A stretch of DNA of 63,593 nucleotides, filler included, from Licmophora abbreviata (Eukaryota), in assembly GCA_900291995.1 (NCBI GenBank). It is 17 parts of 17 records of this genome, joined end to end, with 100 filler letters (N's around TTAATTAATTAA, not from the genome) between each part and the next. Parts side by side here need not be neighbours in the genome. Positions count along the whole stretch, not along the records: positions 26,126 to 27,351 come from OLMU01004539.1; positions 27,452 to 28,724 come from OLMU01004540.1; 15 more parts are not named here. One strand, written 5' to 3'. Below, in pieces: positions 1-63,593 of this stretch (positions within the stretch are counted from its first letter, which is position 1; each line of letters starts with the position of its first letter). The translations under genes and the position numbers were made by a program. Below the pieces are notes generated by a model. That model had not been told where the DNA came from, made no database searches, and saw only the letters and a program-made list of their open reading frames with translations.

Positions 1-14
1 CGGTAGGTCCCGAA

Positions 15-872
15 CTAGTTGGTCACGTTACCTTCAAGCGCGCGCAGACTGCGGACAGCGGCTTCGAAATGTTGAGGGTGTGTGTCTACGGCATCTCGTA
101 GCAGGCCCTTGCCGATTTCCGTATCGCCCTGTTTCACCGCCGACAGGCCCAACGTGTACAGAAGCTGCGCACGTTCTTCCTGCGTCGTCGGAATGACCGG
201 AAGCGCGTATTTCTTTTGCGCCCCGCGTGCCAGCACAAGGTTGTTCTTGGCGGTGAAAAGCGAGCTGTCCTGTCGGATGGCATCGGAGAACAGGCGCTCA
301 GCTGCGGCGAAGTCGCCGCGGGTCAACTTGGAATAGCCCCAATTGTTCATTACCCCGGCCGGCCGCGTCGTCAGCCCGATCGCCGTTTCATAGAAACTGT
401 CGGCCTTGCTCCATTCCTGCTGGCTGTCGGCGATCATTGCTTCCAGCCGGTAGCGTTTGAACGTCTCGAAGGTCGGAGGGATCCCGTCCAGAACGGCATC
501 CGCGCGGTCCCAGTCGTTGTTGCGGATCAGGGCATCCGCAAAATCGACGCGGTCATCATTGCTCGCCTCCGCGTGTTCAACCACTTTTTTCCACGCCGAC
601 ACCGCCTCGGTGCTGCGCTGCGCTCGGACCAATGATTGTGCAAGGCCACGCTGCAGGTCGATGCGGTCGGGTTTTTCTGCCGTTGCCCGCTGAAAATATG
701 ACACCGCCTCATTCGGGTCCGCCACGTTCAGCATCACCTCATTGAGGTTGCTTTCGTCAATGACGTTCACGCCTTGAAAAGCGCGATCGACGTCCTGACC
801 TTGCGGGTCTTCGCAGCCTGCCAGCGCCATGGCGCTTGCCAGGCACAGTGAAATAACAATGGGGTGGCGCAT
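15..872 (-). CDS. tadD: TPR lipoprotein, Flp pilus assembly TadD-like
   Basis: Lipobox ALAGC; TPR-type segments (NNWGYSKLTRGD, NNLVLARG); downstream of tadB/tadC. Confidence 0.8.
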   Translation of the reverse strand: MRHPIVISLCLASAMALAGCEDPQGQDVDRAFQGVNVIDESNLNEVMLNVADPNEAVSYFQRATAEKPDRIDLQRGLAQSLVRAQRSTEAVSAWKKVVEHAEASNDDRVDFADALIRNNDWDRADAVLDGIPPTFETFKRYRLEAMIADSQQEWSKADSFYETAIGLTTRPAGVMNNWGYSKLTRGDFAAAERLFSDAIRQDSSLFTAKNNLVLARGAQKKYALPVIPTTQEERAQLLYTLGLSAVKQGDTEIGKGLLRDAVDTHPQHFEAAVRSLRALEGNVTN

Positions 873-900
873 TTTTCTGCGTCCTTTTACTGCCTTCGCC

Positions 901-1455
901 TCATCCCGGTATGCGGCGTATCAGGTAATTTCCCGTGCCGCGCCGAACCAGTTTATAATCTTGTTCTTGTATTTCATCATAATAGGAATTTTCGGATTTT
1001 GCGAGTGCTAAGCGCAAATTGTCCCGAATTGAGTCCGTGGCGCCATTGTCGAGTGCATAGGCCCGCCGAAAGACCTGCGCCGCTTCACTGGTTTCGCCGT
1101 TTTCCATGAGGACGACGCCCAGATTGTTCCATATCTCCGGTGACGTTTCGTCCTTCTCAAGCGCATCTCTCAGCAGCCGTTCCGCAGTGCCAAGGCGGCC
1201 AAGCCCCAGATTGGCACTACCGAGACCAGACAACACATCCGCTGTCATGCCATGCTCCAGAGCGGCCCGCGAATAGGCGTCTATCGCCAGTTCGTACTCG
1301 CCCGCGTCCATCAGCCTGTGGCCAACGATCATGCCATCCACAGCCTCTCCGGTCGACGCCAAGCCCGGCGCAAATGGATTGCCGTCAGTGGATGCATCGT
1401 CGCTGCACGCAGCCAAGGTGATAACGAATGTCAGAACGGCCCCCGCCCGGATCAT
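901..1455 (-). CDS. TPR lipoprotein of tad locus
   Basis: Lipobox LAAC; TPR motif PEIWNNLGVVLM; operon position. Confidence 0.8.
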   Translation of the reverse strand: MIRAGAVLTFVITLAACSDDASTDGNPFAPGLASTGEAVDGMIVGHRLMDAGEYELAIDAYSRAALEHGMTADVLSGLGSANLGLGRLGTAERLLRDALEKDETSPEIWNNLGVVLMENGETSEAAQVFRRAYALDNGATDSIRDNLRLALAKSENSYYDEIQEQDYKLVRRGTGNYLIRRIPG

Positions 1456-1467
1456 GCAGCCTCGCCT

Positions 1468-2454
1468 TTATTGGCCGGCCATCGTGAAAAGCTCCAGGAT
1501 GCCGATGACCGATGGACCGACCAGAATGATAAGCAATGGCGGCACTGTAAGCATCATCGTCGCCAATGTCATCTTTGTCGGAAGCTTGTTGGCTTTTTCT
1601 TCCGCGCGCATGACGCGTTTGTCACGCATTTCGCCGGCGTAAACGCGCAGTGCATCCGCGATGGATGTGCCGAATGTCTGCGACTGGACAAGCACGGTGA
1701 CGAAGCTCGAAATATCCTGCACGCCGCATCGCTCTGCCATTTCGTTCAGCACCGAGGGCTTGTCCCGGCCTGCTTTGATCTGATTGGCAACGATCTGGTA
1801 TTCCTCGGCCAGCGCAGGGTAGGAGGCGGCGATTTCATTGGACACCCTGACGATCGATTGATCGAGGGACTGGCCCGCCTCGACGCATGTGAGCATCATG
1901 TCCAGACTGTCCGGGAACCCGTTGGTGATGTCTTCCTGGCGCTGTTGCTGACGCTTGGTTACCCAATATTTGGGCAGCATGTATCCAACGGCACCGGGGC
2001 CGAGAATATACATGATGGTCTGCTGCGCCGAGGTTTCACCGCCGGATTTGAAGATCAGGAAATAAAGAACGCCAAGTGTCAGGAAACCAAGCGCAAGGGT
2101 CAGTTGCGCGAAGTGGTAATAGCGCACCGCGTCCCGGGTGCGGTAGCCGGCCTGCAACAGGGTCAGGCGTACCTGAGACAGGGCTTTTGCATCCTGCGGT
2201 TCGAGAAAGCTGGCATATTTGTCCAGTTTTTCGTTCTTGCGGTTGGTCCGAAGTCTGGTGGTGTCCAGACCCGGCGCGCTTGCGCGCTCGCGTTGATCCC
2301 TCTTGAGCTTTTCCAGTGGGTCCTTGGAATCCTTGATGAGGATTGGGATCACCAGCAACACGAGAACGATGCCAAGCGTGCCAACGGCGATCACCGGTCC
2401 GAAAGGACCCAAGGCGCCGATGAGCATGTCTTGTATCTGGGTGAAAAACTGCAT
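1468..2454 (-). CDS. tadC: Flp pilus assembly protein TadC (T2SSF family)
   Basis: FPDSLDMMLTCVEAGQS and RAEEKANKLPTKM motifs; TM segments. Confidence 0.92.
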   Translation of the reverse strand: MQFFTQIQDMLIGALGPFGPVIAVGTLGIVLVLLVIPILIKDSKDPLEKLKRDQRERASAPGLDTTRLRTNRKNEKLDKYASFLEPQDAKALSQVRLTLLQAGYRTRDAVRYYHFAQLTLALGFLTLGVLYFLIFKSGGETSAQQTIMYILGPGAVGYMLPKYWVTKRQQQRQEDITNGFPDSLDMMLTCVEAGQSLDQSIVRVSNEIAASYPALAEEYQIVANQIKAGRDKPSVLNEMAERCGVQDISSFVTVLVQSQTFGTSIADALRVYAGEMRDKRVMRAEEKANKLPTKMTLATMMLTVPPLLIILVGPSVIGILELFTMAGQ

Positions 2455-2467
2455 CGTTTGACCCTTT

Positions 2468-3436
2468 TCAGACCTTGATGTTCACGAGTGCGCGCATGAC
2501 GAACAGGTTGGCGACGAGAAACGTTCCAACGATCAGACAGGCGGGGATGAAGTACGGGTGGAGCATGGCCTTGTCGTAGTAGTTCGGGTCGATGATCTGA
2601 ATCCCGATCAGGGCCAGCACTGGGAAACCCGACAGAAACTTGCCGGACCACTTGGCTTCGGCGGTGATCGCCTTGACCCGCCGGAACAGTCGGAAACGGG
2701 CCCGAATCACCTTGGCCAGCCCGTCGAGGATCTCGGCAAGGTTGCCGCCGGATTGCTGCTGGATCGTGACGGCGACGGCCAGAAAGCGCAGATCCTGCAT
2801 GTCCAGCCGTTCGGCCATGTCCTTGAGGGCTTCGCCGATGTCGCGGCCATAAGCCGCCTCGTCCGCGATGATCCCGAACTCGGTGGCAAGCGGGTCGGCC
2901 ATTTCGCTGGCCACGATCGAGATCGCCGAGGTGAAGGGATGCCCCACCCGCAAGCTGCGCACCATCAGTTCGATCGCGTCCGGCAACTGCTCTTCTAGCA
3001 TCGCCATCCGCTTGTTCGCCTTGATCGTGATCCAGGTAAAGACACCGCCGACACCCATGGCGATGGACACAACCGCCCTGACAGGAACGCTTGTGGCGGT
3101 GCCGATCGTCAGACCAAGAAAGGCCAGCACCGAAACCCCGGCCATCAGCATGATCAGCTGCTGTGGTGTAAAGGCGATGGCCGCCTTTTGGGCCTTTTCC
3201 GAAAGGATTGCATAGATCGGGATGTTGCGTGCCTTGAGATGCTGTTGCATCTCCTTGCGCAATTTCTCCATCACCTGTTCGCGGTTGCCGGTCTTGTCCA
3301 GCATTTCAAGCCGGCGATTTACCCGGTTGTTGAGGCTGATCGACCGACCGAACACGGTGAGGTAAATGCCTTCGACGAGGACAAGAACCCCTATGAAAAT
3401 CAGACCGTAAATAATCGGTTCTGCGCTCAATGTCAT
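2468..3436 (-). CDS. tadB: Flp pilus assembly protein TadB (T2SSF family)
   Basis: QLPDAIELMVRSLRVGHP and IQQQSGGNLAEIL motifs. Confidence 0.92.
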   Translation of the reverse strand: MTLSAEPIIYGLIFIGVLVLVEGIYLTVFGRSISLNNRVNRRLEMLDKTGNREQVMEKLRKEMQQHLKARNIPIYAILSEKAQKAAIAFTPQQLIMLMAGVSVLAFLGLTIGTATSVPVRAVVSIAMGVGGVFTWITIKANKRMAMLEEQLPDAIELMVRSLRVGHPFTSAISIVASEMADPLATEFGIIADEAAYGRDIGEALKDMAERLDMQDLRFLAVAVTIQQQSGGNLAEILDGLAKVIRARFRLFRRVKAITAEAKWSGKFLSGFPVLALIGIQIIDPNYYDKAMLHPYFIPACLIVGTFLVANLFVMRALVNIKV

Positions 3437-3441
3437 GCGTG

Positions 3442-4893
3442 TTACTCCGCTGCGATGGGTTCATAGATGCTGGACGGCAAATCGTATCCCCACAGACGGA
3501 AGCGTTCGGTGAAGTTCGAGCGCACACCCGTGCCGGTGAAGTGACCGATAATCTTGTTTTCCGGTGTGAGGCCAACGCGCTGGTAGCGGAAGATCTCCTG
3601 CATCGAGATCACCTCGCCTTCCATGCCGGTGACTTCGGTGATCGAGGTCATCCGCCGCGAGCCATCCTGAAGGCGCGATGCCTGCACGATGAGATGCACC
3701 GCCGAAGCGATCTGTGAGCGCACCGCCTTGAGAGGCATCTCTATCCCGGCCATGGCGACCATGTTTTCCAGTCGGCTGATGGCGTCGCGCGCGTTGTTGG
3801 CGTGAATCGTCGTCATCGACCCGTCATGGCCGGTGTTCATGGCCTGAAGCATGTCGATCACTTCCTCGCCGCGGGTTTCACCGACGATGATGCGATCCGG
3901 TCGCATACGCAGCGCGTTCTTGAGGCAGTCACGGGCGCTGACTTCGCCCTTGCCTTCGACGTTCGGCGGGCGACTTTCCATTCGGCCCACATGGGTCTGC
4001 TGCAATTGCAGTTCCGCAGTATCCTCGATCGTCAGGATACGTTCGGAATTGTCGATGAACGAGGACAAGGCATTGAGTGTCGTGGTCTTGCCCGAGCCGG
4101 TCCCGCCTGACACGATGATGTTCAGGCGCGTGGCGACAGCGGCTTGCAGATAGGCTGCCATCTCTTCGGAAAAGGCGCCAAAGCTGACCAAGTCGTCGAT
4201 CCCCAGCTTGTCCTTCTTGAACTTCCGGATCGACACGAGGCTGCCATCCACCGCGACAGGCGGCACCATCGCGTTGAAGCGTGAGCCATCCGCAAGGCGG
4301 GCGTCTACATAAGGGTTGGATTCGTCCACGCGGCGACCAACGGCCGAAACGATCTTGTCGATGATCCGCAGCAGATGCTTTTCGTCCTTGAACGTGACAT
4401 CGCTCATTTCAAGCTTGCCCTCGCGTTCCACGAAAATCTGATGCGGACCGTTGACCAGGATGTCGTTGATTGTGTCGTCCTTGAGCAGGGTTTCGAGCGG
4501 ACCAAGGCCGCGCACCTCGTCATAGAGTTCCTGCGTCAGGGTCGCGCGATCTTCGCGGTTCAGCACGATGCTGCGTTCTTCCAGAACCTCAGCCGCGATC
4601 GAGCTGATCTCGGCGCGCAGATCAGCCTCGGTCGCGGTGTCGAGGGCGGAAAGATTGAGGTTATCCAGAAGCGCGCGGTGCAGGTCGAGCTTGATTTCTC
4701 CCAGACGTTCCTTGCGCTTGCGTTCCTTGTCGGCGGGTTGTGGCAATGCGGCCGATTGCGGTGTCGGGCGGCGCAACACGGACTTTGCCGGATCCTCGAC
4801 GGGTGCCGTTCTCGGAAGCGGGGCCTTGGCCTCGACCGGTGCGGCTGCGGGCTTTGCCTGATTGGAGGAAGCCTTCTTGTATCTTGAAAACAT
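3442..4893 (-). CDS. cpaF: CpaF/TadA pilus assembly ATPase
   Basis: Walker A GGTGSGKTT, IEDTAEL, LRMRPDRIIVGETRG, NTGHDGSMTTIHAN. Confidence 0.96.
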   Translation of the reverse strand: MFSRYKKASSNQAKPAAAPVEAKAPLPRTAPVEDPAKSVLRRPTPQSAALPQPADKERKRKERLGEIKLDLHRALLDNLNLSALDTATEADLRAEISSIAAEVLEERSIVLNREDRATLTQELYDEVRGLGPLETLLKDDTINDILVNGPHQIFVEREGKLEMSDVTFKDEKHLLRIIDKIVSAVGRRVDESNPYVDARLADGSRFNAMVPPVAVDGSLVSIRKFKKDKLGIDDLVSFGAFSEEMAAYLQAAVATRLNIIVSGGTGSGKTTTLNALSSFIDNSERILTIEDTAELQLQQTHVGRMESRPPNVEGKGEVSARDCLKNALRMRPDRIIVGETRGEEVIDMLQAMNTGHDGSMTTIHANNARDAISRLENMVAMAGIEMPLKAVRSQIASAVHLIVQASRLQDGSRRMTSITEVTGMEGEVISMQEIFRYQRVGLTPENKIIGHFTGTGVRSNFTERFRLWGYDLPSSIYEPIAAE

Positions 4894-4911
4894 GGTCGGG
4901 TTCCTTCGTGC

Positions 4912-6153
4912 TTATGCAGCCTCTGCTTCGCGCTTGCTCAATTGGTGCAGCGAGCCGGCCAATTTCGCGATTTCCTTGCGAAGCGGGTTCTTGCCTGCTG
5001 AAAGCGCAAGCGGTTGTCCGTGATCTCCGGCCTGAGTGACTGGCCTTCCGCCATCCGGCAACAGGACTTCAATCGAGATTTCAAGGCTTTCGCACAGGCG
5101 TTTGACCCGGCTCTTGCCTTGCAGATCGGTGAATTTCGGCGCCCTGTTCAGACAGAATCGCAGTCGCTCGATCGGCAGCTCCTCGGCTCTCAACGCGCGT
5201 TTCAGCCGGATGGCGTTCTGCGCCGACCGCATGTCGAGTTCGAGCGTGGTAAAATAGATCTGTGCATTGGTCAGCACGGTCTCTGTCCATTGGACAAGTG
5301 TCGAGGGCATGTCCACGACCACGTAATCGAAGCGGCGGCGGGCCTGATCGAGGATGCGCTGCACATCGTCCGGCGTCAGCATGTCGAGCGGCAGGATGTC
5401 TGGTGGGGCGGTGAGGACCGACAGCTTTTCCTCGAACTGCGTCAGGGCCTGTCGGAACACATCGTCATCCACCGCCTCTGTGTCGGACCACATCTCGAAC
5501 ACTGTTTCGCGGCGCGGCAAATCGAGATAGGTGGCCACGGTTCCGCTCTGCAGACCGAAATCCAGAATGCAAACGCGGGGTGGATCCTTCTTGTCGACAG
5601 TGGCAAGCTCCCAGGCAAGGTTGACCGCAAGCGTCGTCGCACCGGTCCCACCGGCGAGGCCCTGAACGGCAAGCAGTACGCCGTCGGCAGGCGCTTCAAG
5701 GCCGGGCGCATGTCGTCCGGCAACAGCTGCGGCCGGGCGCTCGGCCATTCGCTTCAACCGATCGATTGCGGCCTCGAGTTCACCTTCCGGGAGGGGGTAG
5801 GGGACGAATTCATCGGCACCTTTTCGCAGCAATTGATGCAGCGCCGCCGGGCTTACGTCTTCGGCAATCAGGATGACCTTGATGCCTTTTGAATTCGCCA
5901 GCGCGATGATTTCGCCCAACATGACGAGATCGTCTTCATCTGCCTCGTCGATCGCGATTGCAACGAATTCAAGTGCCTTGGCTTCGGGCTGGTTGAAAAA
6001 GGCCAGTGCCTCCGAAAATCCGAGATCGCCCCAGTTTTCGCCAAGCGCTGTCTCCATATCTTCGATCAGAAGGTCGAAGTTCTGCACATCACGACTGATG
6101 GTGCAGGCCCGGATCGGGCTGGGGTCTGGCATGTGCGTAGAACTACTCGTCAT
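4912..6153 (-). CDS. cpaE: CpaE/TadZ receiver-like + MinD/ParA-like ATPase
   Basis: Receiver-like N-terminus, deviant Walker A GLAGGTGATT; start placed at ATG 6153 (MTSSSTH) after a GAGAA...GGGA purine-rich stretch. Confidence 0.88.
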   Translation of the reverse strand: MTSSSTHMPDPSPIRACTISRDVQNFDLLIEDMETALGENWGDLGFSEALAFFNQPEAKALEFVAIAIDEADEDDLVMLGEIIALANSKGIKVILIAEDVSPAALHQLLRKGADEFVPYPLPEGELEAAIDRLKRMAERPAAAVAGRHAPGLEAPADGVLLAVQGLAGGTGATTLAVNLAWELATVDKKDPPRVCILDFGLQSGTVATYLDLPRRETVFEMWSDTEAVDDDVFRQALTQFEEKLSVLTAPPDILPLDMLTPDDVQRILDQARRRFDYVVVDMPSTLVQWTETVLTNAQIYFTTLELDMRSAQNAIRLKRALRAEELPIERLRFCLNRAPKFTDLQGKSRVKRLCESLEISIEVLLPDGGRPVTQAGDHGQPLALSAGKNPLRKEIAKLAGSLHQLSKREAEAA

Positions 6154-6340
6154 TTGTCGATCCCATTTCTCAAGTCGCCTCGCGGGCTGCCCCGGGTTTG
6201 CCAGGGGTCTGTTATGTGTATTTTCCGGCATCAGTGGTCGATCCCGAACCACGGGAGACACACCTGCCACTGGGCGACAATCATTGAAAATCTAGGCAAC
6301 ATTTGGGCCAAAAAACCGTAATTATGCGATTTCAGAAGGC

Positions 6341-6370
6341 CAAAATAAAACCCGCCATAGGGGCGGGTTT
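6341..6370 (-). terminator. Rho-independent terminator-like hairpin after the OmpA gene
   Basis: 9-bp stem AAACCCGCC/GGCGGGTTT followed by T-rich tail on minus strand. Confidence 0.6.
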
Positions 6371-6420
6371 CAGGTGGTCCGGCCGTGACCGGACAGGGAG
6401 ATTTACTCAGATCTGGCGGA

Positions 6421-6707
6421 TCATTCACCGACTATCTGTTCATCGCCTGCCACCATCGACAGGTCTGTCGGGGGTTTGGCGCTGGCCACGTAATCACGGT
6501 AGATGACCGATGCATAGCGGCCTTCGAGGATGTCGGGGTGCGAGGCGACGAAGCCCGTGACTTCGGTCACGGTCCGGCGGTTCCGGGGCTCTCGTCCTTC
6601 GGTCACGACAACAGGCTGTGTCTCGCCATATGACACCACCGCTTCGAGGCGCGACCGGCTGATGCCATGGCTGGTGAGATAGTTGACCACGGTATTGGCG
6701 CGGCGTT
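6421..6707 (-). CDS. OmpA-family protein of tad locus, 3' part (5' end in gap)
   Basis: RRANTVVNYL...SYGETQP...RNRR OmpA C-terminal motifs. Confidence 0.85.
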
Positions 6708-6807
6708 NNNNNNNNNNNNNNNNNNNNNNNNNNNNNNNNNNNNNNNNNNNNTTAATTAATTAANNNNNNNNNNNNNNNNNNNNNNNNNNNNNNNNNNNNN
6801 NNNNNNN
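6708..6807. other. Artificial scaffold linker, first of 16 (others start at 8493, 13406, 20361, 26026, 27352, 28725, 32249, 34828, 36429, 40720, 44973, 48540, 50064, 58819, 61965)
   Basis: Identical 100-bp N44-TTAATTAATTAA-N44 spacer with stops in all six frames. Confidence 0.99.
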
Positions 6808-7422
6808 CGCTTCGGTGGCGGCGCGCAGCTCGTCCTCGGTGACGCCCGGCGCGCATTCGACGATCTTCAGGCCGCCTTCGACCACATCCAGCACACCAAG
6901 ATTCGTGATGATGCGGTTGACCACCCCGGTCCCGGTCAGCGGCAGGGTGCAGGCCTTCAACACCTTGCTTTCGCCATGCTTGTTGGTGTGGTCCATGACC
7001 ACAACCACGCGGCCGACGCCCGCGACCAGGTCCATGGCACCGCCCATGCCCTTGACCAGCTTGCCGGGGATCATCCAGTTCGCCAGATCACCGTTTTCGG
7101 CCACTTCCATCGCGCCGAGGATCGCCATGGCGATCTTGCCGCCACGGATCATGCCGAAACTGGTGGCGCTGTCGAAATAGGATGTGTGCGGCAATTCGGT
7201 GATCGTCTGCTTGCCGGCATTGATCAGGTCGGGATCGACCTCGTCCTCGGTCGGAAAAGGGCCCATGCCCAGCATCCCGTTCTCGGACTGAAGCGTCACA
7301 TGCACGCCTTCGGGAATGAAGTTCGGAACAAGCGTCGGAATGCCGATCCCGAGGTTCACATAGGTGCCGTCTTGCAGTTCCTGTGCCGCGCGGGCGGCCA
7401 TTTCATTGCGGTCCCAAGCCAT
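6808..7422 (-). CDS. scoB: Succinyl-CoA:3-oxoacid CoA-transferase subunit B (last codons in gap)
   Basis: [14 protein letters not shown] catalytic Glu motif, [19 protein letters not shown] before ATG 7422. Confidence 0.95.
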
Positions 7423-8197
7423 TGTGGTGCTCCTTTGAAGGTGAGATGTTCCGGCTTTGCGGCGCAAGGCCCAGCCAGTGTTGCGCATAGGCGCTGAAAT
7501 GCTCGAAGCCGTAATCGGCGTTCATATGGGTGAAATCCGCCGCTGTCGGGGTTTGCCCCTCGGGCAGGGTTGCCGCGCGCGCGTAGGCGGCCGGACTGCG
7601 CCCGGGTGCTGCGACAAGTGAGGTGGGTTGCGGCATCAGCCCGTATTTCAGCGGCGACATATGCCAAAGCACGGCATCCAGCCAGATTGTGGTCAGCCGC
7701 TCTGCGTCGGGATGATCCAGCCAGCCGCCCTGTTCGCGGGCCCATTGGGGCATGTCCAGCGCGGGAAAAGGTGCGGGCGCCACGACGCAGCGCGGATCTT
7801 CGTACAGAAAACGCGCCAGCTTGCGGCAATAGCGCTCGACGCGGAAATTCGTGTATTCCGTCACCAGCGGCAGCGACACGCTGCGCGCGCGCCCCTGTGG
7901 GGCAAGACCCAGAACGTCGAAATCCTGTACCAGACGGTCCAGCCCTTCGCGCCCGAAGCCTTGCCCGACCATCAGGATATGGTCCATTTTGCTCAGGTCG
8001 ATCCGGTCCGGCAGCCCACCCGCCGGAGGCTCTTGTGCGCTGAGCACCCCGTCGTCATCAAGCGAACAGGACGAAAAGCTATGGCGCGGAAGCGCAAAAA
8101 ACGACAGCTCCACCGTGGGAAAAGCGGTCTCGATCGCGGCTTGGGCCTGTAGATAGGCGCCGACATGGGAATTTCCTATGATCGCCACACATGTCAT
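7403..8197 (-). CDS. Hypothetical protein, SGNH/GDSL hydrolase-like
   Basis: N-terminal IIGNSH (GDSx-like block I) and C-terminal DFTH (DxxH); ATGA overlap with upstream gene. Confidence 0.6.
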
Positions 8198-8492
8198 TTC
8201 CGGAACGCCTCGAGCAGGATCTCTTCGCAGATGGTGTCCTCGTCGCTCGCGATGCTCGAGAGGGGCGGAGAAGCCTCTTGCAGGGGTGCGCCGGCGTTAT
8301 CGCCCAAGGCAAGCCCGAAGGCTTTAAGCACAAGCTGCACGCCCTTCTCGGTGGGCTGGCGGCCATGTTCGTCGAAATACGGCCCGCCCGCGATGGGGCT
8401 GGCGATGATCTCATAGGCGGGGAAATAATCGAAATCGCCGTCATTCATGCATAATTCGCCACAGGCCGCGCGCAGGACGGATTTGGAATAGA
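8194..8492 (-). CDS. GSCFA-domain protein, C-terminal part (5' end in gap)
   Basis: Open from contig edge: YSKSVLRAACGEL...DYFPAYEII...ICEEILLEAF, recognised as GSCFA-family C-terminus. Confidence 0.75.
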
Positions 8493-8592
8493 NNNNNNNN
8501 NNNNNNNNNNNNNNNNNNNNNNNNNNNNNNNNNNNNTTAATTAATTAANNNNNNNNNNNNNNNNNNNNNNNNNNNNNNNNNNNNNNNNNNNN

Positions 8593-8664
8593 GCATTGCC
8601 CGTGGTGTCGGCCTTCCATGCCTTGACGATCGACAGATCCGCAAAGATGCCGCGTTCGAGGATA

Positions 8665-8702
<38 letters not shown>

Positions 8703-9089
8703 GGCGATCTGGGTGCCCACGCCGGTCTTGGTGTAGAAGCCCGGAATGCCCGCGCCGCCGGCGCGCATCCGTTCGGCCAGTGTGCCTTGCGGGTTGAATT
8801 CCAGCTCCAGCTCACCTGACAGGTATTGCTGCATGAAGGTGTCGTTCTCGCCCACATAAGAGCTGAGCATTTTCTTGACCTGACGGGTCTGCAGCAGGAT
8901 GCCGATGCCGAAATCGTCCACGCCCGCATTGTTCGACGCAAAGGTCAGGTTCTTGACGCCACTGTCCTTGATCGCCTGCAGCAGCAGTTCGGGAATGCCG
9001 CTCAGGCCGAAACCGCCCGCCGCGATCAGCATGTCGTCACGCAGAATACCATCCAGTGCTTCTGCTGCGCTGCCATAGACCTTGTTCAT
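8593..9089 (-). CDS. scoA: Succinyl-CoA:3-oxoacid CoA-transferase subunit A (3' end in gap)
   Basis: GGFGLSGIPE, SNNAG, PQGTLAERMRAGGAGIPGF. Confidence 0.95.
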
Positions 9090-9203
9090 CAGGACGTCCT
9101 CCTCGAAAACCCGTGTTGGTCCCGGTATGCGGTCAGGGGCGGGTCAAAGTCAACGACCAGCCCCCCGCATCGAGGCGCTCTAGGGATTACTACGTAGGAG
9201 GCC

Positions 9204-11723
9204 CTATTTCTTGGCGGCGGCCTTTTTGCGGACGGGCGCTTTCTTGCCCTTGCCGCTTTTGGCGGATTTCTCGGCGATCAGCTGCAGGGCCATGTCGAGG
9301 GTGACATCCTGCGGCTCGGTGCCCTTGGGCAGGGTGGCGTTGATCTTTTCCCATTTCACATAGGGGCCATAGCGGCCGTCCATGATGTTGATGGCCCCGC
9401 CGCTTTCGGGATGTTCCCCCAATTCCTTGATCGGCTTGGCCGCGGTGCGGCCCTGTCCGCGCGAGGCGGCTTTCTTGGCCAACTCCTCGACGGCGCGGTT
9501 CATCCCGATGGTGAACACGTCATCGGGATCCTTGAGATTGGCGTAGAGCTTGCCATGCTTGACGAAGGGTCCATAGCGGCCGATCCCGGCCTCGACCATC
9601 TCGCCGTCTTCGGGGTGCGGCCCGATCTCGCGCGGGAGGTTCAGCAGCATCAGCGCCTTTTCCAGGTCCATGTCATCCGGGCTCCAGCCCTTTGGCAGGC
9701 TGGCGCGTGGCGGTTTCTTGTTCTCCTCGGTGACCTCACCGCGTTGCACATAGGGACCGAACCGGCCTGAGCGCAGCGAAATCTCGTCGCCCTGATCCTC
9801 GCCCAGAACCCGGTCGCCGCCTTCGGCGCCCTCCCCGCCGATGGGGCGCGTGAAACGGCATTCGGGATAACGCGAACAGCCGACGAAGCCGCCGGTGCGG
9901 GACGTTTTCAGATGCAGGCTGCCTTCGCCACAGAGCGGGCAGCTGCGCGGGTCGCTGCCATCCTCGCGCGGCGGATAGAGTTGCGGCGCCAAAGCCTCGT
10001 CCAGCACATCCAGCACCTCGGTGATGCGCAATTCCGACGTTTCCGAGATCGCCGTCGAGAAATCACGCCAAAACCGGTTAAGCACCTGTTTGTAGTCCAG
10101 ATCGCCGGCGCTGACCTTGTCCAGCTCGTCCTCGAGATTGGCGGTAAACTCATAGCCCACGTATTTGCGGAAAAAATTGAGCAGGAAGATCGTGACGATG
10201 CGGCCTTTGTCCTCGGGGATGAGGCGGTTCTTGTCCTTGCGGACATATTCGCGCTCCTGGATCGTGGTCACGATGCTCGCATAGGTCGAGGGGCGGCCGA
10301 TGCCCAGCTCTTCCATCTTCTTGACCAGCGTCGCTTCGGTATAGCGCGGCGGGGGCTGGGTGAAATGCTGCTCGGGCGTGACGCTGCGCTTTTCGGTCTT
10401 GTCGCCTTCGGTGATCTGCGGCAGGCGATTGTCGTCGTCATCCCCGGCCTGATCGTCGCGGCCTTCCTCGTAGATCTTGAGAAAACCATCGAACAGCACG
10501 ACCTGTCCGGTGGCGCGCAGGCCGACCTGACTATCCCGGCTGCCGATCTCGACGGTGGTGCGTTCGAGACGGGCACTTTCCATCTGACAGGCCAGCGTGC
10601 GCTTCCAGATCAGGTCATAGAGCTTGCGTTGATCGGCGTCGGTGGTCTTGATCGCCGAGGCATCGCGCGTCATCTCGGTGGGGCGGATGCATTCATGCGC
10701 TTCCTGCGCGTTCTTGGCCTTGTTCTTGTACATCCGGGGGCTCGAGGGCACGTATTCGGCGCCGTAAAGCTCCTTGATGGCGTCGCGGGCGGCGTGCACC
10801 GCCTCGGACGCCATGTCGATCCCGTCGGTCCGCATATAGGTGATGTAGCCGGCCTCATAAAGGCGCTGTGCGGCGCTCATGGTCTGGCGCGCGCCCATGC
10901 CGAACTTGCGGCTGGCTTCCTGCTGGAGGGTCGATGTCATGAAGGGCGGCGAGGGGTTGCGCGAGGCGGGCTTGGCCTCGACCGAGGTAACGGTCAGATC
11001 GCGCGAGGTGATCGCCTGCACGGCCATTTCGGCCTGGGTCGCGTTCTCGATATCGTAGCGGTCGAGCTTCTTGCCCGCCAGCGAAGTAAGCCGCGCCTCG
11101 AAATCCTGACCGCGCGGCGTGGTGAGCAGCGCCTTGACCGACCAGTATTCGCGGGCCTTGAAGGCCTCGATTTCCATTTCGCGCTCGACGATCAGGCGCA
11201 GGCAGACCGACTGCACACGCCCCGCCGATCTGGCGCCGGGCAGCTTGCGCCACAGAACTGGGCTGAGATTGAAGCCCACGAGGTAATCCAGAGCGCGGCG
11301 GGCGAGATAGGCCTCGACCAGATCGCCATCGATCTCGCGTGGGTTCTTCATGGCCTCGGTCACGGCGGTCTTGGTGATCGCGTTGAACACCACGCGGCTG
11401 ACGGCGGTGGTCTTGCCGATGGCCTTGCGTTTGCGCAGGGCTTCTTCGAGGTGCCAGCTGATCGCCTCGCCTTCGCGGTCGGGGTCGGTCGCGAGGATCA
11501 GTGTGTCGTCATCCTTGAGCGCGTCGGCGATGGCCTTGACATGCTTGCGGGAGTCGACGCCGATCTCCCATTTCATGTCGAAATCATGTTCGGGATCGAC
11601 CGAACCGTCCTTGGGAGGAAGATCGCGGACGTGACCGTAAGACGCCAGAACCGTGTAGTCGGATCCCAGATACTTGTTGATTGTCTTGGCCTTGGCCGGG
11701 GATTCGACGACAACGACTGGCAT
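9204..11723 (-). CDS. topA: DNA topoisomerase I (type IA)
   Basis: VVESPAKAKTI, LATDPDREGEAI, SAGRVQS, ITYMRTD catalytic Tyr, Zn ribbon, GRYGPY C-terminal repeats. Confidence 0.98.
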   Translation of the reverse strand: MPVVVVESPAKAKTINKYLGSDYTVLASYGHVRDLPPKDGSVDPEHDFDMKWEIGVDSRKHVKAIADALKDDDTLILATDPDREGEAISWHLEEALRKRKAIGKTTAVSRVVFNAITKTAVTEAMKNPREIDGDLVEAYLARRALDYLVGFNLSPVLWRKLPGARSAGRVQSVCLRLIVEREMEIEAFKAREYWSVKALLTTPRGQDFEARLTSLAGKKLDRYDIENATQAEMAVQAITSRDLTVTSVEAKPASRNPSPPFMTSTLQQEASRKFGMGARQTMSAAQRLYEAGYITYMRTDGIDMASEAVHAARDAIKELYGAEYVPSSPRMYKNKAKNAQEAHECIRPTEMTRDASAIKTTDADQRKLYDLIWKRTLACQMESARLERTTVEIGSRDSQVGLRATGQVVLFDGFLKIYEEGRDDQAGDDDDNRLPQITEGDKTEKRSVTPEQHFTQPPPRYTEATLVKKMEELGIGRPSTYASIVTTIQEREYVRKDKNRLIPEDKGRIVTIFLLNFFRKYVGYEFTANLEDELDKVSAGDLDYKQVLNRFWRDFSTAISETSELRITEVLDVLDEALAPQLYPPREDGSDPRSCPLCGEGSLHLKTSRTGGFVGCSRYPECRFTRPIGGEGAEGGDRVLGEDQGDEISLRSGRFGPYVQRGEVTEENKKPPRASLPKGWSPDDMDLEKALMLLNLPREIGPHPEDGEMVEAGIGRYGPFVKHGKLYANLKDPDDVFTIGMNRAVEELAKKAASRGQGRTAAKPIKELGEHPESGGAINIMDGRYGPYVKWEKINATLPKGTEPQDVTLDMALQLIAEKSAKSGKGKKAPVRKKAAAKK

Positions 11724-11766
11724 GAATACTCCTTGCGACTTGAGTCGGAACTTATGGCGGCGGACC

Positions 11767-11793
11767 ATGTGGGCTGGCAAGAGCATTTGTCAA
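11767..11793 (-). promoter_or_regulatory. Putative topA promoter (TTGACA...CCCACAT; RpoH- or RpoD-like)
   Basis: TTG-N17-CCCACAT on minus strand, about 45 bp upstream of the start codon. Confidence 0.35.
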
Positions 11794-11878
11794 TGCGCCC
11801 TGTCGGAGCAGGCTGACAGCGCCGGCATCGGACGGATCGAGGGACCGGGTGCCTTGACTGATGCGGGAGTTGGGGCTG

Positions 11879-13035
11879 TCAGACCAGTGACAGAAGGCCG
11901 CCGGGCTGGCGCCGGATGCGGCCATCAAGCTCGAGATCTGTGAGCGCGGGCGTGACCTGACCGGCAGGCGCGCCGAGATCGCGGATCAGCTGATCTTCGG
12001 CGAGCGGCGAGGGGCCGAGGCGCGACAGGATCCGGCTGTGCAGGGCCGCGATGTCCTGCAGGCTGCGGCGGTCCGGCGGGGGTAGCGGCGGTTGTGTTTC
12101 CCCCTGATGTTGCAGGGGTTTATCGGGGGTTTGGGCCGCGGGCAGGATGTCGATCACGTCGTCGGCCTTGCGCACGAGGGTGGCGCCGTCGCGGATCAGC
12201 ATGTTGCACCCGGCGGCGCGGGCATCGAAGGGATGGCCCGGCACGGCAAGCACCTCCCGCCCCTGATCCAGAGCGCTGCGCGCGGTGATGAGAGAGCCGG
12301 ATTTGGCTGCCGCCTCGACCACGATGATGGCTTGGGCAATTCCGCTTATGATCCTGTTTCGCCTTGGAAAATGCCGCGCCTGAGGGATCAGGCCCATGGG
12401 TTGTTCGGACAGGCGTAGCCCTGATCTGGTGATGTCGTCGGCCAGTCGGGCATTTTCAGCGGGATAAGGAACATCGACGCCGCCCGCCATGATTGCGACC
12501 GTCCCCGTCTCGAGGCTGGCCAGATGCGCGGCGGTGTCGATCCCGCGGGCGAGGCCCGAGGCGATGACATGCCCGTGCGCGCCCAGATCGGCGGCAAGCG
12601 CGCGCGCCATACGCAGCCCCAAAGCGAGGCATTGCGCGCGCCCACAAGGGCCAGCATCGGCGCGGGACGGGTCAGGACTGCCGGATCGCCCACCGCCCAA
12701 AGGACCGGGGGCGCGTCGGAAATCTGTTGCAGCAAAAGGGGATAGTCGGGATCGCCGAGGCAGATCATCCGGGCGTTTGCGGCACGGGCGGCCTTGAGTT
12801 CGGCCCGTACGACGCCTTCGGGGCAGGGGCTGTAATCCGCAACCCCGGCGGCGGCGGCGACATCGGGCAGGGCGACAAGCGCCGCCTGCGCCGAGCCGTG
12901 TTCGGCCAGAAGCCGGTAAAAGGTGGAGGGACCGACCCGTCTGGAGCGCAAGAGGCGAAGCCACGATACCCGATCATCTTCCGTGGTGGGTGGGAGTGGG
13001 GGGTGAGTGGAAGAAGGATGGGTATCCTCGGACAT
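11879..13035 (-). pseudogene. dprA: DNA-processing protein DprA with a single-base frameshift near 12625 (possibly a sequencing error)
   Basis: Frame of ORF 12388-13035 gives WLRLLRSRRVGP...ALVGARNAS; frame of ORF 11879-12964 continues LGLRMARAL..SGLARGIDTAAH..FPRRNRIISG..VVEAAAKSGSLITA. Confidence 0.9.
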
Positions 13036-13076
13036 CGCGGCCTCGCCAACTTGCCTGACCGTTATCGGCGAGGTTG

Positions 13077-13092
13077 GTTAACGACGGGTAAA
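13077..13092 (-). promoter_or_regulatory. Putative CtrA binding site upstream of dprA
   Basis: TTTA-CCCGTCG-TTAAC on minus strand; one mismatch to TTAA-N7-TTAAC. Confidence 0.6.
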
Positions 13093-13184
13093 CTCGGGAG
13101 GGGTGAGTCGCGCATTTTTCCGAAAAATCCGCCAAGTCACTGATCTGGATAGTTAATTATTTTGGCCGCGCTGTTTGCCTGCCT

Positions 13185-13228
13185 GTCGGTATCGCGTCGG
13201 TATGACGTCGGTATCGCGTCGGTGCGGA
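13185..13228. repeat. 11-bp-period tandem repeat element, copy 1
   Basis: GTCGGTATCGC-GTCGGTATGAC-GTCGGTATCGC-GTCGGTGCGGA; 13191-13227 identical to 58030-58066. Confidence 0.9.
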
Positions 13229-13324
13229 TGTCGGCAGGGGCAGGCAGGGGCCCAATCGTGACCAGAGCGCGCGTTGCGTGGGCCAAGATGTGCCCGAATG
13301 ACTGGCGCGAGACGCCTGCCAGAC

Positions 13325-13352
13325 GCGCAAGCCCGTTCGAACGGGCTTGCGC
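13325..13352. repeat. Perfect 28-bp palindrome with TTCGAA centre (REP-like)
   Basis: GCGCAAGCCCGTTCGAACGGGCTTGCGC. Confidence 0.85.
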
Positions 13353-13505
13353 TCCTGCGCTGCGGGCCGAGCGAGCGGTCAGCCTGCCGCCGACCCGCCC
13401 ACTGTNNNNNNNNNNNNNNNNNNNNNNNNNNNNNNNNNNNNNNNNNNNNTTAATTAATTAANNNNNNNNNNNNNNNNNNNNNNNNNNNNNNNNNNNNNNN
13501 NNNNN

Positions 13506-13748
13506 GGAGATATCCGAGGAATGTGCATAGCCCGACACCTCGCCGCGCACGGCGCGCAGGCCAAAGCCTTGTGCGGCATCGAAAGACGCCGTCTTGACGC
13601 GGCCATCATCGAAGACCAGCGCCTCGGAGTGGCGCCGCTCGAGGAACAGCTCGCCGTCATCGGCGCCGGCGGTCGCTTCCTGCAGGCGGCGCAGGGCGGT
13701 ATCGCGGTCCAGAAGCGTGTCGAAGGGGCGAAAGGCGGTATCGGTCAT
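13506..13748 (-). CDS. tldD: Metalloprotease TldD, 5' part (rest in gap)
   Basis: GADDGELFLERRHSEALVFDDG...GFGLRAVRGEVSGYAHS; usual position divergent from coxB and upstream of dprA. Confidence 0.88.
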
Positions 13749-13791
13749 GCGGATCATCCTGTATGAGGCAGCGGTCATGCGGCGACTTTAT

Positions 13792-13805
13792 TTGATCTGA
13801 ATCAA
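13792..13805. promoter_or_regulatory. FNR/FnrL box between tldD and coxB
   Basis: Exact consensus TTGAT-CTGA-ATCAA. Confidence 0.85.
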
Positions 13806-13950
13806 AAAAGCGTCTGTTTGCCGCAACGGTCTTTCTTGTCGTCTGTGGCAGAATATGGTTTCTAGCGTCGACGAAACAACGGGATTCCGCGGTATGCGGT
13901 TTTTCGACGGGAACAAAACAACTACCGCTTCAACCGATCTAAGGTGCAAT

Positions 13951-14793
13951 ATGCGACGATTCCTCAGCCTTCTGGCAGCTTTGGCCGCCGTCTCCGCCAT
14001 GCCCGCGCGCGCGCAGGACGGGCTTGAAATTATCGGTGCTCCCAAACCGGGCGGCATCGGCTTTCAGCCAGCCGCCACGGAGCTGGCGCGCGATCTGCAG
14101 TGGCTGGACGGCATGATCCTGGTGATCATCACCATCATCACGATCTTCGTCTGTGCGCTGCTGGTGATCGTCATGGTGCGCTACAACCGCAAGGCCAACC
14201 CGACCCCGGCCACCTTCACGCACAACTCGCCGATTGAAATCGCGTGGACGGTGGTGCCGATCGTGATCCTTGTGTTCATCGGGGCGTTTTCGCTGCCGGT
14301 GCTGTTCAAGCAACAGGAAATTCCCGAGGCGGACATCAATATCAAGGTGACCGGCTACCAGTGGTACTGGGGCTATGAATATACCGATCACGAGTTCGCC
14401 TTCGACAGCTTCATGCTGGCGCGCGACGAGCTTGAGGAATACGGCTACAGCCAAGATGAATACCTGCTGGCCACCAACACCGCCGTGGTCGTGCCCGTGG
14501 GCAAGACCGTCGTGATGCAGGTGACCGCCGCCGACGTGATCCACAGCTGGACGATCCCCGCCTTCGGCGTGAAGCAGGACGCGGTGCCGGGCCGTCTGGC
14601 GGAACTGTGGTTCAACGCCGAGAAGGAAGGCATCTATTTCGGTCAGTGCAGCGAATTGTGCGGCAAGGACCACGCCTATATGCCGATCACCGTCAAGGTC
14701 GTGAGCGAGGAAGCCTATGAGATGTGGCTGAACGGCGCGATCGAGGAATATGCCGGTACGCCGCGCGACCTGAAGGTGGCTTCGGCCCAGTGA
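13951..14793 (+). CDS. coxB: aa3-type cytochrome c oxidase subunit II
   Basis: Signal peptide, 2 [16 protein letters not shown], CuA motif [14 protein letters not shown]. Confidence 0.97.
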
Positions 14794-14884
14794 TCGACCT
14801 GTGACACTTGCGGTGGGCGCGGTGACCGTGCCCGCCCACCCCCTGCGACGGGTGCCCGCCAGCGCACCGCAGACGGAGACGTGA

Positions 14885-15826
14885 ATGACCGACGCGAGCC
14901 TCAATACAGCATCGACCCAGACCGGCGAAGCGGGTTTCGGCGATTACTTCGCCCTGCTCAAGCCGCGGGTGATGACGCTTGTGGTGTTCACCGCGCTGGT
15001 GGGCCTGCTGGCGGCGCCGGTGTCGGTGCATCCGGTGGTGGGTTTTGCCGCGATCCTGTTCATCGCCGTGGGCGGTGGTGCGTCGGGCGCGCTCAACATG
15101 TGGTGGGATGCCGATATCGACGCGGTGATGAAGCGCACCGCGCGACGGCCGATCCCGTCTGGCAAGGTCACCGGGGACGAGGCCTTTGCCATTGGCATGA
15201 CGCTGTCGGCCTTTGCGGTGGTGTTTCTGGCGCTGGCCACCAATTGGGTGGCGGCGGGGCTGCTGGCCTTTACCATCTTCTTCTATGTCGTGATCTATTC
15301 CATGTGGCTCAAGCGGTGGACGCCGCAGAATATCGTGATCGGCGGGGCGGCAGGGGCTTTTCCTCCGATGATCGGCTGGGCCGCTGCGACCGGAACGGTC
15401 AGCATCGAATCGGTGCTGATGTTCGCGCTGATCTTCATGTGGACGCCGCCGCATTTCTGGGCGCTGGCGCTGTTCATGCGCTCGGATTACGACGAGGCCG
15501 GGGTGCCGATGCTGACCGTGACGCATGGTCGCCGCGCCACCCGCGTGCATATCCTTGTCTACACGATCCTGCTGGCGGCGCTGGCCATCGGCACAGGGTT
15601 CACTGCCGTGGGCGGGCCGATTTATCTGGCGGTCGCGGTGGTGCTGAACGTGATGTTCCTGATCGGTGCGGTGCGAATCTGGCGGCGCGACGAGGTGATG
15701 GCCGAGGCTGACAATTACGCCGTCGAAAAGAAGGTGTTCCGCCTGTCGCTCTATTATCTCTTTGCGCATTTCGGGGCGATCGCGCTCGAGGCGGGGCTGG
15801 CGCCTTTCGGCTTCGGGGGCTGGTGA
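14885..15826 (+). CDS. ctaB: Protoheme IX farnesyltransferase (heme o synthase)
   Basis: [37 protein letters not shown]. Confidence 0.96.
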
Positions 15827-15993
15827 TGAGCTTTCGGCAGGAACACGAACTGCACAAGCGCCGTTTCGGCCGGAACCTTGGCCTTGGGGTCATTCTGGCG
15901 GGGCTGGTCGCTTTGGTGTTCGGGCTGACCGTGGTCAAGGTCAGCAATGACGATTTCTCGGTGGAAACGCAGGTGAGCGGAGGACAGAACTGA
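15826..15993 (+). CDS. Small single-TM cytochrome c oxidase assembly protein, CoxF-like (55 aa)
   Basis: Hand translation [39 protein letters not shown]...; TGATG overlaps with both neighbours. Confidence 0.8.
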
Positions 15994-16574
15994 TGGCGTT
16001 GAGCGGTAAATCACGGACTGTTTTGCAATTGGTCGGCGTGGTCGTCTTCATGGGCGGTCTGGGCTGGGCGTCGGTGCCGCTTTACGACTGGTTCTGCCGC
16101 GTGACCGGCTATGGCGGCTCGACCAATGTATCGGCCACCGGATCGGACGAAATCCTTGACCGGACCATCAAGGTCCGCTTCGACGCCAGCAAGGAGCGCG
16201 ATTTCCCGTGGGAATTCCGCCCTATGCAGCGCGAGATGGAGGTGCGGATCGGCGAGACGGGTCTGGCCTTCTATGAGGCGTACAACCCGACCGACAAGCC
16301 GATTGCGGGCCAGTCGAGCTATAACGTGACGCCGTTCGAGGCGGGGCTGTTCTTTACCAAGATCGATTGCTTCTGCTTTCAGGAGCAGGTCTTGCAGCCC
16401 GGCGAACGTGTCGAGATGCCGGTCACCTTCTTCGTCGATCCCGATCTGGTCAATGATCGCGACGCCAAGCTGACCCATACCATTACCCTGTCCTATACGT
16501 TCTATCAGATCGACATGCCCGAAGAGCATGCGGCGGTTGAAACGGACAGCGAAACCACCAACAAACAGAACTAA
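15993..16574 (+). CDS. ctaG: Cytochrome c oxidase assembly protein CtaG/Cox11
   Basis: [15 protein letters not shown] and KIDCFCF motifs. Confidence 0.96.
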
Positions 16575-16599
16575 GCCTTCACGAGGGATTGCGACCAAG

Positions 16600-17412
16600 A
16601 TGGCACACGAAAAGAACCACGATTACCACATTCTGAACCCCTCAATCTGGCCGTTCCTCGGCTCATTGGCAGGGTTCGTCATGCTGTTCGGCGCCGTGCT
16701 GTGGATGTCGCCGCAGGTGTCCAACAACCAGCCTTGGGTCTTCCTGATCGGCTTTGTCGGCGTGCTTTACGTCATGTTCGGCTGGTGGTCGGACACAGTG
16801 GCCGAGAATCAGGCCGGCGATCACACCCCGGTCGTGCGGATCGGCCTGCGCTATGGCTTCATCATGTTCATCATGTCCGAAGTCATGTTCTTCGCGGCAT
16901 GGTTCTGGAGCTTTTTCAAGCACGCCATGTATCCGATGGGCCCCGAAAGCCCGGCGGTCGACGGTCAGTGGCCCCCCGCGGGCATCGAGACATTCGATCC
17001 CTGGCACCTGCCGCTGATCAACACGTTGATCCTGCTGTGCTCGGGCGCGGCGGCGACATGGGCGCATCACGCGCTGGTCCATGAGAACAACCGCAAGGAC
17101 ATCAAGCAGGGTCTGGCCATCGCCATCGCGCTTGGCTTCATCTTCACCCTGTTCCAGATCTATGAATATACCCATGCGAGCTTCGGCTTTGCGGGGAACA
17201 TCTATGGCGCCAACTTCTTCATGGCGACAGGGTTCCACGGTGCGCATGTGGTGATCGGCACGATCTTCCTGTTCGTCTGCCTGATGCGGACGTTGCGCGG
17301 CCATTTCACCCCCGAAAACCATATCGGGTTCGAGGCGGCTGCGTGGTACTGGCATTTCGTGGACGTGGTGTGGCTGTTCCTGTTTGCCGCAATCTATGTC
17401 TGGGGCGCCTGA
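16600..17412 (+). CDS. coxC: Cytochrome c oxidase subunit III
   Basis: [38 protein letters not shown]. Confidence 0.97.
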
Positions 17413-17477
17413 CCGGGCGAAACGCATGAGACATGCGCGGGGGCGGTTGCAATTTCGCCCCCAAGACGCAAGAAAGC

Positions 17478-17510
17478 AAAGCGCGCGGGCTATCGCGCGC
17501 TTTTCCTTTT
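17478..17510 (+). terminator. Terminator-like hairpin after coxC
   Basis: AAAGCGCGCG-ggctat-CGCGCGCTTT followed by TCCTTTT. Confidence 0.6.
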
Positions 17511-17525
17511 GAACGGAGCCAAGGC

Positions 17526-18209
17526 TTGGCACGACTTCTCTTCATCCTGATCTTCGGCGGAACCGGCATCGCCATTCTGGTCAGTCTGGGCACCTGGCAG
17601 ATGGAGCGCCTGGCCTGGAAGGAAGCGATTCTGGCCGAGATCGAAACCATGATCGCCGACGATCCCGTGGACCTGCCGGCGTCTCCCGATCCCGAGACAG
17701 ACAAGTATCTGCCGGTGCGAGCCAATGGCGAGATCGGCGACCGCGCCTTGCGGGTGCTGGTGAGCCAAAAGCAGATCGGCGCAGGCTACAGAGTGATTTC
17801 GGCGCTCGACACGGGCGAGCGGCGGGTTCTGCTTGATCGGGGCTTCGTCCGGGTGAGCGAGGATATTCCCGCCCCGCCCAAGGGCGCGGTGACGATCACT
17901 GGCAACCTGCATTGGCCCGATGACCGCAACGATTCGACGCCTGAAAACGATGTGGCGGACAACACATGGTTCGCCCGCGATCTGGATCAGATGGCGCAAG
18001 AGCTGGGCACCGAACCGCTTCTGGTGGTGGCGCGCGAGACGTCGTTTTCCGACGCTCCGGTGACGCCGCTGCCGGTGGACACGGCCAGCATTCCGAACGA
18101 TCACTTCGAATACGCGATGACATGGTTCTCGCTGGCCGCGATCTGGGCCGCGATGACCGGTTACTTTCTTTGGCGCACGCGCAAGACAGCGAAAGGCGAC
18201 ATGGCATGA
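17526..18209 (+). CDS. surf1: SURF1-family protein
   Basis: LGTWQMERLAWK, LLDRGFV, NDHFEYAMTWFSLA; probable TTG start after GGAG. Confidence 0.92.
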   Translation: MARLLFILIFGGTGIAILVSLGTWQMERLAWKEAILAEIETMIADDPVDLPASPDPETDKYLPVRANGEIGDRALRVLVSQKQIGAGYRVISALDTGERRVLLDRGFVRVSEDIPAPPKGAVTITGNLHWPDDRNDSTPENDVADNTWFARDLDQMAQELGTEPLLVVARETSFSDAPVTPLPVDTASIPNDHFEYAMTWFSLAAIWAAMTGYFLWRTRKTAKGDMA

Positions 18210-19594
18210 AATACATCTCGACCCGGGGCGCCGCCCCCGTTCTGAGCTTCGAAGAGGCGATGCTGACCGGGCTGGCGCGCGATGGCGGGCTTTATCTGCC
18301 GCAGAGCATCCCGCATATGAGCTTTGCCGAGATCGCCGCGCTGGATGGCCAGAGCTATGAAGAGGTGGCGTTTCGCGTGATGCGGCCGTTTATCGGCGAC
18401 GCCTTCACCGATGATGAGTTCCGCGAGATCATCGCCCGCGCCTATGCGGGCTTCGGCCATGTGGCGCGCGCGCCGCTCAAGCAGCTCGACAGCGGGCATT
18501 TCCTGCTCGAGCTGTTCCACGGCCCGACGCTGGCGTTCAAGGATTTCGCCATGCAGCTCATCGGGCAGATGTTCGAGGCCTCGCTCAAGCGCAGCGGGCG
18601 GCGGGTGTGCATCGTCGGCGCCACCAGCGGCGACACGGGCTCTGCCGCGATCGAGGCGTTCCGGGGTCTGGATGCGGTCGATGTGTTCATCCTCTATCCG
18701 CATGGGCGCGTGTCCGAGGTGCAGCGCCGCCAGATGACCACGCCGACCGAATCGAATGTGCACGCGCTGGCCATCGACGGGTATTTCGACGATGCGCAGG
18801 CGCGCGTGAAGGATATGTTCAACGATTTCGAGTTCCGCGATGCGGTGGGGCTTGCGGGCGTCAACTCGATCAACTGGGCGCGGGTGCTGGCGCAGGTGGT
18901 CTATTACTTCACCTCCGCCGTGAGCCTTGGCGCGCCGCATCGCGCCGTCAGTTTCACCGTGCCCACGGGCAATTTCGGCGATGTCTTCGCGGGCTATATC
19001 GCGCGGCGCATGGGCCTGCCGATCGACCGGCTGGTGGTGGCCACCAATCAGAACGACATCCTGCATCGTTGCCTGAGCGGGGGGGCGTATGTGCCCGATG
19101 GGGTGATCCCGTCGATCAGCCCGTCGATGGACATTCAGGTGAGTTCCAACTTTGAACGCGCCCTGTTCTATGCCTATGGCGAGGATGGCGCGGCGGTGGC
19201 GCAGCTGATGGACGAGCTGAAGGCCGGGGGCTTTCACGTCAGTCAAGGCGCCTTGGAGGGGCTGCGCGAGGCGTTTGCCTCGGGGCGCTGCGACGAGGAG
19301 GAAACCCGCGCCACGATCCTGCAGACATGGGCCGGCACGGGCGAGCTTTTGTGCCCGCACAGCGCCGTGGGCGTCAAGGTGGCCGAAGAGATGCGCCGCC
19401 CCGACGTGCCGATGGTCACGCTTGCCACGGCCCATCCCGCCAAGTTCCCGGCGGCGGTCGAAGAGGCGTCGGGCGTGCATCCCCCCTTGCCCGAGCGCAT
19501 GTCGGACCTGTATGAGCGGTCCGAACGCGTGACGCGGGTCGCCAACGACCTTGCCGCGATTGAAACACTCATCAAGGAACGGACCGCGCATTGA
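18206..19594 (+). CDS. thrC: Threonine synthase
   Basis: YISTRG, GLARDGGLY, ELFHGPTLAFKD (PLP Lys), ATSGDTG, NSINWAR. Confidence 0.97.
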   Translation: MKYISTRGAAPVLSFEEAMLTGLARDGGLYLPQSIPHMSFAEIAALDGQSYEEVAFRVMRPFIGDAFTDDEFREIIARAYAGFGHVARAPLKQLDSGHFLLELFHGPTLAFKDFAMQLIGQMFEASLKRSGRRVCIVGATSGDTGSAAIEAFRGLDAVDVFILYPHGRVSEVQRRQMTTPTESNVHALAIDGYFDDAQARVKDMFNDFEFRDAVGLAGVNSINWARVLAQVVYYFTSAVSLGAPHRAVSFTVPTGNFGDVFAGYIARRMGLPIDRLVVATNQNDILHRCLSGGAYVPDGVIPSISPSMDIQVSSNFERALFYAYGEDGAAVAQLMDELKAGGFHVSQGALEGLREAFASGRCDEEETRATILQTWAGTGELLCPHSAVGVKVAEEMRRPDVPMVTLATAHPAKFPAAVEEASGVHPPLPERMSDLYERSERVTRVANDLAAIETLIKERTAH

Positions 19595-20914
19595 CCGTCA
19601 ACCTGACCACTCTGGACAATGGATTTCGCATCGTCACCGAGGCGATGCCGGGCCTGCAATCGGCGGCCATCGGCATCTGGGTGAATGCAGGCGCGCGCCA
19701 TGAGCGCGCCGAACAGAACGGCATCGCCCATTTCCTTGAACATATGGCGTTCAAGGGCACCAAGACGCGCAGCGCGCTGGCCATCGCCGAGGCGATCGAG
19801 GATGTGGGCGGCTATATCAACGCCTATACCAGCCGCGAGGTCACGGCCTATTACGCCCGCGTGTTGAAGGATGATGTGCCGCTGGCGCTGGACGTGGTGG
19901 CCGATATCCTGCGCAACCCGCTGTTCGAGGGCCGCGAGATCGAGGTCGAGCGCGGCGTGATCCTGCAGGAGATCGGTCAGGCGCTGGATACGCCCGACGA
20001 CATCATCTTCGACTGGTTGCAGGAAAAGGCCTATCCCGATCATCCGCTTGGCCGCACGATCCTTGGCCCCGAAGAGCGCGTGGGCGCGTTTTCGCGCGCC
20101 GATCTGACGGGCTTTGTGAACGAGCATTACGGGCCGGGGCAGATGGTTCTGGCTGCCGCCGGTGCGGTGGATCATGACGCCATCGTGCGCGATGCCGAAA
20201 GGCTCTTTGGCGACATGACGCCCAAGGCGCCCTATACCCCGGATGCCGCGCGTTTTGCGGGTGGTGAAAGCCGTCGGGTCAAGACGCTGGAGCAGGCGCA
20301 TTTCGCGCTGGCCTTCGAGGCGCCGGATTATGCGCATCCCGATATCTTCACCGCGCAGATNNNNNNNNNNNNNNNNNNNNNNNNNNNNNNNNNNNNNNNN
20401 NNNNTTAATTAATTAANNNNNNNNNNNNNNNNNNNNNNNNNNNNNNNNNNNNNNNNNNNNGTTTCAGGAGATCCGCGAACAGCGCGGGCTGTGCTACACG
20501 ATCTTCGCGCAGGCGGGCGCCTATTCGGATACCGGCATGATGACGATCTATGCGGGCACGTCGGCGGCCGAAATGGCCAATCTGGCGGAAATCACCGTGG
20601 ACGAGATGAAGCGCGCTGCAGAGGATTTCACATCCGAAGAGATCGAGCGCGCCCGCGCGCAGATGAAAGCCGGTCTGCTGATGGGGCTGGAAAGCCCCTC
20701 GAACCGGGCCGAGCGTCTGGCGCGCATGTTGCAGATCTGGGGCCGGGTGCCCGATCTGCCCGAGGTGGTCGAGCGCATCGACGCGGTCACGCTGCAGGAT
20801 GTGCGCCGCCTTGCGCAAACCACGATCTCGGACGCGCCGGTGGCCATGGCGCTTTACGGTCCTGTCGAAGCGGCCCCAAGCCTTGAGGCGCTTCAGGACA
20901 GGCGCGCCGCCTGA
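19591..20914 (+). CDS. M16-family (pitrilysin/MPP-like) zinc peptidase, interrupted by linker 20361-20460
   Basis: HFLEH inverted zinc motif, NAYTS; after gap FQEIREQRGLCY. Confidence 0.93.
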
Positions 20915-21498
20915 TGTTCCTGCCACGCCGGAAAGTCAGGATCGAGACCGAGCGTCTGACCCTGCGACAGCCGGTGCTGACCGATTACAGGGACTGGTCC
21001 GAGCTGCGCGAACAAAGTGCCGATTTCCTGATCCCGTGGGAGCCGATATGGGCCGAGGATCACCTTGCGCGCAAGGCGTTTTCCAACCGTGTCTACTGGG
21101 CGCAGCGGTCCATCTCGCAAGGCACGGCGCTGCCGCTGTTTCTCATTCGGCGTGAAGACAGCACGATGGTGGGCGCGATCACGCTGGACAATATCCGGCG
21201 CGGGCCGGCGCAGGCGGGCACGCTGGGATACTGGACCGGCGAGGCCCATGCGCGGCAAGGCTATATGCGCGAGGCGATCCTCGGGGTGGTGCATCACGCC
21301 TTCGACCGGCTAGACCTGAGCCGGATCGAAGCAGCGTGCCTGCCCGAGAACCAGCCCTCGCGCGGGTTGCTGGAAAAATGCGGCTTCAAATACGAAGGCG
21401 TCGCGCAAAGCTATCTGCAGATCAACGGGCGCTGGCGAACGCATGTGCTTTATGCGTCGCTGCGCCGTGACCGGCGGGGCCGAACGGAAACCGGCTGA
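20914..21498 (+). CDS. GNAT acetyltransferase, RimJ-like
   Basis: IETERLTLR, LGYW, ARQGYMREA, HRI/SRIEAACLPEN-type motif. Confidence 0.88.
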   Translation: MFLPRRKVRIETERLTLRQPVLTDYRDWSELREQSADFLIPWEPIWAEDHLARKAFSNRVYWAQRSISQGTALPLFLIRREDSTMVGAITLDNIRRGPAQAGTLGYWTGEAHARQGYMREAILGVVHHAFDRLDLSRIEAACLPENQPSRGLLEKCGFKYEGVAQSYLQINGRWRTHVLYASLRRDRRGRTETG

Positions 21499-21585
21499 GA
21501 CCGGACGCGTGGCGCCCCTGCAAAGCTGGGGCTGACGCGGGGCGATTCCGTGCTACCTTTCGTTGCGTAAACGGAGGGTGCTTCC

Positions 21586-22419
21586 ATGATCCGACTTTTG
21601 TTTGCTCTTGTCCTGTCCCTTGCGGGCGCGACCACCATGACCCATGCGCAGGCGCGCCAGCCCAGCCATTGCATCGCCATCGCGCAGAATACGCCGGGCA
21701 TCGAGTATCTGCACAAGGCCAGTTTCCGCGCGCCGGTGCCCGAATTCTCGGCACGGCTGCGCTATATCGCCCATGCCTCGTTCCTGATCCAGACCGAAGA
21801 CGGGCTGTCGGCGGTCACCGATTTCACCGGCTTCGTCGGCAATGTGGATTTCATCCCCGACGTGGTGACGATGAACCACGCCCATTCGACCCATTGGACT
21901 CCCAATCCAGACCCGGCGATCCCGCATGTGCTGCCCGGCTGGGGCGAGGAGTTCGGCGCCGGGATCGAGCATTATCTCGATCTGGGGGGCATGGTGGTGC
22001 GCAATGTCTCGACCGATATCCGAAGCTGGGATGGCGGGGTCGAGCCGAAGGGCAATTCGATCTTCGTCTTCGAGGTGGCGGGCCTGTGCATCGGTCATCT
22101 GGGGCATTTGCATCAGGAACCGAGCGACGAGCAATATGCCGCCCTTGGCCGGATGGATGTGGTGATGGCGCCGGTGGATGGCGGCTTTACCCTGCCGCTC
22201 GAGAACATGATCAGCGTGCTCAATCGCATGAAGGCGCGGATCGTGATCCCGATGCATTGGTTCGCCGATGGCTCTCTGGGGCGGTTCCTCGCCGGGATGG
22301 AGGGTGAGTTCGATATCGTGGAAACCGGCGGCAGCGAGATCACCGTGTCGCTGCGCGATCTGCCGGACCGGCCCACGATCATGGTGCTGCGCCCTTCGTA
22401 TCTGCGCGAGGACGAGTAG
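21586..22419 (+). CDS. Exported MBL-fold metallo-hydrolase
   Basis: Signal peptide; HASFLI, NHAHSTH, GHLGH, IPMH. Confidence 0.85.
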   Translation: MIRLLFALVLSLAGATTMTHAQARQPSHCIAIAQNTPGIEYLHKASFRAPVPEFSARLRYIAHASFLIQTEDGLSAVTDFTGFVGNVDFIPDVVTMNHAHSTHWTPNPDPAIPHVLPGWGEEFGAGIEHYLDLGGMVVRNVSTDIRSWDGGVEPKGNSIFVFEVAGLCIGHLGHLHQEPSDEQYAALGRMDVVMAPVDGGFTLPLENMISVLNRMKARIVIPMHWFADGSLGRFLAGMEGEFDIVETGGSEITVSLRDLPDRPTIMVLRPSYLREDE

Positions 22420-22472
22420 CACGGGGGCGATTGGGGGCTGGACCATTCCGACCGGCATGATAGCTAATCGGC

Positions 22473-23897
22473 ATGGCTTTGAACCCTGTCACACCCGACA
22501 TCATCGCGCGCCTGAAGGGCGCGCTTCCCGCGTCCGCCTTCCGCGAGGCGGTGCCGCATTACCTTGAAGAGCCGCGTGGCCGTTGGGCCGGGCAGGCGGG
22601 GGTGATCGTGGCCCCTGAAACGGTCGAGCAGGTCTCGGCCGTGATCCGCGCGGCGGCACATGACCGCGTGCCGGTGCTGCCTTATGGCGGGGGGACCGGG
22701 CTGGTCGGCGGACAGATCAGCGCCGAGGGGACCCCCCCGATCCTGCTGAGCCTCGAGCGGATGCGCGCGATCCGGGGGCTTTATCCCGAAGAGAACCTGA
22801 TGATCGTCGAGGCGGGCGCGATCCTGTCGGATGTGCATGACGCGGCGCTTGGCGCGGACCGGCTTTACCCGCTCAGCATCGCCTCGAAGGGCAGCGCGCG
22901 GATCGGCGGGTTGCTGGCCACCAATGCGGGCGGGGTCAATGTGCTGCGCTACGGCAATGCGCGCGAGCTTTGCGTGGGGCTGGAGGCGGTGTTGCCCGAC
23001 GGCCAGATCTGGCACGGGCTCAAGCGGTTGCGCAAGGACAACACCGGCTATGATCTGCGGGATCTGCTGATCGGCTCGGAAGGGACGTTGGGGGTCATCA
23101 CCGCGGCCACGCTGCGGCTGGCGCCGCGCCCTGCGGGCGAGGGGACGGCGCTGATGGTTGTCGACAGCCCCGCCGCCGCCTTGGCGCTTTTGTCGATGGC
23201 GCGCGATCACATGGGGGAGGGGGTCAGCGCCTTCGAGCTGATGCACCGTGCCGGGCTGGAATTTCTGGCCGAAACGCTGCCCGATATCCGCCAGCCCTTT
23301 GCCGACCCGCCTGAATGGTTCGTGCTGATCGATGTGGGTCTGGCGCGCGGGCTGGATCCGGCAACGGCGCTCGAGACCCTCTTTGCCCAAGCGTTCGAGG
23401 CCGGTCTGGTGAGCGACGGGATGATCGCCAGCTCCGAAGCGCAGCGCCATGCCTTCTGGGAGGTGCGCGAACAGATCCCCGAGGCGAACCGGCGCATCGG
23501 CTCGGTCAGTTCGCATGACATCTCGCTGCCGCTTGGCGCGATCCCCGAGTTCATCGCGCGCGCGCCGGATGTCATCGCGCGGATCGGCGCGTTCCGGATC
23601 AATTGTTTCGGCCATCTGGGCGATGGCAACCTGCATTACAACGTGTTTCCGATGCCGGGTCGCAGCCGCCACGATCACTTGGCCGAACGCGGCGCGATCA
23701 AGCAGGCGGTGCATGATCTGGTGGACGAGATGGGCGGATCGGTCAGCGCCGAACACGGGATCGGGCGGCTCAAGGTGGCGGATCTGGAGCGTTATGGCGA
23801 TCCTGCCAAGCTGTCGGCGATGCGCGCCATCAAGGCGGCCCTTGATCCGTTGGGCATCATGAATCCCGGCGCGGTGCTGCGGGCCGAGGCCATATAA
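22473..23897 (+). CDS. FAD-binding oxidoreductase (D-2-hydroxyacid dehydrogenase/GlcD family)
   Basis: GGGTGLVGG, ATNAGG, GSEGTLG, GHLGDGNLH, SAEHGIG. Confidence 0.92.
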   Translation: MALNPVTPDIIARLKGALPASAFREAVPHYLEEPRGRWAGQAGVIVAPETVEQVSAVIRAAAHDRVPVLPYGGGTGLVGGQISAEGTPPILLSLERMRAIRGLYPEENLMIVEAGAILSDVHDAALGADRLYPLSIASKGSARIGGLLATNAGGVNVLRYGNARELCVGLEAVLPDGQIWHGLKRLRKDNTGYDLRDLLIGSEGTLGVITAATLRLAPRPAGEGTALMVVDSPAAALALLSMARDHMGEGVSAFELMHRAGLEFLAETLPDIRQPFADPPEWFVLIDVGLARGLDPATALETLFAQAFEAGLVSDGMIASSEAQRHAFWEVREQIPEANRRIGSVSSHDISLPLGAIPEFIARAPDVIARIGAFRINCFGHLGDGNLHYNVFPMPGRSRHDHLAERGAIKQAVHDLVDEMGGSVSAEHGIGRLKVADLERYGDPAKLSAMRAIKAALDPLGIMNPGAVLRAEAI

Positions 23898-23984
23898 TTC
23901 GCGCAACAGCCATGGCCCGCCTAATAGGGCCGGGCTTTGCGCCGTTATCTCCCTGACAAGTGTAACCTTGAGGGAGACGAACGA

Positions 23985-25424
23985 ATGTTCGATCGGGATT
24001 TTGACCTGGCAGTGCAGGCCGAGGGGGAGACCGGCGGCGATGCGATGGATCTTTCATCCGTATCCGATATCGCCCGCCGTATCGGTGATCTGGCGGTGTC
24101 CATCGCCGCAGTTTCGGGCGATGTGCAGGATGTCTCCGAGTTGGCGGTGCGGCAGCGCGACGGCTTTCTGGTCATCAAGGACCGGATGCGCGACATGGCC
24201 ACGCATGGCTTGCAGGTGCGCGACGCCGCTGCGTCGGCGCTGGAACAATCCGGCGCTGCCGAGGAACGCATCGGCCTGACCAGTTCGCATCTGGCGCAGA
24301 TGGTCGTGCAGGTGGCCAATCTGACCGAACAGGTCGCGGTCATCAGCGAGCGGCTGACGCGGGTGGCCGAAACGGTCAAAAGCGTCACCAAGGTGTCGCA
24401 GCACGTGGCGGGGATCGCGCGTCACACCAACCTTCTGTCGCTCAATGCGGCGGTCGAGGCCGCGCGCGCCGGGGAATATGGCCGGGGCTTTGCCGTGGTG
24501 GCGGGCGAGGTCAAGAACCTGTCCACACAGGCCAGTTCGGCCACCGCCGAGATCACCGGCACGGTCGACAAACTGGCCGAGGAGCTGAATTCCCTGATCG
24601 GTCAGGTCACGGATGCGGGCAGCCTTGCCGACAAGATCCGTGACGTGACCGGCGCGGTCGAGGATGACGTTCACGCGCTGCCCGAAACCTTCGCGACCGT
24701 CCGCCGCGCCCAAGAAGACATCGTGTCGGCCTCCCGGAGCATTGAAGGCTCGATCATGGATACCCAGCAGCAGGTCGAGACCCTGACCGACACGGTGGAG
24801 CAATCCACCGTCAGCCTTTCGACGGCGTCGGACAAGCTGTTCGATGTGACCGATGCCTCCGAGACGATCACAGGGATTTCCGCGCGTTTGGGTGTGCAGA
24901 CCGTCGACACGCCTTACGTCGATGCGGTGTGCGATGCAGCCGCCGCGATCTCGCGAATTTTCGAGGAGTCCGTTACGCGCGGGGCCATATCGGTGCACGA
25001 TCTGTTCGACGAGGCGTATACCGTCATTCCCGGATCGGACCCGCAGCAGCATATGACGCGTTTCGTCCATTTCACCGACCGTATGTTGCCCGGGATACAG
25101 GAGCCGATGCTGAATTTCTCGGAGCAGGTCGTGTTCTGTGCCGCGACCGATCGCAACGGCTATATCGCGACCCATAATCTCAAGTTCAGCCGCCCGCAGG
25201 ACGCGGGGGCCGTCGAGTGGAACGCCAAGCATTCCCGCAACCGGCGCATCTTCAATGACCGTGTCGGGCTGCGTGCGGGTCAAAGCCAGCGGCCCTTCCT
25301 GGTGCAGGCCTATCGCCGTGACATGGGCGGTGGCGAATACCGCATGATGAAGGACGTCTCGGCCCCGATCACGGTCAATGGCCGCCATTGGGGCGGGTTG
25401 CGGCTGGCCTATCTGGTGGGCTGA
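23985..25424 (+). CDS. Soluble methyl-accepting chemotaxis protein with C-terminal extra domain
   Basis: MCP hairpin [37 protein letters not shown]; no TM segment seen; GGGAG RBS before ATG 23985. Confidence 0.9.
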
Positions 25425-25436
25425 CACAGGCTATCA

Positions 25437-25459
25437 TGGGGCGCGGGTGACGCGCCCCA
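25437..25459. terminator. Hairpin between convergent genes
   Basis: TGGGGCGCG-ggtga-CGCGCCCCA; no U-tract. Confidence 0.4.
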
Positions 25460-25467
25460 CGTCCGGA

Positions 25468-25947
25468 CTATTCGTCTAGCGATCCGTGGATCGCAAATTG
25501 CTCGATCCCGGCATCCTGCGCTTCGATCACGCGAAACGTCTCGCGCACGCCCGACGGGGTCAGTTCCCGCGCCACGGTCAGCAGCGTGTTGGGGGGGTGA
25601 TCCTCGCACAGCTCGATCATATGGTCGAGCTCGGCCTCGGCCACGGGGCGGGCTGCCTCGGGGCTGGGGGCGCCATAGACATCGACGAAATGCCGCGCCA
25701 GCGCATCGGCGAGCGCGTCGCGCTCGGCCGGCTCGATCTGGGTGACGGCGACAAAGGTCACCCGGCCAAAGGTTTCCACCCCCAGCCAGCCATTGGAAAA
25801 CGCCTGTCGCGGCTTGCCGGTCAGATCGGCCTCGGACCAGTTCGAAAACTCGAACCCGCCCGCGACGCACCATTCCCCGGTGCGTGCCGGGCTTGCATAG
25901 ACACGCATGTCGCTTTCGTCGAAATGGATCGCACGGGCCAGTTTCAT
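25468..25947 (-). CDS. Conserved FDH-cluster accessory protein (DUF6505-like)
   Basis: LARAIHFDESD...GEWCVAGGFEF...KPRQAFSNGWLG; context. Confidence 0.7.
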   Translation of the reverse strand: MKLARAIHFDESDMRVYASPARTGEWCVAGGFEFSNWSEADLTGKPRQAFSNGWLGVETFGRVTFVAVTQIEPAERDALADALARHFVDVYGAPSPEAARPVAEAELDHMIELCEDHPPNTLLTVARELTPSGVRETFRVIEAQDAGIEQFAIHGSLDE

Positions 25948-26025
25948 GAGCTTTTCTCCAGAACGCTGCTCAGCGGGATGAGATGCGTTTTCGTGTCGTC
26001 GCGCAAGAGCATCCCGAAATTCTCG
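25944..26025 (-). CDS. 3' end of biotin/lipoate-ligase-like protein (DUF4444-type C-terminus); rest in gap
   Basis: ENFGMLLRDDTKTHLIPLSSVLEKSS*, with ATGA overlap to next gene. Confidence 0.6.
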
Positions 26026-26125
26026 NNNNNNNNNNNNNNNNNNNNNNNNNNNNNNNNNNNNNNNNNNNNTTAATTAATTAANNNNNNNNNNNNNNNNNNN
26101 NNNNNNNNNNNNNNNNNNNNNNNNN

Positions 26126-26654
26126 CGCCGTGATTGCGCATCGGCAGGATGGTCTTGCCATCGGGGCTGGCGGGGCGGCCCGAGACGCCCAGCATCCTTG
26201 GCTGGCTGGGGCCATAGACATCCGCATCCAGCAAACCGACGCGCCGCCCCTCGGCGGCCAGCGCACAGGCCAGATTGGCCGAGACGGTGGATTTGCCCAC
26301 GCCGCCCTTGCCGCTGGCGATGGCGATGATGTGATTGATGCCGGGCACGTGCTGCGGCCCTTGCGGTTCGGCCTTGCGCTGCGGCTTGAGATCGGGGGGC
26401 TGCTTGGCGGAATGCCCCGTCAGCACCGCCGAGACACTGGCCACCCCCGCGAGCGCTTTGACCGCAGCTTCGGCCTCGGCGCGCACCGTCTCGTAGATAT
26501 CGGCCTTTGCGGGGTCGATCTCGAGCACGAAACGCACGGTGTCGCCTTCGACGTTCAGCCCGCGCATCACGCCTGCCGATACGATATCCGAGCCGCTCAC
26601 GGGGTCATTGACCGCCTTCAGCGCCTCGAGAACGGTTTCTCTCGTCAGAGCCAC
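26126..26654 (-). CDS. mrp: Mrp/NBP35 (ApbC) Fe-S carrier ATPase, 5' part
   Basis: DUF59-like N-terminus, [20 protein letters not shown]. Confidence 0.92.
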
Positions 26655-26656
26655 GG

Positions 26657-26860
26657 TCAGCCTTGCCCCTTGATGATGCCGGTCACTTCGTGTTCGATAT
26701 CCAGCCCTTCGACTGTCAGAACCACGCGCGCCTTGAATTCCTTGCCTTCGAGATCGCCCGCCTCGCGCAGACCGTCCTCGATCGCCTGCTGCGAGGTGAC
26801 GCCCACCTGCTTGAGGAACTTGCGCATGGACATGTTGAAATCACCGATATCGTCGCTCAT
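26657..26860 (-). CDS. Small conserved protein (DUF6494-like)
   Basis: [29 protein letters not shown]; context. Confidence 0.7.
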
Positions 26861-26920
26861 TTCCGTCTCCCTCTCTCAAGAATGTTGACGCGGTGGGCCT
26901 TGGCTTTCTACCTTGGGCCC

Positions 26921-27750
26921 ATGCGTCGGCTCATTGTTTCATCCTGCCTTGCCCTGGCAAGCGTGCTTGGCCCCGTCACGGTCGCGGCGGCCGAGGATGT
27001 TCGGCTCGCCGTGCCACCGGCGCTGGTGGACTCGGGCCTGCTGGACTATGTGGTGCCGCGGTTCTCGTTGAAAACCGGGGTTCGGGTCGACATGGTCGGC
27101 GCGCAGGACAGCGCCGATCTGGCGCTGACCAACCAGACAGCGGGAACGCCCGTGTTTCAAGGGCCGAACGCCACATGGAGCCTGATGCGGCTGGATACCG
27201 GCAACGCGGATGCCGCGCGGTTTGCCGACTGGCTCACCGGCGAGATTGGCCGCCGCACGATCACCGCCTTCGAGATCGACGGAACCGCCCCCTTCAGCCT
27301 GCCACAAGAGGTCCGCGTCAAGGCGGTTGCCGTCACCTTTGACGGTGACGCNNNNNNNNNNNNNNNNNNNNNNNNNNNNNNNNNNNNNNNNNNNNTTAAT
27401 TAATTAANNNNNNNNNNNNNNNNNNNNNNNNNNNNNNNNNNNNNNNNNNNNAAATGTGCGGGCGCTGCCATGTGGTGATGGACGAAAAGCGGATGAACGA
27501 TATCGGCTCCGCGCCCTCGTTCTTCGTGCTGCGCGCCATGCGCGACTGGGACAGCCGGTTTCAGGGCTTTTTCGCGCTCAACCCGCATCCCGCCTTCACC
27601 CAGATCAAGGACGTGACCCCGCCCTTTCCCATCGACCGCCCATCGCCCATCGTGCCGGTCGAGATGGATCTCGACCAGCTCGAGGCGATCCTGGCCTATG
27701 TCTCGGATATCGAGCCGGCCGATCTGGGCGCGCCGATCGAACATCAGTGA
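26921..27750 (+). CDS. Exported c-type cytochrome with TupA-like N-terminal domain (interrupted by linker 27352-27451)
   Basis: Signal peptide; DSGLLDYVVPRF and ARFADWLTGEIG segments; CGRCH just after gap. Confidence 0.7.
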
Positions 27751-29744
27751 TCCCGGCGTTTGCTGAGATAATCGTCCGTCGTGCGCACCTGCGGGCGTTC
27801 GCCCCCGGCGAACGGGTTGTCCTTGGAATGGAACTGCGCCTGCACCCGGCAATTGTCGCACATCTGGATCATCCGCGCGGCCTTTTCGTTGGCGAACATC
27901 GCGTGCTTGCCGGCCAGTTTCTCGGTGATCCGCTCGACCGTTGATTTCACCCCGAAAAGCGCGCCGCATTCCACGCAGGCAAACGGCTCTTCCTCGTTCA
28001 GTACCACCTGCGTCATCGCCACATCGGCAAGGTTCAGGCGCCGCTCATAAGTGATCGCATCCTCGGGGCAGACATTCGCGCAGAGCCCGCATTGCAGGCA
28101 GGCATCCTCCTGAAACCGCAGCTGCGGCTTGTCGGGATGTTCCAGAAGCGCGCCTGACGGGCACAGCGACACGCAAGACAGGCACAGCGTGCAGGCATCG
28201 GTATCCACCAGAACCGCGCCATAGGGCGCATCCTCGGGCAGCGGCAGAACCGCATCGGGCGGGTTCAGCGACTTCGCGGCCATCCGGGCCACCTGTCGGC
28301 GGCTGCCCATCAGCAGCACGCTGTCCTCCACCGGCTGGGGCAGATCGCCCGGCGCATAGAGCGCCTCGCACATCGCATCCGGATCGTTCACATCCAGAAG
28401 CGCGATTTTTCCTTCACCGGCAATGGCTTGCGCCAACGGCACTTCACTGTCCAGCGCATCGCGCTCGGTCGTGGGGGCCAGCAGGATCGTGACATCCGCA
28501 AAGCCCGAGGCCAGCGCCGCCAGCATCTCGGCATGCCCAAACCCCGAGATCACGTCGATCTCCATCGGGATCACATCCGCTGGCAATCCGCGCCCATGCC
28601 GCGCCGCAAGCTGGATCATCTGCGTGCCGAACTCCCGGTCGCAGACCAGCAGGCGCGGGGCGATGCCCCCCGCCTTGCGATAAGCCGAGGCCAGCGTCTG
28701 AATGCGCCGGAACGTGGTGTCGGGNNNNNNNNNNNNNNNNNNNNNNNNNNNNNNNNNNNNNNNNNNNNTTAATTAATTAANNNNNNNNNNNNNNNNNNNN
28801 NNNNNNNNNNNNNNNNNNNNNNNNCCCGCACAGATCATCGGGTCGATGGTCACATGCTCGCCCGCCGGGCTGATCGCGCCCGTGGGGCAGATATCAAGGC
28901 AATTGCTGCAGCCGATCTTACCGGCCCGGCTATGGGCGCAGAGCAGCGGCTCCAGTGCCACGTAAAGCGGCTTTTCGAACGTGCCGATCATTTGCGCTGC
29001 GTTCAGCACCGCATCCGCCACCGCCGTGATGCTGCCGGGATCGGCGCGCAGATAACCTTCGCGCTTTTGCGGGGCTGGAAACAGCGCCGTGCCACCCGTC
29101 AGATCGAGGATCACGTCGCATTCGGTCACCGCGCCATCGCGCGGCTCGGTCCATGTCAGCGGGCCACGGCCTGCCGGGTTGACCTGCCGCAGCGCGTCGA
29201 TCTGCACGCGGAACTGGCCAAGGGCCCCCTGTGCGCTGCGCAAATTGCCCCGGATCACGTCGAAGTCGCGGCTTTCGGGCGGGTCGGTCTCGTCGGTCAC
29301 CAACACCGTCACGCCAAGGATCGGGGCCAGCTTGCGGCCTGCCTCTAGCGCCACATCCGACGCGCCGATCACAAGGCACAGCCCCTCCGAGACCACATCC
29401 AGCGTCTTTTCGGCGGGAACATTCAGCGTCGCATCGGCCATCAGCGCGGCCATTTTGGGTAGTTTGGAGCGCGGATCGTCGGACCATCCGGCCCGGTCGC
29501 GCAGGTCGGTGAAAGCGGGGTCAGGCGCCTCCGAATCGGCGGCCAGCTCCTCGAAGATCCGGCGCTCCTGCAGACAGCAAATCACCGCATCTCCGGCGGC
29601 GATTTCCTCGGCCGCGCGGTCCAGCTGCGTTGTGCACAGCCCTGAATGCACCTGCGAGCATGTCAGCCCGGTCGCCTGTTCCAATCCCTCTCGGTCGATC
29701 TCTTGGGTGCCGGAACAGTTACATAAAATCAATCGCTTAGCCAT
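27744..29744 (-). CDS. Multi-4Fe-4S ferredoxin-like protein of FDH cluster (interrupted by linker 28725-28824)
   Basis: CSNCLDICP, CTLCLSCVSLCP, CLQCGLCANVCP, CVECG, CDNC. Confidence 0.9.
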
Positions 29745-29991
29745 GTCGCTCGCTTTGACTGCCTCCCCATGCCAGACGCCTTCAGAGCGTTCGGCGAGCC
29801 ACAGATTACACATGATTCGCAGCCGTGGTAAACATCATTTACCAAAGCGGACCGACCGCGCATCGCGCCGCGAATCAGCCAAGTGATTCCCCAAGATGGT
29901 CCAGCCGGGCGCGCTTCGCCGACATGCGTAAGGGCCGCGTGGGGACTTTTTGTCCAATGCGGCAGTTTGCCTCTTTCACCGCTGCCCATTC

Positions 29992-30016
29992 TGTCCACAG
30001 CCCTCCATTGTGGACA
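29992..30016. promoter_or_regulatory. Inverted repeat in divergent FDH promoter region
   Basis: TGTCCACA-N9-TGTGGACA. Confidence 0.5.
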
Positions 30017-30092
30017 ATGGAATGCAGATTTCGCTTTGAGTGGTCCGGAAACTGTACCAGTCTATGGGCTACCGAAACTGGGGAGGATCGGT

Positions 30093-30665
30093 GTGGTTCA
30101 CAATCCGTCGAGATACGCCAGCATGCCGCTTGGCGTCGTCATCCGGAAAACGCCGGGCGCGACCCGTTGGGCGGCCTGGGCCTGGAAAGCCGTGGCCGTG
30201 CTGCCCGGTGCCGGCCCGGCCGACTGGCGTGTCTTGCGCTCCGAAGGGGATGTGACCGAATACCATGCCGCGACACCGACGCTCGAGTTGCACGGCGCCG
30301 ACACCGATGCCTATGTGCACGGCCTCGCCGCTCAGGTGCCTTGCATCTACGTCGTGCTGCGCGCCACCGCGTCGACCGAAGGCCCGCCCTTCGAGGTGCT
30401 TCTGGTCACCGCCTCGCCCTATGAAGCGCAGGATTATTGCGACAGCGGCGAAGAGATCGTCGAAAAGGTCGCCATGCCCGAAGGCTTGCTGGCTTGGGTC
30501 AGCGAGTTCGTCGATACCCACCATGTCGAAGAGGAATTCAAGAAGCGCCGCCGCGACCGCGTCGATATCGACGTCGTCGAGGATGGTGTGGGCGATCCGC
30601 GTATTCACCAGATGCGCGATGTCTTCCGCTCGCCGGCGCTGCAGCGCAAGGGACGGATGCAATGA
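30093..30665 (+). CDS. DUF3305-family protein
   Basis: MPLGVVIR...TRW..W; VTASPYEAQDY; FKKRRRD; GGGAGG RBS before GTG 30093. Confidence 0.78.
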   Translation: MVHNPSRYASMPLGVVIRKTPGATRWAAWAWKAVAVLPGAGPADWRVLRSEGDVTEYHAATPTLELHGADTDAYVHGLAAQVPCIYVVLRATASTEGPPFEVLLVTASPYEAQDYCDSGEEIVEKVAMPEGLLAWVSEFVDTHHVEEEFKKRRRDRVDIDVVEDGVGDPRIHQMRDVFRSPALQRKGRMQ

Positions 30666-31342
30666 GCCGGGGTGATTTCTGGTCGCGCCGCAAGGCCAAG
30701 GTTCAGGCCGAGCAGGAGGCCGAGGCCCGCGCCGCCCTGGCCGCCGAAGAGGCCGCCCGCGAACAAGAGCTTGCCGAAAAGCCCGATGCCGAGATCCTCG
30801 AGGAACTGGGCCTGCCCGATCCCGACACGCTCGAGCCGGGCGCCGATTTCCGCGCCTTCATGCAAAAGGCCGTGCCCGACCGGATCCGCCGTCGCGCGTT
30901 GCGGCGGCTTTGGCTGTCCAACCCGGCGCTGGCCAATCTCGATGGCCTGATCGACTATGGCGAGGATTTCACCGACAGCGCCACCGTGCTCGAGAACCTG
31001 CAGACCGCCTATCAGGTGGGCAAGGGCATGATGGCCCATGTCGAGGAACTGGCCCGTCAGGCGGAAGAAAAATCCGCCGCCGAGTCTGACGCCGCCAACA
31101 TGGCCGACGCGACCGATGCCGCCACCGCCGAAGAGCCCGCCGAAAGCGCCGCGCAAACATATGCCGACACAGCACAGGCCGACACGGATCAAGACGACGA
31201 CCCCGATCATCACGGCGAGGCGTATGTCTGGCAAGAGACCGACCCCGAGCCTTCCGCCCCGCCGCGCCGCCGGTTGCGGTTTTCCTTCGATGACCGGGCG
31301 TCGGCCGGTCAGGGCTTTGACATGACGGGAGCACCACAGTGA
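30662..31342 (+). CDS. DUF3306-family protein
   Basis: FWSRRK, LPDPDTL, RRRALRRLW, LDGLIDYGEDFT. Confidence 0.8.
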   Translation: MSRGDFWSRRKAKVQAEQEAEARAALAAEEAAREQELAEKPDAEILEELGLPDPDTLEPGADFRAFMQKAVPDRIRRRALRRLWLSNPALANLDGLIDYGEDFTDSATVLENLQTAYQVGKGMMAHVEELARQAEEKSAAESDAANMADATDAATAEEPAESAAQTYADTAQADTDQDDDPDHHGEAYVWQETDPEPSAPPRRRLRFSFDDRASAGQGFDMTGAPQ

Positions 31343-31950
31343 CGGAGCAAGCAGCAGTGAGCCACGCCATCCTCGAAGAAGACCGGCTGCGCGCCGATCT
31401 GTACGACTATCTCGGCGTTCTGCTGGCCGGTCCGCCCAATCAGGGCCTGCTCGACCAGACCGCGCGCCTTTCTGGGGACGACACCGATCTGGGCACCGCC
31501 ATCGCCGCCCTGTCACGCATCGCGCGTCACACGCAGGAACCCGCCGTCGAACGCGAGTTCAACGCGCTGTTCATCGGTCTGGGCCGGGGCGAGCTTCTGC
31601 CCTATGCCAGCTATTACCTCACCGGGTTCTTGAACGAAAAACCGCTGGCCGCGCTGCGCCGCGATATGGCCGCGCGCGGCATGACCCGCGCCCCCAATGT
31701 CTACGAGCCCGAAGACAACATCGCCTCGCTGATGGAGATGATGGCCGGGCTGATCACCGGGCGTTTCGGCAAGCCCGCGTCGCTAGCCGAGCAAAAGACG
31801 TTCTACAACAAGCATATCGGCCCTTGGGCCGGGCATTTCTTCACGGATTTGGAGGCTGCAAAGAACTCGGTTCTCTATGCCTCGGTCGGCGCTGTCGGCC
31901 GGGTCTTCATTGAGATCGAGGCCCAAGGCTTCCGAATGAGCGCGGAGTGA
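31339..31950 (+). CDS. TorD/DmsD-family molybdoenzyme maturation chaperone
   Basis: LFIGLGRGELLPYASYY and EPEDNIA motifs. Confidence 0.88.
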   Translation: MTEQAAVSHAILEEDRLRADLYDYLGVLLAGPPNQGLLDQTARLSGDDTDLGTAIAALSRIARHTQEPAVEREFNALFIGLGRGELLPYASYYLTGFLNEKPLAALRRDMAARGMTRAPNVYEPEDNIASLMEMMAGLITGRFGKPASLAEQKTFYNKHIGPWAGHFFTDLEAAKNSVLYASVGAVGRVFIEIEAQGFRMSAE

Positions 31951-32000
31951 TCCGCATGACCCGGCGGGCAACCGCCACCACCAACGAGAGGAGGACTCTC

Positions 32001-32192
32001 ATGTCGAAGAAAACCGAGGATGGCGCCAGCCGTCGCGATTTTCTCAAACTGGCCGCCTCCGGCGCGCCCGCTGTTGCGGTCGTGACGGCAGTGACCGGTG
32101 GGCAGGCCGAAGCGGCCGAGCCCGATCTTGCATCCAGCCGGATTCAGGACACCGCGCATACCCGCGCCTATCTCGACTCTGCCCGGTTCTGA
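32001..32192 (+). CDS. Small twin-arginine protein (formate dehydrogenase region Tat target, 63 aa)
   Basis: SRRDFLK signal; C-terminal DTAHTRAYLDSARF; GAGGAGG RBS. Confidence 0.85.
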   Translation: MSKKTEDGASRRDFLKLAASGAPAVAVVTAVTGGQAEAAEPDLASSRIQDTAHTRAYLDSARF

Positions 32193-32426
32193 ACCGGACA
32201 AGGTCACCCATCCATGCCGGCGACTGGTTGCGTGACGCCCGACTGCCCNNNNNNNNNNNNNNNNNNNNNNNNNNNNNNNNNNNNNNNNNNNNTTAATTAA
32301 TTAANNNNNNNNNNNNNNNNNNNNNNNNNNNNNNNNNNNNNNNNNNNNGCGTGACGCCCGACTGCCCGGTGATCAACCTTAGTACCCAGCAAGCCCTTTG
32401 GGGTGCGCCCGGGAGGAGATGAAAAC

Positions 32427-34827
32427 ATGCTTAGGAAAAAGACCAACGGGGTTGCGAGACGCCCCCAGCGGACAAGTATCCTGTCTGAGGTCGCCGGGAA
32501 ATCCGTCGACCGCCGCGCGTTTCTGCGCGGCAGCGGTCTGGCCATCGGTGGCCTTGCCGCGATCGGTGCCATGGGTGGCACCGTCACGAAAGCCAGCGCC
32601 GCCACCGCGGCGCAAGGCGCGGTCCAGACCCTGAAATCGGTCTGCACCCATTGCTCGGTCGGCTGCACGGTCATCGCCGAAGTGCAGAACGGCGTCTGGA
32701 CGGGTCAAGAACCCGGCTGGGACAGCCCGTTCAACCTCGGTGCCCATTGCGCCAAGGGCGCATCGGTCCGTGAGCACGCGCATGGCGAACGTCGTCTCAA
32801 GTATCCGATGAAAAAAGAGAACGGCGAGTGGAAGCGCATCAGCTGGGAACAGGCGATCAACGAGATCGGCGACGGCATGATGCAGATCCGCGAAGAAAGC
32901 GGCCCCGACAGCGTCTATTGGCTGGGCTCCGCCAAGCATAACAACGAACAGGCCTACCTGTTCCGCAAGTTCGCGGCCTATTGGGGCACGAACAACGTGG
33001 ATCACCAGGCCCGGATCTGTCACTCGACCACCGTTGCGGGCGTTGCGAACACATGGGGCTACGGCGCCATGACCAACTCCTACAACGACATCCACAATTC
33101 CCAGGCGATCTTCATCATCGGCGGCAACCCTGCCGAGGCGCACCCCGTCTCGCTGCTGCACGTGCTGAAGGCCAAGGAACAGAACAACGCGCCTCTCATC
33201 GTCTGCGATCCGCGCTTCACCCGCACGGCCGCACATGCCGATGAATTTGTCCGGTTCCGTCCGGGCTCGGACGTGGCTCTGGTCTGGGGCATCCTGTGGC
33301 ACATCTTCGAGAATGGCTGGGAAGACAAGGAATTCATCCGCACCCGCGTGTGGGGGATGGACCAGATCAAGGAAGAAGTCGCCAAGTGGACCCCCGAAGA
33401 GGTCGAGCGCGTCACCGGCGCCCCCGGCAGCCAGCTTGAGCGCGTCGCGCGCACCCTGGCCAACAACCGTCCCGGCACCGTGATCTGGTGCATGGGCGGC
33501 ACGCAGCACACCAACGGCAACAACAACACCCGTGCCTACTGCATCCTGCAGCTTGCTCTTGGCAACATGGGTGTGTCGGGTGGCGGCACCAACATCTTCC
33601 GCGGCCATGACAACGTGCAGGGCGCGACTGACCTTGGTGTTCTGTCGCACACGCTGCCGGGCTATTACGGTCTGGCCGCAGGCTCGTGGGCACACTGGTC
33701 CCGCGTCTGGGGCGAAGATCCCGAATGGCTCGCGGCGCGCTTCGACAAGATCACCGGCAAGGACGGCAAGGAAAAATCCCTGCAGAACCTGTCGGGTATC
33801 CCTGTCAGCCGCTGGATCGACGGCGTGCTCGAAGACACCGAGAACATGGACCAGCCCAACAAGGTCCGTGCGATGGTGCTCTGGGGCCACGCGCCCAACT
33901 CGCAGACCCGCATGACCGAGATGAAGACGGCCATGGAGAAGCTCGACATGCTTGTCGTGGTCGATCCGTTCCCGACCGTCTCGGCCGTGCTGCATGACCG
34001 GACCGACGGCTGCTACCTGCTGCCGGCCACCACGCAGTTCGAAACCTACGGCTCGGTGACGGCGTCCAACCGCTCGATCCAGTGGCGCGAAAAGGTCATT
34101 GATCCCCTGTTCGAGTCCAAGACCGACCACGAGATCATCGGCCTCTTTGCCAAGAAGTTCGGCTATCATGACCGGATGTTCCGCAACATCCAGCTCGAAG
34201 CGGACGGCATCACGCCGAATATCGAGGACACCACCCGCGAGTTCAACCGCGGCATGTGGACCGTCGGCTATACCGGCCAGTCGCCCGAGCGTCTCAAGCT
34301 GCACATGGCCAACCAGCACACGTTCGACCGGACGACGCTGAAGGCTCTGGGTGGCCCCGCCGATGGCGACTATTACGGGATGCCCTGGCCTTGCTGGGGA
34401 ACACCGGAAATGCGTCACCCGGGCACGCCGAACCTCTATGACATGTCCAAGTCGGTGGCCGATGGCGGCCTGACCTTCCGCGCCCGTTTCGGCGTGGAGC
34501 GGGATGGCGAAAACCTGCTGGCCGAAGGCGTCTACTCGAAGGATTCGGAAATCCAGGACGGATATCCCGAATTCACCATGCAGATGCTGATGGATCTTGG
34601 CTGGGACGGTGACCTGACGGCGGACGAACGCGCCGCGATCGAAAAGGTCGCGGGCAGCGCCGACAAGGTGCCTGGCGTCAACTGGAAGACCGACCTTTCG
34701 GGCGGGATCCAGCGGGTTGCCATCGCACATGGCTGTGCGCCCTTCGGCAACGCCAAGGCTCGGACCGTGGTCTGGACCTTCCCAGATCCGGTGCCTCTGC
34801 ATCGCGAGCCGCTCTATACGAGCCGGC
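32427..34827 (+). CDS. fdhA: Periplasmic formate dehydrogenase alpha subunit (Mo/W-bis-PGD, Cys ligand); 3' end in gap
   Basis: Tat DRRAFLR, CTHCSVGC...HCAKG, active site DHQARICHST, RGHDNVQG. Confidence 0.95.
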
Positions 34828-34974
34828 NNNNNNNNNNNNNNNNNNNNNNNNNNNNNNNNNNNNNNNNNNNNTTAATTAATTAANNNNNNNNNNNNNNNNN
34901 NNNNNNNNNNNNNNNNNNNNNNNNNNNCTGCCCGACCTGACCATGATGGTTTCATTTGATACAGGACAGATCGC

Positions 34975-36198
34975 ATGACCCGGCTTCTGTACACGTTCCT
35001 TTTGTCTTTGCTGCTGGCCGCGCCGGTGTCCTCCGTGACCGCGCAACAGGCCACCGAGACACCCCAGATCGACCGCTCCGCCACGGGCGGCGCGCCTACT
35101 CTTGAAGATATTCTGGCCCGTCAGCGCGGCGAGGCCGTGGACAACAGCTGGCGCCGCAGCACTGATGACGGCAGCACCGAAGCCGCCTCGGGCGCTGGCC
35201 CTCTGGGCACGCTTGGCGGCATGTCCAATTCCGATGTCTGGCGCGATCTGCGCTTCAACGATGCCGACGTGAAGGTGTCCGCAGGCGGCCCCGTCGCCAA
35301 GGTTCTGGTGCAAGACAGCGGCATGGCCTGGCTGCAATTCCGCGAAGGTCCGCTGATCACCTATGGCGGTCTTGCGATGCTGGGCACGCTTGGTCTTCTG
35401 GTGATCTTCTACCTGATCCGCGGCAAGATCCGCATCGACGGCAAGAAATCCGGCCGCACCGTGACCCGCTTCGCCTTCATCGAACGGTTCGCGCATTGGC
35501 TGATGGCCGGCTCGTTCATCGTTCTGGGGATCACCGGGCTGATCACGCTGATGGGCCGCAAGTTCATCATTCCCACCTTCGGCCACGAGGCGTTCTCGAC
35601 CATGGCGATTGCGTCGAAATGGATCCACAACAACATTTCCTGGGCCTTCATGCTGGGGCTGGTGATGGCCTTCGTGCTGTGGGTCGCGCACAACATCCCC
35701 AACAAGACCGACCTGAAATGGCTGGCCGTGGGCGGCGGGATCTTCAAAAAGGGCGTTCACCCGCCTGCGCGCAAGTTCAATGCGGGCCAGAAGATGATCT
35801 TCTGGTCGGTCATCATCCTCGGTGCGTCGATCTCGGCCTCTGGCCTGTCGCTGCTCTTCCCGTTCGAGATGCCGATGTTCGCCAAGACCTTCGCGATCCT
35901 CAACGATACCGGCCTGCCGCAGATGGTGGGTCTGGGCGTGCTGCCCACCGACCTGCCGCCGCATCAGGAGATGCAGCTGGCCCAAGCTTGGCATGCCATC
36001 GTGAGCTTCGTGCTGATGGCGATCATCCTCGCGCATATCTATATCGGCTCGGTCGGTATGGAAGGCGCGTTCGATGCCATGGGCTCGGGCGAGGTCGAAG
36101 AGCAATGGGCGCGCGAGCACCATGGCCTGTGGCTCGAAGAGCTGCAGCAGAAAGGCCAGGCGCCCGCACCCGGCAAGGCGCCCACTCCCGCGGAATAA
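34975..36198 (+). CDS. fdhC: Formate dehydrogenase gamma subunit (cytochrome b) with periplasmic N-terminal extension
   Basis: ERFAHW, KWIHN, KFNAGQK, WHAI, AHIYIGS, WAREHH. Confidence 0.92.
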   Translation: MTRLLYTFLLSLLLAAPVSSVTAQQATETPQIDRSATGGAPTLEDILARQRGEAVDNSWRRSTDDGSTEAASGAGPLGTLGGMSNSDVWRDLRFNDADVKVSAGGPVAKVLVQDSGMAWLQFREGPLITYGGLAMLGTLGLLVIFYLIRGKIRIDGKKSGRTVTRFAFIERFAHWLMAGSFIVLGITGLITLMGRKFIIPTFGHEAFSTMAIASKWIHNNISWAFMLGLVMAFVLWVAHNIPNKTDLKWLAVGGGIFKKGVHPPARKFNAGQKMIFWSVIILGASISASGLSLLFPFEMPMFAKTFAILNDTGLPQMVGLGVLPTDLPPHQEMQLAQAWHAIVSFVLMAIILAHIYIGSVGMEGAFDAMGSGEVEEQWAREHHGLWLEELQQKGQAPAPGKAPTPAE

Positions 36199-36201
36199 GG
36201 G

Positions 36202-37563
36202 ATGCGCGCGCTGGTCTCAGGCCTGCTCATGTCTGTGCTGGCGGCCCTCCCGGCCGCCAGTCAGGACTTTACCACGCTCAAGGGCCATGGCGGCCCGATC
36301 ATGGGTGTGCAGGTCGATCCTGCGACGGGCCGGGTGATCTCGGGCAGCTTCGACAATTCCGTGGGGCTTTGGCAGGGGCGCGATCCCCGCTGGCTCGAAG
36401 CGCATGACGCCGCCGTGAACACGGTGCTNNNNNNNNNNNNNNNNNNNNNNNNNNNNNNNNNNNNNNNNNNNNTTAATTAATTAANNNNNNNNNNNNNNNN
36501 NNNNNNNNNNNNNNNNNNNNNNNNNNNNGCAAGCCGCCTGACCGGGCATCAGGGCAAGGTTGCGGGGCTGTCGGTCTCGCCGGATGGCGCCCTTCTGGCC
36601 TCGGCCAGTTGGGACGGCTCCATCGGGCTCTGGCCGCTTGTCGCGCCTGACGATGCGCCGCGCTTCTTGCAGGGCCATGGCTCGGGGGTGAATGCCGTGA
36701 CCTTCGCCTCGGACGGCGCGCGGCTCTTCTCGGCCTCCGCCGATGGTACGATCCGCGTCTGGGATGTGGCCTCGGGCGAGGACCGGGTGCTGACCAATCA
36801 GGGCTTCGGCGTGAACCGGCTGGTGCTGGGTCCGAATGATGCCTGGCTGGCCTATGGCGCGGTCGATGGCGTCACACGGGTGATCGACCCGGTCAGCGGG
36901 GAGCAACTCCATGATTTCTCGCTCGAGCGGCGCCCGGTGCTGGCAATGGCGCATCACGCGGCGACCAGCCAAATGGCGGTGGGCGACGGGCATGGCTATA
37001 TCATGATGATCGACACCGACGCTTGGCGCATCACTCGCGATTTCCGCGCCATGCAGCGCGGCCCGGTCTGGGCGTTGGATTTCTCCGCCGACGGGGCCTC
37101 GATCCTGGCGGGCGGGCTGGATGAGGTGGTTTATTCCTGGCCCGTTGCCCTGCTCGATGAATTCGATCCCGCCGGAAGCTCTCAGCGGCAAAGCTTCCTG
37201 CGCGATCCTGAAACCATGCCCAATGGTGAGCGGCAGTTCATGCGCAAATGCTCGATCTGCCACGCGCTGACCCCGCCGCCCTCGCGCAAGGCGGGGCCGA
37301 CGCTTTATGATCTTTTCGGCCGCAAGGCCGGGGCGATCGCGGATTATCCCTATTCCGACATCCTTGCCACATCGGACATCATCTGGTCCGACGACACCAT
37401 CGACGCCCTGTTCGACATGGGCCCCGACCACTACATACCAGGGTCCAGGATGCCGATGCAGGTCATCCGGGCCGAAACAGACCGCCAGGACCTGATCGCC
37501 TTCCTTCGTACGGCGACGGCTCCGGATACGGCCCCAGAGGCGGCCCCAATCAAGGAGAACTGA
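36202..37563 (+). CDS. Exported WD40 beta-propeller fused to class I cytochrome c (interrupted by linker 36429-36528)
   Basis: Signal peptide; GH...SGSFD, ASASWDG, SASADGTIRVWD repeats; CSICH, GPTL, PGSRMP. Confidence 0.85.
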
Positions 37564-37564
37564 G

Positions 37565-37702
37565 ATGAAAGCGATGTATGCGGCCTTTGCGGCTACGGTG
37601 GTGATCTCGATCGCCGGTTACTACATTCTTGGCGAGATGGGGTTCTCAAGCGGGCAGATCTTTGCCAGCGACTCCGTCCGACTCGATGACGCGTCGGAAT
37701 GA
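37565..37702 (+). CDS. Small membrane protein (45 aa)
   Basis: Hand translation MKAMYAAFAATVVISIAGYYILGEMGFSSGQIFASDSVRLDDASE; AAGGAG RBS; ATGA overlap with regulator. Confidence 0.7.
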   Translation: MKAMYAAFAATVVISIAGYYILGEMGFSSGQIFASDSVRLDDASE

Positions 37703-39072
37703 CCGTCGCCGGCGTGCAGACAAGCGGCGCCACCCGGCCCGATGACGATTATGGCGAAAATCTCGAGGTCGCCTCGATCCTCGTGATCGATGACGAGCCG
37801 GGAATGCGCAACTTCCTGACCAAGGTTCTGACGCCGCGCTGCAAGCGCGTCGAACAGGCGCGCTCGGCCCGCGAGGCGTCGGACCTGCTGGATCAGGCGC
37901 ATTTCGATCTCATCATCCTCGACAACATCATGCCCGAAACGGCCGGTCTCGACTGGCTCGATGAACAGCGCCGCGTGGGGCTCTTCGCCGATGCGATCCT
38001 GATCACCGCCTATGCCGATCTCGACACCGCCATTCGCGCGCTGCGCGCCGGGGTGGCGGATTTCGTGCTCAAGCCGTTCCGCGCCAACCAGATCCTCAAT
38101 GCCGTGGCGCGCGCGCTCGACCGCAAATACCTGCGGCGCGAGAATTACCTTCTCAAGCATGAACTCTCCGAAGGCGGCATCAGCGCGCGGGGGCGTCTTC
38201 TGGGCCAGTCCCCCGCCGTGCAAGACGTGCGCGACATGCTGGCCAAGGTGGCGCCGCAGCGCACCACGGTGCTCTTCACCGGCGCCAGCGGCACCGGCAA
38301 GGAAGTCGCCGCGCGCACGCTGCACGGCCTGTCGGACCGGGCCGAGGCGCCCTTCGTCGCCGTCAACTGCGCCGCCATATCGCCCGACAAGATCTCCGAA
38401 GAGCTGTTCGGCGTCCTGCAGGACGGCCAGCCGCTCAAGGAAGGGTTGTTCCTGCATGCCGATGGCGGCACGCTCTTTCTGGACGAGGTGGCGCAACTGC
38501 CCGCACAGGCGCAGGCCACGCTGTTGCGCGTGCTCGAAGATCAGCGCATCCGCCCCGCCGGCGCCGAGCGCGAGATCCCGCTCAACCTGCGGTTTTTGTT
38601 CGCAACCAATGCCGATCTCGATGCCGCCGTGGCCGAAGGCCGGTTTCGCGCCGATCTTTATCACCGGATCAACGTGTTCCGCATCGAGATGCCGCTGCTG
38701 CGCGACCGCACCGAGGATATCGTCGAGCTTGCGGCCTATTTCATGAGCGAATTTTCCCGCGCGCTCGGGCTGCCGGCGCTGGAGCTGAACGAAGAGGTGT
38801 TCCTCAAGCTCAGCCGCTACGACTGGCCCGGCAATGTGCGCGAGCTGCGCAACCTGATCGAACGCTCGGTGATTCTCGGCGCCTTCCCGGCAGAGTTTTC
38901 GGGCGAAGGGCGCATCACCGGTACCGAGGCCATCGAGACGTTGGAACTGGTCGAGCAGCGCCATATCCTCAACGTGCTCGACGCCTGCGGCGGCAACCGT
39001 GCCGAGGCCGCCCGCCGCCTTGGCGTGTCGCGCAAGACCATCGACCGCAAATGCGCAAGTTGGGGCGTCTAG
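37699..39072 (+). CDS. NtrC/Fis-family response regulator lacking GAFTGA
   Basis: Receiver (IDDE, ILDN, KPF), Walker A GASGTGKE, FLDE, WPGNVREL, Fis HTH. Confidence 0.92.
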   Translation: MTVAGVQTSGATRPDDDYGENLEVASILVIDDEPGMRNFLTKVLTPRCKRVEQARSAREASDLLDQAHFDLIILDNIMPETAGLDWLDEQRRVGLFADAILITAYADLDTAIRALRAGVADFVLKPFRANQILNAVARALDRKYLRRENYLLKHELSEGGISARGRLLGQSPAVQDVRDMLAKVAPQRTTVLFTGASGTGKEVAARTLHGLSDRAEAPFVAVNCAAISPDKISEELFGVLQDGQPLKEGLFLHADGGTLFLDEVAQLPAQAQATLLRVLEDQRIRPAGAEREIPLNLRFLFATNADLDAAVAEGRFRADLYHRINVFRIEMPLLRDRTEDIVELAAYFMSEFSRALGLPALELNEEVFLKLSRYDWPGNVRELRNLIERSVILGAFPAEFSGEGRITGTEAIETLELVEQRHILNVLDACGGNRAEAARRLGVSRKTIDRKCASWGV

Positions 39073-39142
39073 ACCCGAGGTCAGGCACTCCGATGGACGC
39101 GCCTGCGGCGCGGCAGGGTTTGCGCGCCATGGGCGCGCGGTT

Positions 39143-39217
39143 GGGGGCCAGCCCCCGCCGTTGAAATCCTTGGGGATTTCAACGCCTCCCCCGGGATATT
39201 TCTGGCCAGAAGAAACC
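39143..39217. repeat. Intergenic REP/MITE-like element, copy 1
   Basis: GGGGGCCAGCCCCC, hairpin CGTTGAAATCC/GGATTTCAACG, tail GGGATATTTCTGGCCAGAAGAAACC shared with the element at 58767-58818. Confidence 0.7.
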
Positions 39218-39266
39218 CGGTGCTTTAGGCTTTGCAGCGACAGACCATCTACAAGGAGCCGACCCG

Positions 39267-39590
39267 ATGTCCGACCGCCCGCAGGCGCAGCCCACCACAT
39301 TGGCCGATGATGACATCCACCGCATCACACGGTTTGATTTCGAACCGGGCGCCGAGACCGGCTGGCATGTGCATGGCTTCGATTACGTGATCGTGGCACT
39401 CAGCGCCTGCGAGATGCATCTCGAAATGCCCGACGGCAGCGTCAACGAGGTGAGCTTGCCGCCGGGCCGGACCTATCACCGGCCCGTCGGCGTGGAGCAT
39501 AACGTCATCAATGGCGGCACGGCGCCCATGGCCTTTGTCGAGCTGGAGTTCAAGCAGGGGCTTGATCTTCCTGCACTCGACAAGGCTTGA
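39267..39590 (+). CDS. Cupin-domain protein
   Basis: PGAETGWHVH and GVEHNVIN cupin motifs; AAGGAG RBS. Confidence 0.85.
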   Translation: MSDRPQAQPTTLADDDIHRITRFDFEPGAETGWHVHGFDYVIVALSACEMHLEMPDGSVNEVSLPPGRTYHRPVGVEHNVINGGTAPMAFVELEFKQGLDLPALDKA

Positions 39591-39620
39591 GAACCGCGGC
39601 TGAGAACTGCGGCTGAGGGC

Positions 39621-40166
39621 TCAGGCGCGCGACAGAACGCTCGAGGGGCGCGCTTTGTAAAGTGCCGCGGTTAGCGCCGCGGCAAGCCCCGCCTTGATAA
39701 GATCGCCCGGGATGAACGGCGCCATCGACAGCGTGGCCTGGGTCACGGTGAGATCGAGGATCGCCGCCATCCCGAGGATGCCAGGGATATAGAGCACCAG
39801 GATCCCGCCGATCACCGCCGCGCAGATCGCGGCGGGAAAGACCGGCGCGCCGCGCATCCGTTCCATGATCCACCCGGTGACGAAGGCCGCGATCGGAAAG
39901 CCGATCAGAAAGCCCACTGTCGGCCCGGCAAAGACGCCCAGACCGCCGCGCCCGCCCGCCAGAAGCGGCAGGCCAAGCGCCACCAGCCCCAGAAACAGCA
40001 ACACCGCCAGCGCCCCGCGCCGCGCCCCAAGGATCGTGCCGCAGAGCATGATCCCCATGCCCTGCGCGGTGATCGGGATCCCCGAGGCCAGCGTGAATTT
40101 CGGCACCAGCCCCAACACCGCGATCAGTGCGGCGAAAAGGGCGATGAGTGTGACCTGTCGTTCCAT
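39621..40166 (-). CDS. bioY: Biotin ECF transporter S component BioY
   Basis: IPITAQ, GLPLLAGGRGG, GPTVGFLIGF, PFIPGDLIK. Confidence 0.93.
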   Translation of the reverse strand: MERQVTLIALFAALIAVLGLVPKFTLASGIPITAQGMGIMLCGTILGARRGALAVLLFLGLVALGLPLLAGGRGGLGVFAGPTVGFLIGFPIAAFVTGWIMERMRGAPVFPAAICAAVIGGILVLYIPGILGMAAILDLTVTQATLSMAPFIPGDLIKAGLAAALTAALYKARPSSVLSRA

Positions 40167-40196
40167 GCGTCCTGTTCCCTTCCTTGTCTGTCCTGT

Positions 40197-40719
40197 TCAA
40201 TCCATATCAAATCCACCGCGCGCGCGCAGCGCCTCGGCGACATGTTCGGCGTCATCCACCGCCACCAGCGTGATCGGCAGCGCCACCTGCCAGCCGGGCC
40301 GCCGCGGGCTGCGCGCGCGCCAAGCGTCGATCAGCAGCCGGGCCTTGTCCAGCATCACGGGGATGAAGCGCACCACCAGCACGATGGCAAAGCCGATGGG
40401 CGCCGTTCTGACCCCCAGCCGTTTGAGCGGCGACAGACCCCACATCACCACCTCGACCAGATCGTCGAAGCGGCTGGTCATGGTCACCAGATTGGCCAGC
40501 GCCACCGCCGCGATCAGCCGTAGTGCTATGACCGTGCCCGCCCGCAGATCGCCGGTCAGCCCATGCCACGCGAGCACCAGCGCCACGAAAAACCACACCG
40601 GCGTCAGAAGGCCCAGCCCCGCGCGCGCGAACCGCCATCCCGGCACAAGGTAAAGCCCCGCGACCGCCGCATTGGCCAGCGCCATCGCCGCGACGCTGTC
40701 GAGCAAGAAGAGCGCGACC
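40197..40719 (-). CDS. bioN: ECF transmembrane component BioN, 3' part
   Basis: RFIP, AWRAR, ALRARG ECF-T motifs. Confidence 0.88.
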
Positions 40720-40819
40720 NNNNNNNNNNNNNNNNNNNNNNNNNNNNNNNNNNNNNNNNNNNNTTAATTAATTAANNNNNNNNNNNNNNNNNNNNNNNNN
40801 NNNNNNNNNNNNNNNNNNN

Positions 40820-41405
40820 GCGAGACGTGGATCACCTGTGCCGGCACCGCATCCAGATAGCGCCGCAGCGCCCGCGTCGTCGGCAGGTCCAGCCCCGCAA
40901 ACGGCTCGTCCAGCACGATGACGCGCGGCGCCATTGCCAGCACCGACATCAGGCAGACCAGATGCCGTTGGCCTTGCGACAGGGTCGCCACCGGCCGCTC
41001 GGACCAATCGGCGCGCGCGAATCGCGCCAGCATCGCATGCGCCTCGGCGCGTGCGGCGGTCTTGTCATGGCCCAGCTGGCGCAGGCCGAAGGCCAGCTCT
41101 TCCTCGACGGTGGGAAAGATGATCTGGTGATCGGGGTTCTGGAACAGGATGCCCACCGTGCGGATCGCGGCCTTGCGGTCGCGGGCGACATCCACGCCCG
41201 CCACCGTCACCCGTCCCGCATCGGGCGCGATCAGCCCCGCGATCAGCCGCGACAGCGTCGTCTTGCCCGAGCCGTTGCGCCCCACGATGCCGATCCGCCG
41301 TTCCGACAGCGTCAGGCTCAGGTCGCGCAGCACAGTGCGGGCGCCGAAGCCGTGGCTTACCCCCGTCAGGCGCACCGGTCCCATCGCTGTGCTGTCTGGC
41401 GTCAT
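40820..41405 (-). CDS. bioM: ECF ATPase BioM, 5' part
   Basis: GRNGSGKTT, FQNPDHQII, LSQGQ, LDEP. Confidence 0.9.
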
Positions 41406-41492
41406 CCTGTTGTCCCGCGTCCCGAACGCTGCTGAACCGGTGCAATATCGCGCCGGCCACGGACTTGCCAGTGCAAACACCGGGTCCCGGCT

Positions 41493-41506
41493 TTGACTGA
41501 CGTCAA
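41493..41506. promoter_or_regulatory. CRP/FNR-family (FnrL/FixK/DNR-type) box
   Basis: TTGAC-TGAC-GTCAA, symmetric variant of TTGAT-N4-ATCAA, 84 bp upstream of ATG 41590. Confidence 0.65.
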
Positions 41507-41589
41507 TTCCCGGTGGCTTGCCCTGCGTTAAGCTCGTTGCGCAGGCCGTTTTACCGGCATTCCAGCAACAGGAGGCAGCGACCCGCATC

Positions 41590-44076
41590 ATGAGCGATAC
41601 CTCAGATCCCGCCGATGGCCCCGAACTCCCGCAGCCGCTTGGGGCGGAGGTGCTCTGCGTCCCGGTCACGGCGGCGGATTTCGACTTCGCCACCACCGCC
41701 GATCTCGAGCCCGATATCGGCTGGCTGGGTCAGGAGCGCGCGGTGGATGCGATCCGCATGGCCGCCGAAATACCGCATGGCGATTTCAACGCCTTCGTGC
41801 TGGGGACGCCCGGAAGCGGTCGGCACCGGATCGTGCGCGCCATTCTGGCGCAGGCCGCCGCGGCCCGCGCGCGGCCAAGTGATTGGGTCTACGTGAATAA
41901 TTTCGACGCACCCGACAAGCCGCGCGCGATCGAACTGCCCCCCGGTCAGGCCAGCCGCTTCTGCAAGGCGATGGAGCATCTGATCGACGAATTGGCCAAT
42001 GACATCCCGGCGATCTTCGAATCCGAGGATTACCAGACCCGCCGCAACGCCATCGAACAGGACTTCGCCGATCTGCACGAGGCCGAGATGTCGCAGCTCT
42101 TCGAGCGCGCCCGCGGCCGGGGCGTGGCCATCCTGCGCACGCCGATGGGCTTCACCGTTGCCGGGCTGCATGGCGGCGAGGTGCTCACCCCCGACAAATA
42201 CGGGGCGCTCTCCGAAGACGAGCAGGCCCGCGTCGATGCCGCCGTCGATGAGACCCAAGGTGAGCTGGCCGAGGTGCTCAAGGCCGCGCCTGCGCTCGAG
42301 AAACAGCACCGCGCCCGCGTCGAGAGCCTGAATGTCGAGATGGCCACCGCCGGGGTGGATGCCGCCATCGCCGAAGTGGCCGAGGCGTTCCGCGATCACG
42401 CCCCGGTGCGCGCGCATCTCGACCGGGTGCGCGCCGATCTGATCGAGAACGCCCAGCTTTTTCTGATCCGCGACGAGCAGATGCAGGGCGGCCCCTTTCC
42501 CGGCCCCACAAGCAAGCATTACGCGCGGCCCCAGTTTCAGCGCTACGCCGTCAACGTGATGGTCGCGCATGACGGGGCAGGGCAGGGAGAGGCCGCCCCC
42601 GACACCCAAGGCGCCCCGGTGATCGAAGAATCACTGCCCACCTTGGGCAACCTGATCGGGCGTATCGAATATGCGTCGGAAATGGGCGCGCTCGTCACCA
42701 ATTTCACCATGATAAAACCCGGTGCGCTGCACCGCGCCAATGGTGGGTTTCTGGTGCTCGACGCGCTGCATGTGCTGCAGGAACCCTTCGCCTGGGACGC
42801 GCTCAAGCGCTGCCTGCGCACCGGGGAGATCTCGATTTATTCGCCCGGCGAGCGGCTCAGCCTGATTTCCACCGTGTCGCTCGATCCCGATCCGATCCCG
42901 CTCAAGACCCGGGTGGTGCTGGTGGGCGAGCGGCTGCATTACTATCTTCTGGCGGCCTATGATCCGGATTTCGCGCATCTGTTCAAGCTGCAGGCCGATC
43001 TTAACGATCACATGCCGGCGGGCGAAGACCACCGGCAGGGCTATGCGAGGATGCTGGGCAGCCTGGCGCATGACGCGGGCATTCGTCCCCTTGAGCCGGG
43101 CGCCGTGGCCGCCACCTTGCGCGAAAGCACCCGGCTTGCGGGCGATGCGGAACGCTTCACGCTCGACACCGACACCCTGTCGGACATCCTGCGCGAGGCC
43201 GATCACTGGGCCGATGGCAACGATCACGGCGCGATCACCGCCGCCGATATCGACCGCGCCATCGCCGAACGCGACCGCCGCGCCAGCCGCCTGCGCGATC
43301 TTTCCCACGAGGCGATCACCCGAAAGACCGTGCTGATCGACACTGACGGGGCACGGATCGGCCAGATCAACGCGCTTTCGGTGCTGCAGATCGGCGGCAC
43401 CGCCTTCGGACAGCCCTCCCGGCTCACCGCGCGCACCCGGATGGGCAGCGGCAAACTGGTGGATATCGAACGCGAAACCGAGCTGGGCGGCCCGATCCAC
43501 TCCAAGGGCGTGCTGATCCTTCAGGGCTATCTTGCCAGCAGCTTCGCAACCGACGCGCCGATGTCGCTCTGGGCCAGTCTGGTGTTCGAACAAAGCTATG
43601 GCGGTGTGGATGGCGACAGCGCCTCGGCGGCCGAGTTGCTGGCGCTGATCTCGTCGCTGGCCGAGGCGCCCATCGATCAGTCCTTCGCGATCACCGGATC
43701 GGTCAACCAGTTCGGCGATATTCAGGCGATCGGCGGGGTCAATGAAAAGATCGAAGGCTTCTTCGACATCTGCGCCGCCCGTGGCCTGACGGGGCGGCAA
43801 GGCGTGCTGATCCCCGCGGCCAATGTCAAGCATCTCGCCCTGCGCGCCCGGGTGATCGACGCGGTCCGCGACCGCCGTTTCCGCATCCTCCCGATGCGCA
43901 GCGTCTCGGATGCCATCGCCGTGCTCATGGGGGCTGAGGCAGGCCAGCGAGACGCCGACGGCGCCTATCCCCAAGACAGCATCAACGCCCGCGTCGAGGC
44001 CCGCCTCCGCGCCTTCGCCGAAGCACGGCGTGCCTATGTCAAACAGGCGGTCGAGCCGCCGGGAGGCACGCCATGA
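41590..44076 (+). CDS. Lon-like (S16) protease with AAA-type domain and coiled-coil insert
   Basis: GQERA, GALHRANGGFL, GQINAL, IHSKG, FEQSYGGVDGDSAS (Ser), GVNEKIEGFF (Lys). Confidence 0.9.
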   Translation: MSDTSDPADGPELPQPLGAEVLCVPVTAADFDFATTADLEPDIGWLGQERAVDAIRMAAEIPHGDFNAFVLGTPGSGRHRIVRAILAQAAAARARPSDWVYVNNFDAPDKPRAIELPPGQASRFCKAMEHLIDELANDIPAIFESEDYQTRRNAIEQDFADLHEAEMSQLFERARGRGVAILRTPMGFTVAGLHGGEVLTPDKYGALSEDEQARVDAAVDETQGELAEVLKAAPALEKQHRARVESLNVEMATAGVDAAIAEVAEAFRDHAPVRAHLDRVRADLIENAQLFLIRDEQMQGGPFPGPTSKHYARPQFQRYAVNVMVAHDGAGQGEAAPDTQGAPVIEESLPTLGNLIGRIEYASEMGALVTNFTMIKPGALHRANGGFLVLDALHVLQEPFAWDALKRCLRTGEISIYSPGERLSLISTVSLDPDPIPLKTRVVLVGERLHYYLLAAYDPDFAHLFKLQADLNDHMPAGEDHRQGYARMLGSLAHDAGIRPLEPGAVAATLRESTRLAGDAERFTLDTDTLSDILREADHWADGNDHGAITAADIDRAIAERDRRASRLRDLSHEAITRKTVLIDTDGARIGQINALSVLQIGGTAFGQPSRLTARTRMGSGKLVDIERETELGGPIHSKGVLILQGYLASSFATDAPMSLWASLVFEQSYGGVDGDSASAAELLALISSLAEAPIDQSFAITGSVNQFGDIQAIGGVNEKIEGFFDICAARGLTGRQGVLIPAANVKHLALRARVIDAVRDRRFRILPMRSVSDAIAVLMGAEAGQRDADGAYPQDSINARVEARLRAFAEARRAYVKQAVEPPGGTP

Positions 44077-44849
44077 GGCCCGGTGACCGCCGCGTGCGGG
44101 TGATCCTTGGGGCGACCTGCTCGGTCGATGCGATCGGCACCTTGCAGATTGCCGTGCAGATCGCCCGCCGCCGGGGCGCTGACCTGCATGGCCTTCTGGT
44201 CACCGACGAGGCGATCCTCGCCGCGGCCTCGGGGCCGCGCGCCCGTGCCGTGGGCTTCTTCGGCGGGCAGATCGCGCCGATCACCGCCGAAAGGATGCTC
44301 GATGCGTTCCGCGCGGATGCGCGCCGCTTCGAACAAGGGCTGTTGCGCGCGGCTCAGGCGGCCTCTGTCCATGCCGCGTTCCGGCAGGCGCAAGGCCGGC
44401 TCGCGACCGCGCTTGACGAAGGCGCAGGGGCCGGCGATCTGCTGGTCTATGGGTTCGCCCGCCCCGAGCGCGGCGCCGATTGCGTGGTACTGCTCTCCGA
44501 TGGCACGGCGCCCGCCGCCGATCTGCTCGAGCTTGCGGCACAGCTTGCCGCCTATCCGGACAGGCCGCTGGTGGTGCTGGCCCCGCCCGGCGGGGAGGCC
44601 GCGCTGAAGGCCGCTCTTGCCGCCCATGCGCCCGCTGTCTCTCACGCCCCTGTGCTTGTTCCCGTCGCCGACATGTCGGCGCTTCTGGCGCAGCTGGAAC
44701 GCCGCCGCCCCGCCGCCGTGATCGCCGCCGCCCCCCGCGCGGCATTGCCGCCGGTTGGCCGCCTTCTCGATGCCGCGCGCTGCCCGGTGATCTTTCCCGC
44801 CGATCCATCCGTCGCGATCTCGCCCCCGTCAGACCGGGCAGGCAGCTAG
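44073..44849 (+). CDS. Hypothetical protein, possibly UspA-fold
   Basis: AVQIARRRGADLHGLLV, GDLLVYG, ARCPV resemble Usp elements; ATGA overlap with protease gene. Confidence 0.55.
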   Translation: MRPGDRRVRVILGATCSVDAIGTLQIAVQIARRRGADLHGLLVTDEAILAAASGPRARAVGFFGGQIAPITAERMLDAFRADARRFEQGLLRAAQAASVHAAFRQAQGRLATALDEGAGAGDLLVYGFARPERGADCVVLLSDGTAPAADLLELAAQLAAYPDRPLVVLAPPGGEAALKAALAAHAPAVSHAPVLVPVADMSALLAQLERRRPAAVIAAAPRAALPPVGRLLDAARCPVIFPADPSVAISPPSDRAGS

Positions 44850-44852
44850 GCC

Positions 44853-45699
44853 ATGTCCGAACCTTCCGTCATCTTCCGCACCGAAGGGCTGACCAAGGTC
44901 TATGACACCGGCGCGCTCAAGGTGCATGCCCTCGCCGGTGTGGATATCCAGCTTTATGCCGGAGAATTGGCCNNNNNNNNNNNNNNNNNNNNNNNNNNNN
45001 NNNNNNNNNNNNNNNNTTAATTAATTAANNNNNNNNNNNNNNNNNNNNNNNNNNNNNNNNNNNNNNNNNNNNGTGGATATCCAGCTTTATGCCGGAGAAT
45101 TGGCCGTTCTTCTCGGCCCCTCCGGCAGCGGCAAATCCACGCTTCTCAACATCCTTGGCGGGCTGGACCACGCCACCTCGGGCCGTGTGTGGTTCCGCGA
45201 CACCGAATTGACGCAACTGGGTGACCGGGGGCTGACCCGCTACCGGCGCGATCATGTGGGCTTCGTCTTTCAGTTCTACAACCTCGTGGCCAGCCTCACC
45301 GCGCGCGAGAACGTGCAGCTTGTCACCGATGTCGCCCGCAATCCGATGCGTCCCGAAGAGGCGCTCGAACAGGTCGGCCTCACGCATCGCATGGATCACT
45401 TTCCCGCCGAGATGTCGGGCGGCGAACAGCAGCGCGTCGCCATCGCCCGTGCCATCGCCAAACGCCCCGAAGTGCTGCTCTGCGACGAGCCGACCGGCGC
45501 GCTCGACAGCCAGACCGGCGTACAGGTGCTCGAGGCGCTCAAATCCATCAACGACACGCTCGGCACCACCACTGCCGTCATCACCCATAACGCCGCGATC
45601 CGGGGGATGGCGCATCGGGTGATCTGGTTCCGCGACGGGCGGATCGACCGGGTCGACTGCAACGACACCCGCATCGCCCCCTCCGAGATTTCATGGTGA
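44853..45699 (+). CDS. ABC transporter ATPase (LolD/MacB-like); contiguous once the overlap at linker 44973-45072 is merged
   Basis: [45 protein letters not shown]. Confidence 0.93.
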
Positions 45700-45703
45700 G
45701 CCG

Positions 45704-48067
45704 ATGAAAGCCCTTGATCGCAAGCTCTTGCGCGACTTTCGCCGCCTCTGCGCGCAGGCGGCGGCGATCGCTCTGGTGCTGGCCTGCGGCGTGGCGATCT
45801 TGATGACGAGTTTCGGCATGTATGGCGCGCTCGAAGACACGCGCGACGCCTATTACGACCGCAACCGCTTTGCCGATGTCTTCGCCGATGCGCGGCGCGT
45901 GCCCGACAGCGTGCTCACCGATATCCGCGCCATTCCCGGCGTCCGTCAGGCCGAGGCTCGGGTGATCGAGCATGTGATCCTCGATGTGCCGGGCCGGCCC
46001 GAGACGGTGACCGCGCGTGTGATCTCGCTGCCCGAGGCCTCCGCGCCGCTGCTCAACCTGCCCTTGCTGCGCTCAGGCCGGATGCCCGATCCCGCCGCCA
46101 CCGACGAGATCGCGGTCAATCATCCCTTTGCGCTCGCCAACGATCTGCGCCCCGGCGCGCGGCTGAGTGCCAATCTCGGCGGCCAGCGTCGCGATCTGAC
46201 CGTGACCGGCACGGTGCTGTCGCCCGAATTCATCTACACCATCGGCCCCGGCGCGCTGATGCCCGATAACCAAACCTTCGGCATCCTGTGGATGCCCGCG
46301 CGCATGGCCGATGCCGCCTTCGACATGGACGGCGCCTTCGACAACGTTACCCTCCGGCTCGATCCCCATGCGAGCCTCGAGGATGTCATCGACCGTCTGG
46401 ACCGTCTGCTTGAACCCTATGGCGGGCTGGGGGCTTACGGGCGTGACAGCCAGGTCTCGCACAGTTTCGTCGATGCCGAGATCGAGCAGCTGCGCACCAC
46501 CGCCCTGATCCTGCCGCCGATCTTCTTCGGCATCACCGCCTTTCTGGTGGGCATGGTGATCGGGCGGATCATCGCGCTTGAACGCTCTGAAATCGGGTTG
46601 CTCAAGGCCATCGGCTATTCCGACGTGGAAATCTGCGTGCATTACCTGATGCTGGCGGGGCTGATCGCGGTGGTGGGCACGGGGTTGGGCTGGGCCGTGG
46701 GCACCTGGCTCTCGCAGGCACTGGCCCGGCTTTATGCGCAGTTCTTCGATTTTCCCTACCTGATCTACCGGGTCGCCTATGACGCCTATGCGATCTCGGC
46801 GGGTCTCGCGCTGCTGAGCGCGGCGCTTGGGGCCGCGCGCAGCGCGCTCCATGCCGCGCGGATGCCGCCCGCCGTGGCGATGGCCCCTCCCGCCCCTCCG
46901 CGCTTCAAGCGCAGCGCGCTTGACCGGCTCCTGTCGCGTCTGCGCCTCTCCCAGCCGGTGATGATGATCCTTCGCGCGCTGATGCGCTGGCCGGTCCGCG
47001 CCGCCATGACGACGCTCGGCCTGTCTCTGGCGGTGGCGATCCTCGTGGCCTCGAGCTTCTTTTCCGACGCGCTCGACCGGCTGATCGACAGCGCCTTCAC
47101 ACAGTCCAACCGGCAGGACGCGATCCTTCTCTTCACCCCCGACATCCCCGAAACCGCGCTGTCCGAGGTGGCAAACCTGCCCGGTGTCCTGCGCGCCGAG
47201 GGCCAGATGTTCCAGGCCGCCGTGCTGCGCCATGGTCATCTGGAAAAGGACGTCCCCATCGAGGCCCGCCGCCCCGGCACCGACCTGTCGCGCATCATCG
47301 ACGGATCGGGCACGGTGCTCGACGCGCCCCCCGGCGGCATCCTTCTGTCCGAGCGTCTGGCCATGCACCTCGCCGCCCGCCCCGGCGATGTGATCGAGGT
47401 GACATTCCTTGGCGACCGTGGTGAAACCCACCGCGTGCATGTCGCGGGCCTCGTGCAGCAATATCTGGGCCTCGGCGCCTATATGGACCTCGCCACGCTC
47501 AACCGCCTCAAGCGACAGGCCCCGCGCATCACCGTCGCCAACCTGCTGATCGACGACGCCCACCTGCCCGAGCTTCACGCCGTGCTCAAACAGACCCCGG
47601 AACTCGGCGGGCTCATCATGCTGACCGAAATGCGCCGCTCGTTTCAGGACACGATCCGCGAGAACGTCACCATCATGACCAGCGTCTACATCACCATCGC
47701 CGTTCTGATCACCTTCGGCGTCGCCTATAACGGCGCCCGCATCCAGCTGTCGGAACGCGCCCGTGAACTGGCCAGCCTGCGCATCCTCGGCTTCACCCGC
47801 GCCGAGGTGTCCTTTGTCCTGATGGGCGAAACCCTGCTGCTGGCGGTGCTGGCGCAACCGCTTGGCTGGGCGCTTGGAGGGCTGATCGCCAAGGCGCTGG
47901 CGCGTGGCTCCACCTCGGATCTCTATGCCGTGCCGCTGGTGCTGGAGCCGTCGGGCTTTGCGCGCGCCAGCCTCGTGGTGCTGGCCGCCTCGCTGGTCTC
48001 CTCGCTGATCGTACGCCGCAGGCTGGACCGGCTCGATCTTGTCGACGTCATGAAAACAAGGGAGTAA
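45704..48067 (+). CDS. ABC permease, double FtsX/MacB-type
   Basis: Two FtsX repeats (ERSEIGLLKAIGY, ERARELASLRILGF) with large periplasmic domains. Confidence 0.92.
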   Translation: MKALDRKLLRDFRRLCAQAAAIALVLACGVAILMTSFGMYGALEDTRDAYYDRNRFADVFADARRVPDSVLTDIRAIPGVRQAEARVIEHVILDVPGRPETVTARVISLPEASAPLLNLPLLRSGRMPDPAATDEIAVNHPFALANDLRPGARLSANLGGQRRDLTVTGTVLSPEFIYTIGPGALMPDNQTFGILWMPARMADAAFDMDGAFDNVTLRLDPHASLEDVIDRLDRLLEPYGGLGAYGRDSQVSHSFVDAEIEQLRTTALILPPIFFGITAFLVGMVIGRIIALERSEIGLLKAIGYSDVEICVHYLMLAGLIAVVGTGLGWAVGTWLSQALARLYAQFFDFPYLIYRVAYDAYAISAGLALLSAALGAARSALHAARMPPAVAMAPPAPPRFKRSALDRLLSRLRLSQPVMMILRALMRWPVRAAMTTLGLSLAVAILVASSFFSDALDRLIDSAFTQSNRQDAILLFTPDIPETALSEVANLPGVLRAEGQMFQAAVLRHGHLEKDVPIEARRPGTDLSRIIDGSGTVLDAPPGGILLSERLAMHLAARPGDVIEVTFLGDRGETHRVHVAGLVQQYLGLGAYMDLATLNRLKRQAPRITVANLLIDDAHLPELHAVLKQTPELGGLIMLTEMRRSFQDTIRENVTIMTSVYITIAVLITFGVAYNGARIQLSERARELASLRILGFTRAEVSFVLMGETLLLAVLAQPLGWALGGLIAKALARGSTSDLYAVPLVLEPSGFARASLVVLAASLVSSLIVRRRLDRLDLVDVMKTRE

Positions 48068-48073
48068 TCCACC

Positions 48074-49355
48074 ATGGCCCTCAAGGCCCGTACCGGTCTC
48101 ACCGTCGCTCTTGGCGCAGCCCTCGCCCTTGGTCTTGGCTGGGTGGCCTTTCGCACCGATCCCGTGCCGGTCGATCTGCACCCGGTCGCGCGTGCGCCGA
48201 TGCAGGTCACGGTCGATGCCGATGCCCGCACCCGCATCGCCGAGATATACGAGGTGGCCGCGCCGATCTCGGGCATCGCCCAACGCTCCCCGGTCCGCGA
48301 AGGGGACCCGGTGATCGCCGGCGAAACCGTCGTCGCGATCGTCGAGCCTGCCGCCTCGAGCCTGCTGGATGCCCGCAGCCGCATTCAGGCCGAAGCCTCC
48401 GTCCGCGAGGCCGAGGCGGCGCTTTATGTTGCCCGCAGTCAGCTCGATCAGGCCGAAGAGGAAGTGACCTTCGCCCGCAGCGACTACCAGCGCACCAAGA
48501 CGCTGGTGGATCGTGGCGTGGCCTCCGTCGCCCGGCTCGNNNNNNNNNNNNNNNNNNNNNNNNNNNNNNNNNNNNNNNNNNNNTTAATTAATTAANNNNN
48601 NNNNNNNNNNNNNNNNNNNNNNNNNNNNNNNNNNNNNNNCCGGGGCCGAGGCCGCGCTGTCGAACCTCGAACGGGCCAACAGTGCCTTGGACCGCGCCCG
48701 CGCCGCCCTGATCGAACCGGGCGCGGATGACAGCCCTGCCGCCTCGTGCTGCGTGCGCCTGACCGCGCCCATTGATGGCCGCGTGCTCAGTGTCGAGACG
48801 GTCAGCGAACGGCCCGTCACCGCCGGCGCGCGGCTGGTCTCTGTGGGCCGTCCCGACGATCTCGAGATCGTCGCCGATCTTCTCTCCACCGATGCCGTGC
48901 GGCTCTCCGCCGGGATGCACGCCGAGGTCGCGCGTTGGGGCGGCCCCGGCACCCTCGCCGCGACCCTGACCAAGATCGAGCCGTCGGGCTATACTAAGGT
49001 CTCCGCGCTTGGCATCGAGGAACAGCGCGTCGATGCGATCTTTTCCATCGACACGCCGGTGGCCGACCGCTCCGCCTTGGGGGACGGGTTTTCGGTGTTC
49101 CTTCGGATCGTCGAATGGGAGGCTCCGGATGTGCTGCAAGTGCCGCTCGGCGCGATGTTCCGGCGCGGGCAGGATTGGGCGGTGTTCGTTGCCGCCCCCG
49201 ATGGCACCGCCCGCCTGCAGGTGATCGAGATCGGCCGCCGCAACGACCTGAGCGCGCAGGTGCTCTCGGGCCTTGTCGAAGGCCAGCAGGTCATCACCCA
49301 CCCTTCGGACACGATCTTTGACGGCGTGCCCATCGTCCGGCGCGCGGCACCCTGA
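48074..49355 (+). CDS. HlyD/MacA-family periplasmic adaptor (interrupted by linker 48540-48639)
   Basis: N-terminal anchor, VAAPISG, coiled coil, LTAPIDGRV, KVSALGIEEQRV. Confidence 0.9.
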
Positions 49356-49368
49356 CGCGCGCCGCCGC

Positions 49369-50470
49369 TCAGCCCGCCAGCGCCTGCACCGCCACCGCCC
49401 CGCCATAGATCAGCAACAGTGCCGTGCTTTCCAGTCCGATCCGGCCCGGCCCGTCGCGTTCCCGCACGATCAGCCCGATCAACAGGGTGCTCGTCATCAC
49501 CAGCCCCACCGCGATCCAGAACAGGTCCGCCGTCGTGATCGCATGATAGATCGACCCCTCGCGATACCCCGCATCCGCCGCCGTCAGGAACAGCACATCG
49601 AATGTGTTGCCGCCGATGATCCCGCCCACCGCCAGTTGCACCGCACCGCGCCGCACCGCGGCCAGCGTGGTGATAAGCTCCGGCAGCGACGTGGCCACCG
49701 CCGTCATCAGCGCGCCCACCACCGTCGCCGAAATCCCCAGCCGGGCCGACAATTGCACCCCGATCTTGGACATCATCCAGCCCGCCAGCCCCAGCACACA
49801 GGCCAAAAGCGCAAAGCGCACCAAAAGCGGGATCGGGCCGCGCGCGTGCTCCTGCCCTTCGTCGGGCCGGTCCTTGCGGGTGTACAGCGTCTGCACCGGA
49901 TGCCACATCGGCGCCGCGCGCACCCGCGCCGCGATCCGGATTCCCGCGACATAGATCACCGGCAGGACAAACGACACCGGATGGATCCCCAGCACCGACA
50001 CCTCCGGCATTGTGAATGCCGCCAGCGGCAGGCCCAGCATCAGCGTCAGCAGGCTCGCCTGATNNNNNNNNNNNNNNNNNNNNNNNNNNNNNNNNNNNNN
50101 NNNNNNNTTAATTAATTAANNNNNNNNNNNNNNNNNNNNNNNNNNNNNNNNNNNNNNNNNNNNGATTGGCCTTGCGATAGACCATATCCGCCAGAGCCAG
50201 AAACGCGGTCTGCGCCGCGATCCCGCCCACCGCATTGGAAAACGCGAGCGACGCCTCTCCGTCCAGTGCTGCGGTGACCGACACCACCGTGCCCGACAGC
50301 GACGTGGCCATGCCCAGAAGAACCGCCCCGGTGATCGCCTCTCCGATGCCGGTCTCGTCGGCCAGTTGATCGGCCTTTCCGGTCAGCTGCACGCCGACCA
50401 CGGCGATCACCCCGGCGACAATCACAAAACCGGCGATCAGGGCGGGCAGGGGCAGAGCGTCGAACCACAT
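49369..50470 (-). CDS. Sodium:calcium antiporter family protein (interrupted by linker 50064-50163)
   Basis: Alpha repeats GMATSLSG and AVATSLPEL...GGIIGGN. Confidence 0.88.
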
Positions 50471-50685
50471 GCGGCCCGTTGTGCAGATCGTGCCGCCGAA
50501 TGGCAATGCGCGCGCGCAATCCGCCGCGAACCGGGTGCATTTTCGCGATTTGTGTACGAGATGGACACAAATCCGGGGATCGCGATGCCGTTCGGTCCTA
50601 AAGCCGTGTAGGTTTCGTACGGATTGTACACAGCTTCGGATGCTCCGGGCTTCCCTGCGGCGGGATTTTGCGGCATCACTCGGAC

Positions 50686-51189
50686 ATGACACCGAATGAC
50701 CTTGTCCTGACCCCGATGGGCCTGCGTTTTCAGGGCCGCCGCTATCCCTGCTCGATTGGCTGGGGTGGGCTAAGTACTTGTAAACGCGAAGGAGATGGCG
50801 CTACCCCGGTTGGTGAGCACCGCATCGTGGGCCTTCTGTATCGTCCTGATCGCATGGCCCGGCCCGCCGATTGGGCGGTGCCGATCCGCCCATCGGACCT
50901 GTGGTGCGACGACCCCGCTCATGAGGATTACAACCTCATGATTCGAAAGCCTTTTTCCCATTCGCACGAGGTTCTGCACCGGGCCGACCCGCTCTATGAT
51001 CTGGTTTTAATCACCGATTGGAACTGGCCTTACGCCGAACGTGGCCGGGGATCATGCATCTTTTTGCACCAATGGCGCAGGCCACATTATCCGACAGCCG
51101 GGTGTATCGCCTTCCGGCGCGATCATCTTATTGAAATTGCATCGAAAATTCGATACGAGTCGCGGCTGGTCGTGCGTCCTCAGCCGTAA
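50686..51189 (+). CDS. L,D-transpeptidase (YkuD-like) family protein
   Basis: KREGDGATP, GSCIFLH, TAGCIA catalytic His/Cys. Confidence 0.87.
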   Translation: MTPNDLVLTPMGLRFQGRRYPCSIGWGGLSTCKREGDGATPVGEHRIVGLLYRPDRMARPADWAVPIRPSDLWCDDPAHEDYNLMIRKPFSHSHEVLHRADPLYDLVLITDWNWPYAERGRGSCIFLHQWRRPHYPTAGCIAFRRDHLIEIASKIRYESRLVVRPQP

Positions 51190-51833
51190 TCGCGTGCGCC
51201 GAAAATGGCGCTGCCGACCCTCACATGGGTCGCGCCAAGCGCAATCGCTTCCTCGAAATCGCTGCTCATTCCCATCGAAAGCCCCTGCAATCCGTTGCGC
51301 TCGGCGATCTTCGCCAGAAGCGCGAAATGCAGGCTGGGTTCCTCATCGACCGGCGGAATGCACATCAATCCTCGCACCGGAAGGTCCAACCCCTTGCAAT
51401 CATTGACGAATTTATCCGCATCCGCTGGTAGGACACCGGCTTTCTGATCCTCTTCGCCGGTATTGATCTGCAGGAAGATATCCGGGCAATGCCCTTCTTC
51501 TTGTGCGATCCGGGCAATCGTGCTGGCCAGCTTGGGCCGATCGACTGAATGGATCGTCTGGAACAGGTCAAACGCCTGCCGGGTCTTGTTGGTTTGCAGC
51601 GGCCCGATCAAATGCAGGTCAATCCCTTGAAAACGCTCGCGAAATTGCGGCCACTTTCCCGCAGCCTCCTGAACGCGGTTCTCCCCGAAACAGCGATGCC
51701 CCATCTCCAGCACCGCCTCCACCCGCTCATTGGGCTGCACCTTGGAAACCGCGATCAACGTCACGCTCCCCTCCCCGCGCCCCGCCTCGCGCTCGGCTTT
51801 GTGGATGCGGTTCCTGATGTCTTCGAGACTCAC
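51180..51833 (-). CDS. yggS: PLP homeostasis protein YggS
   Basis: LIAVSK, FGENRVQE, HLIGPLQTNK, GLMCIP, LSMGMS, VRVGSAIFG; GTG start after GGAGG. Confidence 0.95.
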   Translation of the reverse strand: MSLEDIRNRIHKAEREAGRGEGSVTLIAVSKVQPNERVEAVLEMGHRCFGENRVQEAAGKWPQFRERFQGIDLHLIGPLQTNKTRQAFDLFQTIHSVDRPKLASTIARIAQEEGHCPDIFLQINTGEEDQKAGVLPADADKFVNDCKGLDLPVRGLMCIPPVDEEPSLHFALLAKIAERNGLQGLSMGMSSDFEEAIALGATHVRVGSAIFGARDYG

Positions 51834-51979
51834 CTGCGGACCCTCCGGGCTGTTCCTACGCGGATCGCATCTTTGCCACAGCCCCATGCCGCAGCACAAT
51901 CCCCCGCCGCGGACCGATGCCGGATTTCAGTAAACTCCTTGCCCCACTGTCCGACCTTGGATAGTAGGAGAGAGAAACA

Positions 51980-52477
51980 ATGTCGGATCGCGTAATGACC
52001 AAGTCCCGCATCATCACTCTAGGCCTGTCACTCGGTTGTGCCGTAACACTGGTGGCATGTGATTCCATCAGGAACGAGGGGTTCCGCGATGAGGCGCTGA
52101 ATGTCGAAACCGGTCGTGACTATCAGACACAGCGGCGCCAAGACGGGTCTTTTCTCGATTTTTTCCGGAATGAGGGCGTGGGCGTCAACGTCAACCGCTT
52201 CCTCTGGACAGCGTCTCTCGACGTTCTGGATTTTCTTCCGGTCCAAACAGCGGATCCGTTTACCGGCATAATTTCAACAGGTTACGGCACACCGCCCGGC
52301 GGGGGGCAGTCCTATCGCGCAACGATCCTCATCAGCGACCCCGCCCTTGACGCCCGGTCGCTCAATGTGGCCCTGCAGACGCGCGGCGGCCCTGTGAACG
52401 CGGCCACACAACGCGCGGTCGAGGATGCTATCTCGGCGCGCGCCCGCCAGCTGCGCATCAACGCCGGGAATTTCTGA
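51980..52477 (+). CDS. DUF3576-family lipoprotein
   Basis: Lipobox LVAC; VNRFLWTASLDVLDFLP..ADPFTGII; start may be 51995. Confidence 0.82.
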   Translation: MSDRVMTKSRIITLGLSLGCAVTLVACDSIRNEGFRDEALNVETGRDYQTQRRQDGSFLDFFRNEGVGVNVNRFLWTASLDVLDFLPVQTADPFTGIISTGYGTPPGGGQSYRATILISDPALDARSLNVALQTRGGPVNAATQRAVEDAISARARQLRINAGNF

Positions 52478-52495
52478 CTTTCTGGCAAGGCGTAT

Positions 52496-53743
52496 TCAGA
52501 CCTTTGCGCCGCTCATGATGCTAGAGATCCAGTCAATCTGTCTTGGAAGGCAAATCGTGCGCAGATCATAATTCTGCACGATATGCGCCCGTGCCGCCTG
52601 ACCCATCCGCTTGCGGGCGTCGTCGTCTTCGAGCAGGGCGACCACCTCGGTGACGAGCCCCTCCCGATCAAAAAAGTCCACCAGCCGCGCGGTTTCGCCG
52701 TGGCTCAGCACCTCGCGCACGGGGGCCGTGTCGCTGGCCACGATGGCCGCTTCGCAGCTCATGGCTTCCAACAGGCTCCAGCTCAGGACGAACGGATAGG
52801 TCAGATAGACATGCACCGTGCTGATCTGCAGAAGGGTCGTGAACTGCTGATGCGGTATGCGGCCCAGAAAATGGACCCGCGCCCAATCCGTATCGGGGAT
52901 GTCTTTCCTCACCTCATCGATGAAGATCTGCTTCCAGGTCTGGCCATTTGGGGGGCGTGCCCCATAGCTGACCTCGTCTCCGCCCACGATCAGGACACGC
53001 AGTTTGGGCCGTTCCTTGAGCAAACGCGGCAAGGCGCGCATGAAGACATGATATCCGCGATAGGGTTCGAGATTGCGGTTCACGAAGGTGACGATTTCAT
53101 CCTGCTTCGTCAGATCGCCCGCGCCCTCGACGCTCAGGCAAACATCGGGGTCGGGACGCGACAGCTCCGTGTTCACCCCGTCATGCACCACGGTGATCCT
53201 GTCGCGGAATTCGGACGGAAAGGTATCTGCCTGAAACCGTGTCGGGCTGATCCCGGCATCGGCTATCGGGAAATGGATGTGATTGTTGAGGTTTTTCATG
53301 CGGATGCGCAAATGCGCCAGCTCAACATCCGCCGAGGTGAACTCGGGGTCGAAATCCACATGGGGGTGGTCCGACAGATGATAGAGCTCGCAATAAAGCC
53401 CGAGGCGCGCATCGGGCCACACATCGCGCAGGAACATCGATTCGCCCCAGCCGGGATGCGCGAGGATCAGATCGGGGGTAAATCCCTTGTCCCTGAGCTG
53501 CCGCGCCGCGTGATAGCAGGCTTCTGCCCGCGTGACCTTGGTGTCTAGATCCGTCAACCACGGGTGCACGGCCTGCGCCTTGCGCTTGGGTAGCGTGTAG
53601 GGCAGCACCCGGATGCCATTCCAGGTGGTCGCTTCCTTCACCCGCAGCGTAAGGGCCACGCACTGATGCCCCCGCGAGGCCAACAAGGGCGCCAGATGTT
53701 TGTATTGGCCGGGAAAGTTCTGATGGATGAACAGGATTTTCAT
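52496..53743 (-). CDS. Family 4 glycosyltransferase
   Basis: [40 protein letters not shown]. Confidence 0.9.
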
Positions 53744-53896
53744 TGGGATGGACTGCCCGATACTCGTTTTGCCACCTTATATGCCCTGCCAAACCCCATG
53801 CAAAGGGGCGCGATTTTGCGCCTTGCCACTGGACCCGGCGGCGTGTGCGGCCTATCACGCGGAGCAACGCACCGGATGACCGAGGGACTGCAGCAC

Positions 53897-56458
53897 ATGT
53901 CGCGCTATTCTGCCGCCGAGATCGAAGCGAAATGGCAAGAGGCCTGGGACAAGGCGGAAATCTTCCGCGCCTCCCGCAGCGCCGACAAGCCCAAGTACTA
54001 CGTGCTCGAGATGTTCCCCTATCCGTCCGGGCGCATCCACATGGGCCATGTGCGCAACTACACGATGGGCGATGTGATTGCGCGCTACAAGCTGTCCACC
54101 GGCCATAACGTGCTGCATCCGATGGGCTGGGACGCTTTCGGGATGCCGGCAGAAAACGCGGCCATGGCGATCGGCGGGCATCCGAAGGACTGGACCTATT
54201 CCAACATTGCCGACATGCGCGCGCAGATGAAGCCGCTTGGCCTGAGCATCGACTGGAGCCGGGAATTCGCCACATGCGATCCCGAATATTATGGACAACA
54301 GCAGGCGCTGTTCCTCGATATGCTGGAAAAGGGGCTGGTCTATCGCAAGAACGCGGTGGTCAACTGGGATCCCGTGGACATGACCGTGCTGGCCAACGAG
54401 CAGGTCGAAAACGGTCGCGGCTGGCGTTCGGGGGCGCTGGTGGAACGGCGCGAACTGACCCAGTGGTTCTTCCGCATTTCGGACTTCGCCGAAGACCTCC
54501 TTGAGGCGCTGGACGAGCTGGACAACTGGCCCGCCAAGGTCAAGCTGATGCAGGCCAACTGGATCGGCCGGTCGCGCGGTTTGCAATTCGGCTTTTCGCT
54601 GGTCGATGCACACGAGGGGCATGACCGGATCGAAGTCTATACCACGCGGCCCGACACCCTGATGGGCGCCAGCTTCGTGGGCATTTCCCCGGATCATCCG
54701 CTGGCCCGTCAGCTTGAGAAGGACAACGCCGATCTGGCAGCCTTCAACGCCGAATGCCGCCGCATGGGCACCTCCGAGGAAGAGCTTGAGAAAGCCGAGA
54801 AAAAGGGCTTCGACACCGGGCTTCGGGTGCGTCACCCGTTTGACACGGCGTGGGAGCTGCCGGTTTACGTCGCCAATTTCATCCTGATGGATTATGGCAC
54901 GGGCGCGATCTTCGGTTGCCCGGCCCATGACCAGCGCGACCTTGATTTCGCCAACAAATACGGGTTGCCCGTCGCCTCGACCTTCGAGCCGGAAAAGCCG
55001 GACGATGATTTCAAGCGCCCCGAAGATGGCGGCGCGGCCTATGTCCCGCCGAAATCCGAAAAGGTAAGATATGTCAAAGGTTTCGCTGGCGATGATCTGC
55101 AGTCGGGCGAGGCGGCTGTCGACGCAGCGATCGACTTCTGCGAAGCCAATGGCGTGGGGCAGGGTGTCACCAAGTACCGGCTGCGCGATTGGGGTCTGAG
55201 CCGCCAGCGCTATTGGGGTTGCCCCATTCCGGTGATCCATTGCGAGGCTTGCGGCGTGGTGCCCGAGGCCAAGGAAAATCTGCCGATCCGCCTGCCCGAT
55301 GATGTGACGTTCGATCAGCCCGGCAATCCGCTGGACCGGCACCCGACATGGCGCGATTGCACCTGTCCCGCCTGTGGCGCTCCGGCCCGGCGCGAGACCG
55401 ACACGATGGACACCTTCGTGGACAGCTCGTGGTATTTCGCGCGCTTCACCGCGCCCCATGCCACGACGCCCACTGACATGGCCGAGGCCGAGTACTGGAT
55501 GAATGTCGACCAGTATATCGGCGGGATCGAGCATGCGATCCTGCATCTGCTGTATTCGCGCTTCTTCGCCCGCGCAATGCAGTTGACGGGCCATTTGCCC
55601 GCCAAGGCGATCGAGCCGTTCGATGCGCTGTTCACGCAAGGGATGGTGACCCATGAGATTTACCAGACCCGCGACGGTAATGGACGGCCCGTCTATCACC
55701 TTCCCGAAGATGTGGAGGGTGGCAAGCTGATCGCCACCGGCGAAGAGGTCGAGATCATTCCCTCGGCCAAGATGTCGAAATCCAAGAAGAACGTGGTTGA
55801 CCCCGTGACGATCATCCGTGCCTTCGGAGCAGATACCGCGCGCTGGTTCGTTCTGTCCGACAGCCCGCCCGAGCGGGACGTGGAATGGACCGCTGCAGGC
55901 GCCGAGGCGGCGTTCAGGCATCTGGCGCGCGTGCACCGGATCGTCACCGAGGCCGCTGCCAGCGATGCTGCGCCCAATAGCGAAGACGAGGCGCTGCTGC
56001 GCGAGATGCACAAGGCCATTCATGACGTGACGAGCGGGGTCGAGTCCTTCGGCTTCAATGCGGCGATCGCCCGGCTTTATGCCTTTACCAACACGCTTTC
56101 CAAATCTCAGGCGGGCGGCGATGCGCGGCGCGAGGCGGCCCGCGCTCTGGTGCAGCTCATGTCGCCGATGACCCCGCATTTGTCCGAAGAGCTTTGGTCG
56201 GTGCTGGGGGGCGAGGGGCTTGTGGCCAAGGCGGCCTGGCCACAGGCCGATGAGGCCATGCTGGTGGATGATACTGTCATCCTACCGATCCAGATCAACG
56301 GCAAGCGCCGGGCCGAAATCACCGTGCCCAAGGATATGGACAAGTCAGAGGTTGAAAAACAGGCGCTGGCGACGGATGCTGTCCGAAAGGCGCTGGATGG
56401 GGCCCAGCCCAAGAAAGTCATCGTTGTCCCCGGTCGGATCGTGAATGTCGTCGTTTGA
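53897..56458 (+). CDS. leuS: Leucine--tRNA ligase
   Basis: [19 protein letters not shown] editing domain, [15 protein letters not shown]. Confidence 0.98.
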
Positions 56459-56951
56459 CCGCAGAAGATTTCTCGTCGGACCGCCAGCGCTCATCGCGGC
56501 GGCGGTTCTGTCGGGCTGTGGGTTCACCCCGGCTTATGGGCCGTCCGGTTCCGCGGGCAAGCTGCTCAATGCAGTAGAGGTCTCGGAGCCGAAGGGACGC
56601 GCCGGCTATTTGATGACGCGCGAGCTTGAAGACCGTTTGGGGCGGGCCGGTCAGCCGCGTTATGCGCTGATCTATGCGATTGAAGTGAGCGAAACGCCGG
56701 TGGCGATTTCGCGGCTCAACCTGATCACCCGCTACAACCTGCTGGGCAAGGTCACCTATGCGCTGAATGATCTGGCCACCGATCAGGTACTGACTTCGGG
56801 GACGGTCGATAATTTCACCAGTTTCGCGGCCTCCGACACCACCGTCGCGACCGAGGCCGCCCGCCGCGCCGCCGAAGAGCGCATCGTGGTTATCCTTTCG
56901 GATCAAGTGGTTGCACGTCTTGTCGCGGCGGCGGATAGCTTCGAGACATGA
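56445..56951 (+). CDS. lptE: LPS assembly lipoprotein LptE
   Basis: [10 protein letters not shown] lipobox; leuS-lptE-holA order. Confidence 0.88.
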
Positions 56952-57973
56952 AGCTGACGGGGCGGGATGCGCCGGGCTATTTCGCGCGGCCCGAGGCGGG
57001 GCGGACGGGGCTGCTGATCCATGGGCCGGATGGGATGCGCGTGGCGCTCAGGCGGCAGGAGGTGATCGCGGCATTGATCGGGCCGCAGGGCGAGCAGGAG
57101 ATGCGCCTGACCCGTATTCCCGCAGCCGATCTGCGCAAGGACCCTGCCATGCTGCTTGATGCGGTCAAGGCACAGGGCTTTTTCCCGGGGCCTCGCGTTG
57201 CCTTTGTGGAGGATGCCAGCGAAACCGTGGCGCAGATCATCATTGATGCGTTGTCCGAATGGCGCGACGGGGATGCGCAGGTTGTGGTGACGGCGGGGCA
57301 GCTCAAGCCCGCCTCGAAATTGCGCAAGCTTTTCGAGGGGCATCCCAACGCCTATGCCGCCGCGATCTATGATGATCCGCCATCGCGCGCCGAGATCGAG
57401 GCCACGCTCAAGCGTGTCGGACTGACCAATATCGTCGGTGACGCGATGCGCGATCTGACGGCGCTGGCGCATGATCTCGATCCCGGTGATTTCAGGCAAA
57501 CCATGGAAAAAATTGGGCTTTTCAAGCTGGGTGATCCTGATCCGCTGTCGTCAGAGGATGTGGCGGCCTGTGCGCCCAGTTCCACCGAGGCCGAGCTTGA
57601 TGACATTCTGAACATCGTGGCCGAGGCACGCTCGGGCGAGATCGGGCCGATGATGAAGCGGCTCAGGGCGCAGGGGGTACAGCCGGTCACCTTGTGCATT
57701 TCGGCGACCCGGCATTTCCGAACGCTTTATGCCGCGGCTTCGGATCCCGGTGGGCCTGCGCAGGGTATCGGGCGGGTCAGGCCGCCGGTTTTCGGGCCGA
57801 GGCGCGACCGTATGGTGCGGCAGGCGCAGGGCTGGGGGGCGCAGAAACTTCAGGATGCGCTGGGCTATCTGACCGACACCGATCTGGAATTGCGCTCGGC
57901 GGGGCAGCACGCGCCGGCGATGGCGCTGGTGGAACGCACGCTGATCCGGTTGGCGATGATGGCGGCGCGGTGA
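56948..57973 (+). CDS. holA: DNA polymerase III delta subunit
   Basis: LLIHGPD, SKLRKLFE, RPPVF motifs; operon position. Confidence 0.9.
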   Translation: MKLTGRDAPGYFARPEAGRTGLLIHGPDGMRVALRRQEVIAALIGPQGEQEMRLTRIPAADLRKDPAMLLDAVKAQGFFPGPRVAFVEDASETVAQIIIDALSEWRDGDAQVVVTAGQLKPASKLRKLFEGHPNAYAAAIYDDPPSRAEIEATLKRVGLTNIVGDAMRDLTALAHDLDPGDFRQTMEKIGLFKLGDPDPLSSEDVAACAPSSTEAELDDILNIVAEARSGEIGPMMKRLRAQGVQPVTLCISATRHFRTLYAAASDPGGPAQGIGRVRPPVFGPRRDRMVRQAQGWGAQKLQDALGYLTDTDLELRSAGQHAPAMALVERTLIRLAMMAAR

Positions 57974-58023
57974 GTGCCGCGCCGAATCAGGGTTAACACA
58001 CGAAAATACAAGAAAAATACCCG

Positions 58024-58067
58024 TTCGGCATCGCGTCGGTATGACGTCGGTATCGCGTCGGTGCGGG
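58024..58067. repeat. 11-bp-period tandem repeat element, copy 2
   Basis: TTCGGCATCGC-GTCGGTATGAC-GTCGGTATCGC-GTCGGTGCGGG. Confidence 0.9.
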
Positions 58068-58165
58068 ATCGGTGAAAACCGCGGGTTACCACGCCGCGCG
58101 CTTGCCAAGGGGCCGGGGCTGCGCCAAGGTGCAGGACCCAGCCCGATCCCGAGAAAGGACATCGC

Positions 58166-58756
58166 ATGTATCAGGTCATCGGCACCCGCGCGAGCCGGGC
58201 GTTTCGCGTCTTGTGGCTTCTGGAAGAGATGGGCCAGCCCTATGAGCATGTCGCGGTTGCCCCGCGCAGCGAAGAGGCGCTGGCGGCCAACCCGTCGGGC
58301 AAGATCCCGGCGCTGCGCGACGGCGATGAGGTGCTGACCGATTCGACCGCGATCATGACCTATCTTGCGGACAAGCACGGCCAGTTCACCCATCCCGCCG
58401 GAACGATCGCACGCGCCAGACAGGACGCGCTGACGCATCAGATCCTCGACGATGTGGATGCGGTGCTCTGGACCGCCGCGCGCCACAGTTTCATCCTGCC
58501 CGAAGAGCACCGCGTGCCGCAGGTCAAGGAGCCGCTGAAATGGGAATATGCCCGCAATCTCGAACGGCTTTCGGCCGGGGTTCAGGGCCGGAGCTTCCTC
58601 ATGGGCGAGGAGATGCTGGTGCCGGACATCCTGTTGGCGCATTGCCTTTTGTGGGCCGGAAAGGCCAGATTCCCCGAGCCGGATGCGGTGCTGGCGGAGT
58701 ATGTTGCGCGCCTGACAGGCCGCGAGGCGTTCGCCCGGGCCGCAGCGCTGCCTTGA
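58166..58756 (+). CDS. Glutathione S-transferase family protein
   Basis: SRAFRVLWLLEE, NPSGKIPAL, LTDSTAIMTYL. Confidence 0.92.
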   Translation: MYQVIGTRASRAFRVLWLLEEMGQPYEHVAVAPRSEEALAANPSGKIPALRDGDEVLTDSTAIMTYLADKHGQFTHPAGTIARARQDALTHQILDDVDAVLWTAARHSFILPEEHRVPQVKEPLKWEYARNLERLSAGVQGRSFLMGEEMLVPDILLAHCLLWAGKARFPEPDAVLAEYVARLTGREAFARAAALP

Positions 58757-58766
58757 GAGGCTGCAC

Positions 58767-58818
58767 CGGGGGACGCTGTCCCCGGACCCCCTGGGATATT
58801 TTCGGCCAGAAGAAACCG
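58767..58818. repeat. Intergenic REP/MITE-like element, copy 2 (at contig end)
   Basis: CGGGGGACGCTGTCCCCGG then CCCCTGGGATATTTTCGGCCAGAAGAAACC. Confidence 0.7.
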
Positions 58819-58918
58819 NNNNNNNNNNNNNNNNNNNNNNNNNNNNNNNNNNNNNNNNNNNNTTAATTAATTAANNNNNNNNNNNNNNNNNNNNNNNNNN
58901 NNNNNNNNNNNNNNNNNN

Positions 58919-60006
58919 GTCGGCGCCTCCCAGACGAGCATTTCGCCGGCGGCGAAGGTGCCGGGGCGGCTCAGTAGCATCAGGTTCGCATCGAGCGCCT
59001 CGAAGCGCAGCCCGCCCGCGGTGGAGATCGCCTCGTCGATGGGGCGCGGACCGCTGTGGCGGATCGGCAGCGCCTTGAGAAGGGGTGCCAGATCGGCGGG
59101 CAGGGGGCGGCCGAATTCCATCAGCAGCGCCTGTTTGGCGGGATCGAGTTTCAGGGTCTTGCGCAGGTGGTTGGAGAGGCTTGCCTTGCCGCGCGGGCGC
59201 GAGAGGCGCTGGCGCAGCTGCTCTGCGGAGAGATCGGGTGCGAGATCGAGGGTCAGGGCGGCGCCCGCGCGCAGGGCTGCGGAGAGCGCATAGAGCCCGC
59301 CGCCTTCGAGGCCGGTGGCGGAGATCACGATTTCGCCGCGAGAGATCCGGTCCCCGGCGTGCAGGGCGATGCCCTTGAGGGGGCTGCCGAAATGGCGCGC
59401 CATCGGGTCGGACCAGTCGACGCAGAGCCCCATATTGGCGGGCGCGAACGGGGCCAGAAGGGGCGCGGGCAGGTGGGCGGCCCAAGCCCCGTCCGATCCA
59501 AGACGCGCCCAGCTTGCGCCGCCGCAGGCGAGGATCGTGACCTGAGGGGAGAGGCTTTGGCGCCCGTCGGGTGTGTCGAACAGCACGGCCCCGGCCGCAT
59601 CCCAGCCCTGCCAGCGCCAGCGCGTCACGATCCGCACCCCGAGGCGATCGAGCCGTGAGAGCCAAGCGCGCAAGAGCGGCGAGGCTTTCATCGCGACGGG
59701 AAAGACCCGGCCCGTGGAGCCGGTGAAGAGCGGCTGTCCGAGATCTTCGGCCCAATGGCGGATCTGATCGGGGCCGAACGCGTCCAGCATCGGGCACAGG
59801 GCGGGGGCCGCGGCGCCGAAGGCGGCGAGCACCTTGTCCATGGGGGCGTCATTGGTGAGGTTGAGGCCGGATTTCCCGGCCATCAGGAATTTGCGCGCAA
59901 CCGAGGGTTTGGCCTCGGCCAGGGTCACGGCATGGCCTGCGAGGGCCAGCTCCTGGGCCGCCATGAGACCTGCGGGCCCCGCACCGATGACCAGAGCGCC
60001 GGTCAT
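58919..60006 (-). CDS. HI0933/YhiN-like flavoprotein (TIGR03862 type); 3' end in gap
   Basis: VIGAGPAGL, RKFLMAGKSGLNLT, GGASWARLGSDG, AISTAGG, AGEM. Confidence 0.9.
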
Positions 60007-60121
60007 GGGGCGGGCGGGGTCCGTTTCCGGGGATTGTCGGGCTGCATGTCCCACCTCTTGCAAATGTCCGTCGCCGGTCCATCCTCTTGCCTGCAACATC
60101 GGCGAGGATCAAGGAAAAGCG

Positions 60122-60415
60122 ATGGATCATCCGGTTTGTCCGCTCTGTGAGAGGCCCATCCCGCCGGAGGCGAAACAAAGCCTGCATCACCTGATCCCCA
60201 AGCTGAAGGGCGGCAAGGGAGGGCCGACGGTTCTGTTGCACCAGATTTGCCATAACGAGATTCACGCCACGCTGACCGAGGCGGAGCTGGCGCGCGATCA
60301 TGCCACGATCGAGGCGCTGCGCGCACATCCGAGGCTCAGGCGCTTCATCGCCTGGGTGGCACGGCGTCCGCCGGCCTTTCATTCCAGAACTGCGGGCGGG
60401 CGGCGCAAGCGATGA
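60122..60415 (+). CDS. Small HNH endonuclease-like protein (97 aa)
   Basis: CPLC...HHLIPKLKGG...LHQICHNEIH. Confidence 0.82.
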   Translation: MDHPVCPLCERPIPPEAKQSLHHLIPKLKGGKGGPTVLLHQICHNEIHATLTEAELARDHATIEALRAHPRLRRFIAWVARRPPAFHSRTAGGRRKR

Positions 60416-60499
60416 GAGCGGTTTTGCAGCGCGGGTCTTGACCATTGGGCGCGGGCACGCACCATATGCAGCCGAGGGACATCAGGGAGAGGTCGACAG

Positions 60500-61882
60500 A
60501 TGCCGAACCGTCGGGAGGTGATTGCCGGGGCCGCCGGGCTGCCGTTGCTTGGGCTTGCACGCCGGGCCGGGGCGGCCGGGGCACCGATCTTGAGGGCGGC
60601 GCCGGAGAGGGTGCGGCTTGCGCCGGAGGCGTATCCCGAGACGGATGTCTGGGCCTATAACGGGCAGGTGCCGGGGCAAACGCTGCGCTATGAGCAGGGG
60701 CAGGTTCTGGAGGTCAGGCTGGAGAATGCGCTGCCCGAGCAGGACAGCACGATCCATTGGCACGGGCTGCGCCTGCCCAACGAAATGGACGGGGTGCCCG
60801 GGCTGACGCAGGCGCCGGTCAGGCCGGGAGAGGGGTTCGATTACCGCTTTGCTCTGAGGGATGCGGGGACGTTCTGGTATCATCCGCATGCCCATTCGGT
60901 CGAGCAGATCTCGCGCGGGTTGGCGGGGGTTCTGGTGGTGGATGAGCCCGAAGCGGCACGGCCCGATGTGGACGCCGACGAGGTGCTGGTGCTGGATGAC
61001 TGGCGGATGGCGAGCGATGCGGTGATCCGTGACGATTTCGGAGCCTGGCACGACATGTCGCATGCCGGACGGCTGGGCAATTACGTGACGGTCAATGCGC
61101 GGCCCGAGTATCGCCGCGAGGTGGCGCAGGGTGAGCGGCTGAGGCTGCGGCTGGTCAATACGGCGACGGCGCGGATCTTCACGCTGAGGTTCCGGGGGAT
61201 GCGGGTCTGGCTTGCGGCGCTGGACGGGATGCCGCTGGAGGCGCCGGGTGAGATCGAGGAGGTGGTGATTGCCCCGGCGCAGAGGGCCGATATTCTGGTC
61301 GATCTTTTGGCCGAGCCGGGGGAGGAGGCGCTGATCGCGTCGGTCGAGAGGGACGGGACCTATGCGCTGGCGGGGTTCGAGGTGACCGGGCCGGGGGGCG
61401 TGGCGCGCGAGGCGCCGGCCGCGCTTGTGCCCAACGATATGCCGTTGCTGGAGCCCGAGGGGGCACGCGCGGTGCCGCTCGTCATGGAGGGCGGCGCGAT
61501 GCGCGGCCTGCCCGAGGGCGCCGTCTGGCGCGGCAACAAGATGGAGATGCGCGCCTTGGCGGAGGCGGGGCAGTTCTGGGCGTTCAACGGCATGGCGGGG
61601 ATGGGCGAGGCGCCGTTGGTGGATGCGTTTCTGGGCGAGACGATCCGTATCCCGATGACGAACCGGACGGCGTTCAGCCATGCGATGCATCTGCACGGGA
61701 TGCATTTCCGGGAGGTGCGGGGCGATGGCCGTCTGGGGCCATGGCGCGATACCCTGCTGGTGGCGCCGGGGGAGGTGCGGGAGATCGCCTTTGTGGCCGA
61801 GACCCCCGGCGACTGGATGTTTCATTGTCACATGCCCAGTCACCAGATGTCGGGCATGATGAACTGGATCCGGGTGAGCTGA
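60500..61882 (+). CDS. Tat-exported multicopper oxidase
   Basis: NRREVI Tat signal; HWHG, WYHPH, HAMHLHG, HCHMPSHQMSGM. Confidence 0.94.
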   Translation: MPNRREVIAGAAGLPLLGLARRAGAAGAPILRAAPERVRLAPEAYPETDVWAYNGQVPGQTLRYEQGQVLEVRLENALPEQDSTIHWHGLRLPNEMDGVPGLTQAPVRPGEGFDYRFALRDAGTFWYHPHAHSVEQISRGLAGVLVVDEPEAARPDVDADEVLVLDDWRMASDAVIRDDFGAWHDMSHAGRLGNYVTVNARPEYRREVAQGERLRLRLVNTATARIFTLRFRGMRVWLAALDGMPLEAPGEIEEVVIAPAQRADILVDLLAEPGEEALIASVERDGTYALAGFEVTGPGGVAREAPAALVPNDMPLLEPEGARAVPLVMEGGAMRGLPEGAVWRGNKMEMRALAEAGQFWAFNGMAGMGEAPLVDAFLGETIRIPMTNRTAFSHAMHLHGMHFREVRGDGRLGPWRDTLLVAPGEVREIAFVAETPGDWMFHCHMPSHQMSGMMNWIRVS

Positions 61883-62153
61883 GGCGGCAGGCTGGCGCGG
61901 GCCGGTTTGCAAGCTGCATGAGTTTTGGGCAATCCGGTGGCCGGTGGGGGTTGCCGGGCGGGTGNNNNNNNNNNNNNNNNNNNNNNNNNNNNNNNNNNNN
62001 NNNNNNNNTTAATTAATTAANNNNNNNNNNNNNNNNNNNNNNNNNNNNNNNNNNNNNNNNNNNNGGGGGTTGCCGGGCGGGTGCGGGTTGTAACCGGGCG
62101 TCCCACCGCCCATAGTTGGCGCGATATCCGGGATCGGACACGTGATCTGAAAC

Positions 62154-63299
62154 ATGGCAGACGGAAGCAACGGCAAACGCGCATCCCGCAGCGTATTGGG
62201 GGACACAGAGAACCACGCGCGGGTCAGGACCACGGCGCTGGTCATCATCGCGTTTGCGGTGGTGCTGTTCATGCTTGTGCAGGCGCGGTTCCTGCTGATC
62301 TCGCTGGCGGTGGCGATCATTCTGTTCGCACTGACATCGGATGTGATCCGGTTCATCGCGCGCCAAAGGGTCGGACGGTTCGGTGTGCCCAACTGGTTGG
62401 CGTCGATCGCGGCGCTGGTGCTGATTTCGACGGCGTTGCTGGTGCTGTCCTCGATCTTGCTGGCGCAGCTGAACACGGTGCTGGTCACGACCGTTTCCTA
62501 TGCCGAGCGCGCGCCCTCGGCGGTGGCGTCGCTGTTTGGGTGGATGGGCGATGATGTGGAGACGGCGGTGTTCAATTCGCTGCGCTCGGTGGAGATTTCA
62601 GGCTATGTGCGCACCGTGGCGGGGCAGGCGGGCAACCTGATGCAGGGCACGGTTCTGGTGATCCTCTTCGTGGGGTTTCTCTTTGCGGAGCGTATCTGGT
62701 TCGACACCAAGATGACCAATTTCTTCGAAGATGAGGGGCAGGCCGCGCGGGCCACCAAGATCATCACGTCGATCATTCACCGGGTGAACTATTACTTGCT
62801 GGTCAAGACCGTGGTGAGCCTCATAACCGGCGCGATGATCTATGTGGTGGCGCAGGTCTTCGGGATCGAGCTGGCGCTGGCGCTTGGGATCCTGACCTTC
62901 ATCCTGAATTACATCCCCAATATCGGCTCGATCGTGGCCACCGGCATGGTGGCGCTGGTCGGCTATGTCGAGACCGGAGACGCACAAACCACCGGCATCC
63001 TGTTCCTGATCACCGGCGCGATCCAGTTCATCAACGGGAACGTGATCGATCCGTGGATGATGGGCCGGGCGCTGCGGCTGTCTTCGTTCGGGATCATCAT
63101 GAGCCTGGCCTTCTGGGGGGCGGTGTGGGGCATTCCGGGCATGTTCCTGTCGGTGCCGATCATGGTGATGCTGCTGGTGGTCTGCTCGCATGTCCCCGAG
63201 CTGCGCAAGGTGGCGGTGCTGCTGTCGCGCGAGGGTCTGCCCGAGGACGAACAGGAGCTGGACCGGCTGGCTGAGGAAATCGAGAACCGCAAGGGGTGA
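62154..63299 (+). CDS. AI-2E family transporter
   Basis: Multi-TM; FILNYIPNIGS, GNVIDP, FWGAVWGIPGMFLSVP. Confidence 0.9.
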   Translation: MADGSNGKRASRSVLGDTENHARVRTTALVIIAFAVVLFMLVQARFLLISLAVAIILFALTSDVIRFIARQRVGRFGVPNWLASIAALVLISTALLVLSSILLAQLNTVLVTTVSYAERAPSAVASLFGWMGDDVETAVFNSLRSVEISGYVRTVAGQAGNLMQGTVLVILFVGFLFAERIWFDTKMTNFFEDEGQAARATKIITSIIHRVNYYLLVKTVVSLITGAMIYVVAQVFGIELALALGILTFILNYIPNIGSIVATGMVALVGYVETGDAQTTGILFLITGAIQFINGNVIDPWMMGRALRLSSFGIIMSLAFWGAVWGIPGMFLSVPIMVMLLVVCSHVPELRKVAVLLSREGLPEDEQELDRLAEEIENRKG

Positions 63300-63309
63300 G
63301 GGGCGGGTG

Positions 63310-63354
63310 CAAGGCCTTTCGAAAGGCCTTGGAGAGGCGGTTTCGAAACCGCCT
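63310..63354. repeat. Two tandem perfect palindromes with TTTCGAAA centres
   Basis: CAAGGCCTTTCGAAAGGCCTTG (63310-63331) and AGGCGGTTTCGAAACCGCCT (63335-63354). Confidence 0.85.
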
Positions 63355-63593
63355 GACGCGTAGAGCCGGCAAATGCCCTTGATGGTGGCCACGTGCCGAT
63401 GCTCTGCCGCCAGCACATCGGCGGCGATATCGAGCGCGGATGAGATCAGCGCCTGGGGGCCTACGAGGCGGTCGCAAGTCTCGGGGTCAGCGCGGTTTTG
63501 TGGTCGAGGTTCTGGCTGCCCCTTGGGATCGTCCGGCTGCTTTGCGGGTTGTGTGGTCCGCAGGGTGACAGCGCGGGTTCCAAGGCGTTGGGG

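Follow-up and report, generated by a model that had tools for sequence, protein, structure and literature searches.

The window that we analysed is a 63,593-nucleotide stretch of DNA, filler included, from the Licmophora abbreviata assembly GCA_900291995.1. It contains a plus-strand gene whose predicted product carries a signal peptide, one half of a tungstate-binding protein of the TupA type and a monohaem cytochrome c, and which lies close to genes for a formate dehydrogenase (FDH). The following features were recognised in and around this gene.

26921..27750, plus strand: whole fusion gene (signal peptide, TupA lobe A, linker, monohaem cytochrome c), with an intact orthologue of 251 aa
26921..26992, plus strand: predicted Sec-type signal peptide, about aa 1-24, with a basic start, hydrophobic core and AxA end (sequence, hydropathy)
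26993..27307, plus strand: domain modelled as TupA lobe A, aa 25-129, with the N- and C-terminal segments of TupA joined by a short hairpin (structure alignment, profile)
27011..27022, plus strand: VPPA in the position of the TTTS oxyanion motif
27056..27073, plus strand: PRFSLK hallmark, aa 46-51
27352..27451, no strand: artificial contig joint within codons 144-153, replacing 26 nt (joint sequence, orthologue comparison)
27457..27471, plus strand: CGRCH haem-attachment motif with C155, C158 and H159 (sequence, alignments)
27586..27588, plus strand: His198, predicted sixth haem ligand, in P-H-P-A-F (conservation, Met register)
27598..27657, plus strand: proline-rich insertion of about 19 residues, missing from the shortest relatives (alignment)
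27715..27750, plus strand: C-terminal PADLGAP tail and stop; the final 7 nt are shared with the end of the ferredoxin gene on the other strand (sequence)
26657..26860, minus strand: DUF6494 gene, first of DUF6494-Mrp/ApbC-BPL-like-DUF6505, divergent from the fusion gene and 60 bp away
27744..29813, minus strand: gene for a large poly-[4Fe-4S] protein (poly-ferredoxin), convergent, interrupted by another joint
30069..32192, plus strand: DUF3305, DUF3306, TorD-type chaperone and small Tat-signal ORF
32403..36198, plus strand: fdhA with a Tat-type signal, and the cytochrome b gene fdhC; a joint has removed the 3' end of fdhA together with fdhB
36202..37563, plus strand: fusion of WD40 repeats and cytochrome c with a conventional Met motif, interrupted by a joint

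The window reads DUF6505, BPL-like, Mrp and DUF6494 on the minus strand, the fusion gene on the plus strand, the poly-ferredoxin gene on the minus strand, and then an fdh block of DUF3305, DUF3306, TorD, the small Tat ORF, fdhA, fdhB (in the joint), fdhC, the WD40-cytochrome and a sigma-54 regulator. The order that flanks the fusion gene recurs with small losses in the fused loci that we mapped. The gene lies antisense between the poly-ferredoxin gene and the DUF6494-Mrp-BPL-DUF6505 group (26657-29813); its stop-codon overlap with the poly-ferredoxin gene is 7 nt in 33 of the 41 loci measured, and where it is absent the flanking poly-ferredoxin and DUF6494 genes are adjacent and co-directional. 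A non-contiguous operon with antisense read-through is possible at this locus, where a scan for promoters and terminators gave nothing above chance. DUF6505, BPL-like/DUF4444, Mrp and DUF6494 (25468-26860) accompany FDH in nearly all loci read, and are candidates for cofactor or Fe-S maturation factors. A regulator-type gene with HTH_17 and PBP_like domains sits between an unfused cytochrome and tupBCA at another locus (L172:6433-7425).

Since the open reading frame starts at 26921 and runs into the joint, and its second half begins at the very start of its own contig, we asked how the two halves belong together. The block at 27352-27451 consists of 44 N, a 12-nt linker with stops in all frames and another 44 N, and is one of 16 identical joints across the window, which identifies it as an assembly spacer. 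The closest orthologue, from Roseovarius litoreus (L001), is an uninterrupted 251-aa ORF with 97% identity over residues 1-143, and by comparison with it the halves are in frame across the joint, with 26 nt replaced. Contigs from two unrelated DNA runs (X2 record 13 and X3 record 17) span the whole gene without a gap. The single orthologous ORF and the two DNA runs establish that the fusion of lobe and cytochrome is real and not a gap artefact; separate genes, or a frameshift at the gap, are ruled out by the L001 ORF, the kept frame and the gap-free contigs. The original prediction, which had drawn one gene across the gap, was right in this, and the motifs it quoted all occur where it placed them, with 34 residues between G60 and N95.

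A genome search with the N-terminal half returned 21 loci, of which 10 are orthologues of the Rhodobacteraceae type and 11 match the N-terminal segment weakly; 10 of these 11 were translated, and all 10 are ordinary TupA genes. Among longer proteins, the same half found 71 matches of 252-291 aa, all with the invariant CxxCH and a C-terminal His. In the one pair that we compared (L001 and L002), dN/dS is 0.21 for the lobe and 0.15 for the cytochrome, values that point to purifying selection on both domains. The RNA runs contained only distant relatives as contigs, and expression of the gene itself was not seen in them. The contigs of the window are joined by the fixed 100-nt spacer in the order of the R. 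litoreus locus where the two were compared. The sequence hidden by single joints ranges from 26 nt to about 1.2 kb, the longest stretch being the end of fdhA and fdhB. The source assembly has 29 Mb in 7734 contigs, a size well beyond that of a single Roseovarius genome, so that DNA of several organisms is probably included.

The N-terminal domain had been proposed to be a one-lobe TupA relic, with TTTS replaced by VPPA and the middle lobe missing, and both sequence profiles and models agree with this proposal. With a profile built from 73 full-length family members, the five best sequence matches in the PDB are of the TupA type and cover both TupA ends (best E 2e-7). The NCBIfam TupA model (NF041772) is touched weakly by 65 of the 73 (E <= 1, best 1e-6), far below its cut-off, which is not reached (19.4 bits against 400 bits). 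An AlphaFold model of the full-length protein has a mean pLDDT of 86.7 and a pTM of 0.60, the latter a sign of low confidence for domain orientation. Alignment by VIA places residues 25-129 on residues 3-250 of Desulfovibrio alaskensis TupA (5my5) with Z 15.3 and an rmsd of 1.8 A over 105 aligned residues, and in the ranking TupA comes first, followed by a TupA-like protein at 13.4, with ModA at 12.0 or less. Foldseek alone gave no match at E <= 0.001 for the full-length or the cytochrome-domain model. In passages of PMC5517513, lobe A of TupA is made up of residues 2-76 and 201-251 and contains TTTS and His59; R118, T124 and D170 face them from lobe B. The model aligns to lobe A residues only, so the domain, as modelled, is lobe A of TupA alone and has the PBP2 fold.

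Relative to P0116, a 393-aa metagenomic protein in which a complete TupA with TTTS and lobe B is fused to the cytochrome of this family, and to TupA itself, about 138 residues are missing; lobe B is absent and there is no two-lobe binding cleft. TTS or TTT is kept in 0 of 310 fused sequences, a set that was filtered on other motifs, and the position equivalent to His59 is unconserved. Judged from these substitutions, the anion site appears to be lost, and we predict no oxyanion binding by the one-lobe protein. A different part of the lobe is strongly conserved. The patch P46-R47-F48-x-L50-K51 is fixed in 73 of 73 members, and R47 and F48 never vary across 146 sequences with identities as low as 28% (a set pre-filtered for the motif, with which the unfiltered 73 agree). 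Among 146 TupA-type sequences the R/L/K triad occurs once, in P0116. R47, L50, K51 and I109 form a conserved face that is new to the lobe.

The C-terminal domain retains the basic features of a class I cytochrome c, namely a single CxxCH near the N-terminus of the domain, a fold of N- and C-helices and a covariation coupling between L150 and I232, and we assign it to an unnamed subfamily of that class. Modelled alone with 108 sequences it reaches a pLDDT of 95. Its structural matches to class I cytochromes are moderate (best Z 7.1-7.4, 80 residues aligned at 2.4 A); all 50 matches listed are c-type haem proteins or complexes, with Z <= 7.4. PF00034 is touched by 69 of the 73 members at E <= 1, and three fused members that were scanned fall below the Pfam cut-off. 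As the original prediction held, the product would be a periplasmic c-type cytochrome, with covalent haem and export suggested by the CxxCH motif and the signal peptide.

The same prediction had found no distal Met and had called the haem possibly atypical. A conserved Met is indeed absent, but an invariant distal His had been overlooked. In the 108-sequence alignment the invariant columns are C155, C158, H159, P174, S175, P197 and H198, and a His follows CxxCH by 38-40 residues in 108 of 108; neither this alignment nor that of the 73 members (73/73) was filtered for His. In three short relatives the His stands 18 residues before the aromatic residue of the C-helix, and in 11 conventional class I domains (picked by pattern from 30 loci in five genomes) the Met stands 17-20 residues before it, with a mode of 18. 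His198 is both invariant and in the Met register, which makes His/His ligation (H159/H198) most likely and an atypical haem the expected outcome. The proline-rich segment is also present, only that it is not a tail, as had been described, but an insertion of about 19 residues after His198; the shortest relatives, with 87-95 aa in the mature form, lack it. The actual tail, PADLGAP, is found in 248 of 264 fused and 12 of 50 unfused forms. Proteins of the SHP/cytochrome c'' family have His/Asn or His/His ligation; SHP-type proteins are not among the matches listed for the cytochrome domain, a listing that does not exclude kinship.

To place the gene in its genomic context, we used an even sample of 251 genomes of the roseobacter family, with a cytochrome match threshold of E < 1e-40. 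The gene occurs in 85 (82 fused, 3 unfused), fdhC in 113, TupA in 166 and the WD40-cytochrome in 85. A tie to a Mo/W formate dehydrogenase had been suggested and is borne out: fdhC is found in 84 of the 85 carriers against 29 of the 166 other genomes (raw counts, which ignore kinship). The gene and fdhC share a contig in 68 genomes, where they are always 7.6-11.2 kb apart (usually about 9 kb), and lie on different contigs in 16. In the single carrier with no fdhC match (G088), fdhA adjoins the gene on a short contig. In a class-level sample of 401 genomes there are 16 carriers (3 fused, 13 unfused), all 16 with fdhC, against 57 of 401 overall (kinship uncorrected; one of the 57 genomes, G462, is unpublished). 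Six of these 13 unfused genes are in or beside an fdh/tup cluster, and the other 7 are not within the DNA read, some of them being on short contigs. We also read 20 of the 29 loci with fdhC only, and 11 have an identical architecture from which the fusion gene is cleanly absent.

TupA is present in all 85 carriers and in 112 of the 113 fdhC genomes, and tupA lies within 20.5 kb of the gene in 39 of the 79 carriers with a listed position; the neighbouring FDH is therefore probably tungsten-dependent. Co-location of tup genes with W enzymes is noted in a passage of PMC13197769. The fusion protein is not a replacement for TupA, as an intact TupA occurs in its own assembly and in 85 of 85 carriers. 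The WD40-cytochrome that follows fdhC (36202-37563) was matched in 85 genomes, all of which also carry fdhC, and a full-text literature search turned up no paper in which the four terms for it occur together. It occurs in 70 of the 85 carriers and 15 of the 29 fdhC-only genomes (kinship uncorrected). A strict partnership between it and the fusion protein is rejected, given that 15 of the 85 carriers have no match.

We hold with moderate confidence that the protein is an optional periplasmic electron carrier for the neighbouring FdhABC formate dehydrogenase, in which the lobe acts as a cap or docking domain. On this reading the protein is a soluble monohaem cytochrome c of class I, located in the periplasm and ligated by two His residues (H159/H198), that would serve the Tat-exported FdhABC as an accessory electron acceptor or shuttle. 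It would take electrons from FdhAB or FdhC and hand them on to a carrier of higher potential, for example the His/Met WD40-cytochrome encoded in the same cluster, along a path parallel to the quinone route. Lobe A would have been captured by fusion with a copy of tupA and, no longer binding oxyanions, kept as a cap or docking domain through its R47/L50/K51/I109 face. Counting against a carrier role, the gene is dispensable, as the 11 inspected genomes with the same cluster lack it, and FdhC already offers a quinone route; the link to the WD40-cytochrome is also loose, and several lineages have lost the lobe again. Mean-field covariation over 310 sequences (effective number 231) recovered the expected contacts within domains. 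Between lobe and cytochrome, the couplings 98-224, 109-151, 106-222 and 107-232 reach z 4.4-5.9; the highest values in six permutations, controls that remove shared ancestry, were 2.8-4.0. This weak covariation hints that the conserved lobe face may pack on the N- and C-helices of its own cytochrome rather than on FDH.

An unlikely alternative is that the cytochrome protects or reactivates the periplasmic W/Mo FDH, by electron buffering, oxygen scavenging or reductive activation after export, instead of carrying electrons in turnover. The gene is optional, it lies outside the fdhABC run in the company of genes with putative accessory or maturation roles (Mrp, poly-ferredoxin, DUF6494, DUF6505, DUF3305/3306, TorD), and its hosts are largely aerobic, all of which would suit such a role. 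It fits less well with some unfused cytochromes, which lie directly behind fdhABC and the WD40-cytochrome on the same strand (L167, L172), and with the chemistry of a six-coordinate His/His haem, which does not bind O2 without ligand exchange.

We give slightly less credence to the view that the lobe is a relic of the fusion which only stabilises the cytochrome and binds no partner, the cytochrome doing the job of its unfused relatives. Unfused forms are basal and arise again within the fused clade, the lobe varies more than the cytochrome, and the strongest lobe-cytochrome couplings would use up the conserved face. Against this stand the retention of the lobe in 82 of the 85 family carriers, the invariance of R47 and F48, and the fact that two of the three unfused forms of the family sample are not near fdh genes in the 12-16 kb read.

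A sensing role, which the original prediction had offered beside docking, is not supported, as the cleft residues are variable. In its fullest form, the cytochrome replaces lobe B and closes a new cleft for a ligand (tungstate or formate), which shifts the haem potential or signals to the nearby sigma-54 two-component system. We judge this improbable: the half-cleft fold is intact and the window has a sigma-54 response regulator after the cluster, yet the regulator is also present in 6 of 11 inspected loci that lack the gene, the cleft positions vary (TTTS and the His equivalent alike), and the couplings point to the face of helix 96-116 and not to the TTTS motif, with 34-150 and 31-188 as exceptions. 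Least probable is a lobe that has kept its docking to the TupBC permease, or that delivers metal, and so couples tungstate import to the periplasmic redox state; the constant presence and frequent nearness of tupA and the full fusion with an intact site in P0116 speak for it, but the gene tracks FDH and not Tup (of 54 tupA-positive, fdhC-negative genomes just G088, with its fragmented fdh locus, has it), the conserved face is unlike that of TupA, and both lobes of TupA are suggested to contact TupB in a passage of PMC5517513.

The origin of the lobe may be read from the intermediate forms. P0116, a one-member cluster on one 6.7-kb contig, carries the PRFxLK of the family between TupA-type segments, which is not expected of a simple two-part chimera. 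We found no second full TupA-cytochrome fusion among the best 120 rows of two protein searches (one of them limited to 8000 candidates, most of the room being taken by TupA), in 80 metagenome loci (where matches end at or near the TupA end) or among 150 listed of 923 profile matches. One-lobe members have 50-93 residues between the two TupA segments, against 196 in P0116, and the longer ones keep a helix that is missing from the protein of the window. In cytochrome trees (111 columns; the second without the nested unfused rows), unfused forms without the tail branch off outside the fused clade (SH-aLRT 83-84) and some unfused forms nest inside it, so that the lobe was lost again in several lineages. 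Quick trees nest P0116 weakly among one-lobe forms (SH-aLRT 81-92), while its placement as the sister group of every one-lobe form survives an AU test (p-AU 0.30).

The full fusion and the graded deletions suggest that fusion came first and lobe loss second. The simplest history would start from an FDH-linked unfused cytochrome that fused with a neighbouring copy of tupA, lost lobe B once or several times, and occasionally lost the rest; as an alternative, P0116 regained lobe B by recombination. A more ambitious account, unlikely as a whole, is that a His/His family serving alphaproteobacterial W-FDH fused once with a whole TupA, that the resulting tungstate-binding cytochrome (P0116) coupled metal supply to FDH redox, and that stepwise loss of lobe B left a docking module in a quinone-independent, two-cytochrome wire from formate to cytochrome c, found in about a third of roseobacter-family genomes.

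In summary, many marine roseobacters carry a predicted haem protein made of half a tungstate-uptake protein and an unusual cytochrome, beside a formate-oxidising enzyme. Its parts belong to known kinds, and what appears undescribed is their combination and the His/His family. Family proteins are named 'hypothetical protein' or 'c-type cytochrome' in databases, no family model reached its cut-off for the fusion protein, and we found no description of the family in the full-text literature searched (titles, abstract starts and passages, with few subscription journals). Passages of PMC6147048 cover cytochrome fusions to molybdoenzymes and not to TupA, and those of PMC3227643 and PMC8808070 give general context only for periplasmic FDHs and their cytochrome partners. 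The protein is a candidate for the missing redox partner of an FDH that is encoded by 113 of the 251 genomes sampled from this abundant marine family; W/Mo FDHs attract interest as CO2-reducing enzymes, a use for which natural soluble partners would be helpful. It also illustrates how a binding protein with two lobes was reduced in nature to a single folded lobe and put to a new use; unfused, fully fused and trimmed stages can all still be found.

Compared with class I monohaem cytochromes (PF00034; c6, SoxX, SorU, Kustd1711), the C-terminal domain shares CxxCH after the N-helix and the crossing C-helix, and differs in the His at the sixth-ligand register, the 19-residue proline-rich insertion, the extra tail and the lack of a close solved relative. 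With MtoD (4xxl; Z 5.2) it has in common a monohaem class I fold with predicted His/His ligation. MtoD, described in a passage of PMC4412085 as a bis-His class I cytochrome shuttle and so a precedent for the proposed role, may sit at +155 mV, so by analogy bis-His ligation of the present haem need not mean a very low redox potential. Cyanobacterial c549 is the top, weak sequence match of the profile of unfused forms (E 0.0095), and its ligand His falls in a different alignment column from that of our family. MtoD and c549/c550 are below 20% identity and belong to other pathways, so these likenesses are analogies, not membership.

With TupA (NF041772, 5my5) the protein shares the lobe A fold, sequence at both ends, a signal peptide and often a gene cluster; it is not a TupA member, having lost lobe B, TTTS and the His59 equivalent and gained the PRFxLK face and a cytochrome. 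At the level of the locus, the periplasmic FdhABC cluster with its TorD, DUF3305/DUF3306 and ferredoxin genes has the composition of the dmsD/torD-fdhGHI type of operon described in passages of PMC4464133. Those passages do not mention c-type cytochromes for this type, and relative to them the lobe-cytochrome and the WD40-cytochrome are additions in Alphaproteobacteria. Finally, ESM Atlas clusters of 78-85 proteins from Acidobacteriota and Planctomycetota join TupA/ModA-like and cytochrome c domains in one chain (PBP_like_2 or SBP_bac_11 with cytochrome c; feature scores 0.91-0.92 to P0116). These proteins are larger (523-597 aa), have several domains and carry automatic names only; they suggest that fusions of binding proteins with cytochromes c arose more than once.
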